From a virus, in IMG/VR virus record IMGVR_UViG_3300025096_002738, positions 17,162-81,161 of that record: DNA of 64,000 nt. The stretch is one strand, 5' to 3'. The notes under the pieces were generated by a model. The model saw only the letters and a program-made list of their open reading frames with translations. It ran no database searches and was not told the DNA's origin. A program made the translations under genes and the position numbers. Of the stretch, positions 1 through 64,000 are shown one piece after another. Each line of letters begins with the position of its first letter. Within the stretch, counting starts at the first letter, position 1.

Positions 1-29
1 CGCCCAGAAACACAGGCAGGGCCGGCAAA

Positions 30-377
30 ATGAGCTTACCTGTTTTTGTAGAAAATAGCAAAGTACCAGTTTGGCTATCAAAGATTTCTCCGATTGAGAT
101 TGAAGCTATAAGCCTAGGCGTTTTTGTATTTTCGAGAGGAACAATAAGCGAAACCACGCGCCGGCACGAAACCATTCACTATCACCAATGGAGAGAGCTA
201 GCCTTTCTTCTATTCCCAATTTTATATGGGCTTTTTTGGTTGGTTGGTTTTGCTAGGTATCGAGATGGTGTCAAAGCATATTATGCTATACCATTTGAGC
301 GTGAGGCTTATGTAAATGATGATAATCCAGACTATTTAGAAAAAAGGCCATTTTGGGCATGGAGAAAGTATTTATGA
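30..377 (+). CDS. Small zincin-like (HExxH) metallopeptidase family protein with a hydrophobic segment
   Basis: RRHETIHYHQ (HExxH), downstream FEREAY third-ligand-like motif, hydrophobic stretch LAFLLFPILYGLFWLVGF. Confidence 0.55.
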   Translation: MSLPVFVENSKVPVWLSKISPIEIEAISLGVFVFSRGTISETTRRHETIHYHQWRELAFLLFPILYGLFWLVGFARYRDGVKAYYAIPFEREAYVNDDNPDYLEKRPFWAWRKYL

Positions 378-415
378 AACTCTTAATTGAAAATTGGCGA
401 GAGTATTTAGACGAA
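374..415 (+). repeat. Leader-coding repeat, copy 1 (37/42 nt identical to 1003-1044)
   Basis: atgaaactcttaattgaaaattggcgagagtatttagacgaa vs atgaaactcctacttgaaaattggcgagagtttgtaaacgaa. Confidence 0.9.
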
Positions 416-1006
416 ATGGTGTCAGATGGCAGAGGGCTTGCACATCACGGACAGTTCAAGGGCTTAATTGAAAGAGATGTGAATATACCAAAAATGGTAG
501 GCTACCATGTGACCAGAGCGGTGTTTGATCAGTTTGATAATAGCAGATTAGGAAGCAATACCGATATGGGTAAAGCCGGCCAAGATAAATATAACTTAGA
601 CAGCTATCTCGGACATATGTTCGTTCCAGATTATCAGCAATTAGGACCGCACAAAGACAAGCTTGTGGGAGATGGAAATACCCCTTATATGTATTCTGTC
701 ACATTAACGCCCGGTAAGGTAGCCGTGTTGAACATTAAACGATTTAAAAAATGGTTCAGCGCTGATGCGAAGCACTCAAGACAAAATCTTAAGGAATTTG
801 GAAAATGGCTGAAGCAAAATGGATACGGTGGCTTGCATTACTCAGATCCGACGATGAAAGGCAGACTTATGGCTGACACAATACAAATATTTGATGCTGG
901 TGATACCAAGATCAGAAGTATCTGGAACATGGATACAGACGTAAGATTCCGAGCCAAAGATTTACAAGGTCAATCATTTGCAGATGCTTTTGGGGCTAAC
1001 CAATGA
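374..1006 (+). CDS. Putative ADP-ribosyltransferase (ART-PolyVal-like) with an N-terminal leader peptide
   Basis: Start refined to ATG 374 (MKLLIENWREYLDE). YHVT..FDQFD, YLGHMF, GYGGLHY and QIFD..TKI match the YHGT..F..F / G.YF / GYDG / VF...QIK layout of polyvalent-protein ARTs. Confidence 0.55.
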   Translation: MKLLIENWREYLDEMVSDGRGLAHHGQFKGLIERDVNIPKMVGYHVTRAVFDQFDNSRLGSNTDMGKAGQDKYNLDSYLGHMFVPDYQQLGPHKDKLVGDGNTPYMYSVTLTPGKVAVLNIKRFKKWFSADAKHSRQNLKEFGKWLKQNGYGGLHYSDPTMKGRLMADTIQIFDAGDTKIRSIWNMDTDVRFRAKDLQGQSFADAFGANQ

Positions 1007-1044
1007 AACTCCTACTTGAAAATTGGCGAGAGTTTGTAAACGAA
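1003..1044 (+). repeat. Leader-coding repeat, copy 2
   Basis: Direct repeat of 374-415 at the start of an unrelated gene. Confidence 0.9.
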
Positions 1045-1632
1045 AAGAAATGGGAAGATTATGAGATCGACAAAAATACTTGGACCGAATTCTCTCCTGA
1101 TGAAATAGAAGCCTCTCGTGATCCTATTGAGGTGGATCTTCCAGAGGAATTTATAGCCTTAATTAACAAGGCTTATGAAAAAATTGGAGGAAACTTTGAT
1201 TTTGGGGCCCCCGAAGACGTTCCCGGTGATGCTGATATTTGGGCGGCAATCGATATTGATGATGACCCCGAGCCCGACGCTCTTAGAATCGGAAAAACAA
1301 AACCGCACGGTGTTAAGCTCTCTGCTTCGGGGCACGACGGCACTCGCCCAGGAATCAATGCTTACATACAAAAAACAGCCGATTTGTTAAATAGTCCCGG
1401 CTATTACGCAGAAATGTCTAAAGGGATTGCCCACGTTATGTTAAAATATCATAATGTTTCTTATGTTGATGATCCTGAAAAAGTACAGAAGATTTTAGGA
1501 CCATCAAAACTAATTAAATGGCTTGGACCTCACCCTGAAGGAAAATATCCTGGTATTGATGGATGGTACACCCGCACTATCTCAGGGCACGAGGATGAAT
1601 TAAAGATTATGTTAGGAGAGCCAAACGCATGA
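1003..1632 (+). CDS. Hypothetical phage protein with the same leader (possibly GNAT-like fold)
   Basis: 209 aa, starts MKLLLENWREFVNE, ATGA overlap with the upstream gene; fold assignment is only a guess. Confidence 0.6.
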   Translation: MKLLLENWREFVNEKKWEDYEIDKNTWTEFSPDEIEASRDPIEVDLPEEFIALINKAYEKIGGNFDFGAPEDVPGDADIWAAIDIDDDPEPDALRIGKTKPHGVKLSASGHDGTRPGINAYIQKTADLLNSPGYYAEMSKGIAHVMLKYHNVSYVDDPEKVQKILGPSKLIKWLGPHPEGKYPGIDGWYTRTISGHEDELKIMLGEPNA

Positions 1633-4433
1633 AAGATTGGCTTCAAGATTGGAATAAATTTCTAAACGAAGAGAAACAAGTTGTTTCAACGCGAGAAGAA
1701 CTAGTTGATCTATTGCGAGATAATCCTGACCAAAAAAGAAAGCTGGATATGCGCAAGGGAGAAGGACACAAGTCTTTTGGCGGTGTCTTCAATCCGCCAA
1801 TACAGGTTGAGTTCGATTATGGAGAGTTTCCAGAGTTGATCAATCCTGCCGACGGCATGGGTTGGGATATAATTCTTGCTGACAACTCTAATATAGATGA
1901 CGATAATCTATTGCCAGTTGGGCACTTTGGTTACATTCAAGATAAAGATCTATGGAATAACCATGGTGTATACGATATGCCAGAAAAGGTGGGCGGAAAC
2001 TCTAAGATTGTTTTGTCAAAAGATGGCAATATTAGTGGCGCCGAAAAAGATCATCTTACAAAATTCTTCGAAGATATGTGGCAGTTTGAAAAGCCGGAAT
2101 GGTATACTGTTGAAGAAGAGCGTATTCTTCGAGAAGTTACCGAAGACGAGCTACGAGTAGTTGAAGATATCTTAGATAAAATGGCTGAGGATCCAAAATG
2201 GCTGCCATTTAATGATATATTTGGCGACAAAACTCGGTTAGTCATTAACTTTCCAACTATGGATAGACATTCTGAACTTGGTAGATTTGCTGATGTGATA
2301 CAGAATCAGCTTGGACTATCTGTAGACTGGAACAAAGGTACTGTTTCCGCTGATAGACGATGGAATGACCACGTCGGTGCAACAGAACGCATCGCAAACA
2401 GGCTTGTCGGAGGGAATGCCAATGAACAAGATAGTGGAGTAATAGAAAGAAGCTTTACCATGAAAATTGGTAAGTATTTTGCTAGATTAGAAAATCTTTT
2501 AAAGAAACTTTATGATACAAAACACGCGGTGAGATCGAACAGATTCGTGCACATGCAGTCGCTTTCTTCAAGGATGGTAATAGATGCTATAGGCGAAGAT
2601 GGAAATAAGCGATATGACCAACTTTTGAATCAATTAGAATTGTATCTAGGAGGATCTGGAGGGAAAGCTAATAAGCACTGGTCGTCTAAAGATAGAGAAG
2701 AAGGAGATCCTGTTTCGGAATTCCCGGAATTTGCCGACTATTGGCAAAAAAATGCCGCTTATATTAAGCAAAATCTGAGTTCTCTTAACAGCGATAAGTA
2801 TTCAATAATCATTACTCGACACCCAATTGATGTTCTTCGAATGAGTGATTATGAAAATATTACATCTTGTCATTCTCCTCCAAGCCAAGAAAAAGTTGGG
2901 CAAAGTTACTATAAATGCGCGGCAGCAGAAGCTCAGGGCCATGGGGCAATTGCATATGTTATAGAAACAGAAGAACTACTTTCTGAAACAAACACAGGTA
3001 ATATTGAAAGCGCCGAGCAGGAAATTCAAGAAGGCGAAATATTTTACGACGATCAGAGGCCCCAAGATACGGGAGATATAAGACCAGTTTCGCGAGTTCG
3101 GGTACGGAAGCTAATGTACTCTGAAGATGATGAGACTGGCGGCCAAGATTTTGCGTTACCTGAAAAGCGTATTTACGGCGCCGGCATTCCTGGCATAGCC
3201 GATCGGGTTCGCGAGTGGGGTAGACAAACACAAGAAGCAAAGATTGAGAATCTGCCAACAAAAGATGGCAAAATTAATCTCAACGATTTCCAGATATACG
3301 GCGGATCTTATGAAGACACTGCCGGGTGGGTGGGTCGTGAAGAGTTGATGTTGCTTCTTTTGCAAAAACCAAGCAACGATTTTACTGGCAGGATTAGCCA
3401 AAACATAGAAACTGAAGATGATTTAGATGCTGAGCTTCTTGGTGACCCAGCCGGAATGTATGAAAATGAGTGCCGGCTGATTGCAGCGGAATGGAACAAT
3501 AGATATGCTAGTGTTAGTGTTGGTTACCAAGTAGAAGGTGATGGAGCCGATGGTGTTTATATTGGAGCAGAAGCTACGATACACATTAAATGGGACGCTG
3601 ACGAATGGACTAGCCTTCCCAATACTTGGGACAGAATTGTAAGTTATAGCGCCGATGAGTTAAATGGCTTGTTTGGAGATCTTTTTCTAGACCGGGCCCG
3701 CTTGTATCGTTCGGGGCAGGAAATTAAATGGGAATGTTCGCTTAATCTTGAGCACCCAGATTTCGGTGGACAATCTTATATGGTAATACCATACGAGTTT
3801 AATGAGATGTGTGAGGTCGTCGATGTAAACGCTGACGATAGACGGGATGCTTTTAAGGAATATCTTACCGAATACTTTAGACGCGAAGGATTTATACAAG
3901 GCGCCCAATATGTGCAACTTGCTATGTCGATTGAAGATGGAGGGGGTGACCACCTAGAGTGGGATGTAGAAACCGACGGTGAGTATACAAGTTCATATGT
4001 GTCGTATGCTTCTGTTAGTTTTTATTATGATCCAGAAGAATGGAAAATAGATCCGAGAGTATTACTTCAAATATTAGATTCGCGCGATTTTAAAATATTA
4101 TTAAGAAATAATATGCTAGCGGGCCCTAGAAGACAAATATCTACTGATTATTATCTTGATATTTCAAGCGCCGGCGCCGTTGATGTCGGAGGCGAACTTA
4201 AATATACAATCCAGTTTAAGATCACACTTGATGATCCAGACGAAAGAGTAGAGTTATTTAAAGAACTCGTCACCGGTGATATGGATGATGAAGACGAAAT
4301 AACACGAGTATTTAACAAAACTCTTGCTCAAATAAAATACGAAATGAGCCATGGCACTGCGTGGGGATCAGACCTCGACGATATTCAAGAAAGCATGCAG
4401 CGGCGATGGACAAGATTCCTGCTGGATGTATGA
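1629..4433 (+). CDS. Large acidic multidomain protein: leader, degenerate inorganic-pyrophosphatase-like domain, then unknown domains
   Basis: MKDWLQDWNKFLNE leader. FDYGEFPELINPADGMGWDIIL..NSKIVL resembles family I PPase NYGYI..T...DGDPVDV..DAKLV. Central ITRHPIDVLRMSD..TSCH..RIYG block. Confidence 0.5.
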   Translation: MKDWLQDWNKFLNEEKQVVSTREELVDLLRDNPDQKRKLDMRKGEGHKSFGGVFNPPIQVEFDYGEFPELINPADGMGWDIILADNSNIDDDNLLPVGHFGYIQDKDLWNNHGVYDMPEKVGGNSKIVLSKDGNISGAEKDHLTKFFEDMWQFEKPEWYTVEEERILREVTEDELRVVEDILDKMAEDPKWLPFNDIFGDKTRLVINFPTMDRHSELGRFADVIQNQLGLSVDWNKGTVSADRRWNDHVGATERIANRLVGGNANEQDSGVIERSFTMKIGKYFARLENLLKKLYDTKHAVRSNRFVHMQSLSSRMVIDAIGEDGNKRYDQLLNQLELYLGGSGGKANKHWSSKDREEGDPVSEFPEFADYWQKNAAYIKQNLSSLNSDKYSIIITRHPIDVLRMSDYENITSCHSPPSQEKVGQSYYKCAAAEAQGHGAIAYVIETEELLSETNTGNIESAEQEIQEGEIFYDDQRPQDTGDIRPVSRVRVRKLMYSEDDETGGQDFALPEKRIYGAGIPGIADRVREWGRQTQEAKIENLPTKDGKINLNDFQIYGGSYEDTAGWVGREELMLLLLQKPSNDFTGRISQNIETEDDLDAELLGDPAGMYENECRLIAAEWNNRYASVSVGYQVEGDGADGVYIGAEATIHIKWDADEWTSLPNTWDRIVSYSADELNGLFGDLFLDRARLYRSGQEIKWECSLNLEHPDFGGQSYMVIPYEFNEMCEVVDVNADDRRDAFKEYLTEYFRREGFIQGAQYVQLAMSIEDGGGDHLEWDVETDGEYTSSYVSYASVSFYYDPEEWKIDPRVLLQILDSRDFKILLRNNMLAGPRRQISTDYYLDISSAGAVDVGGELKYTIQFKITLDDPDERVELFKELVTGDMDDEDEITRVFNKTLAQIKYEMSHGTAWGSDLDDIQESMQRRWTRFLLDV

Positions 4434-4758
4434 ATACAACGCGAAATTAGACAGAATCATTGATGGTGACACGGTAGACGCCCTCATTGATCTAGGTTTT
4501 GATATTTGGATCAAAAAGCGTATTCGTCTATACGGCATAGATGCCCCTGAGACACGCACAAGAGACTTAGAGGAGAAGAGCCTAGGGTTCGCTGCCAAGG
4601 AGCGCTTAGAAGAGCTTCTAGAGGCTTCTGGGGGGCTGTTTGTACTCTCTTCTGCTGGTGTTGGCAAGTATGGCAGGTGTCTTGGGACAATCTTTATCGA
4701 TAACAAAAACATAAATGAACTTTTAATTTCGGAAGGCCACGCGTCGATATACGAGTAA
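4426..4758 (+). CDS. Thermonuclease (staphylococcal nuclease-like)
   Basis: Start refined to ATG 4426 (MYEY). IIDGDT, IRLYGIDAPE, GKYGRCLG and INELLISEGHA motifs. Confidence 0.9.
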   Translation: MYEYNAKLDRIIDGDTVDALIDLGFDIWIKKRIRLYGIDAPETRTRDLEEKSLGFAAKERLEELLEASGGLFVLSSAGVGKYGRCLGTIFIDNKNINELLISEGHASIYE

Positions 4759-4809
4759 GAAATAGGTTATTTTATTACTTCTATAACAAATATAAAAGAT
4801 ACGTGACCG

Positions 4810-4832
4810 GGGAGTGTTCTGTAACACTTTTA
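4810..4832 (+). terminator. Weak hairpin, possible terminator
   Basis: AGTGTT-ctgt-AACACT followed by TTT in the intergenic gap. Confidence 0.3.
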
Positions 4833-4874
4833 AATGCAGCAAGAGCCTAGTTATGTCTGTAAGAGGAGATAGAA

Positions 4875-5201
4875 ATGTCGCAAGATCAGCCGGGTTGGGG
4901 AGAATATTCCAGATTAGTCCTACAGCAACTTGAAACTTTGTCTTCAGGGATCGAGTCATTACGCACAGAACTTCAAGATATGAAAGGCCAGCTTACTGAG
5001 CTTAAAGCTAAAGAAGATCGTGTACAAGACTTGAAAGCTTGGAAAGAAAAGATGGACGAAGTTGCTTCCCCCACGCAGCTAAAAGAACTTGTGGCTCATG
5101 TAGAGGAACTTAAGACCTTCAAGACCAAAGCTGTGACTATATTTATGGTTGTTCAGTTTGGAATGGGTGTCGCCATGGCTCTTTTATCATATTTTAAATA
5201 A
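4875..5201 (+). CDS. Coiled-coil protein with a C-terminal transmembrane helix (holin/XhlA-like architecture)
   Basis: Heptad-like N-terminus, hydrophobic C-terminus AVTIFMVVQFGMGVAMALL, GAGGAG RBS. Confidence 0.6.
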   Translation: MSQDQPGWGEYSRLVLQQLETLSSGIESLRTELQDMKGQLTELKAKEDRVQDLKAWKEKMDEVASPTQLKELVAHVEELKTFKTKAVTIFMVVQFGMGVAMALLSYFK

Positions 5202-5221
5202 CCCGTATCTCACATATTTCG

Positions 5222-5515
5222 ATGTCATCAAACAATAAACCCACTGTTGAACAGGTTTTGAAAGTATTGATGAGACAATTAACAGGAAAACTAACTGAAT
5301 CAGATTCTGTTGTTCCGCAAATAATCATTAAAGGCGAAGGAAATATTTGGGCCTGGGATCCGTATAATAAAAAGTTAATTTGCGTAGAAAGAGGAACCAT
5401 CGGCTATATTCTTATGGAAAAACACAATTTAGAAAATAAAACATTAATTTATTGCTCGGGTGGTGATATAATCTGTATAGACCCCGACGAGATCGAGCCA
5501 ATTGGTTTAAATTAA
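5222..5515 (+). CDS. Hypothetical protein
   Basis: 97 aa ORF fitting the gene tiling. Confidence 0.65.
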   Translation: MSSNNKPTVEQVLKVLMRQLTGKLTESDSVVPQIIIKGEGNIWAWDPYNKKLICVERGTIGYILMEKHNLENKTLIYCSGGDIICIDPDEIEPIGLN

Positions 5516-5670
5516 TGTTTTATGCGTTTAATTCATTCTGGTATGGAGTGACAGCTTTATGTGCGACATGGATGTTTTATAGTTTGTTCGACTATGAAGC
5601 CTGTGTTGTTACACTATTAACCCTAATATTTTTACAAACTAAAAGGAAAGATGAAAATACAAGTAATTAA
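5515..5670 (+). CDS. Small membrane protein (51 aa), not in the ORF track
   Basis: TAATG overlap with the upstream stop; MFYAFNSFWYGVTALCATWMFYSLFDYEACVVTLLTLIFLQTKRKDENTSN has two hydrophobic segments. Confidence 0.55.
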   Translation: MFYAFNSFWYGVTALCATWMFYSLFDYEACVVTLLTLIFLQTKRKDENTSN

Positions 5671-5812
5671 TTATAGAACAGGCGCCGTGAAAGTGTTTGA
5701 TTCAGAAGAGGAAGAAATTCAGCCGTTTATTTACAAAGAGCGTTATTATAAGTCAGGAAGAGTGCATAAGCCTACTTATAGACAGGATGGAAGGGAAAAA
5801 AACAAGCCATAA
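5651..5812 (+). CDS. Small hypothetical protein (53 aa), not in the ORF track
   Basis: AAGGA upstream; MKIQVINYRTGAVKVFDSEEEEIQPFIYKERYYKSGRVHKPTYRQDGREKNKP fills the gap between neighbouring genes. Confidence 0.45.
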   Translation: MKIQVINYRTGAVKVFDSEEEEIQPFIYKERYYKSGRVHKPTYRQDGREKNKP

Positions 5813-6002
5813 GAAAAGAAGGTACCTTTCTCAAAGACTTCAAGATGAAAAAGGACCTATCTTTCTAGTCTTTATTCACACCCCTGAAAGATATTTTACG
5901 AAATCGGAGGGGCCATTTAAAGATCAAACAAAAGCTTTTGAGGTGATGGCCGAGCATTTGCGCCGTGGCCATATTTCATGGATTGTCTCATACGATGCAT
6001 AA
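5787..6002 (+). CDS. Hypothetical protein
   Basis: In-frame ATG at 5787 (MEGKKTSH), 7 nt after a CTACTTAT motif. Confidence 0.5.
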   Translation: MEGKKTSHKKRRYLSQRLQDEKGPIFLVFIHTPERYFTKSEGPFKDQTKAFEVMAEHLRRGHISWIVSYDA

Positions 6003-6249
6003 AAAAGATGATTTTGGCTCGATAGTCGAAAAAGACTTCAGAGTAGGAGATATTGTAGAGTGGTCTACATTTAATGCTATAGAATCTGAATGGACGACCC
6101 ATTACGGAATTATTACCACTATTTGTAAAGAGATTGAGTCAGAAAGATTAGTATCTGTTTCCAAAGTGTTGCCACTTAATGGCCCACAAGTAGAAATTAA
6201 GTTTTTCACAGCCAGTTTAAGATTGGTTTCAGAAAGAAAGGGGTCGTAA
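5995..6249 (+). CDS. Small beta-rich (SH3/KOW-like) hypothetical protein
   Basis: FRVGDIVEW..HYGII pattern; start refined to ATG 5995. Confidence 0.55.
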   Translation: MHKKDDFGSIVEKDFRVGDIVEWSTFNAIESEWTTHYGIITTICKEIESERLVSVSKVLPLNGPQVEIKFFTASLRLVSERKGS

Positions 6250-6256
6250 GAAGCCA

Positions 6257-6601
6257 ATGAGTTCTAAAATAGATCATGTAGCATTATTAGTAGATGATTT
6301 GGAAATAGCCGAGACTTGGTATTTAGAAAATCTAGATGCTGTAGTTGAATTTAAGGATCAATATTATACCAGACTTCGTTTACATCATACCTGTATTGCT
6401 TTAATAGACAGGACACACTACCCACGAGAACATATAGGAATTTTGATAGAAAATATCGAAGATTTGCCCACTGAGCGAGGAGAAGTAGTGAAACATCGCG
6501 ATGGGACCATAGGAGTTTATGTAAAAGACCCTTTTGGTAACTATTTAGAGTATATTTGGTATTCTGACAACCAAAAGAAGGTTTTTTTGAAAGATGGCTG
6601 A
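6257..6601 (+). CDS. VOC/glyoxalase family protein
   Basis: IDHVALLVDDL, HIGILIENIED and YVKDPFGNYLE are typical VOC motifs. Confidence 0.85.
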   Translation: MSSKIDHVALLVDDLEIAETWYLENLDAVVEFKDQYYTRLRLHHTCIALIDRTHYPREHIGILIENIEDLPTERGEVVKHRDGTIGVYVKDPFGNYLEYIWYSDNQKKVFLKDG

Positions 6602-7577
6602 TATTGATTCTTTAATGCCGCTGATTAAACACTTTATGCCCTTTGCTCAAGAGCGAATGGGGTTTAAAGAGCCACCGCGCTTGTTTCTTAAAGGAGACAC
6701 AGATAATGCGTCCGATCCTCTAGGACGGACAGCTTTCTATGATCCTGCCGAACGCGCGGTGACAGTGTATATCACCAGTCGTCACCCAAAAGACATTCTA
6801 AGGTCCATATCTCATGAGCTTGTTCACCACACTCAAAACTGTAATGGTGATTTTAGCGATGCTGGTGAGATGGGTGAGGGGTATGCACAAAGCAACCCTC
6901 ACATGAGAGAAATGGAGCGTCAAGCATACGAAATGGGGAATATGTGTTTCCGAGATTGGGAAGACACAATAAAACAGACTATTTATCATGAGCATCTAAA
7001 TAAAGGAGATTATACGATGTCAACTAAAGATTGGAAAAACAAGGAGATGAAAAGTCTTCTCTCAGAGGCATGGGGGTTCAAAATGGACCTCAATAGAATA
7101 AACGAGGTGTCCGACAACGAAGATGTCATGGATGCAAAGGAGGAAACCGAAGGTGATGCCGTCGATGCTGAAGAAGAAGCGGCACTTGAAGAAGATTCTG
7201 CGGCTAAACACAGAACGGCCGGGAATACCATCGACGAGGAAAGCGATGCTGAAATCGAAGAATGTGGTGAAATGCCAGAAGAAGGCGAGATTGTCGTAAT
7301 GGGAGATGAAGAGTCTGGTGTCGAAGTTGGCGCGGAAGATCCTGCCGAGCGTGTAGGCGCACTGATGGATGAACTTAAGGGATTACTGATGCAACTCGCT
7401 GGTGGTGGTGAGAGTGCGGCCATGGCAGATGAAGACCCTATGGAAGAAGGCGGAAGCGGTCGCAAAGACCCAGTACGCAAGCGCCCAGGCCGCGATTCTG
7501 ATGATAGAACACGACCTATGCAAGAAGAGAAAATGCGTGCGATGGTGCGCAAGGCAATTAAGGAAGCGATGAAATAA
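6594..7577 (+). CDS. Zincin (HExxH) domain fused to an acidic low-complexity region; probable in-frame internal start at 7017
   Basis: LRSISHELVHHTQ and MERQAY motifs; AAGGAG RBS 8 nt before ATG 7017; E/D-rich C-terminal half ending EEKMRAMVRKAIKEAMK. Confidence 0.65.
   Translation: MADIDSLMPLIKHFMPFAQERMGFKEPPRLFLKGDTDNASDPLGRTAFYDPAERAVTVYITSRHPKDILRSISHELVHHTQNCNGDFSDAGEMGEGYAQSNPHMREMERQAYEMGNMCFRDWEDTIKQTIYHEHLNKGDYTMSTKDWKNKEMKSLLSEAWGFKMDLNRINEVSDNEDVMDAKEETEGDAVDAEEEAALEEDSAAKHRTAGNTIDEESDAEIEECGEMPEEGEIVVMGDEESGVEVGAEDPAERVGALMDELKGLLMQLAGGGESAAMADEDPMEEGGSGRKDPVRKRPGRDSDDRTRPMQEEKMRAMVRKAIKEAMK
6979..6986 (+). promoter_or_regulatory. CTAnTTA motif (putative phage late promoter) before the internal start at 7017
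   Basis: CTATTTAT; similar copies at 332, 4847, 5772, 6541, 10047, 14730, 42239 and 49194, each shortly upstream of a start codon. Confidence 0.5.
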
Positions 7578-7829
7578 ATGTCTGCTGACTCCAATTGGAG
7601 TGACTTCTTGCAGGAAGGAATAACTGAAAAGACTATTTTCACTTATATTCAAGGACTACAAGAGGTTATCAACAACCTCCAACCTAAAACCCTTAAAGAA
7701 AAGAACCGTCTAACGCTTGCAAAACAACACTTGCGAGAAATTAGACGGCAAGCTCGACGTATGCTCAACGAAAATGTTGAATTGCAAGAAAAGCTGACGT
7801 TACTAGAAGAAAACAAAGGAGGTGAGTAA
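7578..7829 (+). CDS. Small coiled-coil protein with a leader-like N-terminus
   Basis: MSADSNWSDFLQE resembles the W..F[LV].E leader; abuts both neighbouring genes. Confidence 0.65.
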   Translation: MSADSNWSDFLQEGITEKTIFTYIQGLQEVINNLQPKTLKEKNRLTLAKQHLREIRRQARRMLNENVELQEKLTLLEENKGGE

Positions 7830-10076
7830 ATGGGCGGTGCTGGCGGACATATGCGTCATCCTCATGATTTAAATGAGGTGGAAGATGGTCAAGATGTTGT
7901 TAACCTTTTTAAAGCTATTCCAGCTTATCTTAAAACCAAAGAGTTTCAAGGTGGTGCATCTTCTTCTTTAAAGGTTGATGGTAGTAATAATGGCTTAAAA
8001 GTTGTTGTACGTAATGGCGACTATACTTTTGCAGTTGATCGTGGGACACAGATGGCCGCTGACGTGGCGGGAGTGTCCTTGGGCGACATGGACATCCGAT
8101 GGCCCGAGAAAATCGATCCTGCGACCGGTGAGGCCAAGCCACGGGGGCTGATGGGTTCATCTATACAACTTGTTACTATGATGAATGAGGCTTTAGCTGC
8201 AAATCGAGCCAAGATGGTTGGATTATTAACACAACTCGGCCTTTTACAAGAAGACGGCTACCCCGATTTAAGTAAGTTTATTATGATCGAGTGGGTCGAG
8301 CGAAGAGCATTTGATCACCCCACCAATCCTGATCTCGGTAGAGCGAACGTTATTTATTATCCTTACGATTTTATTGCGTTTCTTGGTGTAAATCAGTTTT
8401 TTGAAATGACCAATCGTCACGGTGAAGTCACGCGACCGAGTGACCTTAAGGCCACAGAAGAAGACTCGGGTCCTGGAAAACCTGCTTCTTATGATCGCGA
8501 AGCACTATCGGAACTCGTTGAAATGGTTAAGCCATTTGCCCCTGAAGGTTTTGAGGTTTTATCTCCAATCTCCCTTAAAGTCGCGGTGGGCGGTGATGTG
8601 CCAGAAGAGGAACAGGAAGCAGCAGTCACAGAGGCTGTTAGCACTTTAGCTCAAAACATCGATGCCACATTACAAGAGCAGATTCCGATTAGACTGCACA
8701 GCGGCGACGATAGGTTACCAACTACTCACACTTTAGAAGAGTGGTTAGGAATGGCCGAGAACTTTCCCTATAAGCCAGATATCAAGATAAAACAAATGGT
8801 CGGCGAAGAAGAACGCATTAGAAAAGTCAGCCCTTTTCACAAAGATATTCATAAGGCTCTGTTTTATGAAAATGTTGCGTTACCCGATCTTGTTGTTGAT
8901 ACAGAAATAGCTGAAGCTGTTCGCGGGGATTTAACTCCTTCACTAAAAGCGCTCTATGGTGCAATCTTTATAGAAGCCGCACGAAGATTAGGTAATACTG
9001 TCAAACAATCTTTAGGTTCGAGCGTAGAAGAGTTTGGACCTACGGTCAGTCATGAAGGGGTTGTTATCGATGCTGGAATGAAGTTCGGAGATAAAAAAAC
9101 AGGACACCCTTTTAAGATTACAGGAGAGTTCATTGTGGATGCCACCGGTGGTGCATATGCTGGCGGTCAAGCATTGGAAGAGCAGGGAGTAGATTTAGAA
9201 GTTATCGAAGATGAAGGTGGAGATCCTGTTGTCGATGTAGATGCTGCTCCGCAAACAGTTGCGTTGGTGCCGGGAGCATTTAAGCCTCCACACAAGGGGC
9301 ATGCCGATATGGTGAGAGCCTATGCAACTGGAGATGGAGTGCCAAAAGCAGATAGAACCATTATTTTGATTTCCAACCCTGAAGGTGCTTTACGCAGTTT
9401 GCCTCATGATAGTTCAGAAGTAAACGCAGAACATTCCCGACAAATTTGGGAAACAGTTTTTTCCGATGTTACAAGTTTGCCGGGTGTTGAAATAGAAATA
9501 GCTTCTTCAGACATGCGATCTCCGGTGAGTATTGCTTATGAATATATTAGCGAAACAACTCCACTAGATATTAGGGCCGGCGACAATGTTATTCTGGGAG
9601 CAAGCAGAAAGGACCGCGATTACGAGCGCTGGAAGGGTGCTACAGAGTATCATAAGAAGAAGCAGGGGGTGAATGTCCTTGCCGGCGAAGAGTACGCTGT
9701 GGAGCCTTCAGAGCGCTCTGATGGTAAAAACTTTAGCGCTAGCGATTCGCGGCAGTTGATCAGCAATTTGGTTACTAATCCAGAAGATATGGAATCACTT
9801 CGACAATTAACTGAATATATCCCACAAGATAAGATTGATGAGTTATATCGTATTCTCGGACAGCCATCGCCTGTTTCACCAGAACCGCCCGAAGAAGCAG
9901 AGATAGAAATAATACCGCCAGAAGAATCCGAACTGGAGGAACTGTCGGCAGTCGGGGCAGGCGCCATCGAAGGACCTGGCGGAAGAAGAAAGAAAAAGAG
10001 CATTATTAGAAGAGAAAATAAACAAACCGTTGATGACGTAATAAGACTACTTATGGAAAGAGGTATCATGACATGA
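7830..10076 (+). CDS. ATP-dependent ligase-like nucleotidyltransferase fused to an HxGH cytidylyltransferase-like domain
   Basis: LKVDG (motif I), HEGVVI (motif IV), PFKITG (motif V); C-terminal VPGAFKPPHKGH and FSAS; strong GGAGGTG RBS. Confidence 0.7.
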   Translation: MGGAGGHMRHPHDLNEVEDGQDVVNLFKAIPAYLKTKEFQGGASSSLKVDGSNNGLKVVVRNGDYTFAVDRGTQMAADVAGVSLGDMDIRWPEKIDPATGEAKPRGLMGSSIQLVTMMNEALAANRAKMVGLLTQLGLLQEDGYPDLSKFIMIEWVERRAFDHPTNPDLGRANVIYYPYDFIAFLGVNQFFEMTNRHGEVTRPSDLKATEEDSGPGKPASYDREALSELVEMVKPFAPEGFEVLSPISLKVAVGGDVPEEEQEAAVTEAVSTLAQNIDATLQEQIPIRLHSGDDRLPTTHTLEEWLGMAENFPYKPDIKIKQMVGEEERIRKVSPFHKDIHKALFYENVALPDLVVDTEIAEAVRGDLTPSLKALYGAIFIEAARRLGNTVKQSLGSSVEEFGPTVSHEGVVIDAGMKFGDKKTGHPFKITGEFIVDATGGAYAGGQALEEQGVDLEVIEDEGGDPVVDVDAAPQTVALVPGAFKPPHKGHADMVRAYATGDGVPKADRTIILISNPEGALRSLPHDSSEVNAEHSRQIWETVFSDVTSLPGVEIEIASSDMRSPVSIAYEYISETTPLDIRAGDNVILGASRKDRDYERWKGATEYHKKKQGVNVLAGEEYAVEPSERSDGKNFSASDSRQLISNLVTNPEDMESLRQLTEYIPQDKIDELYRILGQPSPVSPEPPEEAEIEIIPPEESELEELSAVGAGAIEGPGGRRKKKSIIRRENKQTVDDVIRLLMERGIMT

Positions 10077-10876
10077 ATAAGCAAGAAGAACAAGATTTTA
10101 GAGAGAACATACGAACTCTTATTAAGCTTGTAAAAACCAAAAAGAGCTTTAACGAATCTCGAATTCGCAGTTCTCTAAAAACTCTGGCAAGGCTAGAACT
10201 ACAAAGGATGATCAGTGAGCGAGAAGTCGCTGATACCGATCCGACTCCCAATAAATCAACTGGAATTAATATCCTGGAAGACCTTCTTAAGAAGATCGTC
10301 CCCGTGCTGGAAGTGGACTATAAGAGTCTGACAACTAGTGATGAACAGCGGCAGTCTTTCCGCGCCCACGTCATTAACGCAATTGTGGCTACCCTCACTC
10401 CGGTTGAGGCAAACAATCTAGCTGGCGAAGAGGCTAGCCAAGGTACAAACCCCGCGGAAGTCGATGATATAGATGAAGAAATCAACATCGATGTTGGTGA
10501 CGACGCTGGGGCCGATGACGACAAGTTTATTGATATTCGCACAGATGCAGAAATAGCTGCTGATGAAGAGACTGAAGAAGAGGATCCTGTAGGGGATTTT
10601 GGTATCGAAGGTCAGGATGAAACCGGTCGCAATATGGCTTATAACTCGTTTAAGAAGATTGAAACCTCTATCATTGATTCTTATGAATTGCTTTCAAATC
10701 CAGAGGATCAGGAGCTATTTTATGATTACCTGATCGCAAACACTAAGCTGTATTTCGATAAGTTCGAAGATGAGTTGACCCCAGAACTAAGCGAGCCAAC
10801 TAATCAGGCTTACGCTACTGCCAGCCAAGATCTTGACTCTGATAGCAGTGAAGAAGAACTAGAAATCGAATTATAG
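10073..10876 (+). CDS. Acidic hypothetical protein (possible head scaffold or internal protein)
   Basis: Amphipathic basic N-terminus (ENIRTLIK..ESRIRSSL..MISE) followed by a very D/E-rich body. Confidence 0.6.
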   Translation: MNKQEEQDFRENIRTLIKLVKTKKSFNESRIRSSLKTLARLELQRMISEREVADTDPTPNKSTGINILEDLLKKIVPVLEVDYKSLTTSDEQRQSFRAHVINAIVATLTPVEANNLAGEEASQGTNPAEVDDIDEEINIDVGDDAGADDDKFIDIRTDAEIAADEETEEEDPVGDFGIEGQDETGRNMAYNSFKKIETSIIDSYELLSNPEDQELFYDYLIANTKLYFDKFEDELTPELSEPTNQAYATASQDLDSDSSEEELEIEL

Positions 10877-10896
10877 GACGGCATCCGCGCCGTTTG
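10877..10896 (+). terminator. GC hairpin after the stop codon, possible terminator
   Basis: GACGGC-atccgc-GCCGTT with only a short T run. Confidence 0.3.
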
Positions 10897-10975
10897 GACT
10901 CATGTGCTGTGATTGTTAGTTGAGCGCTAAAGAAGTAAAATCACTAGACATTGAATTTTAATTAATTAATTTCAC

Positions 10976-11004
10976 TTGACAGAGCTTTGAAATGCTGGTA
11001 CATT
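10976..11004 (+). promoter_or_regulatory. Sigma70-type promoter
   Basis: TTGACA, 17 nt spacer, TACATT with extended TG; AT-rich UP-like tract upstream. Confidence 0.7.
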
Positions 11005-11085
11005 ATGGATGTGGTGGTGCTGTGATAGTAATTGATTGCAGACATAATTCATATTCAATCTAATATATCTAATATATCAAAACAA

Positions 11086-11433
11086 ATGAAAAAAAGCAAT
11101 AGACATAATACTACAGCTTTTAACAGTGTTAGAATTAAATTAGAAGAAGAAGGGTTAATTAATAATGAATTGCTTGTTTTGATAGCAGCGCTTTCATTAG
11201 AAGATCTGATTGCTTTGAAATTAGAACTGGCATGTGGTGAGGTTCGAAATCGTCTATATGGATTTGACATATGGAGAAATCTAAAACCTATTGTCCAGGA
11301 ATCAGTCTTGAAGTTTGCGATCTCAACAAGAAAGTCAAAAAAAGATGCAGCCCGATTTCTTGGACTCAATTATTTAGAATTCAAAAAGTTACTAACTAAA
11401 TACAACATAGAGGAATACTTCGACATGGTTTAA
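11086..11433 (+). CDS. Fis-type helix-turn-helix protein
   Basis: C-terminal SKKDAARFLGLNYLEFKKLLTKYNI resembles HTH_8 (AA..LG); start refined to ATG 11086. Confidence 0.6.
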   Translation: MKKSNRHNTTAFNSVRIKLEEEGLINNELLVLIAALSLEDLIALKLELACGEVRNRLYGFDIWRNLKPIVQESVLKFAISTRKSKKDAARFLGLNYLEFKKLLTKYNIEEYFDMV

Positions 11434-11447
11434 GTAGGAGATGAACA

Positions 11448-11571
11448 AGTTGGTTAGAAAAATACTTATAGCAGGCTCCAAGCCAATCACGAGCCTGCTG
11501 GTCAAAGGGTGACGAAAAAAACACTAAACTGTGGTTCTAGCAAGTGGTGAGCAAGAGATCCACGACCAACT
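11448..11571 (+). ncRNA. Candidate structured non-coding RNA
   Basis: Closing stem AGTTGGT/ACCAACT, perfect 9-bp hairpin AGCAGGCTC/GAGCCTGCT, imperfect GTGGTTCT/AGATCCAC hairpin. Confidence 0.35.
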
Positions 11572-11596
11572 GGTGTCATATATATAAAGGTGCAAT

Positions 11597-11803
11597 ATGT
11601 GGAAAGTGTATAAATGGAATGGTCACTATATCGAGGGGGATTTGTTAAGCAAGCACTCATCCGAAGAAGCAGCCCTCAAAGCTGCCAAGAAGGCCATAAA
11701 GTTTAATAAGACAGAAAAAGAGAAGAAAAAAAAGGAGATACTTATTTGGCTTGACGGTGAAAATGGAACACCGTTAGGTGTGATCGTTAAAAAAACAAAA
11801 TAA
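11597..11803 (+). CDS. Small basic hypothetical protein
   Basis: 68 aa, AAGGT RBS, ends 1 nt before the tmRNA. Confidence 0.65.
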   Translation: MWKVYKWNGHYIEGDLLSKHSSEEAALKAAKKAIKFNKTEKEKKKKEILIWLDGENGTPLGVIVKKTK

Positions 11804-11804
11804 T

Positions 11805-12141
11805 GGGGACGAAATGGCTTCGACAGGGTAAGAAAGAGGCATAGTGCAAGTAGGTTAGATACGACCTTAACAGTTCAAAACAATAGTTGCAAATAACAAC
11901 AATCACTTCGATTCTGTTCGCCTAGCGGCTTAATCGGGAGGTTGCTCAGAGCCTTCTATCCAATTTGAGCAAAACAACAGACAAGTTGTAAAAATCAAAA
12001 CCATCTATTGCAACAGGACGGTAAGCAATAGATTATAACCGTCTACCTTTGTCAGTTTGGACGGTATAAACTGAATAAACTTGTGAATGACTAGAATTAG
12101 ACTTATTTTGGACGACGGTTCGATTCCGTCCGTCTCTACCA
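11805..12141 (+). ncRNA. ssrA: tmRNA (transfer-messenger RNA)
   Basis: 5' GGGGACG pairs with 3' CGTCTCT-A-CCA including the G3.U Ala determinant; T-arm GACGG-TTCGATT-CCGTC; tag frame 11889-11933 encodes ANNNNHFDSVRLAA-stop after an AATAGTT resume context. Confidence 0.95.
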
Positions 12142-12143
12142 TT

Positions 12144-12218
12144 GCGGGTGTAGCTCAGCGGTAGAGCCTCACGTTGCCAACGTGACTGTCGCTGGTTCAA
12201 ATCCAGTCACCCGCTCCA
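12144..12218 (+). tRNA. tRNA-Gly (GCC)
   Basis: Full cloverleaf GCGGGTG..GCTC/GAGC..TCACG-TTGCCAA-CGTGA..TTCAAAT..CACCCGC-T-CCA. Confidence 0.97.
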
Positions 12219-12250
12219 TCAAATAATCATAACAAACAAAAGGAAAAATA

Positions 12251-14143
12251 ATGATTAAATTACTCACACTTGGACTTATTTTGGCTGGTTGCCGAGATAA
12301 TCTTAATTATGATGACGTCTATACTGGCGACACTCACGGCAAAATCTCAGGCATTGTCACTTCTACTGATGGCGCCGCCCTCGCAGGAGTCACTGTGACT
12401 GCGCAGGATGCCACAACCACCACAGATGAGAACGGAATTTACACACTACTTGATGTTTCTCCATCTCAGACTATTGTAGTGAAGTTTTCAAAGCAGGGCT
12501 ATGCTAAGAATTACAAGACCACAGCAATGCAGACCTGGGAGACAGTTTCTTCTAATGCCTCACTGCTTGAAGCCGATGGTACTTCTGTCATTGACAGCCA
12601 GATCTCTAACACTGTCGTTGTAGAAGGCACTACTGTTAGGTTTTCAGAAAATTCATTTGTAAATGCTGATGGTAGTGAATATGTAGGAGATGTTACTGTT
12701 CAGGTGACTCACGTAGACCCCTCTACAGACGACCTAGTAGGCGCTCCACGGGATTTGACTGCGATTACTAGGCAGAGTACCGACTCAACTGCAAAAGACG
12801 CCACAACGGCGTCTCAGCTAGTTTCTTATGGAATGGTAGATGTTTCCCTCTTCAACGCTGACGGCGAAGAACTCAATCTTTCTTCCGAAGTCCCAGCTTA
12901 CCTAGAAATTCCTATTACCAATGGTGAACTACCGGATCTATATCATCTTTCTGATGGCGATAGTCAGTCGGCTTGGTCTTTTGATCCTGATATTGGCTCA
13001 TGGGTAGAAGAAGGAGTTGGAGTGATTGTAGAAGAAGACGGAAACTCATATTTTCAGTTTGAGGCTGATCATTTTTCATGGTGGAATTGCGATCAGGGCT
13101 TTGTCCCCTCTTGTGCTACAGGTAAGGTGATAGACACTTTAGAATTTCCTGTTAGAGGTGCTGAGGTTATTTGTGCCGGGGGACAGTCAACCACCACCGC
13201 AGTAACTGATGATGATGGAAATTACGTCTGTAGTATTCTTGTTGGAGATACAGTGAGATTTACCGGCACAACTTTTGTTGATAATCGCAACTGGTCAAAC
13301 AACGTCAGCAAGTTTATGGATGGCGAAGGAAGCGATGCCAACACATGTGAGCCTATTGAAACCATCCAGATCGATGTTTGTCGTCTTGCCGGCGCCATTA
13401 ATGTTCAGAACATGCGCGGCACTAGCGAAACAATACAGGAAATGGAAGCTGATAATATTATTGCCTTCTTTTGGGAGCCGCTTGGCGAACCTTTCTACTG
13501 CGATGACCTTTGGCAGTCTTTGGAGCCGGGCTCATGCTGGACAGGAACTCAAGAAGAGGTCCTTAGTGCCTTCCCGCAGGGTGCTACCCCTGGCATGCCA
13601 GATGATTCCCGCTCTGTTGGAAGTTGGCTTGAGGTTCGAACCAATAAGAGTGTATACCGCATCGATCGGGAAACAGTTAGCGGTGAACCAAATTACAATT
13701 GGGACTCCCATACAGTTGATGGGACCACAGTTTCCGATCACAGGCCAGAAATCAACAATGGTGATATTCTAGATGTCCAGGCTCCCGGTGATTACTCATC
13801 TTATTTTGGTGCTTGGGAGTTGGCTGAGTTTGCGACAGTTCCGACGGCTGTAGAATTCAGTAGCGCTGACACTACGTTGGACTGGAACAATGCAAATCTT
13901 ACTGTGACTTATAATAATCACAATGATGAAAACATATTTGTAAACGTTCTTGTTGGCGAGACACAGATGCTTTGCAAGTTTGATGATACTGGTCGATTTA
14001 CCGTGAATTCCATGGGACTAGATACGGGCTTCGGAGGACTTTCAATCCAACATGTAGAGACAGAGCTATTTCCTGGTCCTGATGGGCTTCCTATCAGAAC
14101 CATGGTTATATCTGGCGAGAGTGTCGCTGTTGACATAAAGTAA
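12251..14143 (+). CDS. Lipoprotein with carboxypeptidase-regulatory-like (Ig/prealbumin-type) domains
   Basis: Lipobox MIKLLTLGLILAG-C; ISGIVT..LAGVTVT..TTTDENGIY..SKQGY; HFSWWNCD; second repeat GKVID..PVRGAEV..TDDDGNY; acidic and Cys-containing. Confidence 0.75.
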   Translation: MIKLLTLGLILAGCRDNLNYDDVYTGDTHGKISGIVTSTDGAALAGVTVTAQDATTTTDENGIYTLLDVSPSQTIVVKFSKQGYAKNYKTTAMQTWETVSSNASLLEADGTSVIDSQISNTVVVEGTTVRFSENSFVNADGSEYVGDVTVQVTHVDPSTDDLVGAPRDLTAITRQSTDSTAKDATTASQLVSYGMVDVSLFNADGEELNLSSEVPAYLEIPITNGELPDLYHLSDGDSQSAWSFDPDIGSWVEEGVGVIVEEDGNSYFQFEADHFSWWNCDQGFVPSCATGKVIDTLEFPVRGAEVICAGGQSTTTAVTDDDGNYVCSILVGDTVRFTGTTFVDNRNWSNNVSKFMDGEGSDANTCEPIETIQIDVCRLAGAINVQNMRGTSETIQEMEADNIIAFFWEPLGEPFYCDDLWQSLEPGSCWTGTQEEVLSAFPQGATPGMPDDSRSVGSWLEVRTNKSVYRIDRETVSGEPNYNWDSHTVDGTTVSDHRPEINNGDILDVQAPGDYSSYFGAWELAEFATVPTAVEFSSADTTLDWNNANLTVTYNNHNDENIFVNVLVGETQMLCKFDDTGRFTVNSMGLDTGFGGLSIQHVETELFPGPDGLPIRTMVISGESVAVDIK

Positions 14144-14167
14144 AATATTGCTTTATTTGAAATAGAC

Positions 14168-14209
14168 TGTGGCGGGGGTAGCGTTTGTTGCCTCCGCCAC
14201 AAGCATTTT
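14168..14209 (+). terminator. Strong GC-rich hairpin, likely rho-independent terminator
   Basis: TGTGGCGGGGGTAGC-gttt-GTTGCCTCCGCCACA then agcatttt. Confidence 0.7.
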
Positions 14210-14244
14210 AGGAATAAGAAATCTTCTCCCATATATACTACAGT

Positions 14245-14745
14245 ATGAAGACGCTTAAGTTGGATAGTTCTTACAAACCAATACAAATTATAAGTGTTGA
14301 AGAGGCGTTCTGCATGATCTGGTTGAATAGGGCCAATCTAGTAGAAGTATACGACGATGTTTTTTTAAGATCTGCGCATGAGTCTTTTTTAGCCCCTTGT
14401 GTTGTTTCAATTAATCGCTTTGTTAACAACTCGAAGTTTTCTCTTATATGTAATAGAAGAAATGTGATACATAGAGACAACTTTACATGTCAATATTGTG
14501 GTGTTGTCTTTCCTTTTAGCCAACTAACGCTGGATCACATTATTCCGCGCAGCAGAGGCGGCCTGAAAACATGGGACAATATTGTTACTAGCTGCATGCG
14601 CTGTAACCAGAGAAAGGCCAACAAGCTTCCGCATGAAGCCAATATGAAACTCTTGGGGGTACCAAAGGTACCGCCCTATCAAATATTTCACACTTTTGAA
14701 AAAGATTCAATCGATGATAAGTGGCGCCCCTACTTAAAGACATGA
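14245..14745 (+). CDS. HNH endonuclease (McrA-like)
   Basis: RDNFTCQYCG, LTLDHIIPRSRGG..TWDNIVTSCMRCNQRK. Confidence 0.93.
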   Translation: MKTLKLDSSYKPIQIISVEEAFCMIWLNRANLVEVYDDVFLRSAHESFLAPCVVSINRFVNNSKFSLICNRRNVIHRDNFTCQYCGVVFPFSQLTLDHIIPRSRGGLKTWDNIVTSCMRCNQRKANKLPHEANMKLLGVPKVPPYQIFHTFEKDSIDDKWRPYLKT

Positions 14746-14933
14746 GCGCCAACCCAAAAAAATACCATATTGATGAGTGGGTGTTTTATTGGCCAACAGA
14801 AATCCATGATAAAAAACGCGCATTAATTTTATGGTGTTACAACGATAACAGAACAATATGGGACTATGAGATAATTCTCGATGAAACTGGAGAAAAAAGA
14901 AAAGTACTAGAGAGTTCTCTTTTTACAGAATAG
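14742..14933 (+). CDS. Small hypothetical protein (SH3/KOW-like)
   Basis: ATGA overlap with the HNH stop; MSANPKKYHIDEWVFYW. Confidence 0.55.
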   Translation: MSANPKKYHIDEWVFYWPTEIHDKKRALILWCYNDNRTIWDYEIILDETGEKRKVLESSLFTE

Positions 14934-14953
14934 CCTCCTACCTACTAATAGGG

Positions 14954-15913
14954 ATGCATCGGGTTTTTGCGATTTTAGTTTCTTTAGTCTGCGTACTTAC
15001 AGCAGGCTGTACACCTGACTACGGCATTGTTGCACCCGATCCAGTATATATTGAAGTTCCAGTATATATTGAAGAAGAAGTCCCCGAAGACCCAGGCTTA
15101 GTGTGGGTTGATGCAGTCACACAGGTGGCTAGTACAAATGGTACTGACATCTTGTGGATTATAGACACGTCATGTTCGATGGACGATGACGCCAGCAGAG
15201 TGTTGTCGGGAATCGAAGCAATGATTGATTCCCTTCCGACTTCTGGTTGGCGTCTTAACATGTTGAGCGCCGACCCTCGCGACTATACAGATGAACAGTT
15301 TCCTCTGGTACCTGGAGACACAATTGTTGAAGCAGAGAGAATGTATGGTCAGATGTCTCGTGGAAGCCTTGAAAATGGGTTTGAAGCTGCTCAAAAGTAC
15401 ATCGAAGAGAGTGCATACGCTCTCACATGGATGCGAAAGGACGCGTCCTTATTGATTGTCTTTGTGTCTGACGAAGAAGAGCAAAGCACCGCAGTATTTT
15501 ATACAGTGTCGTCTTTTATTGATTGGCTTGATGACATTCGAACTGGGATATTTGTTTCAAGTATCGTGAACTTTGAACAGTCAGAGTCTTTATGCAATGC
15601 ACACCCCAGCAGCGAAGGCATTCGTTTTGCAGAGGTTACAAATCACTACGCGGGAGTAATGGTTGATATTTGCTCCGAGGATTGGTCTCCAGGCGTCCGT
15701 GATGCTGCGGCACAGCTAGAGCCCTACGAGAGCATAAAACTCTCTCACGAGCCCGTAGAAGGCTCCGTGAGGGTATTTGTGGATGGCTCCATCTACAATG
15801 ACTGGTACTACGATAACACCGACAACACTGTTTACTTTGTAGTCGTCCCTGAATCAGGGTCCTTAATGGAAGTCGGATATAGGTACCATCCTCTTGATAC
15901 AGGAAATAGTTAA
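14954..15913 (+). CDS. vWA-domain lipoprotein
   Basis: Lipobox LTAG-C; MIDAS DILWIIDTSCSM; LLIVFVSDEEEQS; DICS.DW. Confidence 0.8.
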   Translation: MHRVFAILVSLVCVLTAGCTPDYGIVAPDPVYIEVPVYIEEEVPEDPGLVWVDAVTQVASTNGTDILWIIDTSCSMDDDASRVLSGIEAMIDSLPTSGWRLNMLSADPRDYTDEQFPLVPGDTIVEAERMYGQMSRGSLENGFEAAQKYIEESAYALTWMRKDASLLIVFVSDEEEQSTAVFYTVSSFIDWLDDIRTGIFVSSIVNFEQSESLCNAHPSSEGIRFAEVTNHYAGVMVDICSEDWSPGVRDAAAQLEPYESIKLSHEPVEGSVRVFVDGSIYNDWYYDNTDNTVYFVVVPESGSLMEVGYRYHPLDTGNS

Positions 15914-15923
15914 TAAATAATAC

Positions 15924-15951
15924 TTGACAAATCTCTATTTGCGGTTATAAT
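15924..15951 (+). promoter_or_regulatory. Sigma70-type promoter
   Basis: TTGACA, 16 nt spacer, TATAAT. Confidence 0.8.
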
Positions 15952-16009
15952 TAAGATTGTTAGGCAAGAAATATTTTGCTAATCATTTACACACTAATAA
16001 AAAGGTATT

Positions 16010-16492
16010 ATGATGCATAATGAAGAAGATGTGGGAGAAAACCCCACAGTAATGGTGTCTGGGGGCTTTGATCCCGTACACGCTGGCCATATCCGTTTAA
16101 TCCGACATGCTGCTGAATTTGGTGACGTCATTGTGGTTGCCAATTCTGATGAGTGGCTTTTCCGCAAGAAAGGCTTTGTGTTCATGGAGTTTGAACGACG
16201 TATAGAGATCTTAAATGCGATTAAGGGAGTTATTTTAGTTGATTCTGTAGATGACTCCGACGAAACTGTTTGTGAGGCGATCCGTCGGCTTAAGCCAGAT
16301 TATTTTGCAAATGGAGGAGATCGGGGCAGAGCCAACACTCCCGAACAAAACGTTTGTGAAGAATTGGGTATTGAGATGCTGTGGAGCATCGGAGGAGATG
16401 AAAAGCTCCAAAGTTCTTCGGTTCTAACAAAAAAGGGCCGAGATTACGAGCCTCCTCCTAGGCGAATTCAAACGCCAGTTTCAGAAAGATAG
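16010..16492 (+). CDS. Cytidylyltransferase/adenylyltransferase family protein (HxGH)
   Basis: SGGFDPVHAGH, VANSD, FANGGDR, QSSS. Confidence 0.9.
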   Translation: MMHNEEDVGENPTVMVSGGFDPVHAGHIRLIRHAAEFGDVIVVANSDEWLFRKKGFVFMEFERRIEILNAIKGVILVDSVDDSDETVCEAIRRLKPDYFANGGDRGRANTPEQNVCEELGIEMLWSIGGDEKLQSSSVLTKKGRDYEPPPRRIQTPVSER

Positions 16493-16503
16493 TAAATAAT
16501 ACT

Positions 16504-16531
16504 TTTACAGATGGGAAATCTGTGTTATTAT
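16504..16531 (+). promoter_or_regulatory. Sigma70-type promoter
   Basis: TTTACA, 16 nt spacer, TATTAT with extended TG; shares upstream TAAATAATACTT with the 15924 promoter. Confidence 0.55.
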
Positions 16532-16588
16532 ATACATGAATCAAAGATAGAACTTATGTGGTTTACATTTTTAAAAAAGGAGAAAAAA

Positions 16589-16786
16589 ATGAGCACTACA
16601 ACAGCGAATAAGGGTGTCAAGAAGCTTGAGGCAGCCGTTGCCTCCCAGAGCGAGCAGCTATCTTCTGTTCTTAATCGGATGAACAGAATGGCTGATGAGA
16701 TTCACGTTCTTAAGGGTGAACTTAATCGATTTAAGAGCGACGTCGCAAGCGATGTCAAGTATCTCACCGACCGCGTCGATTCTTAA
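16589..16786 (+). CDS. Small coiled-coil protein
   Basis: AAGGAG RBS before ATG 16589. Confidence 0.7.
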   Translation: MSTTTANKGVKKLEAAVASQSEQLSSVLNRMNRMADEIHVLKGELNRFKSDVASDVKYLTDRVDS

Positions 16787-16795
16787 GAGAAAATA

Positions 16796-17275
16796 ATGAA
16801 CATATATGAAAGATTAGCAACTCTTAACTTGCCTGAAGATACCGATGTCACTCTGACCTATAGTCAGGGAACAGGTGTGTTTGTTCACAACGAAACTGCC
16901 GTTGATACAGCAATTGCTGATACAGATGTTATTAGTGAGTTTGCTGATCTAGTCGCAACTCCAGGGCTTCAGACGTCCGTTCCGTATGTCGGCAACGTGC
17001 TGGAGACCATGAGAGAAAGCGGCTTTCTAGATGATTATGAGCGCGGCAGTTTTGCATTTGAAGACTTTATTCGTGAAGTTCTCCATGGCAATTTCTATGA
17101 TCAAGAGTTCATTGGGAACTCGATAAAGCGTTACGATTATAAACGAGGCTTCTGTACTCTAGAGACAACAGTTACAGTCCCTCTGGCTAATTTTCTAGAT
17201 CTCCAGCCCTTGGTGTATGGATGGGTTGTATCAGTAGCTACCCCTGCTGGTACCCTCACCGTCACCGACGACTAA
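16796..17275 (+). CDS. Hypothetical protein
   Basis: 159 aa ORF in the operon. Confidence 0.7.
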   Translation: MNIYERLATLNLPEDTDVTLTYSQGTGVFVHNETAVDTAIADTDVISEFADLVATPGLQTSVPYVGNVLETMRESGFLDDYERGSFAFEDFIREVLHGNFYDQEFIGNSIKRYDYKRGFCTLETTVTVPLANFLDLQPLVYGWVVSVATPAGTLTVTDD

Positions 17276-17286
17276 AGACAGAATTC

Positions 17287-17390
17287 CCACCGCTGCATCG
17301 TCGGCTCATATATAACGATGCGTGGCTGCCAGACGTTACGTTGGCAGGGGTTTACCGGTCATCCTTGGACGCAAAAAACCGGTTTTTTAT
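17287..17390 (+). other. Intergenic tandem hairpins ending in a palindrome and T-run (terminator or structured RNA)
   Basis: GCATCGT/ACGATGC stem, CTGCCA/TGGCAG stem, perfect AAAAAACCGGTTTTTT at 17373-17388. Confidence 0.5.
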
Positions 17391-17460
17391 TCTTGGTTAT
17401 GTTTAGTCTATAAAGTCACTAATAACGCGAGACAACTATATATGTTATATTTGGTGTTCA

Positions 17461-18807
17461 ATGGCTAAAAAGAATTTTGTTGTAGATACGAGCGTTTATT
17501 TGACAGACGCGGACTCGATATTTAAGTTTGATAATCATGATGTGTTTATCCCTCTTAAGGTTTTAGAGGAAATAGACAAACACAAGAAACGCCAAGATAT
17601 GGTAGGTATCAACGCTCGTAAGATTATTCGAACTCTAGACGAGCTTCGTTCGCGCGGTAGTCTTCAGAAGGGTGTACGTCTAGGCAAGGGAAAGGGCATT
17701 ATCAAAGTAATGTCTTACAACTGCCTTAAAGATACAATATTCCCGCCTGACTTAGATCTAAGAGTACCTGACCATATTATTGTCGCTACTGCACTGGCAG
17801 TGAGAGAATCCCCCACGCGCAGAAAGACTATCGTAGTCTCTCGCGACATCAACATGCGAGTCATCTGCGACTCGATTGGTCTTGAGGCAGCAGACTATCA
17901 AAATGAAAAAGCGGTAACATCGTCTGACGATCTGTACCAAGGATTTACTACTCTTTCCATAGACGATCAGGCTATTGAACGGTTCTATGCCAATGAAAAG
18001 ATACTTCTAGAAGAAGAAGATGTGAAAGAAACTCTTTATCCAAATCAATATATTATGATGGTGTCTAATGCTAATCCTAAAAAGAGTGCCCTGGCTCGCT
18101 TTGATGGATACCACAATCCGCTATGTAAAGTTAATAACGATAGAATCCCAGATTGGAAGATAAGCTCAAGGAACAAAGAACAGGCCTTTGCTATCGACTT
18201 GCTTTTAGACCCAAGCGTGAAAATCGTTTCTTTGGTGGGACGCGCTGGTTCTGGAAAGACATTGATGGCCATTGCGGCCGGACTCCAGCAGACAATAGGT
18301 CTGCCGGCCCCGTCAAGAGACGAAAACCCATATTCACGCCTGATTGTTTCGCGCCCTGTGCAACCGATGGGTAAAGATATTGGATTCTTGCCTGGAACAT
18401 TCGAAGAAAAGATGCTTCCATGGCTAATGCCCATTCAAGATAATCTCCAGCATCTGCTTGGAAATAATAAAAGTACGTTGTCAATGTATATTGATAAAGG
18501 TAAGATTGAGATTGAGGCTCTGACTTATATTCGCGGCCGTTCTATTTCTAATGCGTATATCATCATTGACGAAGCTCAGAACCTAACCAAGCACGAGATC
18601 AAGACCATTATCACTCGCATAGGGGAAGGAACAAAGATTGTTCTGACCGGAGATGTTGAGCAGATTGATAACATCTATGTTAACGAAACCACTAACGGCT
18701 TAGCACACGCAGTCGAAAAATTCAAAGAATATAGGTTGGCAGGACATGTCACCTTCAAGAAGGGCGAGAGAAGCGACGTCGCTACTTTGGCTTCTAAAGT
18801 TCTTTAG
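17461..18807 (+). CDS. phoH: PIN-domain PhoH-family ATPase (PhoH2/YlaK-like)
   Basis: N-terminal PIN (VVDTSV, VLEEID, D.NMR); GRAGSGKT; IGFLPG; YIRGRS; DEAQN; GDVEQID. Confidence 0.93.
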   Translation: MAKKNFVVDTSVYLTDADSIFKFDNHDVFIPLKVLEEIDKHKKRQDMVGINARKIIRTLDELRSRGSLQKGVRLGKGKGIIKVMSYNCLKDTIFPPDLDLRVPDHIIVATALAVRESPTRRKTIVVSRDINMRVICDSIGLEAADYQNEKAVTSSDDLYQGFTTLSIDDQAIERFYANEKILLEEEDVKETLYPNQYIMMVSNANPKKSALARFDGYHNPLCKVNNDRIPDWKISSRNKEQAFAIDLLLDPSVKIVSLVGRAGSGKTLMAIAAGLQQTIGLPAPSRDENPYSRLIVSRPVQPMGKDIGFLPGTFEEKMLPWLMPIQDNLQHLLGNNKSTLSMYIDKGKIEIEALTYIRGRSISNAYIIIDEAQNLTKHEIKTIITRIGEGTKIVLTGDVEQIDNIYVNETTNGLAHAVEKFKEYRLAGHVTFKKGERSDVATLASKVL

Positions 18808-18852
18808 TAAACAAAAGCTTATTTTTAGGTTATTATTGTTAAAGGAGTAAAT

Positions 18853-19116
18853 ATGAGTGAAGAAAAAACTATTACCGAAGAAGAAATACATACAAATAGT
18901 GTGCTAGCCATGCACGTAACTCCTGATTCTCCATTGAAGGAGTATTTAGTAGAGTACGTGGGCAAGAAGTTTGATCAGGAAGAAGTGACCGTTAATATGG
19001 TAGCTGAAGTCATGGCATCCGATTTCCCTGAGTTCGTATTTTCTTTCGCAGAAGAAAACTATCTGCGTGGATATCAGCAGGGCCTCGATGATGCTATTAA
19101 ACTACATACGTCATAA
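18853..19116 (+). CDS. Hypothetical protein
   Basis: AAGGAG RBS, 87 aa. Confidence 0.7.
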   Translation: MSEEKTITEEEIHTNSVLAMHVTPDSPLKEYLVEYVGKKFDQEEVTVNMVAEVMASDFPEFVFSFAEENYLRGYQQGLDDAIKLHTS

Positions 19117-19789
19117 AAATTTAGTTGTTGAGAATAACATGGACTTTTACACATCAAATGGTATTCATGTTTATTTCAAGGATCCGGTTAAAAACAACGA
19201 CGTCGATATAGAAGAATGTATCGCTAAGGCAGAAAGTGTGTTAGCTAATCATCTTTTAGATGAAGTAGAAATGGTTATTATTGGGCACTTCGAAGAGTTT
19301 GACGACCGAAGTCTGACCGCTTTTTACGACGGCGGGACACTATACCTGACCCCCGAGCATGAATCCCAAGAAGACGCATTTAATGACATTGTTCACGAAG
19401 TCGCGCATTCATTAGAAGAACCCTATGGTGCCTTGATCTACCAGGACTCCAAAATAGAAAAAGAATTTTTAGATAAGAGAGTCAATCTGCACAAGATATT
19501 GTGGGAACTTGGCTTTAAGACCCCAGAGGCAGTTTTCCTAGAGACCGAATACAATGAAGAATTCGATATGTTCCTTTATGAAGATGTGGGATATGACAGG
19601 CTGTCGATAGTTACACAAGGCATCTTCATTTCGCCTTACGCGGCAACATCTCTGAGAGAGTATTTTGCCACTGGGTTCTCTGAATATTATGTGGATCCCA
19701 GCCATGGCTATTTAAAAACCACATGTCCTCAACTATACAAGAAGATTTTGCTGCTTCAAGATAAAGAAGCACTTGACAAAACTTACTAA
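19088..19789 (+). CDS. Zincin-like metallopeptidase domain protein
   Basis: IVHEVAHSL and YAATSLREYFATGF; start uncertain. Confidence 0.6.
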   Translation: MMLLNYIRHKNLVVENNMDFYTSNGIHVYFKDPVKNNDVDIEECIAKAESVLANHLLDEVEMVIIGHFEEFDDRSLTAFYDGGTLYLTPEHESQEDAFNDIVHEVAHSLEEPYGALIYQDSKIEKEFLDKRVNLHKILWELGFKTPEAVFLETEYNEEFDMFLYEDVGYDRLSIVTQGIFISPYAATSLREYFATGFSEYYVDPSHGYLKTTCPQLYKKILLLQDKEALDKTY

Positions 19790-19801
19790 GTCGAGTATAA
19801 T
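19773..19801 (+). promoter_or_regulatory. Consensus sigma70 promoter
   Basis: Perfect TTGACA, 17 nt spacer, TATAAT, followed by GGAGG RBS. Confidence 0.85.
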
Positions 19802-19821
19802 GAAAGAAAAGGGAGGGCTTT

Positions 19822-20592
19822 ATGCCTCATATTTCTTATTCTGAAATGAAAGACTGGGCGTTCTGCGCCTTTTACCACAAGCTTACTCGCGTTGACAAGA
19901 TTGATGGCTTCAAGGGAAACGCTTTTACTGCATTTGGAACTGCTTTGCACTCTGTGTGCGAGAGGAAGCTTCTTAAGGCTCCTGTCGACGAGCAGTACTT
20001 TATCCAAGAGTTTGAGAAGTGTATTGAAAAGTTGCCTGATGACGTTGAGGTTGACGAGAGCCTTGTTGCTGCCATGAGGGAGCAGGGCCAACTGATTATG
20101 CCAGAGATCCAAGATGCTTTGGATAACTACTTCGAAGAGTACGAAGTGCTTGCAGTAGAAATGCCCTTGATGGAGACTATTGAAGAAGAAAAAGAGTATA
20201 AATTTAAGGGATTTATTGATGCGATTGTTGCAACCCCTGATGGAAAAGTCCATATTTTTGACTGGAAAACTTGTGGGTGGGGATGGGATTCTCGCAAGAG
20301 AAGCGACAAGTTGGTCAATTATCAGCTAACTCTATATAAGCACTTTTTCGCTCAGAAAGCAGATGTCGATGTTAACGATATCGAAACACACTTTGCACTA
20401 CTTAAGAGAACGGCAAAGAAAAACCGTGTAGAGTTTTTTCGAGTAACGAGTGGCCCGAAAAAAACACAAAATGCTTTAAAATTAATGAATACTGCTCTAT
20501 ACAATATTCAAAATAAGCGTTATATTAAGAATAGACTATCTTGCACCAACGGATATGGGTGCAAATTTTACAAGACAGAACACTGTCCTTGA
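19822..20592 (+). CDS. PD-(D/E)XK exonuclease (Cas4/AddB-like, probable Fe-S cysteines)
   Basis: ISYS..WAFC, FGTALH, VE..KGFID..IFDWKT, QLTLY, C-terminal C..C..C. Confidence 0.88.
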   Translation: MPHISYSEMKDWAFCAFYHKLTRVDKIDGFKGNAFTAFGTALHSVCERKLLKAPVDEQYFIQEFEKCIEKLPDDVEVDESLVAAMREQGQLIMPEIQDALDNYFEEYEVLAVEMPLMETIEEEKEYKFKGFIDAIVATPDGKVHIFDWKTCGWGWDSRKRSDKLVNYQLTLYKHFFAQKADVDVNDIETHFALLKRTAKKNRVEFFRVTSGPKKTQNALKLMNTALYNIQNKRYIKNRLSCTNGYGCKFYKTEHCP

Positions 20593-20599
20593 GGAATAA

Positions 20600-21886
20600 A
20601 TGAAAAAGAAGAAGATATTGGTCTTATCTGACCATCCGCTTTCACCTTCCGGTGTTGGCACTCAAACGCGCTATATGATTGAGGCACTTCTTAAGACCGG
20701 TCGGTATTCGATTGTGTGTCTTGGAGGCGCCGTTAAGCATAAGGACTATCAGCCACAGAAGGTAGAACCTTGGGGAACTGATTGGATGATCTATCCAATC
20801 GACGGGTACGGCAGCCAAGAGATCATTCGTTCGGTTCTCCAGAAGGAGAAGCCAGATGCGTTGTGGTTCATGACCGATCCTCGTTTTTATGGTTGGCTTT
20901 GGGAGATTGAAGACGAAGTCCGAGCTAACGTGCCGATGATTTATTATCACGTTTGGGATAACTTCCCGGCGCCCCATTTCAACGGGCCGTTCTACCGCTC
21001 TACTGATGAGATAGCTTGCATTTCAAAGGTGACGCACGAGATTGTTAAGCAGGTCGCCCCAGAGGTGAATAGCAGGTATCTGCCGCATGCTGTTAATAGC
21101 ACAGTGTTTAAGAAGTACACGGAAGATGTAGACAAGCAGAAGATGAAGAATATTCGCGCAAAGCTAACAGAGAGCAATAGCCCAGCCGTCCAGAACCCAG
21201 ATAAGAAGATCTTTTTCTGGAATAACCGAAACGCCCGCCGAAAGCAGTCAGGCACTCTCATTTGGTGGTTTAAGGAATGGCTAGACAAGGTAGGTCACGA
21301 CAAGGCGATGCTTTTGATGCACACAGATGCTCAAGATCCGCACGGACAAGATTTGCCGCACATCATCAAGCACCTGGGAATTTCAGACGGACAGGTGATG
21401 TTGTCGACTAATAAGGTACCGCCAGAAGATCTGGCGAATATGTACAATGTAGCTGATTTCACCCTTAATATTTCTGATGCTGAGGGATTTGGTCTTGCAA
21501 CTCTAGAATCTCTCTCTTGCGGCACTCCTATCATTGTCAATATGACTGGAGGCCTCCAGGAGCAGGTGACTGACGGTAACAAATGGTTTGGCTACGGCAT
21601 TCAGCCGGCCTCTAAGGCAATAATCGGCTCTTTGCAGGTTCCTTATATTTATGAAGATAGAATTTCACAGGAAGACTTTGAGAAGTATCTAACAAAGGCA
21701 CTCAAGATGTCTAAAAAGATGTACGAAAAGATGGCAGCCGACGGCCAAGCCCATGTGGCGGCCAACTACAATTTTGAAGTTTATGAAGAGTCATGGGTAG
21801 AAACTATGGATGATTTTATTGAGCGTAATGGCTCATGGGAAAGCAGAAAGGGGTACAAGCCCTGGTACTTATTGGAGGTAGCGTGA
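20600..21886 (+). CDS. Glycosyltransferase family 4 (GT-B)
   Basis: SGVG N-terminal loop, NRNARRK, EGFGLATLESLSCGTP. Confidence 0.9.
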   Translation: MKKKKILVLSDHPLSPSGVGTQTRYMIEALLKTGRYSIVCLGGAVKHKDYQPQKVEPWGTDWMIYPIDGYGSQEIIRSVLQKEKPDALWFMTDPRFYGWLWEIEDEVRANVPMIYYHVWDNFPAPHFNGPFYRSTDEIACISKVTHEIVKQVAPEVNSRYLPHAVNSTVFKKYTEDVDKQKMKNIRAKLTESNSPAVQNPDKKIFFWNNRNARRKQSGTLIWWFKEWLDKVGHDKAMLLMHTDAQDPHGQDLPHIIKHLGISDGQVMLSTNKVPPEDLANMYNVADFTLNISDAEGFGLATLESLSCGTPIIVNMTGGLQEQVTDGNKWFGYGIQPASKAIIGSLQVPYIYEDRISQEDFEKYLTKALKMSKKMYEKMAADGQAHVAANYNFEVYEESWVETMDDFIERNGSWESRKGYKPWYLLEVA

Positions 21887-23139
21887 AAAAGAAGAAAGTA
21901 CTGTTGAGAGGTCCCCTCTTAACTCGCTCAGGATATGGCGAACAGGCTCGATTTGCATTGAGGTCTCTGCGATCTCAGCCCGAAGCCTGCGAGGTGTTTA
22001 TTCAGCCCACAGGTTGGGGAAAGACATCTTGGGTTAATATCCAGGACGAAGAGCGGCTCTGGATTGACCAGACGATCGAAAAGACGATTGCCTATATTCA
22101 GCAGGGAGGACAATTTGATATATCAGTTCAGGTAACTATCCCGAATGAATTTGAGAAAGTTGCCCCGATAAATATCGGCTATACAGCCGGCATTGAGACC
22201 ACTAGAGTCGCTCATGAGTGGCTTCTAAAGGCAAACGAGACAGTTGACAAGATCATTGTTGTTTCAAATCACTCAAAGAATGTTTTGGAAAATACTGAAT
22301 ATGTTGGCCGCGACGAAAGAACAAATCAAGAAGTTAGACTGACCTTGGCAAAGCCAACATACGCTGTAAACTATCCCGTAAAGAAGTACGAGAACCTACC
22401 AGAACTTGAGCTTGAACTAAAGCACGACACAAACTTCCTAGCAGTCGCACAGTTTGGTCCAAGAAAGAATGTTCCCAACACTGTTAAGTGGTTCATGGAA
22501 GAGTTCAAGGATGACGATGTAGGGCTTGTATTGAAGACAAACATAGCCAAGAACTGCTTGATGGATCGAGAAAAGATTCACAATGATTTGAAGCAGTTTC
22601 TATCATCTTACAAGGATCACAAGTGTAAGGTTTACGTTATCCATGGAAACATGACCGATGAAGAGCTTCATGCGCTGTACGTCCACCCCAAGATTAAGGC
22701 ATTTTTGACTCTTGCTCACGGTGAGGGTTTTGGTCTTCCGATTTTCGAGGCAGCCTATAGTGGGCTTCCTGTCGTCTCTCCTGGCTGGTCTGGCCAGATG
22801 GACTTTTTGTGTGACACCGAGGGTAAAGAGCATTTCTACAATGTACCATTCGATCTCCAGCGGGTACAGCCTGAAGTCGTCTGGCCCGGCGTTATTGTTG
22901 CTGACTCCATGTGGGCATATGCCCGCGAAGAGGGTACTAAGAGCAAGATGCGACAGTGCTACGATGATATTGTAGAAAATAGTGGATATGTCGCCGCCAG
23001 TTGCGAGTACGCTACCGAACTAATGGAACGCTTTGAAGAGAGTAAGATGTATGAACAGTTTGTTTCTTTGGTACTCCCTTTGGACGAGATGAAGGAAGAA
23101 GCCCAAAAGATAGATGATCTCTTGAGTGACCTACTATGA
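21883..23139 (+). CDS. Glycosyltransferase family 4 (GT-B)
   Basis: GTG start overlapping the upstream stop; SGYG, PRKN, HGEGFGLPIFEAAYSGLPV. Confidence 0.9.
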   Translation: MKKKKVLLRGPLLTRSGYGEQARFALRSLRSQPEACEVFIQPTGWGKTSWVNIQDEERLWIDQTIEKTIAYIQQGGQFDISVQVTIPNEFEKVAPINIGYTAGIETTRVAHEWLLKANETVDKIIVVSNHSKNVLENTEYVGRDERTNQEVRLTLAKPTYAVNYPVKKYENLPELELELKHDTNFLAVAQFGPRKNVPNTVKWFMEEFKDDDVGLVLKTNIAKNCLMDREKIHNDLKQFLSSYKDHKCKVYVIHGNMTDEELHALYVHPKIKAFLTLAHGEGFGLPIFEAAYSGLPVVSPGWSGQMDFLCDTEGKEHFYNVPFDLQRVQPEVVWPGVIVADSMWAYAREEGTKSKMRQCYDDIVENSGYVAASCEYATELMERFEESKMYEQFVSLVLPLDEMKEEAQKIDDLLSDLL

Positions 23140-23993
23140 GCCAATACGTATTTGTCTCAGATATGTTCATACAGGATTATCGTGGCGGTGCAGAGTTAAC
23201 AACCGAGGCACTGATACGCTCGATGCCTTTTGGAAGTAAGTTTGCAAGAACGCACAGTCATACATTGACTACTGATATGTTACGAGACAATGCGGAATTC
23301 CATTATATTGTTTGCAATTTTGCATCTTTACGTGACGATGTGAAGCTTTTCATGTGCAGGAATGAGATTCAATATTCGATTGTTGAATACGACTACAAGT
23401 TTTGTAAATATCGTTCCATGGAAAAACACTTAGCATTAGAAAACAAAAAGTGCGATTGTGTTGAAAAACACGCTGGAAAGGTCAATAGCGCTTTTTATGG
23501 ATATGCATCGAAGGTGTGGTTTATGAGCGAAGCACAAATGAACATTTTCTTGACAAGAATAAAAGTACTTAAGTCAGAAAACTGCGAAGTTCTTAGTTCT
23601 GTGTTTATGCCCGGAGACTTGGCGTTTATGGGCGCGATTAAGGAAAATGAAAAAGACGGTAAGTACCTTATTTTAGGATCTAATTCTTGGATAAAAGGCA
23701 CTCAAGATTGCATTCAATATGCGAATGACAATGAACTAGAGTTTGAGATCGTTAGCGGCTTGCCGTATCATGAGCTTTTAATTAAGATGTCTACTTCTAA
23801 AGGCTTGATTTTCCTTCCATTAGGTGCTGATACTTGTCCCCGGTTTGTTATCGAGGCTAAGCTGCTTGGATGCGATCTGAGGATTAATGAAAACGTACAA
23901 CATAAAGACGAGCCATGGTTTGAAACGCAAGAATCAACAGCAGCTTATTTAGCAGACCGAACTTCGGTGTTTTGGAGCCATTATGAAGGGTGA
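23136..23993 (+). CDS. Glycosyltransferase-like protein (divergent GT-B)
   Basis: GGAEL, WIKG, DTCPRFVIEAKLLGC (E-x7-E-like region). Confidence 0.65.
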   Translation: MSQYVFVSDMFIQDYRGGAELTTEALIRSMPFGSKFARTHSHTLTTDMLRDNAEFHYIVCNFASLRDDVKLFMCRNEIQYSIVEYDYKFCKYRSMEKHLALENKKCDCVEKHAGKVNSAFYGYASKVWFMSEAQMNIFLTRIKVLKSENCEVLSSVFMPGDLAFMGAIKENEKDGKYLILGSNSWIKGTQDCIQYANDNELEFEIVSGLPYHELLIKMSTSKGLIFLPLGADTCPRFVIEAKLLGCDLRINENVQHKDEPWFETQESTAAYLADRTSVFWSHYEG

Positions 23994-24678
23994 CACTATT
24001 GTAGTGATGGGAAACGGACCATCATTAAAAGATGTTGATTTTGATATGTTGAATGGGGTTGATACTTTTGGTTTAAACTCTGCTTATCGAGCTTATGAGC
24101 GCATAGACTGGTGGCCGACCTATCATGGTTGTTTTGATTATCGCGTAACGGATAGCCATCGTGAAAACTTTATTAATCTGATTGAGAACAGCCCCGTTGA
24201 AAGATGCTTTTATATCAAAAACATAAGTGATTCTCCAGATATGCAGTTTGTTAACATGTTAGAACATGGCACAACGGCAAGATGGAATAACTGCGAAGAA
24301 GACTTCAAGGAATTTCACGACAATGGGAATTCGGGCGCCAATGCCTCATCAGTTTCAGCCTGCTTGGGATATAAAAAGATTATATTGTTAGGGGTTGACT
24401 GCAACTACGTTGAGCTTGTCGAGGGAAGCAAGAAAGATGGCCCCGGACAGCTTGTGATGGAAAAGACACCAGAGACAAATCCAAACTACTGGTTTGATGA
24501 TTACCAGCAGAAGGGTGACGAATACAACGTCCCAGATGGATTGTCCTTTCACATGCCTACGTGGAACCTGTTTGCTTATAAAGCCGCCCACGCGGGCGTA
24601 CAAGTCGTTAACTGTAGCCCGATAACCAATCTCCGGTGTTTCAAGCGAACCACGCTTGAGGAGGCCCTCAAGTGCTAA
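23983..24678 (+). CDS. Maf/DUF115- or Cst-II (GT42)-like putative ulosonic-acid transferase
   Basis: IVVMGNGPSLKDVDF, GLN, NSG..A..LGYKKIILLGVD, VVNCS. Confidence 0.7.
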   Translation: MKGDTIVVMGNGPSLKDVDFDMLNGVDTFGLNSAYRAYERIDWWPTYHGCFDYRVTDSHRENFINLIENSPVERCFYIKNISDSPDMQFVNMLEHGTTARWNNCEEDFKEFHDNGNSGANASSVSACLGYKKIILLGVDCNYVELVEGSKKDGPGQLVMEKTPETNPNYWFDDYQQKGDEYNVPDGLSFHMPTWNLFAYKAAHAGVQVVNCSPITNLRCFKRTTLEEALKC

Positions 24679-25097
24679 AGAGGTACTATTCTTCTACCAA
24701 TCCTGATGTCCTGTTGCACATAGTATGCAGCACTGCTGACATTAGCGACACTCGCACGGATGTAGTAGATGACAACGAATTCCTACAGTTGGCTATTTTA
24801 AAGCTTCCGCAAGGAAAAACTTTTGTGCCACACAAGCACATTTTTAAGGACGTCCCAAGTCAAGCAATCGCTCAAGAATCTTGGGTCGTATTAAAAGGAA
24901 GTGTCTTGGCTGTTTTCTACGATTTGAATGATAAGGTGCTGGCAAAACATGTGCTACAGTCCGGCGACGTATCAATTACTTTAAACGGTGGCCACAACTA
25001 CGAGATCCTAGAAGAAGACACTCTAGTGTTGGAGTATAAGACAGGCCCCTACTATGGACAGAAGCTAGACAAGGTGTTTATCGATGATAAAGATTAA
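24672..25097 (+). CDS. Cupin-fold protein (WbuC-like)
   Basis: PHKH..QESWVV..G.....GGHNY..EYKTGPY. Confidence 0.75.
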   Translation: MLKRYYSSTNPDVLLHIVCSTADISDTRTDVVDDNEFLQLAILKLPQGKTFVPHKHIFKDVPSQAIAQESWVVLKGSVLAVFYDLNDKVLAKHVLQSGDVSITLNGGHNYEILEEDTLVLEYKTGPYYGQKLDKVFIDDKD

Positions 25098-25167
25098 TAT
25101 GGGTTGTGGCTGGCGTAATTTTGGCTCTGATTGGATCCATATTGATGGCGGCGATTATGAGCTTTGA
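25084..25167 (+). pseudogene. Truncated N-terminus of a class I SAM-dependent methyltransferase
   Basis: MIKINMGCGWRNFGSDWIHIDGGDYEL-stop: motif I (N.GCG) and motif II (W..ID), then a stop inside the start of the next gene. Confidence 0.65.
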
Positions 25168-25765
25168 GGTGGTTGAGGAATTTGAAAGGCAGGTAGCCGA
25201 TTTTTTCGGGGCCCCCCACGCAGTGGCAGTCGACTGTTGTACGCATGCTTTAGAGTTGTGCTTGAGACACCAGAACATACAGAGCTTTAGTGCCCCGAAA
25301 CGCACTTACATTTCCGTTCCGTTTCTGTCACAGAAGTTGAATATTGACTTCGAGTGGAGAGACGAAGATTGGCAAGATTATTATTATCTTGGCGGTACAA
25401 ATATTATTGATGCTGCTGTTTTGTGGAAAAAGAACAGCTACATTTCAGACACGTTTATGTGTTTAAGCTTTCAATATCGAAAGCATTTAAGCCTCGGCCG
25501 CGGCGGCGCTATCCTAACAAATAATAAAAATGCAGCCGAAGCCTTAAAAAAAATGGTATATGATGGTAGAATATCTAATGTACCATGGCGAGAGCAAAAC
25601 ATATCGTCAATCGGGTATCACTATTACATGACACCAGAGATTGCAACTTTAGGTTTGGAAAAACTACCAACAGCGATTGAAACGAAGCCTCACCGCTGGG
25701 TGGTGACCGACTGGCCAGATTTGACAGAGATGGATGTTTTCAAAAATAAAAATGGAGATTTTTAA
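25157..25765 (+). CDS. Short DegT/DnrJ/EryC1/StrS family PLP-dependent protein
   Basis: EEFERQVADFFGAPHAVAVDCCTHAL, IIDAA, LSFQYRKHL..GRGG (catalytic Lys); only about 200 aa. Confidence 0.8.
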   Translation: MSFEVVEEFERQVADFFGAPHAVAVDCCTHALELCLRHQNIQSFSAPKRTYISVPFLSQKLNIDFEWRDEDWQDYYYLGGTNIIDAAVLWKKNSYISDTFMCLSFQYRKHLSLGRGGAILTNNKNAAEALKKMVYDGRISNVPWREQNISSIGYHYYMTPEIATLGLEKLPTAIETKPHRWVVTDWPDLTEMDVFKNKNGDF

Positions 25766-26743
25766 ATGAAAAAGGCTTTAATTACCGGCATCAGCGGCCA
25801 GGACGGCAGCTACCTTACAGAATATCTACTTTCTTTAGGATATGAGGTACACGGTGTGGTGCGACGGCACTCAGTGGCGGAAAACCAGAACCACCGACTT
25901 CACAAGAGCAACATAAATGATCATGACCGTGTTCACACATATTATGGCGATCTTTTAGATTATCCTTCTCTCATCAGAATTGTACAGCAAGTCCAGCCTG
26001 ACGAAATCTATAATCTCGGCGCCATGAGCCACGTTCGTATTAGTTTCGATGTGCCATCCTTTACAATCCAGACAAACGCTTTAGGCGTATTGAACATGCT
26101 TGAGGTTTATCGGACTTGTGCGCCAGAGGCCAAGTTTTATCAGGCTAGTTCGTCAGAAATGTTTGGCAACTCAGTCGATGACGATGGTGTCCAGCGTCTT
26201 ACTACACCCATGAACCCTGTTAGCCCTTATGGGTGCGCCAAGGTTATGGGATTCAACCTTGTGCGCCACTATAGGCACGCTTACAAGCTACATGCATGTA
26301 ATGGTATTCTCTTTAATCACGAATCTCCACGCAGAGGTTCTAACTTTGTGACCAATAAGGTCGTCAAAGGCGCCGTCTCGATCGCTAAGGGTTTGCAAAC
26401 TAAGCTTGAGCTAGGAAACATGGACTCATATCGCGATTGGGGACACTCAAAGGACTACGTTCGTGCCATGCACGCCATCGTTAACCACGATGTTGCAGAT
26501 GAGTTTATTGTAGCCACCGGTGAGACTCACTCTGTCAGAGAACTGTGTGACACTGTGTTCAGCAAGCTTGGGATGAATTACGAAGACTATATTGTCCAGA
26601 ACCCAAAATACATGCGCCCCGAAGAGTTGAAGTACCTCAAGGGGGACCCGTCTAAGTCCCACGAGGTTTTAGGCTGGAAGCCTGACTATACCTTCGATAG
26701 CATGATGGACGAGATGATAGACAGATGGTTAGCGGAACTGTAG
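25766..26743 (+). CDS. gmd: GDP-mannose 4,6-dehydratase
   Basis: ALITGISGQDGSYL, QASSSEMFG, SPYGCAK, ILFNHESPRRG, RDWGH. Confidence 0.96.
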   Translation: MKKALITGISGQDGSYLTEYLLSLGYEVHGVVRRHSVAENQNHRLHKSNINDHDRVHTYYGDLLDYPSLIRIVQQVQPDEIYNLGAMSHVRISFDVPSFTIQTNALGVLNMLEVYRTCAPEAKFYQASSSEMFGNSVDDDGVQRLTTPMNPVSPYGCAKVMGFNLVRHYRHAYKLHACNGILFNHESPRRGSNFVTNKVVKGAVSIAKGLQTKLELGNMDSYRDWGHSKDYVRAMHAIVNHDVADEFIVATGETHSVRELCDTVFSKLGMNYEDYIVQNPKYMRPEELKYLKGDPSKSHEVLGWKPDYTFDSMMDEMIDRWLAEL

Positions 26744-26952
26744 CATACAAAAAAGGTGACCTGATCAAGTGGTATGAATACTACGCCGACGGCTTTATGG
26801 TGCGTGACGCAGGCTACGGTATTATAATCAGGAAGACGCCGCTGCCTACACGCTGTGGCATTCACGCAGGATTATATCGAGTATTCCGTATGTCCTATTC
26901 TGATGTTACAACATTTTCTGGTAATGAAATGGAGAAAGTATATGATACATAA
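26725..26952 (+). CDS. Small SH3/KOW-like hypothetical protein inserted in the glyco island
   Basis: YKKGDLIKW..GYGIII, similar to 5995-6249. Confidence 0.55.
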   Translation: MVSGTVAYKKGDLIKWYEYYADGFMVRDAGYGIIIRKTPLPTRCGIHAGLYRVFRMSYSDVTTFSGNEMEKVYDT

Positions 26953-28840
26953 AAAGCGACTATGCATACTTCAGGTGGCCCCGACCCACCCGGATCCGCT
27001 CCATGTTGAAATGTTTCGTGACAAAGAAGAATGCGATTTCTATTTTGTAACTCACGATAAAGAACATCCCGACGCCCTCCAGTTTTGTCCCAACACAACA
27101 TGGACCGACACGAGGAACATTCTAGCCGCCAAGGTTCCCAAAGACTATGAGTATTATGCTTTCGTAGATTATGACTATATCTTTCGTCCCCAGCGAGATC
27201 TTGGGCCCCTAGAGCAGATTTTAGAGGATTTAGAAGAATACAATCCGGCGGTTCTTACATATTATCCGGGCACCGGACTGACTACTCCGTTCGCACAAAA
27301 CACAGAGTATAGAGATAGCACGAGCGCCTCCGTGCTGCCATTCAGTCACTGTGGAATGAAGGTGACCCATCACAGCTTGATGAGTTGGTTTTTCCCAATG
27401 GTTACTCGGTTCGGAGGAGGGGTTGAAGCATGTCACCTATTCAATATTCTAGAAATTCCTTTCCTGAAACATGTCGTTTGCAGCCACAAGATGGTATATG
27501 ACAACGGTTTTACCGATGAAGAAGCCCCACATAATCTAGACGGAGCTTGGAATAAATACAGAATGGATGAGATGTGGAAATGGATAAGGCCTGCATTTAA
27601 AAAGGTCGCTGCCATTGACTCATATGCCCAGACTGAGGCAGCTAAACTGGATTCTCTACTGCCAAAGGCGGCATTTGTTAATCTGTTTCTTGCCAAAAAC
27701 ATAACCCCCAGTCATTCTGAGCCACGCGAAAGTTACTTGGATCTAGAACTTCTAAACAAGTTTTTTGATTTGTCGCATGAACGGTTCCTAAACATAGGGC
27801 TATCTTTAGAAAAAAGAGAAGAATCTCCCGAAGCACTAAAAACAGTACGAGAACATGTATCAAATATAACATTTAATGAGCTAAAAACAACTGAAGATCC
27901 CTGGCTAGCCATTTCACGGAACATTAATGAGCACATTGTGGGGGCCAGAAAGTTTACTGTAAATGAGATTGTAGAAGAATATCAACGTTCGGCGCCGCCC
28001 TCTTTGTTTAAAAACAGTTGCGCAGTTAATGAAGATATATTACAATACTTAAAAGATAAAAGAGTGGCGATCGTCGGACCTGCGCCCTATCTGCGTAAAT
28101 TGAACAAAGGTGGGGAAATCGACGGTTATGACGTAATTGTACGAATTCAACATGACATACCAAATACAGAAGATTATGGTTCACGAACGGATATAGTGCA
28201 GAGTTGTCTTAACTCAAATTACGGACCTCCGGTAACTGAACACTTGCGTTCGTTGCCGCTCGACTGCCGCCCCAAGTTTGTTATATGTAATGACACTGCT
28301 AGCGAACAGAAGCCCGACGGGTCTTGGGCGTTTGTTGACGAAGTGTACGAAGCAACCCTGGCCGACTTAGATGTACCTCTAGTTCACTTGAGAAACAAGG
28401 ATGGCACCTGGGACCGATGGAACTTATATTGGGAAGTATACCCAAAAGAGCACATTGAGTATTTTGGATTAAACAAATACTCATATCATACCGCAAACTT
28501 TAATTCGGGTTATGGCGCCCTCAACTATTTATTGCGTTATCCGATTAAGGAGCTTGGGGTATTTGGAATAGATTTTTATAACTGTGCCGTCCCGCAGTCC
28601 AACGAAGCGAAGTATAACGAAGAATACATTAAAACTTATGGTAACGAAGGGCGCTCACTGGGTCCAAGCCTGCTTCTGCATGACCAGATGTCCCAAATGC
28701 TACACTGCAAAAACGTATTGCTACAGGACGAACGATTTAACTTAGATCCGATAGTGAAAGAAAAACTTCTTTCTGATGAGGTAACTCAAAGATTGACCGC
28801 TTTTAAGTCGCTGCCAAAATTTAAACATGAGACAAGATAA
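26942..28840 (+). CDS. Two-domain glycosyltransferase: N-terminal GT-A-like plus C-terminal GT29 sialyltransferase-like domain
   Basis: YAFVDYD (DxD); KRVAIVGPAPYL..GGEIDGYDVIVRI..DYGSRTD (sialylmotif L-like); NSG..AL..L....ELGVFGIDFY (motif S-like); HD. Confidence 0.65.
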   Translation: MIHKKRLCILQVAPTHPDPLHVEMFRDKEECDFYFVTHDKEHPDALQFCPNTTWTDTRNILAAKVPKDYEYYAFVDYDYIFRPQRDLGPLEQILEDLEEYNPAVLTYYPGTGLTTPFAQNTEYRDSTSASVLPFSHCGMKVTHHSLMSWFFPMVTRFGGGVEACHLFNILEIPFLKHVVCSHKMVYDNGFTDEEAPHNLDGAWNKYRMDEMWKWIRPAFKKVAAIDSYAQTEAAKLDSLLPKAAFVNLFLAKNITPSHSEPRESYLDLELLNKFFDLSHERFLNIGLSLEKREESPEALKTVREHVSNITFNELKTTEDPWLAISRNINEHIVGARKFTVNEIVEEYQRSAPPSLFKNSCAVNEDILQYLKDKRVAIVGPAPYLRKLNKGGEIDGYDVIVRIQHDIPNTEDYGSRTDIVQSCLNSNYGPPVTEHLRSLPLDCRPKFVICNDTASEQKPDGSWAFVDEVYEATLADLDVPLVHLRNKDGTWDRWNLYWEVYPKEHIEYFGLNKYSYHTANFNSGYGALNYLLRYPIKELGVFGIDFYNCAVPQSNEAKYNEEYIKTYGNEGRSLGPSLLLHDQMSQMLHCKNVLLQDERFNLDPIVKEKLLSDEVTQRLTAFKSLPKFKHETR

Positions 28841-29271
28841 TGGGAATAAAAACACATTCTGACAGCGATTTAATAAGCGTATTGGAGAAGGACGGTGTTC
28901 CTTTTTCCGAACTTGATAAATATGAAAATTGTTCAACTGTGAATTTAAGAGACCTCCGCGAAGATCTAGGAATGGGCTCGTGGGCAGTGCGAATTGCATA
29001 TAATGATCGCTTTGGAGGGGTTATAATCCAACAGCACCCTGGAGAAGGTAACCGAAAGCATTTTCACCCCGATGCTGATGAGAATTGGGTCATTCTAGAT
29101 GGTGAATGGGAGTGGTGGATTGAGGGAACCGGTACGCAGACTGTTCGTACAAACGACATCGTCGTCGTTCCGAAAGGTGTTTGGCACAAGATAACATGCG
29201 TAGGTAATTCACCGGGAGTACGGTATGCCGTTACTCAGCCGGATGTTGAACATGTTTATGAAGATGAGTGA
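28840..29271 (+). CDS. Cupin domain protein
   Basis: HFHPDADENWVILDG..VPKGVWHKI. Confidence 0.85.
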   Translation: MGIKTHSDSDLISVLEKDGVPFSELDKYENCSTVNLRDLREDLGMGSWAVRIAYNDRFGGVIIQQHPGEGNRKHFHPDADENWVILDGEWEWWIEGTGTQTVRTNDIVVVPKGVWHKITCVGNSPGVRYAVTQPDVEHVYEDE

Positions 29272-29980
29272 TACGACATACAACTTTTGTGACAAAACAG
29301 TTTTAATATTTGGCGGCAGCCGCGGCATCGGAAGAGAAATATCTCTTCAGTTTAGAACCTCCGGCGCCATTGTTTATTGTGCCTCTAGAACAGATCCCGC
29401 ACTCCCTGGTATAAAGCACTTGCAATGCGACATGTCTCATGAAAAGGAAATTCTACGTGTTTTCGAACAGTTAAAGAATGTCGACTTTGTGATAAATGTG
29501 GCTGCTACCAATCTATGTGAGCCAATCGATTCTATCGACGTCCAGGAATGGGATAGGCTAATGGACATAAATCTAAGGTCTTTCTTTGTTAGCTGCAAGT
29601 CTGCCGTCAAGATGATGAAGAGGAACGGTGTCTCTGGGAGAATCGTTAACATCTCTTCTATTGCCGGCCGCCACAAGAGCGTTGTCAGCGGTGTACACTA
29701 CACATCAAGCAAATATGGCATTATTGGACTCACTAAACAGCTATCTCATGAAGTAGCCAAGGACAATATATTAGTAAATTGTGTATGCCCAAGTCAAACA
29801 ATGACTGAGATGTTGGCCGCATCCATGACACCTGAGCAGCTTGAAGAGTTGTCATCGAAGATACCTGTCCGCCGCATAGCTACGCCGAGAGAACAGGCTC
29901 AGCCAGTGCTATTCTTGTGTTCAAACGCTGCCTCATATATCACTGGCACAACTTTAGACATAAACGGAGGACAGTTCTGA
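29264..29980 (+). CDS. Short-chain dehydrogenase/reductase (FabG-like)
   Basis: GGSRGIG, VNISS, YTSSK, VNCVCP, DINGG. Confidence 0.92.
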   Translation: MSDTTYNFCDKTVLIFGGSRGIGREISLQFRTSGAIVYCASRTDPALPGIKHLQCDMSHEKEILRVFEQLKNVDFVINVAATNLCEPIDSIDVQEWDRLMDINLRSFFVSCKSAVKMMKRNGVSGRIVNISSIAGRHKSVVSGVHYTSSKYGIIGLTKQLSHEVAKDNILVNCVCPSQTMTEMLAASMTPEQLEELSSKIPVRRIATPREQAQPVLFLCSNAASYITGTTLDINGGQF

Positions 29981-30645
29981 TGGCAAGAGATACAGACATA
30001 AATGTTTTGATAGCAGTTCGTGGGGGCTCAAAAAGGGTCCCACGTAAGAATATACGCCCGTTTGCTGGCTCATCTATGCTACACCTCAAAGTCGAGCAGG
30101 CAATGCGCCTAGAGGGCATTAGCGACGTTGTAGTGACGTCTGATGACGATGAGATGCTTGAAATAGCCGCCCGCCTTGGCGCGACAACCATGAAGAGGGA
30201 TCCTTATTATGCTAGTGATACGGTGCCGATGGGAGATGTCTATGTTCATCTAGCCTCAAGCTTGGATTGTAAAGATATTCTATGGACCCCAGTAACAAGC
30301 CCGCTAGTGCGAGACGAAACAGTACAAGAGTGTATTGATATATATCGGAATTTACCAGAGTATGACTCAGTGGTGACCACCAATATCATTAAGGAATACA
30401 TGTGGTACAATAACGAGGCAATCAACTACGATCCCGAGAACCATCCCCGTTCACAGGATCTTCCAGATATCTATGCATTAAATTTCGCTGTCAATATCTT
30501 GCCAAGAGAACTGATGATTAAAAATAGGAATATTCTTGGAGACGACTTTTATGCGCACATGCTGGATGAAGTTGAAGCATTGGACGTAGACACAGAATAT
30601 GAGTTTATGTTGGCAGAAATTTTGTACGAGAAAATAAGAGAATAA
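29980..30645 (+). CDS. Acylneuraminate (CMP-ulosonate) cytidylyltransferase, NeuA-like
   Basis: AVRGGSKRVPRKN, TSP, RSQDLP, LDVDT. Confidence 0.9.
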   Translation: MARDTDINVLIAVRGGSKRVPRKNIRPFAGSSMLHLKVEQAMRLEGISDVVVTSDDDEMLEIAARLGATTMKRDPYYASDTVPMGDVYVHLASSLDCKDILWTPVTSPLVRDETVQECIDIYRNLPEYDSVVTTNIIKEYMWYNNEAINYDPENHPRSQDLPDIYALNFAVNILPRELMIKNRNILGDDFYAHMLDEVEALDVDTEYEFMLAEILYEKIRE

Positions 30646-30646
30646 T

Positions 30647-31576
30647 ATGAAAAACATAAAAGTGTTTATCGTCACTTACAGGCGTACCGATATTCTAAAC
30701 AAGACTCTTAACACATTGTTTAATGAGACGGATTTTGCTTCTATTCCCAATACTGAGGTCAATATAATTAATAATCATTCTGAGTTTCATTTGAATGAAG
30801 AGTTTGTTGACAAGGTGAATGTTCTTCACAATACCACGCGCCCGGATTGGGATACTGGCAATCTTGCACGCAATTGGAACGAAGCGCTCCTTCACGGATT
30901 TAAAGACCTAAACAACCCAGATGCCAAGATTGTCGTTACAATGCAGAATGATATTGTACTACATCCTGCTTGGGCTACAAATCTCCTAAAAATGCACCAA
31001 AAGTATACGTTCGTTACTGGCCAGCTTGGAGACAACATTGTCAGTTATCGTCCCGAAGCAGTAAAGAAAATTGGAATGTGGGACGAGCGTTTTATAACGC
31101 CGGCAAATAAAGAAGCTGATTATTATATTAGAGCATTGATTTATAATAAAGAAAAATCCTTAATAAATGATAGAGTCCATGGTAGACTATTGAATGAACA
31201 TGATGCACTGGAGCTTGACACTTCAGAATATCAAGGCGGAGAGCCTACATGGCGCGAGATTAAGTCCAATGACAACAGCAAAGAAGGGTGGTTTCACACA
31301 TCCCAGATTTTCTATTGGAAATGGAAAGATACGTGGAAGACGCAACCAAGTTATTATGGATGGCTGACGCAATGGCCCAAAGACTTTATCGATAATCCCC
31401 CTACATCCCCTAAGATTCCAAATTTCGTGCAATACTATTACTTTGAAAAAGATATTGAGCTAAAAGACAAAAACTATATTGGATGGCGTCAAGGTGATTA
31501 TTGGTTAGATGCCAATAAGTGTTGCGATATAGATGTTCATCCATTTAAAGACGGCGAGAAATTTAGAAATGATTAA
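30647..31576 (+). CDS. Glycosyltransferase family 2-like protein
   Basis: IVTYRR, INNHS, LARNWN, MQND, IGMWDERF..KEADY. Confidence 0.75.
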   Translation: MKNIKVFIVTYRRTDILNKTLNTLFNETDFASIPNTEVNIINNHSEFHLNEEFVDKVNVLHNTTRPDWDTGNLARNWNEALLHGFKDLNNPDAKIVVTMQNDIVLHPAWATNLLKMHQKYTFVTGQLGDNIVSYRPEAVKKIGMWDERFITPANKEADYYIRALIYNKEKSLINDRVHGRLLNEHDALELDTSEYQGGEPTWREIKSNDNSKEGWFHTSQIFYWKWKDTWKTQPSYYGWLTQWPKDFIDNPPTSPKIPNFVQYYYFEKDIELKDKNYIGWRQGDYWLDANKCCDIDVHPFKDGEKFRND

Positions 31577-32939
31577 ATTGGTAGTTTTTGATTTGGACGG
31601 AGTGCTAGTTGATGCACGAGAATTGCACTATGAAGCACTTAATGAGGCCCTAGCTGACGTTGGTGAAGAATACGTAATTAATCGTGCTGAGCATCTTTCC
31701 ACTTATGATGGGCTTTCGACATCTAAAAAGCTGTCTATGTTGACAAAAAACAAAGGATTGCCCGAAGAGTTACACAATGCTGTTTGGAAACTAAAGCAGA
31801 GAAAGACCATAGAAATCATCGATGCCTTTACTCCAGACGAAAGAATGATTCGTATACTTAAGCGCCTCAAGAATGATGGCTATACTCTGGCATGCGCAAC
31901 TAACTCTATCAGAGAGACAGCAAAGTTACAGCTTATCCGCCGCGGCTTTTTTGAGCACCTGGATTTTCTGTACTCTAACCAAGATGTAGAAAAGCCTAAG
32001 CCAAGTGCTGAAATATACATGCGTAGCATGTTACGTGCCGGCGCCGATCCAGATGAGACGGTTATTGTTGAGGACTCCCATCATGGAAGAAAAGCCGCTT
32101 TATGCAGCGGCGCCCATCTTTGTGCTGTTAAGAACAGTGAAGATGTAACTTATGACAAGATTAGAGAGGTAATAGATGCTGCAAGCGGAAAAGACAAAAC
32201 AAGACCTAAATGGCAAGGAGGAAAGATGAATGTTTTAATTCCAATGGCGGGTGCCGGTTCGAGATTTCAGAAGGCAGGATATACTTTTCCTAAGCCCCTG
32301 ATCGAAGTTAACGGTAAGCCGATGATTCAAGTAGTAGTGGAGAATCTCAATATTGATGCTCGACATATATTTGTTGTACAGAAGGAGCATTATGAAAGTT
32401 ACAACCTCAAGCATTTGCTAAATTTGATTTCCCCAGGTTGTGAGATTGTTCAGGTTGACGGCATGACCGAAGGGGCGGCTTGTACTACTCTATTGGCCAA
32501 GGAGTTTATTAACAATGATGAGCCACTGCTGTATGCCAACTCAGATCAATTTCTTGATTGGGACAGTAACGAGTTCATGTATTCTATGGAGGCCGACGAG
32601 GTTGACGGTGGCATGCTAACTTTTACAGCAACTCACCCAAAATGGAGTTTTGCCAAGTTAGGCGAAAAGGGATTCATTACTGAAGTAGCCGAAAAGAAGC
32701 CAATTAGTGACATAGCAACCACTGGGATATATTATTGGCGCCATGGTTCTGATTATGTCAAGTACGCCGAAGAGATGATACAGAAGGACATACGGGTGAA
32801 TAATGAATTTTATGTCTGCCCTGTCTTCAATCAAGCGATTGCTGATGGTAAGCGCATCAAGACATTTCATTTTGATGGCATGTGGGGAATAGGTACCCCG
32901 GAAGATTTGGATTACTTTAATAAGTTTCACGGAAAATAA
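31569..32939 (+). CDS. HAD phosphatase fused to a sugar-phosphate nucleotidyltransferase
   Basis: FDLDGVL..TNS..KP..VEDS; then LIPMAGAGSRF..PKPLI..EKKPIS..GTPEDL. Confidence 0.9.
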   Translation: MIKLVVFDLDGVLVDARELHYEALNEALADVGEEYVINRAEHLSTYDGLSTSKKLSMLTKNKGLPEELHNAVWKLKQRKTIEIIDAFTPDERMIRILKRLKNDGYTLACATNSIRETAKLQLIRRGFFEHLDFLYSNQDVEKPKPSAEIYMRSMLRAGADPDETVIVEDSHHGRKAALCSGAHLCAVKNSEDVTYDKIREVIDAASGKDKTRPKWQGGKMNVLIPMAGAGSRFQKAGYTFPKPLIEVNGKPMIQVVVENLNIDARHIFVVQKEHYESYNLKHLLNLISPGCEIVQVDGMTEGAACTTLLAKEFINNDEPLLYANSDQFLDWDSNEFMYSMEADEVDGGMLTFTATHPKWSFAKLGEKGFITEVAEKKPISDIATTGIYYWRHGSDYVKYAEEMIQKDIRVNNEFYVCPVFNQAIADGKRIKTFHFDGMWGIGTPEDLDYFNKFHGK

Positions 32940-33635
32940 ATGGATCTTAAAGAAATAGAAATTGTCGATACAACCCAGGGGTTATATGATTGCTTCAATG
33001 GCTTCATACTTAGCCCAGACACAAAAGTGTTTGGCAAGCTGCTAGCTAGAACCCTTTTATTTAGTCAAGTAAAAGACCTCCCTGGGGACATTGTTGAATG
33101 CGGCGTCTTTAAAGGCACAGGATTGCTTACTTTCCTCAAACTTAAGCGTTTTTTGTGCCCGAATACTGGAAAGAAGATCGTAGGCTTTGACTTCTTTAAC
33201 TCAGAAAAGCTTGTTGAAAGCCTTTCGGGTATCGATAAAGAGGCTATGAACACCCTATTTTGCCAGAGAAACTATAAGCATGAGTCCAATCAGGCACAGC
33301 TAATGGATGATTTTATCGCACAATGCGGCTTTGCAGAGCATGAATACGAGTTGGTAGCCGGCGACATTACCGAAACTGCCTCTAAATACGTATCAGAGCG
33401 CCCCGGCTTTAGGATTTCGCTGCTGTATATCGATTTAGATGTTGATATACCAACATATGAAGCACTAAACGCCATGTGGGATCGAGTAGTCAAAGGCGGA
33501 ATTGTAGTGTTTGATGAATATGCGTTTCACAAGTGGTCGGAAGCTGCTGGCGTTGATCGGTTTTTTGCAGACAAAGATGTGGAAATAAAAACCCTTAACT
33601 ACATCTGTCCCTCGGCATATGTGGTGAAGAAGTGA
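32940..33635 (+). CDS. TylF/MycF family O-methyltransferase
   Basis: PGDIVECGVFKG, GFDFF, LLYIDLD, GGIVVFDEY. Confidence 0.88.
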   Translation: MDLKEIEIVDTTQGLYDCFNGFILSPDTKVFGKLLARTLLFSQVKDLPGDIVECGVFKGTGLLTFLKLKRFLCPNTGKKIVGFDFFNSEKLVESLSGIDKEAMNTLFCQRNYKHESNQAQLMDDFIAQCGFAEHEYELVAGDITETASKYVSERPGFRISLLYIDLDVDIPTYEALNAMWDRVVKGGIVVFDEYAFHKWSEAAGVDRFFADKDVEIKTLNYICPSAYVVKK

Positions 33636-34081
33636 TTTTAATAGCTCATCGCGGTAATATCGATGGACCCAATCCAGAAATGGAAAATAGTTTACAATAT
33701 ATTGACAAAGCCATCGATAGCGGTTATAATGTAGAAATAGATATATGGGGCTCCTTAGTCGAAGGGCTATATCTTGGCCACGATGAGCCCCAATATGAAG
33801 TTTCACCTGATTGGATTTTTGAGAGAACAGAATATTTATGGTTTCATGCTAAAGACATCCCCGCACTATACACTTTCACGCAACAAGTCCGTGGATGTAA
33901 TGCGTTTTGGCATGAAGAAGACAAGCACACTCTGACGAGCGCAGGCTTCATCTGGGCTTACCCCGGAAGTATATTAACCCCTCGCTCTATTTGTGTAATG
34001 CCGGAACGCGTCCAATACTCGGAGACGGATTTGGCTGATTGTTTAGGCATCTGTTCAGATTATGTGAGTAAATATAGATGA
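33632..34081 (+). CDS. GDPD-like (PLC-like phosphodiesterase) short protein
   Basis: IAHRGN..EN, VEIDIW, LGHD, GICSD. Confidence 0.8.
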   Translation: MILIAHRGNIDGPNPEMENSLQYIDKAIDSGYNVEIDIWGSLVEGLYLGHDEPQYEVSPDWIFERTEYLWFHAKDIPALYTFTQQVRGCNAFWHEEDKHTLTSAGFIWAYPGSILTPRSICVMPERVQYSETDLADCLGICSDYVSKYR

Positions 34082-34755
34082 AATTAGCATGGCAACAAAT
34101 ACCGTCTCCCGTTGTTTCTGATCTATTATGCTTGAATAAGCTAGATGGAGTGGTTATTGATACCGAACACGCAGCTTATAACAATGAAACACTATACAAC
34201 TGTATTCAAGTTATCACATCACAGGATAAAACATGTTTTGTGCGCTTAACGGAGCCGAACAAGACTATGGTGAGAATGTGTCTAGACGCCGGCGCCGATG
34301 GGATCATCTTCTCAACAATCGAAACATCAGAACAATGCCGGCAAATCGCTGAGATATGCAAGTTTCCACGCTATGGCGGTAAGCGAGGGCTAGGACTCGT
34401 GCGCCAAAATCGTTGGGGTAACTCAGCCTTGATCAGCCGACCTCCGCAGATTGTGGTACAGGTAGAGACGAAAGAAGGTATCCAGAATATAGAAGAGATC
34501 TACTCCTTTGATTTTGATTTTTACATGATCGGTCCCTTCGATTTGTCAGCTAGCATGGGAGACCCTGGCAATTTTGATAATGAGAAGTACTTGAAGGCGC
34601 TGTCTTCAGTCAAGAAGGTGGTTCCAAATAACAAGATGGCTGTCCATGTTCCGACCGATGTAAAGAATCAGATTAAAAAATATGAAAACTATGGTATGAT
34701 AGCAGTAGGAATGGATACAACCGGATTATTGGAATTCTATAAGGAGATAATATGA
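34078..34755 (+). CDS. HpcH/HpaI class II pyruvate aldolase
   Basis: IDTEH, FVR, LDAGADGI, GKRG.G, QVET..G, IGPFDLSASMG. Confidence 0.9.
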   Translation: MKLAWQQIPSPVVSDLLCLNKLDGVVIDTEHAAYNNETLYNCIQVITSQDKTCFVRLTEPNKTMVRMCLDAGADGIIFSTIETSEQCRQIAEICKFPRYGGKRGLGLVRQNRWGNSALISRPPQIVVQVETKEGIQNIEEIYSFDFDFYMIGPFDLSASMGDPGNFDNEKYLKALSSVKKVVPNNKMAVHVPTDVKNQIKKYENYGMIAVGMDTTGLLEFYKEII

Positions 34756-35714
34756 AAGTAATTGTAACTACTTACCCATATAATTCTGAAAATATAGAAG
34801 TGAAGGCCGCCCTAGATGAACTTCGCAGCACCTACGGCATCGAAATCAAATTTAATCACTGCCGACGGAAGTATACTAAGCAAGAGCACTTGGAAATTCT
34901 CCAAGACGAAAAGCCTGACATTATAATCGCGGGTACTGAGTCATACGATGCAGAGCAACTTGACGTATGCGATAATCTCAAAATGATTTCACGCGTTGGA
35001 ATTGGATTAGATTCAGTTAATTTGGAAGAATGTAAGAAGCGCGGTATCGTGGTGACCAACACTCCTGACGCTCCAACTAATGCAGTGGCGGAGTTGACGC
35101 TGTCTCAGATCCTCTCTCTTCTACGTCTCAATCATACAGTAGACGCAGAGTTAAGGGCCGGAAACTGGACACGTTTTATTGGCCGTGAAATAGGCAATTG
35201 CTGCGTCGGTGTTGTCGGCAACGGGAGGATAGGTTCCTCGGTTATTGAGAAGATACAGGCGTTCTCTCCGCGAGAGATAATGTACGTTGACACCGACACA
35301 ACCAAACAAACCCATCCTGCTCATACATGGTCTACCAAACAACAGATCCTACAGCGCTGTGATATCATCACTCTCCATATCCCTTTGAATAAAGATAATA
35401 AGAATTACATAGGGCAACGAGAACTATCGTTGTTGAAAGAAGATGTTGTATTAATTAACACGTCACGCGGCTCAATCATCGATGAGGAAGAGCTATATTG
35501 GTTCCTAAAGAATAACCCACTCGCTAGCGCCGCTATTGATGTGTTTGAGAAAGAGCCATACGAGGGTAAACTGCTGGAACTCTCTAATATTCTTCTGTCC
35601 CCTCATCTTGGTTCCTGTACTCAAAATAGCCGCCTGTTAATGGAAAGCCGATCTGCATTGGCGGTTTTGAACTATCTCCAAGGCGCCTCTCTTTTGAGTG
35701 AGGTGGTAGCATGA
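34752..35714 (+). CDS. D-isomer-specific 2-hydroxyacid dehydrogenase (phosphoglycerate dehydrogenase-like)
   Basis: ISRVGIGLD, AVAE, GNGRIG, INTSRG, DVFEKEP, SPHLG. Confidence 0.9.
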   Translation: MKVIVTTYPYNSENIEVKAALDELRSTYGIEIKFNHCRRKYTKQEHLEILQDEKPDIIIAGTESYDAEQLDVCDNLKMISRVGIGLDSVNLEECKKRGIVVTNTPDAPTNAVAELTLSQILSLLRLNHTVDAELRAGNWTRFIGREIGNCCVGVVGNGRIGSSVIEKIQAFSPREIMYVDTDTTKQTHPAHTWSTKQQILQRCDIITLHIPLNKDNKNYIGQRELSLLKEDVVLINTSRGSIIDEEELYWFLKNNPLASAAIDVFEKEPYEGKLLELSNILLSPHLGSCTQNSRLLMESRSALAVLNYLQGASLLSEVVA

Positions 35715-36595
35715 AAAGAGTAGTGGTATTTGGCGGCGCCGGCTTTATTGGCTCCTATATGGTCGATCACCTGCTGAGTCATGGCTGTGAAGTTACATCA
35801 TTCGATTTACGCCCCCACCCGAGTTTGTCGGATAAATATAATATCGTGGGCGATGTATTGGATGCGGAACTGGTTTCGTCTGCTGTAGAAGGCGCCGATA
35901 TAGTCTTCAACTACGCCGCCATCGCTGATATCGAAGAATGCAACGAAAATCCATTTCGGGCCGTCCAAATAAATATTTTGGGGAATACAACCGTTCTTGA
36001 TGCATGTGTATCTCATGGAGTCCGTCGATATATGTTTGCAAGCTCGGTGTATACTGAGTCATCGCTTGGAGGAGTCTATAGCACCAGCAAGCGTGCCTGT
36101 GAATCGCTGATCAAAGATTACAGCAAGTACCATGGGCTTGATTACACAATACTCCGCTATGGTACTGTATATGGCCCCGGCAGCGATGAAAACAACAGCG
36201 TTTATCGATTTGTCAATGAAGCTCTTGCTGACAAGAAAATCAGATACCAAGGCACAGGTGAAGAGCGCCGCGAGTATATTCACGCATTAGACGCCGCAGC
36301 CTTATCTTTTTCTGCGCTTGAAAAGAGGTATTTAAATACCACTACCACACTTACTGGACATAAATCCTTAAAAGTTAAGGATTTGTTTGCTATAATAAAA
36401 GAAATACTAAATGATGAAGAGATAGAGTTTGAGTTTGTTTCGGAACGAAACAAGAAGTTACTTAAGTCTCACTATAAAACAACCCCCTATTCATATAGCC
36501 GCGACCTGCCGACGAAATTAGTTGGCACCCAATACATCGACATCGGCGCCGGACTATTACAGTGTATACGAGAGCAAGATGAACAAAATAGATGA
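35711..36595 (+). CDS. NAD-dependent epimerase/dehydratase
   Basis: GGAGFIG, ASS, YSTSK, LRYGTVYGP. Confidence 0.9.
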   Translation: MKRVVVFGGAGFIGSYMVDHLLSHGCEVTSFDLRPHPSLSDKYNIVGDVLDAELVSSAVEGADIVFNYAAIADIEECNENPFRAVQINILGNTTVLDACVSHGVRRYMFASSVYTESSLGGVYSTSKRACESLIKDYSKYHGLDYTILRYGTVYGPGSDENNSVYRFVNEALADKKIRYQGTGEERREYIHALDAAALSFSALEKRYLNTTTTLTGHKSLKVKDLFAIIKEILNDEEIEFEFVSERNKKLLKSHYKTTPYSYSRDLPTKLVGTQYIDIGAGLLQCIREQDEQNR

Positions 36596-37529
36596 CATAT
36601 TAAAGCACACCGCTGTTCAATATGCCAAGGTTGTCAAGCAATCAGCTTGGCGCGATCTTGAGGTAGCCTTTCGGGAAAACAAAGTTGTACTCATTTGTAC
36701 GCATGGCGGCAATATTGCTGTCGCTCGTCATGTGGCGTCTGATCTGTCGCGACATTTGAATTGGCAAAAGAACATTGAAGTACCTGATAGCGATACGGTA
36801 GCCATCTGGCACGGCGATTTTAATTATGAAACATGGCTTGTAGACTGGATTAGAACAAAGACCAGTGGCCACAGGGTTTCAGATGTTCTGGTGATAGGAG
36901 TGTCGTCTTCCGGTGCCTCTCCTGACGTGGACTATGCCGTTGAATATGCGCTAGGTTGCGGATTCAGAACGGCATACATCTCAGCACAGCCCGTGCGCAC
37001 CCCAGGCAACACAATCAATATTACGACCGGCGTGAGGCATTACTATGCTTCAGAGGTTATGTTAATGTCGCTTGGTCAGCGCCTCTTAAATAGTTGTGGC
37101 AAAGGCGTTCAGCCGCTTAAAACCCTTTCTCCTGGCGCTCCCATCACGATTCGGGATAACAGTGACCCGGATGAGTTGGTGAACATCGGCATTGACTTTG
37201 ATGGCGTCATGCATCTCAACTCTAAGGGCTTCTATGATGGTACTATATACGACATTCCCGTTCCAGGTACCAGAGACGCGCTAAAAGCGCTTTCTGAGAA
37301 GTATAATATCATTATTTATACCTGTAAGGCTAAGCCTGACCGCGAGCTTGTCCATGGCCAAACTGGCACCGAGCTAGTCTGGCGTTGGCTAGAAGAACAC
37401 AATATGGCACAATACGTTTCAGGGGTTACTTCCGATAAGCCCCGCGCAGTGTTTTATATTGACGATAAGGCAATCCGCTTTGACAATTGGGAAAAAACCT
37501 TTAATGAGATAGGTGAATATTATGGCTAA
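36579..37529 (+). CDS. SIS (phosphosugar isomerase, GmhA-like) domain fused to a HAD phosphatase
   Basis: HGGN.AVA.H.ASD, IGVSSSG.S; then IDFDGV..YT..YIDDKA. Confidence 0.75.
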   Translation: MNKIDDILKHTAVQYAKVVKQSAWRDLEVAFRENKVVLICTHGGNIAVARHVASDLSRHLNWQKNIEVPDSDTVAIWHGDFNYETWLVDWIRTKTSGHRVSDVLVIGVSSSGASPDVDYAVEYALGCGFRTAYISAQPVRTPGNTINITTGVRHYYASEVMLMSLGQRLLNSCGKGVQPLKTLSPGAPITIRDNSDPDELVNIGIDFDGVMHLNSKGFYDGTIYDIPVPGTRDALKALSEKYNIIIYTCKAKPDRELVHGQTGTELVWRWLEEHNMAQYVSGVTSDKPRAVFYIDDKAIRFDNWEKTFNEIGEYYG

Positions 37530-38376
37530 GTGCTTGGTGACAGGTCACATGGGCTACATTGGTTCGCGCCTATACAAAAGACTCAAAGATGATGGCCATG
37601 AGGTCATGGGCGTCGACCGCAGGGCTGATAATCCTGACGAAAGACTCGACATTCGCCATAAGCTTTTTCACAGACACACTCCCTGGCCAAAGTTCCAGGC
37701 AGAGTATGTGTTTCATCTTGCAGCACAGCCAAGCGTTCAGTGGAGCATCGAGAATCCTTCTACTGCCCTCTCACACAACGTACACGGCTCGTCAGCCGTC
37801 TTAGACTATTCAAAGCATGTCGGGGCCAAGCGAGTTATCTTCGCAAGCTCAGCGGCCGTTTACGGAGCTTCTAGCCCCTATGGGCTCCACAAGCTGATGA
37901 CTGAGATGGAATGCAGTCTATATGCAAAGCTTTATGGTCTGGACACTGTATCGTTGCGGTACTTTAATGTTTATTCCGAGGATCAGCAATTTGGTGGCGC
38001 TTACTCTACCGTGATTGCTGCTTGGATGGAGATGATGCGCCAAAACAAGCCCTTACGGGTTGATGGCGATGGTAATCAAACAAGAGATTTCATTCACATA
38101 GATGATATAATAGATGCGAATATATTTTGCATGAACCACGAAGGCAATTTAGCCGGCCTTAGCTTTGACGTCGGCACCGGAGTGGAAACTAGTTTGAATG
38201 AGGTGCGCGATATTGTAAATCAATATTGTGAACCTGAGTGGTGTAATGCCGACTCGCGATTGGGCGACATTCATTTTTCAAGAGCCAATACCCAGGGTCT
38301 TGAAGGTTTGGGCTGGAAGTCCAAAATTGATATTGTAGACGGCTTAAAAAAATGCTTTGGAGGTAATAATGAGTAA
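37522..38376 (+). CDS. NAD-dependent epimerase/dehydratase
   Basis: TGHMGYIG, HLAA, ASSAAVYG, PYGLHK, LRYFNVY, GNQTRDF. Confidence 0.9.
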   Translation: MAKCLVTGHMGYIGSRLYKRLKDDGHEVMGVDRRADNPDERLDIRHKLFHRHTPWPKFQAEYVFHLAAQPSVQWSIENPSTALSHNVHGSSAVLDYSKHVGAKRVIFASSAAVYGASSPYGLHKLMTEMECSLYAKLYGLDTVSLRYFNVYSEDQQFGGAYSTVIAAWMEMMRQNKPLRVDGDGNQTRDFIHIDDIIDANIFCMNHEGNLAGLSFDVGTGVETSLNEVRDIVNQYCEPEWCNADSRLGDIHFSRANTQGLEGLGWKSKIDIVDGLKKCFGGNNE

Positions 38377-38605
38377 TACTACAACAACTAACTATCCCGT
38401 GTTGAGACTATCTAATCAGGCTCTCGGCGCTGTGATGATGGCTCTTCAGGAGTCGTTGCTTAATGAGATTGATATTGTCCCTATTCTAAAGGGATTTGAG
38501 TTGGTTGACACTGCTGACGGTTTGGTGGTAAAGAATCCGCCTACGGTTCGCGTGTCTAACAACGCAGAAGTTACAGAAGAAGACCTGTCAAACATGGCAA
38601 GGTAA
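38369..38605 (+). CDS. Hypothetical protein
   Basis: GGAGGT RBS before ATG 38369. Confidence 0.7.
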   Translation: MSNTTTTNYPVLRLSNQALGAVMMALQESLLNEIDIVPILKGFELVDTADGLVVKNPPTVRVSNNAEVTEEDLSNMAR

Positions 38606-38862
38606 TGCCCCGTTATTGTTACAAATGCGAGAACTGCGCTAGCGAAGCGACCATATTTCATTTAATAGATGAAACAGTGGACGAGTGCTTGGCCTGCCGA
38701 AGTCGCGATACAATGATAAAGCAATTAACCAAGCCACTTTACAGAACTAAGACAGAAGATCGTGCCCAAGAAGTCGGCACTATCACAAAGGAATATATCG
38801 ACTTAAATAGAGAAATACTGAACGAAGAAAAGAAGAAAAGAGAAGACTATGACCCAACTTGA
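38605..38862 (+). CDS. FmdB-family zinc-ribbon protein
   Basis: MPRYCYKCENC..ECLAC. Confidence 0.8.
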   Translation: MPRYCYKCENCASEATIFHLIDETVDECLACRSRDTMIKQLTKPLYRTKTEDRAQEVGTITKEYIDLNREILNEEKKKREDYDPT

Positions 38863-39187
38863 AATAATATTACTATCCGTCGCAGTCTGCTCAATTTTGA
38901 GCACGGTATTTTTATTTATTTATGCACGCGCAATCTTAGCGAGATTGCTATTTGTATCTGATGAACTAGGGGATTTGCAAGACATGATCAATAGTTTTGC
39001 CAAGCACCTACAATCAGTTTACGAATTAGAAACATTTTATGGCGACCAAACTCTCCAAGGGCTACTGGAACATGCAGTAGCCTTTAATGAGCAACTTGAA
39101 ACGTTTGAATGGATCTACCACATAACCACAGAGGAAGCTGAAGATGACGACGACAACAGAAGCGAAGCCGAAAACGCGCCGTCGTAG
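38849..39187 (+). CDS. Membrane-anchored hypothetical protein
   Basis: N-terminal transmembrane helix followed by a coiled segment. Confidence 0.65.
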   Translation: MTQLEIILLSVAVCSILSTVFLFIYARAILARLLFVSDELGDLQDMINSFAKHLQSVYELETFYGDQTLQGLLEHAVAFNEQLETFEWIYHITTEEAEDDDDNRSEAENAPS

Positions 39188-39863
39188 AACACGTCGTAAA
39201 AACCATTATTTTACACAAGAACATGAAGACGCTATAGTACGTTACGCACAATCAACATGCAATAGAGAAAGAACAGATTTATATGTGCAGCTTATTGGTC
39301 CAGCCTTCAACGAGATGGTTGATAAGATTGTTTATACTTATAAGTTTACAAGTTTGCCAAATTGTGATTATTTGCGAGATGAATGTAAGGTATGGCTAAT
39401 GACCATACTCGATAAATATGATCCCAACAAGGGCTCTAAGGCATTCTCGTATTTTTCAGTCATCACAAAGAACTGGTTTATCCACAAGGTCAAGCGCCAA
39501 CAAAAGCAAACTCGCCGCGAAGTTGATTATGATAATATATCAAAGGCTCACGAAGAAGAGTTCCTGTCTACTAATCAGTCTTACCTTTCCGAACGTTTAG
39601 AGAAAGAGTTCTGGACATCATTTTATAATGAGCTTGCGTCATGGGATGTGGCCCAAATGAAGGAGAACGATCTGAAGGTATATCAAGCCATTATTGTTCT
39701 TTTTGAATCAAGAGAAGATATCGAGATTTTTAATAAGAAGGCTATTTATTTGTATCTGAGAGAGATATCTGGACTAAACACAAAACAGATTGTAAACTCT
39801 CTTAAGAAATTCCGTAAGAGATACGGAACGTTTAGAGACGATTGGGATTCAGGTAAAAAATGA
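39144..39863 (+). CDS. Phage sigma factor (T4 gp55-like late sigma)
   Basis: NHYFT..EDAIV.Y and KYDPNKGSKAFSYFSVITKNWF resemble sigma region 2 of gp55-like factors; lies directly upstream of the structural module. Confidence 0.7.
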   Translation: MTTTTEAKPKTRRRRTRRKNHYFTQEHEDAIVRYAQSTCNRERTDLYVQLIGPAFNEMVDKIVYTYKFTSLPNCDYLRDECKVWLMTILDKYDPNKGSKAFSYFSVITKNWFIHKVKRQQKQTRREVDYDNISKAHEEEFLSTNQSYLSERLEKEFWTSFYNELASWDVAQMKENDLKVYQAIIVLFESREDIEIFNKKAIYLYLREISGLNTKQIVNSLKKFRKRYGTFRDDWDSGKK

Positions 39864-40171
39864 GCAAGAAAGATTTGGAATCGCTATATGATGAGGCACT
39901 CGACAACGTGCGCGAAGATCGCAAGTTGGCCCGCGAGTTCCTAAATGAAGTAGCAAACCAGATCGTTAAAGATGCTTCACAAAACAAATACCTAAGCCCC
40001 GTGGCCGCAAAACACGTAGAATCTTTACAGAGGTCAAATGAACAGCTTGTAAAGATTATTACATTGCGACAAAAGGCCGCCGGCCCCTCCTTGGACTTGA
40101 CCGAAGCGGACAAGGACAGTCTCTTTGATATGATACAGGGAGGCCCGCCACATGACCACGAAGAGCACTAA
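39860..40171 (+). CDS. Hypothetical helical protein
   Basis: 103 aa, overlapping junctions on both sides. Confidence 0.7.
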   Translation: MSKKDLESLYDEALDNVREDRKLAREFLNEVANQIVKDASQNKYLSPVAAKHVESLQRSNEQLVKIITLRQKAAGPSLDLTEADKDSLFDMIQGGPPHDHEEH

Positions 40172-41300
40172 TTTTGGAGATTTCACTGAAGCCGGCCAAG
40201 CCCTAGACCTCTATGGAAATGCTATTCGTCAGTCGATCGCGACCGACGTATACAAGAATACATATACATTTTCGGTCGTTGTACTGACCAAGCCGCTTCC
40301 TATGAGCCAGGATGGAATTTCAGTAAGCGGCTTTAAATTTAAAGGCCGGATCCTTGACCCAGAAACAATGCGGGATCAAGACGGTTCTTCGGTGATCAAA
40401 GGGCCTCCTTCACCGCACAGGCTTCTCCCCGACCCGTGTAAACTTAGTACAGCGGCCAGTGCCGCCCAGGCGATTAAAATTATTGCGCTACACACAGAGT
40501 TCGCAGGTCCTGCTGAAGGCCAAATACCCAACCCAGGCGATGAAGTCATTGTCCAGCTACAGCCTGGAGATTATTCTTATAATGTTGCCCGCGCAACTTT
40601 TACTAAATTGACTGTCAAAAATGCCAATAGAAACCTAAACGCAGCCTCTGGGTGCTCTGCTGGGGAACTAGGAGACCTTTTTGAAGATGGTGCCGGCTCC
40701 TTGCTCGATCCCAACGATTTTAGTCCTCGCCAATATCGCTATCTTGGCAACGCGGCTGGTCTTAACAACACGATCGTTGAAAACGGCAAGCTTCCACCGG
40801 ATTTACTTGGAACACTAAATACAGATTATAGCGCTTATGCCGCTAAGATGCTAAAGGATACGCTCCCGAAATGGGATGCTCTTGCCGCGGCCTATCATAA
40901 ACAATTTAAAGGGGAGAAATTCCCCGCGACACCCGGCGGCGGCTACCGTACTTTTGAAAAACAACTCGACGCTCGTCAAAGGTACGGAAAAAAAGCAGCC
41001 AAACCCGGCACATCAAACCACGGACTCGGCACAGCATTGGATATCTCCAGTAATATAGTGCAATTTGGCAATGACAGGTATCAATGGCTTTTTGAGAATG
41101 CCCCCAAAACAGAATATCAAATAATTCACCCGTGCTGGGCTCGACAGAAGCGGGATACAAGTACAATTGCCGCTTCACGCTGCAACGGTTGCCCACCGGC
41201 TACGTCGACAACGCGCGATAAATGCGGTACAAATGTAGAAGTATGGCACTGGGAAATTACCCACTCACAGATCAAGGCCCTGCTAGCACGTATTTATTAA
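40152..41300 (+). CDS. Tail/baseplate-associated M15B (VanY-like) peptidoglycan peptidase
   Basis: GYRT..KQ, AAKPGTSNHGLGTALD (S.H..G.A.D), EVWHWE; N-terminal region with PNPGDEV.V resembles a gp5 OB-fold linker. Confidence 0.8.
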   Translation: MTTKSTNFGDFTEAGQALDLYGNAIRQSIATDVYKNTYTFSVVVLTKPLPMSQDGISVSGFKFKGRILDPETMRDQDGSSVIKGPPSPHRLLPDPCKLSTAASAAQAIKIIALHTEFAGPAEGQIPNPGDEVIVQLQPGDYSYNVARATFTKLTVKNANRNLNAASGCSAGELGDLFEDGAGSLLDPNDFSPRQYRYLGNAAGLNNTIVENGKLPPDLLGTLNTDYSAYAAKMLKDTLPKWDALAAAYHKQFKGEKFPATPGGGYRTFEKQLDARQRYGKKAAKPGTSNHGLGTALDISSNIVQFGNDRYQWLFENAPKTEYQIIHPCWARQKRDTSTIAASRCNGCPPATSTTRDKCGTNVEVWHWEITHSQIKALLARIY

Positions 41301-41324
41301 TGACAAATCATAAGTGATAATAAA

Positions 41325-42296
41325 ATGGCAACTATTAAAATATTTGATATTGATCAACTAACAGAAGATCAAAAACAACAGTATGGTGCCTTTAAGGCTT
41401 CGAGCATCGTTAGTGATGCGATGGGAATTTTTAACACCCGCGTATATGAACCTACATACAACTATCTTCGAGCACAAAATGAGCAGTTGTTAGGAGACGC
41501 AACAGTTGACGCAAACATCGTCATTGGTACCGATCGCCCTTCCCAGATCTCAGGACCCGGTTATGGAGCTTACGGCGCCCAAAAGGCAAACACGATTGAT
41601 ATCGTCGTGGGAAGAATGGCCGCCGCCCGTTCAGGCAAAGGCCCAGACAACGGAACGTTTGTCAATCCTTCATTTGCCGCCGACGCTGCCCGCATTTATA
41701 TTAGCCAGATGACCGACATAGATACCAACTTTGGCATTGCGAATGGCCGCACTGGAAATATAACAGGGCGTTCTGCGATTGGCATGAAGGCTGACGCAGT
41801 TAGAATCGTTGGGCGTGAAGGTGTCAAGATAATCACCGGCGCTTCATTCGAGTTTGAAAATGCAGGTAACGGCAATGGTGAGACAAACTCCAAAGGCGGC
41901 GATCTCATGCCGGCACCGTTCATCGAGCTTATTGCAGGCAACATTACATCGGAAAACGAATCAAACAATGGGCAGAAATATATCCAAGGAGTCGGCAGGG
42001 GCGAGAACATTGTTGACTGCTTGGAGGATCTCACCGACTTGATGAATGACTTTTTGGGAGCTATGATTAACTTCTGCTATCTTCAGATCGTATTCAATAC
42101 TGCTGTGCAGGTTAACGTCTTTCCCTTCCACAGTTTCCACTCTGCCACTGGTACAACTATTAATCAGCAACTATTGACGTCAGTGTTTAACGCCCTACAT
42201 CACATAAGGACTCAATTAAACTCAACTTTCCCGACAGACTATTTAAAGGTTAGCGGCAACAAGTACATTGCCAGCAAGACCGTTTTTGCTACATAG
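41325..42296 (+). CDS. Putative baseplate hub/spike protein
   Basis: Beta-rich IDIVVGR, AARIYISQ.TDID and IGMKADAVRIVGREGVKI; lies between the lysin and wedge genes. Confidence 0.5.
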   Translation: MATIKIFDIDQLTEDQKQQYGAFKASSIVSDAMGIFNTRVYEPTYNYLRAQNEQLLGDATVDANIVIGTDRPSQISGPGYGAYGAQKANTIDIVVGRMAAARSGKGPDNGTFVNPSFAADAARIYISQMTDIDTNFGIANGRTGNITGRSAIGMKADAVRIVGREGVKIITGASFEFENAGNGNGETNSKGGDLMPAPFIELIAGNITSENESNNGQKYIQGVGRGENIVDCLEDLTDLMNDFLGAMINFCYLQIVFNTAVQVNVFPFHSFHSATGTTINQQLLTSVFNALHHIRTQLNSTFPTDYLKVSGNKYIASKTVFAT

Positions 42297-42305
42297 GAAT
42301 TTCTC

Positions 42306-45300
42306 ATGGCTGAAGAAGATTCAAAATTTCTAAAATTTCAAGATAAAGACGGCAACTTACTTATTGATAGTTGTCCTGACGTTGAATTCGTCCCAGCACC
42401 CCTTGATTGCCCCGATTGTAAGCCAGATCCTAAATATATCGCCCCCAATTGGAAGTCACAAACAATCGATGAACCGTGGCTCAATCAAAAAGAATGCAGG
42501 TATTATATTACAGTCACGACTCCTGAGACGTCGTTGTTGCCGGAAGGCGCGACTGTGGTATCAGATACAGAGGCGGAAGAACATCTAAAGACCATTTACA
42601 CTAAATATGTGACAGACGCTGCTCTGGGATTGCTCGTAGCGTACAACAAGAAGACAGACGATAGTACAATAGATCTGATCATTCCAGCAATGAAGGCTGA
42701 AAAATCCTCCTTGGATTCTCGCAAGTTCTCCCGCCTAAAGTTGTTATACTCTATTGCCTATGAGGACTTCGCAGGACTAGAAGAGCAAGAAGGGGACGCT
42801 GACGGCGAAGACGATTCTAATGCAAACGGCGTTACAGTAGTTTACGATGCAAACGAGATCTACCATAAGTTAAGAACATTTCAAAAGACAATGAAGCTAT
42901 ACGCTGGCTTCTATTATGGCCGCCGCCTAATCGACAAAGGCTCATTGATCTTCCAGCACCCCGATGGTGTCGAAACCCTCTATACTAATGAACAACTCGA
43001 TAGATATGGAACCGGGGTATTTGGCGAAGACTATATGATGTCAGCCCTTACGTCGCTCGATGACTTTTTGAACAATAGAGGGTTCAATATTTTTACCGGT
43101 TTTGAAATAGCCGACTGGTTTAGCAACAAGAACATAGTAGGACGCGTAGAGCTATTCTATAACAATGAGTATTTTCTTGAGAAGCTAAAAGTAACTGCGG
43201 GCTGCGGAGAGGCTGAGTGGACAGGAAGGAAGCTTCAAGCATTGACCCGAAAAGAGATCTATAAAGATCCAACTGCGATGGCTTACTTTGCTCAACTGAA
43301 CGAGATGGACAGAGCGATCAAATCCCGCGAAACACCTGCTTGGATAGAGTTCCTTACTACCTATACATATCCGCCTGTAAAAGAAACATTTGACTGGCCT
43401 TACGCCGATGCCGGCCCATCAGAGGGCGGCTGCATTGTTGGCGCCTTAGAACGAGAAGCCAAACAACTAGGCGTCGATATTTTAAATGATACCATGAGCA
43501 TCGGAAAAGCCGCGGCCTATGCATATGTAAAGAACGTTTGTATGTCTTCATCGGCCGAAGATCGTATTGGTGCCCCCGTGGAGCAGATGAGGGAGCTTGG
43601 TCTTTTGTACACCCCGACAGAGAGTGCGTCGGGAGAGATGGCGAAAAAGAACATACTGGCGTATTCTACAGAGCAAGCCTTTAAGGAACTGGAGAGTAGC
43701 TCCCAGCCATTTATTAACATCTGTGCTAAGATGGGAACAGTGGTGCCGGGAACCGACAAGAAGATGTTGGATGATATGTGGTCAGGCGCTTTTGATCAGG
43801 CTAAATTGGCTGGTCTCAAGAGCTTCTTGCTAGAAGGCGTTACTTGTCTTATGGGAAGTGTGACATTCGAGGAATTCCTTGCGACGTCATTGCAGTCTGC
43901 GCTTGAGTCAATGACACTAGAAAATTTTGGAGAGCTATTCGGTGGCTTGCCGCCGGAAAGACAGCAAGCTATACAAGACAAGCTTAATGCTCGATGGGAA
44001 AGCGGAGAACTGCTCGAAGAAAATAGCAATAGTCAATACTTGTCTGACGTAATTCAAGACATGCCTAATGGCGTCCCATCACCTTGGACAGATCCGAATA
44101 TGGTCGCCCTCCAGAACGCCCATGTCACCGAAGACCCGGCTACAAATGCTCCTATTGTTCCGACAACAATCTCTGGAAATGCATTAGAACCAAACCGCAG
44201 AACTTTGGCAACGCGACTTGATACTGCTTCGCAGACCTATTCTTCAGTCCCCGGCATTATGGAACTGTGGGCTAGCCAGATGATACAGGAATATCAGGAG
44301 GATCTGCTAGAACTACTTGAACCAATTGGAAAGTTTCCTGGCGCCCAGGTTATTACACATACGCTATTAGAGTTAGACTGCCCGTTGCCGCCTTTGATGA
44401 CGCCGACGTTCATGGCGAAGATGTCCAGCCTACGCCCGGACCTTCCACAGTTTAAGACAAAAGACGACGTTAAAATTCCAAAAACAGAATATCCCGCAGG
44501 CTGGGTTCCTAAGTATAAAGATTGGACTGCTTTTATTTACGAGGCAGCCAAGTTGGTAATCCAGCAAGTTCTAATACAGACAATAACAAGGCTTATCAAA
44601 AAGGTGTGCCAGCTTCTTGGTGATGCAATTTGCGCAGCCATTGAGACTGCTGGAAAGCTTGCCGCGGCAGCCATTACTGATGGTTCAAGCGCAGAGTTTG
44701 GGAACATTATCCGTGACAGCATTTGCGGCCCAGATGCCGATCAGGCAACTGTCGATAAGACAATCCAAGAGATGTTCGAAAAGCTCGGTGTTGGTGGCGC
44801 TGCATTGGCAGATCCTATAGCGGTCCAGAACTTCGTATCTGATGTTTCTTCAGCAGCTAGCCGTAAAGAACTACTCAATGCATTTGACGGCGAAATGTCT
44901 GCTGAGTTGGCTGAGATCATAGACAACTTGATCGAATATGAATACCCGCAGTTCCGTCAGGGGCTATCAAATCGCGGCGCCATAGCAGGATTCTTTAAGA
45001 ATATCGGTAACATAATGCCCATTGATGTTCGTGCTGCAATGAAAGACTTTGTTAACTCACTTCCAGAGCAAGACATCTTGCCGGCCAACCCTTCTCTTTG
45101 TGCCACGCCTGAAGACCTTGAAGACTACTGTAACTTGAGAGCCGCGCTCTTAACAGGTCGCTCAACCCCAGCACAATCGCAGGAAATGTGTCAGGCAGAT
45201 AAGGACGAGCGCCTTGCCGACTTGGCAGACTTGGCTAACGCCCTCAATGGGCTGCCTGTAGACCTTCCTCCCATGCTTTCGGACCCTGGGTGTGAGAACG

Positions 45301-48300
45301 GGTTGTTCCCCTTCGAAAACCCCGCCCAAACGGCAGCCACGGCGACTGCGCTCGGAGGCTCTTTAGAACAGCTTAAGATTGACTTTACAAAGGACATGAT
45401 CGGTAATGGGCCCTTTTGGAGCGACTGGGGCTTTCTAAACATGACCTTGTCAGACACGATGGGTAAAGCTTTGAGCACCCACCATCGCGAAGTATCCTTT
45501 TCAAGAAGCAAGGTGGACTTTGTTAGCGACCTCTCCCTCCCAGACGATTATGTCAAAGAGGAGAATTTTCTATGGGTTTTCAGCGATCCAGTGGCGACCC
45601 CCGGTCAATATAGTAACTTTCCCAAGTCAGTGGCAGAATGGCTCAGAGATCAAATAGATGTGCTTCCGATTAGCTATAACCTCAATAACGATTTCAGTGG
45701 CAGTGAAATATTCGATCAGAGTTTTGAGGCTCTTGGGGTAACAACTTGGAATGGTAGCGTCAATGTTTTGGGCGTACCAGATTATGGCTACAATATTAAC
45801 CTAACAACACAGTGGGACCCGACCACGAATGCCAGCACTGAGAATGGTGCTTCTTCCGCAGGCTTTATACGACTTGAGCGCCTTCCCAGGAAGTTCACGC
45901 CAGATCTTCATTTGGAATTCCGTGACAATTTCGATGGCCGCAAGGAAGCCCAATTTGGAGTTGGCTACAATATTGGACTTTATCTATCCGATATAGTACA
46001 GAAAGCCGATGGGACCTACACCAACAAGGGGCTACCTACTGCTCCACTGGACGCAAATCGAGTCCTTATTTATGAAATGCTAAATGAGGCGGCCATGGCC
46101 ACAGGCGCCGAAGCCGGCTCCGAAACTTTAATTCAAGACATGTTGTTTGAATTCCTGGCGGTAGATGATACGCTGGGTTATTTCTACGAGGACGACGGCA
46201 CTCGATTGTCTGAGTTCCCTAACTTTACGTCTTGCTTCGAAACCCACCAAGACCACACTCCCCCTGTGGTCCTCCTAAATGAACTATTAGACAAGGTTCC
46301 ATCTTCTGAGGCTCCCACAAAAGGCCGGTTAAGAACCTTCATCCAAGACTATATGTCACAGTTTACAAACGACATTAAAGCCGAGATTGCAGGCAACAAA
46401 GCAGCTTGGGCTTATGGCGCCAAGTTTGATGACCTATCCCAGAAAGATATAGAATATGTTGTCGATGATAATCAGGTAACAGACGCCTATGTTGATGGAG
46501 TATACTATGATTTGGTTCCTGGCGGTACTCTATATGGTTCCATTAAAAAAGTAGATACCACTGCAACTAAAAACTTTAATCCTGATGGCTTGCGTAGCTT
46601 GCGCAATTCAGACGCAATCATGGGATTAAGCCGAGATCAATACGAGAACAAAAACGCTCCTAAGAAGATTAGAGCATATTATCTCAATCCAAGCACATAC
46701 GGAGGCACGTATACTTCGCCTCCGATTTATATCAAGCCCCAGAAGAACGAAGGCTGGATGGGGATGGCTGAAGTCCTTTTTCCCGAAACCAGTCCCTGCA
46801 AGCCGTCCAAGAAGGAGATGGTAGATTTTGATGGAATACAGGAAGAGGTCAATGACAACTATAACAAGGTTGCAGAAGACCCCCGTCTCGCCAACGAAAA
46901 CGAATGCACGCTCCAGGTGCCTTACAATAGAATCCTTGAGCGCCCCTCGGTCGCGGGAATCGAGGGCGTTATTCGCGCCGCATGCAGGATTTATGTCACC
47001 ACTCATTTCTTAAAAGCATCGGCATTGTTTTCTGTATTTAACCCAACACACCACCGAGAAACATTCGGTAGCCTTTACGCTCAGTTTATAGTAGAAGACA
47101 TGGAGAAGTCGTTCAAGGACGCTCAAAATGGATTCTTTGAGTTCTTTAACCCATTTAAGGACGAAGAATTCTGGTACGGGTTCCTGGAAATGGCCGTCCA
47201 GACCTACTCAAGATATATTGATGAGGAGCGTATTGTGTCTCCGAAACCAGAAATACGTGCCGCTCTAACCAGATTAAACGACATGCAGGAGCAGTATCAG
47301 TATCCTTCCAGAGCAGATTTACAAGATGCGAAAGAATCCGGCAGCACTAAGTGGTGGCAAACACTCGACAGCTACCGTGAAGAAAAGAACTTTGAAACTG
47401 TGCAGGCCACAGAGGAAGACGCCAAGTTGATTCTCAAAGAGTTCGTTATGATGGAACTTGAAGAAATGGGCGCCACCTTCACGGACAACCTGAAGACTCT
47501 GGACCGCCAACCGAAGTATGAAAGACTGGGATACTACGTTTTAACAAACAAGTCTCAAGGGGGCATTGATCTCGATCTACACAAGACCATTGAAAAAGAA
47601 CTTACAGAACTTCCCAAGAGCGGTGAAGGGTATTATACAGCAGGAAACGAATTTAGCGATTCAATGACTGCTGAGATGTATACAGGGTACTATCATGTTC
47701 AGCAAGACGATGACGGAACCCCCGTTTATGTTGCTGGCGAATATCAGAAAGATGGCGAAGATCAAGCGGTCTTAAGACCATGGTCTAACAAAATTGTTGT
47801 TCCAATCGGAGATATACAGGAATACGATTCCGGGGCCAACTACGTCCTTACTAGTACGGAAACACCCTTTATTGTTGAGAAGTACATCTCCATTAACGGC
47901 AACAAGAAAAATCCAACTGCCGCCATAGATACAATAAGAAGCAAATCATCCGGTAACATCTCCGACCACTACCCTGGTACTATGCAACTGCTTACTGAGA
48001 CTGATGAAGTGACTGGTGAAGAGAAAGAGATTGGAATCACCGGTGAACTAGGTGTTCGACATGGACTGTTGTTCTCTATCGGAATAAACGGACAAAAATA
48101 TGAAATAACTAGCGTTGAAATTGACGCACTCGATCTTAAGGTTACAGATGTTCAGCCTCTCGAAGGCAACAGCGAGCTTCTATTCTGTCTTATTCGTCAT
48201 TTGGTAGATGATTCTATGTTTAGAATGCTTACACAGTATATCTTCCCAATGCCAAAGGCACTCTCTACCATGGCAATCTACAATGATCTGGGATTCTTGC

Positions 48301-48800
48301 CGTCAATCGCTCAGGTTACTGTGGAGGAGGGGCTAGGAAAACCCGGCTGGTGGGGCCCCACCAACTCTGACCGCACTATTGAAACAATTCCTGGCATGAT
48401 TGCGACTTTCCCGGACGCTCAAGAAGGGGATTACACGCCTAACTACGACAATTCTAGAGAGGGTTGGGCAAACTATGAAGATCGGCAGCCCGGATTCCTA
48501 GCAGGCGTCCCTGGAAGCCCACAGTGGATCTTTGGACTTTTTGTTGTGACCTGGGATGAATGGGACCGCGTACTGCTTAAAAACTCAAAAGCAAGACTTA
48601 AACAGATGTTCCGTTCTTATTATTACTCTAAGGACTTCAGCCCGTTTCACTTTAAGCTTGATTTTGGTAAAATCTTCCTTAAGAATTTGAAAGGTAGTAT
48701 GTTCCCCAGTCCAGCGATTAAATTACTTCCATGGTGGAAGCGAAACAAGATCCGCGCTAATCCCTTTGATGCAAATGGAAATTTGTGTGATAAGAACTGA
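42306..48800 (+). CDS. Very large putative virion structural protein (2164 aa)
   Basis: Uninterrupted ORF in the baseplate module; acidic, with scattered Cys. Confidence 0.6.
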   Translation: MAEEDSKFLKFQDKDGNLLIDSCPDVEFVPAPLDCPDCKPDPKYIAPNWKSQTIDEPWLNQKECRYYITVTTPETSLLPEGATVVSDTEAEEHLKTIYTKYVTDAALGLLVAYNKKTDDSTIDLIIPAMKAEKSSLDSRKFSRLKLLYSIAYEDFAGLEEQEGDADGEDDSNANGVTVVYDANEIYHKLRTFQKTMKLYAGFYYGRRLIDKGSLIFQHPDGVETLYTNEQLDRYGTGVFGEDYMMSALTSLDDFLNNRGFNIFTGFEIADWFSNKNIVGRVELFYNNEYFLEKLKVTAGCGEAEWTGRKLQALTRKEIYKDPTAMAYFAQLNEMDRAIKSRETPAWIEFLTTYTYPPVKETFDWPYADAGPSEGGCIVGALEREAKQLGVDILNDTMSIGKAAAYAYVKNVCMSSSAEDRIGAPVEQMRELGLLYTPTESASGEMAKKNILAYSTEQAFKELESSSQPFINICAKMGTVVPGTDKKMLDDMWSGAFDQAKLAGLKSFLLEGVTCLMGSVTFEEFLATSLQSALESMTLENFGELFGGLPPERQQAIQDKLNARWESGELLEENSNSQYLSDVIQDMPNGVPSPWTDPNMVALQNAHVTEDPATNAPIVPTTISGNALEPNRRTLATRLDTASQTYSSVPGIMELWASQMIQEYQEDLLELLEPIGKFPGAQVITHTLLELDCPLPPLMTPTFMAKMSSLRPDLPQFKTKDDVKIPKTEYPAGWVPKYKDWTAFIYEAAKLVIQQVLIQTITRLIKKVCQLLGDAICAAIETAGKLAAAAITDGSSAEFGNIIRDSICGPDADQATVDKTIQEMFEKLGVGGAALADPIAVQNFVSDVSSAASRKELLNAFDGEMSAELAEIIDNLIEYEYPQFRQGLSNRGAIAGFFKNIGNIMPIDVRAAMKDFVNSLPEQDILPANPSLCATPEDLEDYCNLRAALLTGRSTPAQSQEMCQADKDERLADLADLANALNGLPVDLPPMLSDPGCENGLFPFENPAQTAATATALGGSLEQLKIDFTKDMIGNGPFWSDWGFLNMTLSDTMGKALSTHHREVSFSRSKVDFVSDLSLPDDYVKEENFLWVFSDPVATPGQYSNFPKSVAEWLRDQIDVLPISYNLNNDFSGSEIFDQSFEALGVTTWNGSVNVLGVPDYGYNINLTTQWDPTTNASTENGASSAGFIRLERLPRKFTPDLHLEFRDNFDGRKEAQFGVGYNIGLYLSDIVQKADGTYTNKGLPTAPLDANRVLIYEMLNEAAMATGAEAGSETLIQDMLFEFLAVDDTLGYFYEDDGTRLSEFPNFTSCFETHQDHTPPVVLLNELLDKVPSSEAPTKGRLRTFIQDYMSQFTNDIKAEIAGNKAAWAYGAKFDDLSQKDIEYVVDDNQVTDAYVDGVYYDLVPGGTLYGSIKKVDTTATKNFNPDGLRSLRNSDAIMGLSRDQYENKNAPKKIRAYYLNPSTYGGTYTSPPIYIKPQKNEGWMGMAEVLFPETSPCKPSKKEMVDFDGIQEEVNDNYNKVAEDPRLANENECTLQVPYNRILERPSVAGIEGVIRAACRIYVTTHFLKASALFSVFNPTHHRETFGSLYAQFIVEDMEKSFKDAQNGFFEFFNPFKDEEFWYGFLEMAVQTYSRYIDEERIVSPKPEIRAALTRLNDMQEQYQYPSRADLQDAKESGSTKWWQTLDSYREEKNFETVQATEEDAKLILKEFVMMELEEMGATFTDNLKTLDRQPKYERLGYYVLTNKSQGGIDLDLHKTIEKELTELPKSGEGYYTAGNEFSDSMTAEMYTGYYHVQQDDDGTPVYVAGEYQKDGEDQAVLRPWSNKIVVPIGDIQEYDSGANYVLTSTETPFIVEKYISINGNKKNPTAAIDTIRSKSSGNISDHYPGTMQLLTETDEVTGEEKEIGITGELGVRHGLLFSIGINGQKYEITSVEIDALDLKVTDVQPLEGNSELLFCLIRHLVDDSMFRMLTQYIFPMPKALSTMAIYNDLGFLPSIAQVTVEEGLGKPGWWGPTNSDRTIETIPGMIATFPDAQEGDYTPNYDNSREGWANYEDRQPGFLAGVPGSPQWIFGLFVVTWDEWDRVLLKNSKARLKQMFRSYYYSKDFSPFHFKLDFGKIFLKNLKGSMFPSPAIKLLPWWKRNKIRANPFDANGNLCDKN

Positions 48801-48832
48801 AATAGCGAATAATTACAGGAAAAGGTAACAGT

Positions 48833-49201
48833 ATGTCTTCTATCGGAGTGAGTCTTCCAATAACACAGGATTCTGGAAACGGTTTTACTACAATAAAGAC
48901 CATTAGACGAATGGTAAAGCAAAATCTTAAAATGCTTATTCTTACTATTCCCGGTGAGAGAGTCATGATTCCTGATTATGGAGTGGGGTTATCTAAATAT
49001 CTGTTCGAATTTGCCGCAACTGGAATTCAAAGCGACATTCAAAGTAGAATAGAGGAACAGGTTGCTAGATATTTGCCAATTGTAAGGATTATCGATATGA
49101 CAATCGCAGTGCCTTCGGACGCCCCAAACTCGCTATCAGTGCAACTAGTTTATAATATTCCGAATTTGAACACCAGGGATATGTTAGAAATTACTATTTA
49201 A
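48833..49201 (+). CDS. Baseplate wedge subunit, T4 gp25-like
   Basis: QNLKMLILTIPGERVMIPDYGVGL..LFE..YLP. Confidence 0.9.
   Translation: MSSIGVSLPITQDSGNGFTTIKTIRRMVKQNLKMLILTIPGERVMIPDYGVGLSKYLFEFAATGIQSDIQSRIEEQVARYLPIVRIIDMTIAVPSDAPNSLSVQLVYNIPNLNTRDMLEITI
49194..49201 (+). promoter_or_regulatory. CTAnTTA motif (putative late promoter) before the gp6-like gene
   Basis: CTATTTAA, 19 nt before ATG 49221. Confidence 0.5.
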
Positions 49202-49220
49202 TAGGTGAAGGAAAATAATA

Positions 49221-51017
49221 ATGCCAGATAACACCAAGAAAAACACTCCTATCAATTATCTTAACCGTGAATTCAGCGGTATCCGCAACGATCTTATAGA
49301 ATTGGCGGAACGATTTTACCCAACACAGTTTCAAGATTTTAGTGAAGGTTCGTTTGGTGCTATGATGGTCGATGCGGTTGCTTACGTTGGCGACCAGCTA
49401 TCTCTTTACCTGGATTACAATGTCAATGAGGCTTTTCTAGATACTTCATTTGATAGAAACAATATCTTACGCCACGGCGCTGCTTTAGGCTATAAGAACC
49501 GCGGCCGTTCCTCTACTTATGGAACAGTGGCGCTCTTCGTTATGGTGCCGGCCGAAGTCGGCGGCTTGGGCCCTGATACTGCTTATATTCCGATCCTTCC
49601 AAAAGGCGCCCGTCTTTCATCAACCGCAGGCATTGGATTTATCCTTACGGACGATGTTGATTTCTCAGAGCCCAAGAATGACGTTGTAGTTGCCCGCGTG
49701 AACGCCTCCACAGGCGCCCCCACACACTACGCCATTAAAGCTTATGGAAACGTAGTGTCTGGCCAGCTAGCTTTCCGACGCGTCACCGTCGGAGCCTACC
49801 AAAGATTCTTAAAAGTCAAAATAGCCAACGAAGAAATCGCAGAAGTCATAAGCGTTTTTGATGCAGAAGGTAACGAGTTCTTCGAAGTAGATTACTTGGC
49901 GCAAGATATGGTTTATAAAGAACTGAAAAACGATAACTTCCAGGCGGACAATGTACCGTCAATTATCAAGCCTCTTCTTGTATCAAGAAAGTTTATCATG
50001 GATACTGGACCTAGAGGCACCTTCCTACAGTTTGGAAGTGGGGATCCTGGCGCCACAAACGTTGTAGCAAGCCCACAGAGCGTAGCAGTCAACACATTTG
50101 GGAAGTCATACATTACTGACACCACATTCGATCCCACTAGGCTGACCAAAAACCATAGTTTCGGAATAGTCCCGGCAAATACCACGCTGTTGATTTCTTA
50201 CCGAATCATCCAGCCGCTAAACGGCAACCTGGGTGTTGGAGCGATTAATGGGGTGGGCTCTTCAACATTGCAGTTTAAGGACAGAAACTCACTAAGCACG
50301 GCACTCATCACAGGGGTTCAAAACTCTCTAGAGGCCTCAAACGAGACCCCAATAGTTGGAGACGTCTCATCCATTTCAGTGGGCCAGTTAAAGCAGCAGA
50401 TTCTAGACACTTTTCCAACACAGAACCGCGCCGTTACTCAAGCGGACTATGAGAATTTGGCTCTTAGAATGCCCCCGCGTCTGGGTTCTATAAAGAGGGT
50501 TTCAACACAGAAAGATCAAGACTCATTAAAAAGAAATCTAAATCTATATGTTGTCTCTGAAGATCAGTTTGGAAAACTAACGAGAACCAACCAGACAATC
50601 AAAAACAATCTTAAAACTTGGCTGTCTACTCATCGCATGATTAACGATACCGTCGACATTCTTGATCCTTACATTATTAATCTCGGAGTAGACTTTGTAA
50701 TCTCGGCATCCCCCGGCGTTGATAAAAACACAGCGCTCAATGCAGCCATGACAAAAATCAGGCAGCGCTTTGCTGAGGGATTCTTTATTGGCGAGAAGTT
50801 ATACATCAGCGACGTCTACAGTACCCTTAAGGAAACGATGGGGGTTCTTGATGTGGTAAAAGTCAAAATAAACAACAAGACTGGTGCTCGCTATTCATCG
50901 GTAGCCTACAACATTAACAAGAACTTGTCACCCGATGGCAGTTATCTCATGGCACCAATGAATGGCGTCTTCGAGATTAAGTTCCCGATTACAGATATAA
51001 AAGGAAAGATTAGATAA
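49221..51017 (+). CDS. Baseplate wedge subunit, T4 gp6-like
   Basis: YLNREFSGIR..DFSEGS..AYVGD.LS.Y.D...NEAFL, LQFGSG, QNRAVT.ADY. Confidence 0.88.
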   Translation: MPDNTKKNTPINYLNREFSGIRNDLIELAERFYPTQFQDFSEGSFGAMMVDAVAYVGDQLSLYLDYNVNEAFLDTSFDRNNILRHGAALGYKNRGRSSTYGTVALFVMVPAEVGGLGPDTAYIPILPKGARLSSTAGIGFILTDDVDFSEPKNDVVVARVNASTGAPTHYAIKAYGNVVSGQLAFRRVTVGAYQRFLKVKIANEEIAEVISVFDAEGNEFFEVDYLAQDMVYKELKNDNFQADNVPSIIKPLLVSRKFIMDTGPRGTFLQFGSGDPGATNVVASPQSVAVNTFGKSYITDTTFDPTRLTKNHSFGIVPANTTLLISYRIIQPLNGNLGVGAINGVGSSTLQFKDRNSLSTALITGVQNSLEASNETPIVGDVSSISVGQLKQQILDTFPTQNRAVTQADYENLALRMPPRLGSIKRVSTQKDQDSLKRNLNLYVVSEDQFGKLTRTNQTIKNNLKTWLSTHRMINDTVDILDPYIINLGVDFVISASPGVDKNTALNAAMTKIRQRFAEGFFIGEKLYISDVYSTLKETMGVLDVVKVKINNKTGARYSSVAYNINKNLSPDGSYLMAPMNGVFEIKFPITDIKGKIR

Positions 51018-52561
51018 TGCCTTTGCTAAGATACACTGCGTCGGCAGACAACACTATTGTAAACGCCTTTCAGCCCAACTTGCGAGTTCGCGGCACCGGC
51101 TCCAATGCCGGCGAGGCGGATATCCTAGAGGTTTTCTCTATCTACGGAAGGCAGACCACTTCCTCGCAGGAACTATCGCGAACTTTGATTAAGTTCCCTA
51201 TTAACGAGATTTCTAACAATCGCTCAACTTCCGCGATTCCTGCTAGTGGTAGTGTGAGTTTTTATCTTAAGTTGTATAACGCACCTAGCTCAAAGACAGT
51301 GCCGACAGATTTCACACTGGTTGCTAACCCGATGAAGTCAGACTGGCAAGAAGGAATCGGACTGGATCTTGAGGGATACAAAGATCTTACAAAAGGAAAC
51401 ATTGGTTCCAACTGGATGAGCGCCAGTTCAACTGCCTCATGGAACTCTGTGTCTGGTGGTGGCGACTGGCTTTCAAGCTCCGCAGATTATCGATATGAAC
51501 AAAGATTTCAGTCTGGTCTAGAAAACTTAGAAATCAACATCACCCCGCTTGTTGAGTGCTGGTTGGCAGGCACTATTCCGAACTATGGCTTGGGAGTCAA
51601 ACTAACATCCAGCCAGGAAGCATCCGGGTCTGGCATAACAGTGCTGGCCTCTAACGACCAAAGCGTGCAGAATAACCCCCTCGGCGCTACGGTTTCTAAC
51701 TATACGAAGAGATTCTTTGCCCGCAAAACTCAATATTTCTTTAAGCGACCTACGATTGAGGCTCGGTGGAGCGACGTTAGGCGTGATGATCGATCGCATT
51801 TTTACTTTAGTTCTTCCCGTGCTCCTGCGGTAGATAACCTTAATACTCTTTATTTTTATAACGTTATCCGCGGCCGACTCGCTAACATACCCAACATTGG
51901 AACGGGTGTGCTGTTAGTAAGTTTATATTCCGGCTCCAGCCCTTATAACACAGGTCCATCGGGCTCAGCGCTTACTCTCTATGATGGCAAGACTGCAATG
52001 ACAGGCGGCTATGTGTCCACGGGTATCTACTCCTGTTCAATCGGTCTTGTTTCTGCGAGCACCTCGCCTCTATATGATGTGTGGCATACCGGCGCCGGCG
52101 GCAGTCCTACTGATGAATATTTCACGGGCTCTATCAGTCCCCGGCTTTTTTCCGCAGGAATGACCTTGGAACAGCCTCAGTATGTTGTCAACCTGACAAA
52201 TCTTAAAGACAAATACCTTTCTCAAGAAACTGTGCGCTTAAATCTATATGTGCGAAATAAGAATTGGAATCCCACTATTTATACAGTAGCGAAAGAAGCT
52301 CCCGAGGCAATGCCTATTCAGAGCGCTTCGTTTAGAGTATACAGGATTTTTGATGGCTATAACGCAGTAGATTACGGAACAGGATCAGATTTCCATACTG
52401 GTCTTTCCTACGACGTATCCGGCAACTACTTTGATTTCGATATGAAGTTACTTGAGCCTGGATACATGTACGGATTTAGGTTTGCATTTTATGATGAAAT
52501 ATCAAAATCATGGCAAGAACAGTCAGAGACCTTCAAATTTAAGGTAGAGCAAGGGTTGTAA
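51017..52561 (+). CDS. Putative baseplate/tail structural protein (beta-rich, Ser/Thr-rich)
   Basis: ADNTI..SRTLIKF..WQEG.G..NYGL..RP.IEARW layout; many [ST][GA]S tripeptides. Confidence 0.6.
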   Translation: MPLLRYTASADNTIVNAFQPNLRVRGTGSNAGEADILEVFSIYGRQTTSSQELSRTLIKFPINEISNNRSTSAIPASGSVSFYLKLYNAPSSKTVPTDFTLVANPMKSDWQEGIGLDLEGYKDLTKGNIGSNWMSASSTASWNSVSGGGDWLSSSADYRYEQRFQSGLENLEINITPLVECWLAGTIPNYGLGVKLTSSQEASGSGITVLASNDQSVQNNPLGATVSNYTKRFFARKTQYFFKRPTIEARWSDVRRDDRSHFYFSSSRAPAVDNLNTLYFYNVIRGRLANIPNIGTGVLLVSLYSGSSPYNTGPSGSALTLYDGKTAMTGGYVSTGIYSCSIGLVSASTSPLYDVWHTGAGGSPTDEYFTGSISPRLFSAGMTLEQPQYVVNLTNLKDKYLSQETVRLNLYVRNKNWNPTIYTVAKEAPEAMPIQSASFRVYRIFDGYNAVDYGTGSDFHTGLSYDVSGNYFDFDMKLLEPGYMYGFRFAFYDEISKSWQEQSETFKFKVEQGL

Positions 52562-52564
52562 TAA

Positions 52565-55500
52565 ATGAGCGATATCAAAAACTTATTTGATTCGAAAGCA
52601 AAATACCAAGATTACCAAACTGAGCAAGAAGCTTTTGAAACTGTCGAATCTAAGGAAAATGCCACTCAGTTAGTGGTAAAGCAGAACACGTTTGTTCCGC
52701 AGATTGATTACAGTAAGCCCTCTCGTTTTGCATTTTTTGGCTCTGCTGAGCTATATTACTCTGGGTCTTTTGACAAGATTTCTGGCTATTACCCCTATGA
52801 TGGTACTCGTGCTGAAAAGAATGCGTTTTACAACAGTCTGCTGGAAGTAGACAAATACATATTCGATAATCTTTATCCGCGAAGAAACGGCTATATCTCT
52901 CTCGCTAGCGATGGGTGGACTAGTCGTGTTGGCGGCTTGGTTGATGGCTATGGATTGCCGACCACGCAAGAATACATTACCCTAAAGGGTGGTCCAAACA
53001 CAGGCTCCGCCGGTTCATCCTTGGCGGATCAGTCACCTAATGCCTTCTCCGACGCCTTTAACTACGGTAACATCTATGCCGATTCCGGCAGCATGTACCA
53101 GAAGGCCGGCTACCCATCCGATTATGGAAAGGGCACTCAGCTGTCTAACCTAAGATCTGATTTTGACGACGGCGTAACGGTAGAATTCTGGCTTAAGACG
53201 GGTTCTCTCACTCCACTCATCACCACCCAAAAGCAAGTCATCTTTGACATGTGGAACAATGTAGCCACCTCTTCGATGAGTTCTGATTACGGAAGAATTA
53301 GGATCGAGCTAAATTCGGCAGCGTCCAGCCCAATAACATTCACGGTTCAATCCGGCTCAGCTACTAAGACCTCCACAATTGGCGCCGGCACCTCCGCCAC
53401 CGATTCATTTGGGGATTGGCAGCACTATGCCCTGGTGTTTGAGAACACAGGGAGCCTCTTCCGCACAAGGCTTTACGTCAATGGAATCTTTAATGATGTT
53501 GTTGCGACAGTCGGAACGGTCTCCGAGCTAAACTCCAAGAACATGATGGCTCGTCTAGGTTCACTAATCACGAGCCCCAGCGGCTCCGCCGCCGCGTCCG
53601 GCGCCGGAAAGCTATCCGGTTCAATGGACGAATTCCGATTCTGGAAGGCTGCCCGCAACGCCAAGCAGATTGGAGAGAACTGGCTTGATCAGGTTGGCGG
53701 CGGAACAAACAGCGACGTTGTCAACGCTACCCTAGGCGTATATTACAAGTTCAATGCTGGTATTACTGGCGAAACAGCAACCGACTCTGTAGTCTTGGAC
53801 TATGGCGGCCGCGTTAGCAATGGCGTGTGGACCAATTACTCATCAAATGGGCGTTCTATAGATTCGGCCATGGTGCTAGCAGGGGCTGCATCTAAGGAAT
53901 ACAAGGATCCAGTCGTAAGAACAAACAACCCAAGCTACGTATCCTTGCGGACAAACTTACTGGCAAGCGGCTCCAACCACGATCTTAACAACAACTCAAT
54001 GTTCATTAATTACGCCCCGGAATGGGTGCTTTCTGAACATGCTGATAGCGGAAATGACAATCTTAAATACATTTCACATATTTGCGGCGCTTACTTCGAC
54101 AAGCTATATGTTCTAACTCAGCAGATACCGAAGCTAAATCACGCCAACTACACTACAGCTTCGGCCGAACCGCTACCGTTCGCGCAGCACCTCCCACAGA
54201 GCTTGGGTCTGCAAACTCCTGATATCTTTGTCGATGCCACCATTCTAGAGAATTTACGTAACCGCGACGAAGACAGCTTCTTCGAGGGCGAACTAAAACA
54301 GACACAAGATCTTATTTACCAGAACCTGTACAATAACTTGGCACACATCTTTAAGGCCAAGGGAACAGAAAAGGCGATTAGAAATGTTTTAAGGTGCTTT
54401 AACTTAGACGACTCTCTGATCCGCTTCAAGACATATACCAAGGGTACAACATACGAGATAAAGAACAATCTAAAGCAGATAATCGTTGAAGACGCAAGTC
54501 TGAACCTTAATAAGTCACAGAACATCGGCGCCGTAGTTTACCAGCGTGTCAGTTCTTCAAACGCAGAGTCTACGGGTTATCTTTCTGCATCGCGCGGAAC
54601 TGCGGAGCGCCCTTATGGGTTTACCACTGAAGCCGATATCCTGTTTCCGAAATTCAACAAAATCAATGATTCGATAGAAAGAGATTTCACCGAAGTTTCT
54701 CTATTCGGAACAGTGGCTGTGGCTCAGCAGGCGACATCATCTAATGGAACCGACACAACCTTCTTGGCTAGCGACTCTGCTAACTTTGGAGTATATGCGG
54801 TTCGCGATGAGCCCTATTCGCACAATGTATCTTTCAAACTAAGCTCTTCCATAGGTCCGTGCCCGATTCCGATTCTAACCAGTAGCATATTCTCAAATGT
54901 ATATGACGATAGCGAGTGGAACATTTCAGTCCGTGTTCGGCCGTCAGGCTACCCGTACTCATATTTGGTGTCCGGCTCTATGTCGGACACGTATGACGTT
55001 ATTTTTAGAGGCGTTAACTCTTATCTCGGAGTTGTTCAGAATAGTTTCGAAGTCTCAAGCTCCATAATCGCAGCATCAGGAAGCGCTTTCTTGACCACGC
55101 CTAAACGCGTATACTGTGGTGCCCGCCGGTGGAACTTGACTGGCGCCCTCTTGCAGAAGTCAGATGTCATTATTTCAAACATCAAGGCCTGGGCAAAACA
55201 CATAGATAACCAGTCATTGGATCAACACGTTTATGATTTCGACAACTCTGGTATATCTGCTTCCTATCAAAGCATTTCAGGCTTAGACAACAACAACAAC
55301 TATTTTGATATTTGGAATGCCAATACATTGGCGCTCGAATGGAATTTCGACTCAGTTACCGGTTCTGATGCATCTGGTAACTTTTATGTACAAGATTATA
55401 GCTCAGGCTCTGCATTACTCAGAGACAACTACGGTTGGATCGGAGATACTATCGGATACCAGCACTCTGGTTATGGCTACGGTTTCGGAGCTTCCTCCTC

Positions 55501-58500
55501 CGACGTCGTCACCACGCGCCTGACAAACACATTTAGAGCATTGACGCCTGAAGAAGCTGTCGGATCCGACATGATCCAGATCTTAAGTGAAGACGATACG
55601 CTCTTTGAGGTCCTGGAAACTGTACCGGACTACGTCTTTACTTTAGAGAAGAGTTTATATCAGGCTCTTTCCGAAGAGATGATGAACTTCTTGGCTGGCG
55701 TTGGCGACTTCAATAACTTAGTAGGCGAACCAGTTAACCGTTATCGCTCTCGCTACAAGAACATAGAGAAGCTCCGCGAGATGTTCTTCCGAAGAGTGTC
55801 GGATGTCGCGACCGTCGAAAAGTTCATGGACTACTACAAGTGGTTTGATTCAGGACTAAGTCACATTCTAGCACAGATGATACCTGCATCGGCTGACTTT
55901 TCTCCCGATTTGTTCAACGTTATTGAAAGCCACGTTTTGGAGCGCCCAAAGTATGAAACCAAGTTCCCTACTTTGGAGGCTCTTGCCGAAGACCCATCAG
56001 GTCAGGCTGAGGGCGAAAGTGGAAGAAGTTACCCTGGTCACCTCGGAGCCTCTCCGCTCCCTTCCTCTCCACGAAACACAACTATTCGTATTCCTTACTG
56101 GAAACAACGCGCTAACCGAACCGATACCGAAATTAGTTCCGGCGATGCAGTAATCGATGCGCAGAGAGAGACATTTAGAAAGGTCATCAACTCTGTGCCA
56201 ACGCTCAGCAGTAGCGCGACTATTGTTACATCCGATAGCCAGCAGGTTGGATATAACACATTCCAGAAGGCTGCTTTCGGAAAACAATACAGTGTTGTTA
56301 TAAAGGATCCAGTTGCTCCAAGCGCACTAGTCAAGGGTGGCGTAAACTTTCCCCCCACAAAAAAGATTGATTATACTTACAATGCGCTCCGCCCCTTTGG
56401 GCCGGTTAACCAAGATCTTAGTGCATACGTCCCAGAAAACGTACTTGTCTCGTTCGTAGATGAATTCGATCAGATTCCGATCAATAATGATCCCTCATCA
56501 GATCCTTCAGCGAAAGTTATGAGAACTGTTAGAGTTCAGCATGGTCGCGATTATGAGCAGGGTATTGGATACTCCAACGTCAAATCTACAATGGCGTTTC
56601 CTTTCAACATTGTTAGCGCATCAGTCGGCGCCGGATACAATGCGCTCATTAACAACAGCATCAACGGCACAAATGTACATGTAAACATCGTAAACCTGCA
56701 CAACGATGTTTATGGCCCCGATATGGAACATCCGATGCAGGGTCCATTCACTGAGTACGCTGTTGGTGGCCACCAGTCCCGCCACATCTCTCTTAATAGC
56801 GGCCCCACTCTTGATACCTATCTTACACGGCCCGAAGGATGGCTGCTTCTTTTAGGACAGCAGTTCAACATTACTGGCGCCATCGGCATGACCGGTCCAG
56901 ATTATCCTTATCCTGAAGCCAACGCTCTAGGAGTAGAGCCTTATCCTCTTACTGGTACCCTAAAAGCATATCTCTACCGCGACTTTGTTGCAAAGAGCCC
57001 GGTGAACATCAAAAACATACAGCTTCGCACTGGCTCAACTATCCTTGGCAACTATCGCCAGAACTACGATGTGGTGATGACGAACGGCGCCTACGCCAAC
57101 CCTCGCCATTTCATCGACAATCAGCCCACACTGCCTTCGCAGGTGGTCCAAGGACCCACGACGGGGGCAACCTCCGTAAGGACGCTCCTGAGCCTTCCTA
57201 GGGCCACTAACGCGCACTTTCAGTTTGTAGACGATTACTCTATTGGATATCTTACCGGAACCAACAATCAGACAGTAATAAGAGGTATATTCTCCGCACC
57301 CGGAGGAATGGACACTCTCACCCCCGGCTATCAGGATTTCCGTGCCGGCGAATACTCAGTCTACAACGCTCTCAACTACAGAAACCTATCGGTCAAGGGT
57401 CTGTCTCAGCCTTCTAATGTGTCTCAGTCGCAGGTGTTTGGTTCTGAGCCTGTCCAGAAGCGCGTCTACGACATACATGGTAAAGATTATGGTTTGCAGC
57501 CGCTACGTTCTCGTCACGCCGAGCGGTTCTTCCGAGATTCACTCTTCCAGACTAGTCCCGGCGCCAGTTATGAACAGTTGCCATCTTTCCAGAAGAATCA
57601 CCGCAACAACATAACAAGACTTGCGATAAATGCCGATGAGACTTACTCTTCTAGCTCGCTCTACGATAACGCTTTTGTTTCTCACCAGATCCCCCGGTCT
57701 ACACAGCAGTATGCCTGGATTAATGGAAATGTAGTTGCCGGCAATAACATTTACGGTTTTGCTCCGACAGATTTCTTCTTGAGTGATTCTCTTGGCATGC
57801 GAGAAGCCTATAACTGGGTCACAGCTAGTGATTTTGGTTCTTTCCTCAATGCATCGGGCAACAGAATATTTGGACTAGCACAAGCCACCGCCCTTAGCTC
57901 TCCACGACTCCCGGCCTCTTTTGTGCCAGTAGATTTTATCGGCTTAAACACCAATATCGTTCATTATATAACAAAATCGGATAACGTAGTTGGCCTGGAT
58001 CCCACTGGAGCCGGCCTTGGTTATGTAAATAGTGATTTTTCACCCACTCTTGTTGGGACTCGTACTGCAACAAACGCGGCAATGCTAAACAACCTTTTGC
58101 TTAGTCGTAATGGACCTTATGGGTTTCCCACTTGGCAACAGGTGCGCAATGCGGACAACCCCATTTTGAGAGCAGAGCGCTCCGACAACATCCTATCGTT
58201 GCGGGATACCAATGGCCAGGGCACTACCAGATATGATATGCCCCCCGTTAGCTTGCGAGGGCGCCCAATCTACCTAAACATTGACACGACAGTCTCCGCA
58301 AAAAACGTGCAAAATTACACGCTCCAGGCCGAGTTTGACAATGAGAGAATATATTTCAACACTAACGAGCTTAACGATCGGTTCGATATTCACCTAGATA
58401 GCTTCACTACGCCATATCAGCAGTTGGTTGATATTACCAAGGGTGCCCGCTACCGTTTGAATTGGGTTCTTTACGCAGAAAACGTTTTCCCATCACAGCG

Positions 58501-61500
58501 TAACGAGTTCTTGACGCGAACTAGCGAGCGCACAGGATATACCAACAATTTCTGGAGGGCAGCGCGAACAGATCGAAACACTACCGGCGCCAACTCCTGG
58601 GGCGCCCGGATGACGGGCTATGCGATCTCACAGAGCGTGTTCGTTCTTGACGCACCATTTGGATTCTTGACCCGGTCAGCGCCCCCAAACACTGTGTCTT
58701 CTTCACTCGACGGTCCCATAAGAAGGAGTTACTTCCTTAGCGGCAACGCCGGCGAGCTACAAAACACATACACCACTTACTACACCGGTTCACAATATCC
58801 TGGTACCCAGCCCGAACGCGCGAACAAGCATGCTGTCGGCGCTCTCTACAGTCGTAAACAGACAATCGGAAGTCCCCGCTCTGTCATTAATCCGACCGCC
58901 TTTGCGATCCCGGAAACAGGCAGTTCGGTTACATGGAACAACTTCCTTGAAGGGGCAAGACAGATAGAAGTATTCGGCGGAGAAGCTGAATGGGAAGCTG
59001 GCACCGGCGCCGGAATCATCAATAACCAGAACGGCACAGCTAGCTTCGTGTCTCACCCAAGCGAGCCGTGGTTCGATCAATACAGTGATTACAAGGAAGA
59101 TCTGCAACTTAAGGCTCGCGGCTACTCTATCGTTCCCGAATTCAGAATCAGCGAGAACCTTAGAGACTATGTGCGCGGCGGTATATATAACTCAGGCAAG
59201 ACCAACGACTTTGAAATCGTCGGAACTGCAATCCGCAGCGATTCGTCGTCCTTCTACAGAGATTACTCAAACTCAGAGTTCTTACAGAGCTTTAAGCAGA
59301 TCCAAAGTGACACTTCACTGGATGCATCTGAGATACGTCTAGTGTGCTCTGCGGCTATTCGCCTCAACCCCTACAAGGGCTTCTATCCTGCCCAGCGTAG
59401 TATCCAACTAGTCGAGCAGTTTGTCGATTCCTACAGGCCGATGATGAAGACGGTATTGGCTGGTAATACTCCAAGAGATATTCAAGACCCCACCAACACA
59501 TCATATGGCGTCAATCGTATTATTGCTTCTGCGATATCTTCTCCTGGAATCCTTTATAACACCATCAAGAGCGGAATCGCTGTGGATTATCCGGTTATCT
59601 CGAATACTCAAAGAGTCTTCCCGGCGCTAATGTCCTCCTCCGCAGGTCGAAAAGCACAGAATAACTGGCTCATGGTCTCTAAGCTTGGCCTTGAGGGTCG
59701 ACCCATCGAACAGGATTTGACTTCTAGCACTTGGGATGCTCGCCTTCCATTCGAGACAATCATGTACCCGGATAAATACATGGTCGGTGTTGATATTACT
59801 GATTGGGAATCCCACCCAAGTTGCTCTTTCCACGATTTCGGTGATGAAGACCGAAGCATTACTATGACTATGATGGGTACCCCCGCGGCAGATCTATACT
59901 CCAGAATGAGTAAGAACTTCTTCGGCGCCGTTCCAGACTTCTTCCTGAAGGATTCTAATTTAACAAGGTTGGAGTCAGATGTCGTCACGGACGATCTAAA
60001 GTTTGCAGCAGGCGAAGTTTACATGGCGAGAATAAAGATCTTCCGTTCTTTGACGGGCTCTCGTGATTATTCAAATGAAATGCCAACATTTACTCAAGGC
60101 TTGCCGGCCGGACTGACTGCCTATGCTCCGTATGGTGGTCGCCCTTACTTCTTGTCAACAGATACTTGGACAACAGGCTCAGCTTACTATCCCCTCCCAC
60201 AGGACCCGATGAGAGGAAGCAGCATCAGCGGGATGTCAGAAACTTTCACAATGTACAGCCGCCCCACTGCGTTTGGAGCCCCTATCGCAGGGGTGGGTAC
60301 CGCCTCGGTGGGCGCCTACTCTTCAGGCTCAGTGTATGACAGTGTTACCGGCCACAACCCTGCCTTCACCCCTCCTTACTATGATGGAGAGGCTTGGGTT
60401 GATCTAGTCTTTAGGCCATCAGCTTCTGTTAGTTATGATCTGGAGAAGATCCTCTCCGAAACTCAAGCAGTCTACAGAAGATTTGACCCCGGTATGGCCC
60501 TCACCAGCAGTCTCGCTGGAGGGGCGACCAACACTGTGTTGATTTATGATGATATCTTCTCAGGCTCAGTGTCTACTACTTGGACCACAGCTTCGGCTGC
60601 TCCTTATTCTGGGCGCCTAATCAACAAGAACTCCATGCAAATCAGCGCCAGCATCAATCTGTTTGGGGTGGAAAATGTTCAGTTTGTAGAGAAGGACAAG
60701 TTTGGGAACGAGCTATCAGATAGAAATACTTCAATAGGCAAGAAGTGGATTATCCAGCCTAAGTTTGAAACTCCGATGCTTAACTTTAACCCGATCGGCA
60801 CCCGCGCTCTCACAAGTAGTCAAATTTCAATGCCACTATACGCCTCCTCTTCTGTCCCCCGCGGCATGTGGCACCAGTTCGGAGTTATTCCCGATGATGT
60901 GAACACCGGCGTCTTCATGCAGATCGAAGATATTCCGAGTGAATGGCTAAGGTACCACTATGAAGTAATCAATGAGCCAAGCGCCTATAACAACCAGTCT
61001 ACCAACTCTAATGTTCGTGAGCGGGTGTGGAATAGCGCGAAATCTCTATCTTCTTTGGTCGGGTTTGACAAGAAGACACCTAAGAAGCGACTTGGCGAAC
61101 TGAAGGAGAGCTTGACCATTAAAGAGGCTATCGTGGCAGTGCCTTATATTGTCACTGCGGCCGAAGCGAATACGACAGCAAGCATAACCAATGCATCTGG
61201 AAAGTCATTTATAAGCATTCCGAAGGAAAGATTTGAGGCATCATTAACAGATGTTGTAGGCACCGATCAGGGAGATTCACTAGAAACTGCCGGCATGTCA
61301 GTACGCGAGCAGATTCAGAAGATGCAGTCCTATATCATGCCTCCCCAGTTCAACTTTGTTAACGATAGGTCTGTAGATCCGGTTGTCATGTATCTTTTCG
61401 AGTTTGACTACACTTTCGACAAAGACGATCTTTCATACATTTGGCAGAACCTCGCTCCCCGCGAATACAAGAAGATGACCTTCCAGTCTGATGACGTGAG

Positions 61501-61777
61501 TCACGTATTGGCCAATAATGAGCTTCTTGATCGCGAGAACCTAGAAGATAACGAAAACTTACGCTGGATGGTCTTTAAGGTCAAACAAAGGTCCCAGTCA
61601 GACTACTTCTCTCATGTAGTAAGTCAGGCAGGTCAGGCCTCTAACGACGCCTTCCTCAAAACCCCACCCAGCCCAGAGGACGAATATCTCCAGTATAACT
61701 GGCCCTATGATTATGTTTCCTTTGTGGAACTAATTAAAATGGATACAGAAGTTCTCTTTAAGCCTGGGGGCGAATAG
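52565..61777 (+). CDS. Giant virion structural protein (3070 aa) with LamG/concanavalin-like domains
   Basis: TVEFWLK, WQHYAL, LYVNG, GSMDEFRFW (LamG3-like); AKGTEKAIRN block; Ser/Thr-rich. Confidence 0.7.
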   Translation: MSDIKNLFDSKAKYQDYQTEQEAFETVESKENATQLVVKQNTFVPQIDYSKPSRFAFFGSAELYYSGSFDKISGYYPYDGTRAEKNAFYNSLLEVDKYIFDNLYPRRNGYISLASDGWTSRVGGLVDGYGLPTTQEYITLKGGPNTGSAGSSLADQSPNAFSDAFNYGNIYADSGSMYQKAGYPSDYGKGTQLSNLRSDFDDGVTVEFWLKTGSLTPLITTQKQVIFDMWNNVATSSMSSDYGRIRIELNSAASSPITFTVQSGSATKTSTIGAGTSATDSFGDWQHYALVFENTGSLFRTRLYVNGIFNDVVATVGTVSELNSKNMMARLGSLITSPSGSAAASGAGKLSGSMDEFRFWKAARNAKQIGENWLDQVGGGTNSDVVNATLGVYYKFNAGITGETATDSVVLDYGGRVSNGVWTNYSSNGRSIDSAMVLAGAASKEYKDPVVRTNNPSYVSLRTNLLASGSNHDLNNNSMFINYAPEWVLSEHADSGNDNLKYISHICGAYFDKLYVLTQQIPKLNHANYTTASAEPLPFAQHLPQSLGLQTPDIFVDATILENLRNRDEDSFFEGELKQTQDLIYQNLYNNLAHIFKAKGTEKAIRNVLRCFNLDDSLIRFKTYTKGTTYEIKNNLKQIIVEDASLNLNKSQNIGAVVYQRVSSSNAESTGYLSASRGTAERPYGFTTEADILFPKFNKINDSIERDFTEVSLFGTVAVAQQATSSNGTDTTFLASDSANFGVYAVRDEPYSHNVSFKLSSSIGPCPIPILTSSIFSNVYDDSEWNISVRVRPSGYPYSYLVSGSMSDTYDVIFRGVNSYLGVVQNSFEVSSSIIAASGSAFLTTPKRVYCGARRWNLTGALLQKSDVIISNIKAWAKHIDNQSLDQHVYDFDNSGISASYQSISGLDNNNNYFDIWNANTLALEWNFDSVTGSDASGNFYVQDYSSGSALLRDNYGWIGDTIGYQHSGYGYGFGASSSDVVTTRLTNTFRALTPEEAVGSDMIQILSEDDTLFEVLETVPDYVFTLEKSLYQALSEEMMNFLAGVGDFNNLVGEPVNRYRSRYKNIEKLREMFFRRVSDVATVEKFMDYYKWFDSGLSHILAQMIPASADFSPDLFNVIESHVLERPKYETKFPTLEALAEDPSGQAEGESGRSYPGHLGASPLPSSPRNTTIRIPYWKQRANRTDTEISSGDAVIDAQRETFRKVINSVPTLSSSATIVTSDSQQVGYNTFQKAAFGKQYSVVIKDPVAPSALVKGGVNFPPTKKIDYTYNALRPFGPVNQDLSAYVPENVLVSFVDEFDQIPINNDPSSDPSAKVMRTVRVQHGRDYEQGIGYSNVKSTMAFPFNIVSASVGAGYNALINNSINGTNVHVNIVNLHNDVYGPDMEHPMQGPFTEYAVGGHQSRHISLNSGPTLDTYLTRPEGWLLLLGQQFNITGAIGMTGPDYPYPEANALGVEPYPLTGTLKAYLYRDFVAKSPVNIKNIQLRTGSTILGNYRQNYDVVMTNGAYANPRHFIDNQPTLPSQVVQGPTTGATSVRTLLSLPRATNAHFQFVDDYSIGYLTGTNNQTVIRGIFSAPGGMDTLTPGYQDFRAGEYSVYNALNYRNLSVKGLSQPSNVSQSQVFGSEPVQKRVYDIHGKDYGLQPLRSRHAERFFRDSLFQTSPGASYEQLPSFQKNHRNNITRLAINADETYSSSSLYDNAFVSHQIPRSTQQYAWINGNVVAGNNIYGFAPTDFFLSDSLGMREAYNWVTASDFGSFLNASGNRIFGLAQATALSSPRLPASFVPVDFIGLNTNIVHYITKSDNVVGLDPTGAGLGYVNSDFSPTLVGTRTATNAAMLNNLLLSRNGPYGFPTWQQVRNADNPILRAERSDNILSLRDTNGQGTTRYDMPPVSLRGRPIYLNIDTTVSAKNVQNYTLQAEFDNERIYFNTNELNDRFDIHLDSFTTPYQQLVDITKGARYRLNWVLYAENVFPSQRNEFLTRTSERTGYTNNFWRAARTDRNTTGANSWGARMTGYAISQSVFVLDAPFGFLTRSAPPNTVSSSLDGPIRRSYFLSGNAGELQNTYTTYYTGSQYPGTQPERANKHAVGALYSRKQTIGSPRSVINPTAFAIPETGSSVTWNNFLEGARQIEVFGGEAEWEAGTGAGIINNQNGTASFVSHPSEPWFDQYSDYKEDLQLKARGYSIVPEFRISENLRDYVRGGIYNSGKTNDFEIVGTAIRSDSSSFYRDYSNSEFLQSFKQIQSDTSLDASEIRLVCSAAIRLNPYKGFYPAQRSIQLVEQFVDSYRPMMKTVLAGNTPRDIQDPTNTSYGVNRIIASAISSPGILYNTIKSGIAVDYPVISNTQRVFPALMSSSAGRKAQNNWLMVSKLGLEGRPIEQDLTSSTWDARLPFETIMYPDKYMVGVDITDWESHPSCSFHDFGDEDRSITMTMMGTPAADLYSRMSKNFFGAVPDFFLKDSNLTRLESDVVTDDLKFAAGEVYMARIKIFRSLTGSRDYSNEMPTFTQGLPAGLTAYAPYGGRPYFLSTDTWTTGSAYYPLPQDPMRGSSISGMSETFTMYSRPTAFGAPIAGVGTASVGAYSSGSVYDSVTGHNPAFTPPYYDGEAWVDLVFRPSASVSYDLEKILSETQAVYRRFDPGMALTSSLAGGATNTVLIYDDIFSGSVSTTWTTASAAPYSGRLINKNSMQISASINLFGVENVQFVEKDKFGNELSDRNTSIGKKWIIQPKFETPMLNFNPIGTRALTSSQISMPLYASSSVPRGMWHQFGVIPDDVNTGVFMQIEDIPSEWLRYHYEVINEPSAYNNQSTNSNVRERVWNSAKSLSSLVGFDKKTPKKRLGELKESLTIKEAIVAVPYIVTAAEANTTASITNASGKSFISIPKERFEASLTDVVGTDQGDSLETAGMSVREQIQKMQSYIMPPQFNFVNDRSVDPVVMYLFEFDYTFDKDDLSYIWQNLAPREYKKMTFQSDDVSHVLANNELLDRENLEDNENLRWMVFKVKQRSQSDYFSHVVSQAGQASNDAFLKTPPSPEDEYLQYNWPYDYVSFVELIKMDTEVLFKPGGE

Positions 61778-61778
61778 A

Positions 61779-62834
61779 ATGGCAAAGTTTTTAAATAAAA
61801 AAGAACAAGTGTTCGATATTCAGTTGACGCCATTTGGCAAGCACTCCCTTTCTATTGGCTCGTTCAAGCCTGTTTACTATGCTTTCTACGATGATAATAT
61901 TCTATACGACGGTGCATACGCGGGCCTAACGGAAGGCCAAAACCAGATCCAGACCCGGATTAAAGAAGAAACACAATACATTGAAGGCTTGTCCCGCTTT
62001 ACAGACGCAGAAGATGAGCCCTTTACAGGAACTTCGGGCGCCACCGTAGAATATACTGGCTCTAGTGGTGACCTCATCGAAAGAGACGTCCCCTATTACG
62101 AAATAGATTTGACAGCTTCATTGAATGAGCCTACCAAGACTGTACTGAAATATGAAATAGGAGACGCATTTTTAGAGGGGGATCGTCAAGCTGCACCGGC
62201 GTGGAAGATTGTGTCTTTAGAAGGTCGCCTATCAGGCTCTTCACAGAAGGATTTGTTGAACGACCTGGATGTGCCGCAGGTAAACGTATCTCTAAGCTAC
62301 AATCTTAAAATTCATGAAGCGGACCCATACGGCACCTTCTTTGCAAAAAACATAGAGCACTTTATAGCAACATCTGATATTTTCGCAGACAACAAGGTCA
62401 TTAGACTGCACAGTAACGACTTTATGATGTATGGTGAAGAGATGAACACAGAATTGCTGACTGAAAACTTTGATGTTGAGGTATTTGAGGTATTGACTGG
62501 CTCAGTGCCGGCTAAAGTTAATGGAGACCCTGCCACCGATTCTTTTGTGAAGAAGCTTTTCTTAAGAGAAACTGGTCGACTACAAGATGGAATGTATCAG
62601 CCTGTAGAACCTGTTGCCCTAAACAAGGTCAACTATGATACAAATTCAGTAAAATACTATTTTGATGTTTTAGTTGATGAAGAAGTAGACAAGATTGCGG
62701 CCTGTAAGTCCGCGACGATCTTCAACAAAGACTCATATTACATTGATCTTGATTTCGATTGTGGTGATGTGATGCCAGTCGGCCAACCATTTGATATTTA
62801 TGGAGTTGTTACGGAGCCCGAGATATGTCAGTAA
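61779..62834 (+). CDS. Putative baseplate/tail structural protein
   Basis: DIQLTPFGK..YYAFYDD.I.YD N-terminal block; position in the module. Confidence 0.55.
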   Translation: MAKFLNKKEQVFDIQLTPFGKHSLSIGSFKPVYYAFYDDNILYDGAYAGLTEGQNQIQTRIKEETQYIEGLSRFTDAEDEPFTGTSGATVEYTGSSGDLIERDVPYYEIDLTASLNEPTKTVLKYEIGDAFLEGDRQAAPAWKIVSLEGRLSGSSQKDLLNDLDVPQVNVSLSYNLKIHEADPYGTFFAKNIEHFIATSDIFADNKVIRLHSNDFMMYGEEMNTELLTENFDVEVFEVLTGSVPAKVNGDPATDSFVKKLFLRETGRLQDGMYQPVEPVALNKVNYDTNSVKYYFDVLVDEEVDKIAACKSATIFNKDSYYIDLDFDCGDVMPVGQPFDIYGVVTEPEICQ

Positions 62835-64000
62835 AAGCAACAATACAAGACCAACTAAAAGGCAACCTCACCGACAAATTTGGAGACAACCTTCCTATTC
62901 CATTTATTGAAAAAGTAAAGATTGAAGGTGATGCGATTACTGTTCAGGCTGCGATATACTTCAATTTGGATTCGTACTCCTCGGACAACTTTGATTCTTT
63001 CCGCGCCGAATTGGGAGATTTGCGATTCTATGCAATGATGGCTTATGACAGGACCTACACAAACACTACCGGCTCTGATCTGGTAACTAATAACGCCTAT
63101 TCTGATATCGTTGCCGGCACAAGAGACGTCTTGTCGAACCTGGAGACCTCATATGAATATGTTCTTTATAACCCCGTCTCAAGTTATCCAGAGCTTATTG
63201 TAGACACGGGCTACCCGGCAGATAACGGTAATCTATATGATATGGGCACCCTGAGCGAATGGACTGTTGTCGACACTTACTATAACGATAGCCAACAACC
63301 CGTTAAAAAGCTAATTAACAGCGCGTCCTTCAAGCCAGAGATCTCGCTCCGAATCGATGCGACCAATGGAACTGCCATAAGATCTGCGACAGCTGCGGCC
63401 TTTGATGACACATGGGAAAACGGCTATTCCGCCACCATCATTAACGGTTTTAGCGGCAGCAGCATGATAACCAATGCCGGATTTATTACTTTCTCATCCA
63501 TTTTGGATCTAAACGACACGACTGCTAGTGATGATGATTATACTGAAGCAGACGAAGCATATGACACTGGTGACTCTATTAAGCATCTTTTCGGCTCTTT
63601 GACTTCGGATATGAACTACGTTTCGTTCTTCAAAGATGGAACCATAAACGAAACCAAACAGTTGGTCTATGTTAAGGCTAACGGAGAAATTGTTACAGAT
63701 GCCGTGCAGTCACTCAATGGTAAGTATTATGCGCCTTTTAAGATAAGTCTACCAAAAATTGTGGCTTTATTTAAGGCAGTGTCTGCTCCTCCTGTTGTAG
63801 AAGAAACACAATCAGCCTTGTCGGTAATCTTGACAGAGAGCGCAGAAGACTCCACGCTTCTTACTAAAATAAATCTTTATTTAAATACGTTTTTCGAAAA
63901 ATCGTCCGCAACCCCCATGGGTAGGTATTACCTTGATCTCCGTAAAAGATTGGCCGCCATTGATCTTCTCGTTAGAGAAGGTCCTCCCTGCACCAAGCAG
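62825..64000 (+). CDS. Putative structural protein, truncated by the window end (not in the ORF track)
   Basis: ATG 62825 overlapping the upstream stop; MSVKATIQDQLKGNLTDKFGDNLPIPFIEKV.. appears to stay open to the end of the window. Confidence 0.65.
   Translation, partial: MSVKATIQDQLKGNLTDKFGDNLPIPFIEKVKIEGDAITVQAAIYFNLDSYSSDNFDSFRAELGDLRFYAMMAYDRTYTNTTGSDLVTNNAYSDIVAGTRDVLSNLETSYEYVLYNPVSSYPELIVDTGYPADNGNLYDMGTLSEWTVVDTYYNDSQQPVKKLINSASFKPEISLRIDATNGTAIRSATAAAFDDTWENGYSATIINGFSGSSMITNAGFITFSSILDLNDTTASDDDYTEADEAYDTGDSIKHLFGSLTSDMNYVSFFKDGTINETKQLVYVKANGEIVTDAVQSLNGKYYAPFKISLPKIVALFKAVSAPPVVEETQSALSVILTESAEDSTLLTKINLYLNTFFEKSSATPMGRYYLDLRKRLAAIDLLVREGPPCTKQ

Follow-up and report, generated by a model that had tools for sequence, protein, structure and literature searches.

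A short coding leader on tandem cargo genes of uncultured marine T4-like phages as a probable gene-exchange repeat and candidate capsid tag

The closest described counterparts of the locus analysed here are found in the T-even phages. The internal proteins of T4 have in common only their capsid-targeting (CTS) leader (PMC3012670, PMC9958956, PMC12373910), and the T4 gp21 protease cuts Alt at ITE-6 and LTE-619 (PMC5694885). Hyperplastic regions of T4-type phages are described as containing PeSL elements, repeats that flank accessory genes (Arbiol et al. 2010, PMC2839356; Comeau et al. 2014, PMC4122927), and homologous recombination, possibly by way of excised mini-circles, has been proposed to shuffle these genes (PMC2839356, PMC4122927). 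The DNA of T4 ipII and ipIII is identical between about -18 and +32 relative to the ATG, so leader identity at the DNA level exists in the model system too. Since the literature also cites ip loci that are polymorphic and have a conserved leader, the principle must be taken as known.

We analysed a 64,000-nt stretch of DNA (the whole of it is called the window below) from an 81-kb viral contig in which nine of ten consecutive genes, joined by stop/start overlaps, begin with a leader whose consensus peptide is MKLLLENWR-x-[YF]-[LIV]-x-E. Six leader copies precede the window (genome positions 14183, 14728, 15098, 16243, 16494 and 16991). The array exceeds the two adjacent genes that had been named in an initial annotation of this DNA. 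Those two genes encode 210 and 209 aa, both on the plus strand, and their first 14 codons are the leader copies at 374..415 (MKLLIENWREYLDE) and 1003..1044 (MKLLLENWREFVNE). The first 27 nt of the copy at 374 represent the DNA core, with a rare variant of codons 4-5, TTA ATT, that occurred in 2/225 copies family-wide; the copy at 1003 has the canonical 27-nt core, and its ATG shares bases with the stop codon before it (ATGA). The initial annotation had described this pair as identical at 37 of 42 nt, with shared codon choices, at the start of otherwise non-homologous genes, and our alignments agreed with each part of that description. Mismatches were found at 5/42 nt, in codons 4, 5, 11, 12 and 13, and the common codons CTC, AAT, CGA and GAG could be read from both leaders. 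Identity stopped at the leader end and none was seen upstream of the ATG, in the pair alignment as in the family-wide information profile, and the best BLASTP match between the two cargo bodies had E = 2.3. A 31-nt consensus of the pair, allowing up to 3 mismatches, matched just these two sites in the window, and the same search on 100 dinucleotide shuffles gave a match in 0/100. Exact homology is short, being 18 nt for the 374/1003 pair and at most 36 nt among the contig's own copies.

The remaining genes of the array within the window differ in how they relate to the leader. The gene at 30..377 (plus strand, 115 aa) is leaderless, contains an HExxH motif and matched phrog_15610, 'protease' (E 6e-25). 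Cargo body 1 (416..1006, plus strand; 196 aa after the leader) had no Pfam or PHROG match and has a homologue in contig L003 behind a different leader core, and cargo body 2 (1045..1632, plus strand) belongs to a 'KKWE' family with leader-borne homologues at at least 10 other loci, where the neighbours differ. A 934-aa gene (1629..4433, plus strand) forms the 3' end of the array and starts with the diverged ninth leader, MKDWLQDWNKFLNE (1629..1670, plus strand), in which W..[F]L.E is retained and the DNA core is not, and whose exact runs shared with other leaders of the contig are no longer than 6-8 nt. Two parts are fused in the 934-aa protein: a leader cargo of ~155 aa, whose homologue in L003 is a leader cargo of 156 aa, and a conserved protein (about 810-880 aa) that adjoins arrays in relatives and is leaderless there. 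The idea that stable genes retain diverged leaders was considered and dropped, because this conserved neighbour gene is wholly without leader in other lineages. Pfam matches were obtained for only two of the contig's own cargoes (GNAT and DUF2441), and a PHROG and Pfam search of the cargoes, and of the neighbours of the prohead protease gene considered below, mostly gave no match. Promoter-like and terminator-like sites were not in excess within the array (24 vs 22.9 +/- 3.9, and 8 vs 7.4 +/- 2.9, respectively).

Relatives were fetched from IMG/VR with a degenerate back-translated leader pattern that required, in a single copy per locus, the residues MK-LLL-ENWRE and left all synonymous codons free; 72 stretches were found (L001-L072). 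Leader ORFs, from 1 to 10 and almost always in tandem, were carried by 71/72 of the fetched contigs, and 168 cargo ORFs of at least 60 aa fell into 78 families. The exact 27-nt core was present in 65/225 copies, and within any given genome the core copies were all on one strand. Among 50,697 deposited phage records there was no real match to the 42-nt leader DNA; in the phage record set the 934-aa protein had no tblastn match, and the 209-aa cargo matched only two unannotated metagenomic records, in each case minus the leader part. The baseplate protein has best isolate relatives that are ~28-31% identical. Because the leader has no match in deposited genomes and the baseplate protein is this distant, the array is assigned to an uncultured T4-like lineage. 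All runs in which the array was found come from marine metagenomes or the like, and nothing relevant to the leader peptide motif was found in the literature.

Codon choice within the leader was compared with background usage, first for the pair and then for the family. The pair alone used the same codon at 7/8 degenerate positions with identical residues, where background usage predicts 3.32 (P(>=7) = 0.0065), a result that is suggestive of agreement beyond codon bias. When synonymous identity was compared across all leader copies, as the initial annotation had proposed, it lay far above the level set by codon bias, and with all copies used the codon agreement beyond codon bias is overwhelming. 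The nine copies of the contig itself had 181/243 codons identical (0.745), against 0.399 +/- 0.038 simulated from background usage, and 0/2000 simulations were as high. Family-wide, over 225 copies, Leu3, Leu4 and Leu5 were encoded in a position-specific manner by CTC (143), CTA (157) and CTT (142), and Arg9 by CGA (148); the background frequencies of these codons are 0.10, 0.12, 0.25 and 0.14, and all but CTT are minor codons. Pairs of homologous cargoes from different genomes (20-89% aa identity) had a codon identity at identical residues of 0.64-0.80 within the leader vs 0.41-0.49 within the body, the synonymous sites of the body being saturated and those of the leader not. The conservation extended from the ATG to ~+42 in the family-wide information profile, which contained no conserved element upstream of the ATG. 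The codon-simulation, within/between, cargo-pair, profile and folding analyses left out ORFs <40 aa and, as near-duplicates, the 10 loci L004, L021, L025, L037, L042, L059, L062, L066, L067 and L071.

Synonymous identity of leader copies was 0.697 within genomes vs 0.684 between them, a difference reached in 48/300 permutations. Leader copies that share a genome are thus no closer to each other than to copies elsewhere, which gives no sign of local gene conversion; the equality fits a shared cassette pool and, equally well, selection at the level of RNA or translation start. The latter is the basis of the alternative that survives best, although we judge it unlikely: a function of the first ~30 nt in RNA or translation (as an initiation region, a regulator site or a codon ramp) would keep the sequence, and recombination would be a by-product. 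Apart from the equal conservation within and between genomes, it could draw on the peak of conservation at codons 2-9 after the ATG, which fades by codons 12-13, on the use of AAA as codon 2 in 192/225 copies, and on the occurrence of CGG-GAG in 0 copies vs CGA-GAG in 58, suggesting that a GGAG-type motif is avoided. The leader region was also slightly less structured than shuffles (mean z +0.29), which is what is expected near start codons. However, a conserved secondary structure and a conserved upstream element are both absent, and selection for low structure or for rare codons would not fix three different adjacent Leu codons. This alternative also leaves the cassette junctions described below unexplained, for which homology is needed anyway, and the two readings are not exclusive. 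That conservation of the leader DNA was selected for recombination is a claim to which we give somewhat less than even odds.

Gene order within arrays was not fixed among relatives. A neighbour was conserved in 11/210 cases between array genes vs 2089/4740 outside arrays, as counted by protein synteny on crude gene calls with the leaders masked. Breaks at gene boundaries were also counted at the DNA level (428/441 at leaders vs 2070/2759 elsewhere), but an identity of ~70% makes the baseline of that test too high, and it was therefore replaced by protein synteny and by the ends of high-identity blocks. The interval -12..+42 around leader ATGs, which holds 1.67% of bases, contained 27/46 of the internal ends of blocks with at least 93% identity; this count was made over 106 non-redundant loci (12 duplicate or contained loci removed, L073-L078 excluded) and its ends are not fully independent. 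All comparisons were between assembled metagenome contigs.

Individual junctions could be read in two metagenome contigs, L086 and L087, which were found by searching with the 934-aa neighbour gene and are ~99% identical to the contig under study. Positions 1-158 of L087 correspond to window 247-404 at 96.8%, and a further L087 block corresponds to window 1002-3718 at 99.6%; between leaders 374 and 1003, L087 has an unrelated 193-aa cargo that replaces the 210-aa cargo. The left homologous flank of this swap is the 3' end of the leaderless gene at 30..377, and from there identity persists ~27-30 nt into leader 374, the rare TTA-ATT variant included, and then ends. Identity with L086 ends 30 nt into the leader at genome 14728; 1.77 kb of foreign genes follow in place of seven genes (3.4 kb) of the contig under study, and a 99.3% match begins from the leader at genome 18164 (window 1003). 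At the right junction of both L086 and L087, identity is back 1-2 nt before the ATG of leader 1003.

Further contig pairs gave the same picture. L052 and L071 are 98% identical and have a two-base difference limited to leader codon 11 beside the junction, and the leader-junction pattern was repeated in L064/L072 and in L025/L050. A 146-aa cassette of L007 was 96.1/94.6% identical to that of L043/L026 over the interval between ATG-1 and +36 in the leader that follows, with flanks at 70-73%, and a 325-aa cassette was 99.4% identical between L110 and L118, whose neighbours differ; in general, single leader-bounded cassettes were ~95-99% identical between phages with flanks 70-90% identical. L104 and L111 are separated by two indels, each flanked by alignment blocks that share the leader (35 and 37 nt of overlap), and this is the signature that recombination between direct repeats would leave. 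Because the leader is conserved everywhere, a crossover is not precisely placeable by alignment, and only two diagnostic variants place one; because there is no intergenic space, the ends of any whole-gene exchange that is viable have to lie close to gene starts. These comparisons make it very probable that related phages replace, insert and delete whole cargo genes with junctions inside the leader repeats. The initial annotation had suggested that the leader is copied or recombined onto new genes and that gain and loss of cargo would have breakpoints at the leader; the junctions of L086 and L087, the other contig pairs and the block ends bear this out.

Exchange at leaders could be mimicked by assembly if different phages were joined at the repeated leader, and the leader core is indeed repeated across many co-occurring phages. 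Parts of the array were contained in 24 marine runs, and in the four examined (X5, X10, X13 and X16) Logan contigs end at leaders; these k=31 contigs break at every leader, with hundreds of short contigs piled there. The loose contig ends at leader edges derive largely from the leader genes of other phages, and the leader-to-leader joints listed for the Logan contigs all had a short side of 21-29 nt, were flagged as unreliable and carry no weight for or against the swaps. Against an artefact stands, first, the length of the repeat (27-36 nt), which is below read length and below the final k of the usual assemblers. Second, the left junction of L087 has the rare core variant, so that its exact overlap with canonical leaders amounts to only ~12-15 nt, too short for a misjoin. 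Finally, each swap would require two independent misjoins, and the pattern is seen again in numerous contig pairs that come from different records and are 94-99.6%, not 100%, identical. We consider artefactual joining very improbable as the source of the swaps.

A dedicated site-specific recombinase that acts on the leader in the way IntI acts on attC would account for the cassette-like layout, in which each cassette has one short conserved site and all are in a single orientation. The tyrosine recombinase family PF00589 was, however, found in 0/5 records (four complete large contigs and the contig under study), in a search whose control was positive in 14/14 genomes; the leader has neither dyad symmetry nor a fold, and the junction positions vary within it, so that such an enzyme is hardly to be expected here. 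The description 'integron-like array' in the initial annotation stands as an analogy for the layout of cassettes and does not extend to the machinery, given the lack of a tyrosine recombinase and of an attC-like fold. Recent tandem duplication followed by divergence of the bodies, with no role for recombination, would explain why the genes are in tandem on the same strand with similar starts, but is the most improbable of the alternatives, since the cargo bodies lack detectable homology, the cargo ORFs fall into so many families, GNAT and DUF2441 cargoes differ in fold, and homologous bodies have saturated synonymous sites beside unsaturated leader sites.

The leader may also act as a peptide. 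All five of the large contigs with leaders, including four complete ones (186-203 kb), encode a gp21-type prohead protease (Peptidase_S77, PF03420); the contig under study is a fragment (CheckV 18%) without the head module and had 0 matches to a gp21-type protease. The motif [LIVM]-x-E, the type of site at which gp21 of T4 cuts Alt (PMC5694885), was present at leader residues 12-14 in 164/185 copies, and a second motif, [LIVMF][LIVMF]E, at residues 4-6 in 183/185. One relative has a leader-bearing gene directly upstream of the protease gene, and W-R-T-F-L-N-E near the start of the ORF that follows the protease. By analogy with T4, the leader peptide is probably a capsid-targeting propeptide that loads proteins into the head.

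Our main reading, to which as a whole we assign a probability of roughly 0.7, is that each 42-nt leader is a copy of a repeat, present throughout the family, that has two roles, as a DNA exchange repeat and as a protein tag. The DNA role would reside in the near-invariant first 27-30 nt, with which each tightly packed cassette begins and which are all in direct orientation; in the exchanges observed the 5' core remains with the upstream flank, and codons ~10-14 move together with the cargo. We infer that exchange occurs by ordinary homologous recombination between short in-frame repeats, by means of the phage's own RecA/UvsX-type machinery; a RecA/UvsX-like gene was present in 5/5 large leader-bearing contigs. 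Excised circles may be a route, as proposed for PeSL elements. Since the repeat is coding, every product would be a complete, in-frame, tagged gene. For the protein role, the 14-residue peptide ending in [LIVM]-x-E would be removed by the gp21-type prohead protease, like the propeptide of the T4 internal proteins, so that the array would encode an exchangeable set of head-loaded proteins. A stronger version of the DNA role, which we offer tentatively and as rather doubtful, is that the core is a coding 'attachment site' selected for cassette mobility, in an integrase-free, in-frame system in which at least 78 families circulate among divergent marine T4-like phages and each recombinant is capsid-tagged.

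If the dual-role reading is true, one 42-nt element addresses any protein to the capsid and supplies the homology for in-frame gene swaps between co-infecting relatives, which would make a dedicated recombinase and intergenic spacers unnecessary and would benefit the virus in an arms race. It would extend the ideas of the T4 capsid-targeting leader and of PeSL-type shuffling from coliphages to abundant uncultured ocean phages. The leader would then serve as a sequence handle with which the repertoire of injected proteins could be catalogued from metagenomes, and would be a clear natural example of synonymous sites carrying information unrelated to codon bias.

Several known systems resemble the locus in part. 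Polymorphic toxin loci have a conserved motif within the ORF before CdiA-CT or Rhs tips, along with orphan cassettes and immunity genes. As proposed for the leader, that motif marks where modules swap by homologous recombination; it differs in that it precedes C-terminal bacterial toxin tips, whereas the leader is N-terminal on whole phage genes. Integron cassettes are likewise unrelated, promoterless-looking, of one orientation, each with one conserved short site, and drawn from a shared pool. However, the leader array is without a tyrosine integrase (0/5 records), attC is a folded imperfect palindrome at the 3' end of the cassette whereas the leader is unfolded, 5' and inside the ORF, and the junction positions within the leader are variable.

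With PeSL elements, the junctions of indels and replacements between close relatives fall in the repeats, as they do in the leaders here. A PeSL is an intergenic promoter plus a terminator hairpin, whereas the leader repeat is coding, has no fold and comes with no excess of promoters or terminators; recombination at the leader, unlike that at PeSL elements, retains the reading frame and the tag. The T4 CTS leaders (IPI-III, Alt) are likewise short N-terminal leaders that start with MK and end in [IL]-x-E on unrelated proteins, with a gp21-type prohead protease in the genome (here in 5/5 large contigs), and the T-even ip loci vary between related phages (PMC3012670, PMC12373910, PMC4122927). 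Here the leader has 14 rather than 10 residues and another sequence; by eye, it agrees with the T4 ipII/ipIII peptide at 4 of the first 10 positions, a stretch too short for statistics. The marine arrays further differ from T4 in that they hold as many as 9-10 genes, joined by stop/start overlaps without intergenic spacers, and in having cargoes of up to 934 aa, enzyme folds (GNAT) and at least 78 families in divergent uncultured marine lineages; the marine leader is absent from the 50,697 deposited phage records, and junctions inside the leader are documented. What is new here is the leader sequence, arrays this large and compact, cargoes of enzyme size and the breadth across uncultured marine lineages, together with the quantified conservation of synonymous sites and the junctions documented inside the leader.

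The leader of the first array gene was polymorphic in length. Contigs (Logan, k=31) from two marine metagenome runs holding parts of the array, X5 and X10, carried a 30-nt insertion 28 nt inside this gene (L078:1211, equivalent to genome 14211 of the present record, upstream of the window), and the insertion restored the full leader (…WQK-YLNEEEELTI…). The leader in our own copy reads MRLLFENWQKYCDM and is without the [LIV]-x-E end; since the insertion in the X5 and X10 contigs restores the full leader, this shortened form is attributed to a 30-nt deletion polymorphism. Further upstream of the window, G+C content was 54–58% in the ~8 kb at the start of the contig (genome 1–8000) compared to 38–47% in the next 16 kb, and 39–50% within the window; the G+C-rich stretch might be a separate early region, might have been acquired, or might reflect a chimera at the end of the contig.

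At leader codons 9–10, across all loci, CGG (Arg) was never followed by GAG (Glu), versus 58 cases of CGA-GAG; CGG-AAG was found 17 times. The missing CGG-GAG combination may reflect avoidance of a GGAG-type motif, or it may represent two leader haplotypes.

The product of the sole array member without a leader (window 30–377) is 115 aa long, contains an HExxH motif and matches phrog_15610, 'protease'; the gene is preceded, with the usual ATGA overlap, by a 67-aa leader-bearing ORF. In the head module of a 203-kb relative (L075:533–3106), the prohead protease gene is immediately preceded by a leader-bearing gene of 182 aa (MKLLLEHWNRYLQEE…) and immediately followed by a 356-aa ORF with W-R-T-F-L-N-E at about residues 18–24. 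Neither gene had a PHROG match, and this arrangement was absent from the other four relatives.

In L086, ~99% identical to our genome, a 436-aa ORF (L086:634–1944) stands in place of our own cargo. Homologues of this ORF lie directly upstream of the leader in 13 loci, and the L009 homologue has the leader core in frame ahead of it; the start of the L086 ORF (MVITLEYMRRK…) looks, from its sequence, like a decayed leader. The 934-aa protein encoded at window 1629–4433 is a fusion of two parts: the first ~155 aa are homologous to a 156-aa leader cargo of locus L003, and the remainder to a leaderless protein of ~810–880 aa (start MLTDEEIL…) that adjoins arrays in other lineages.
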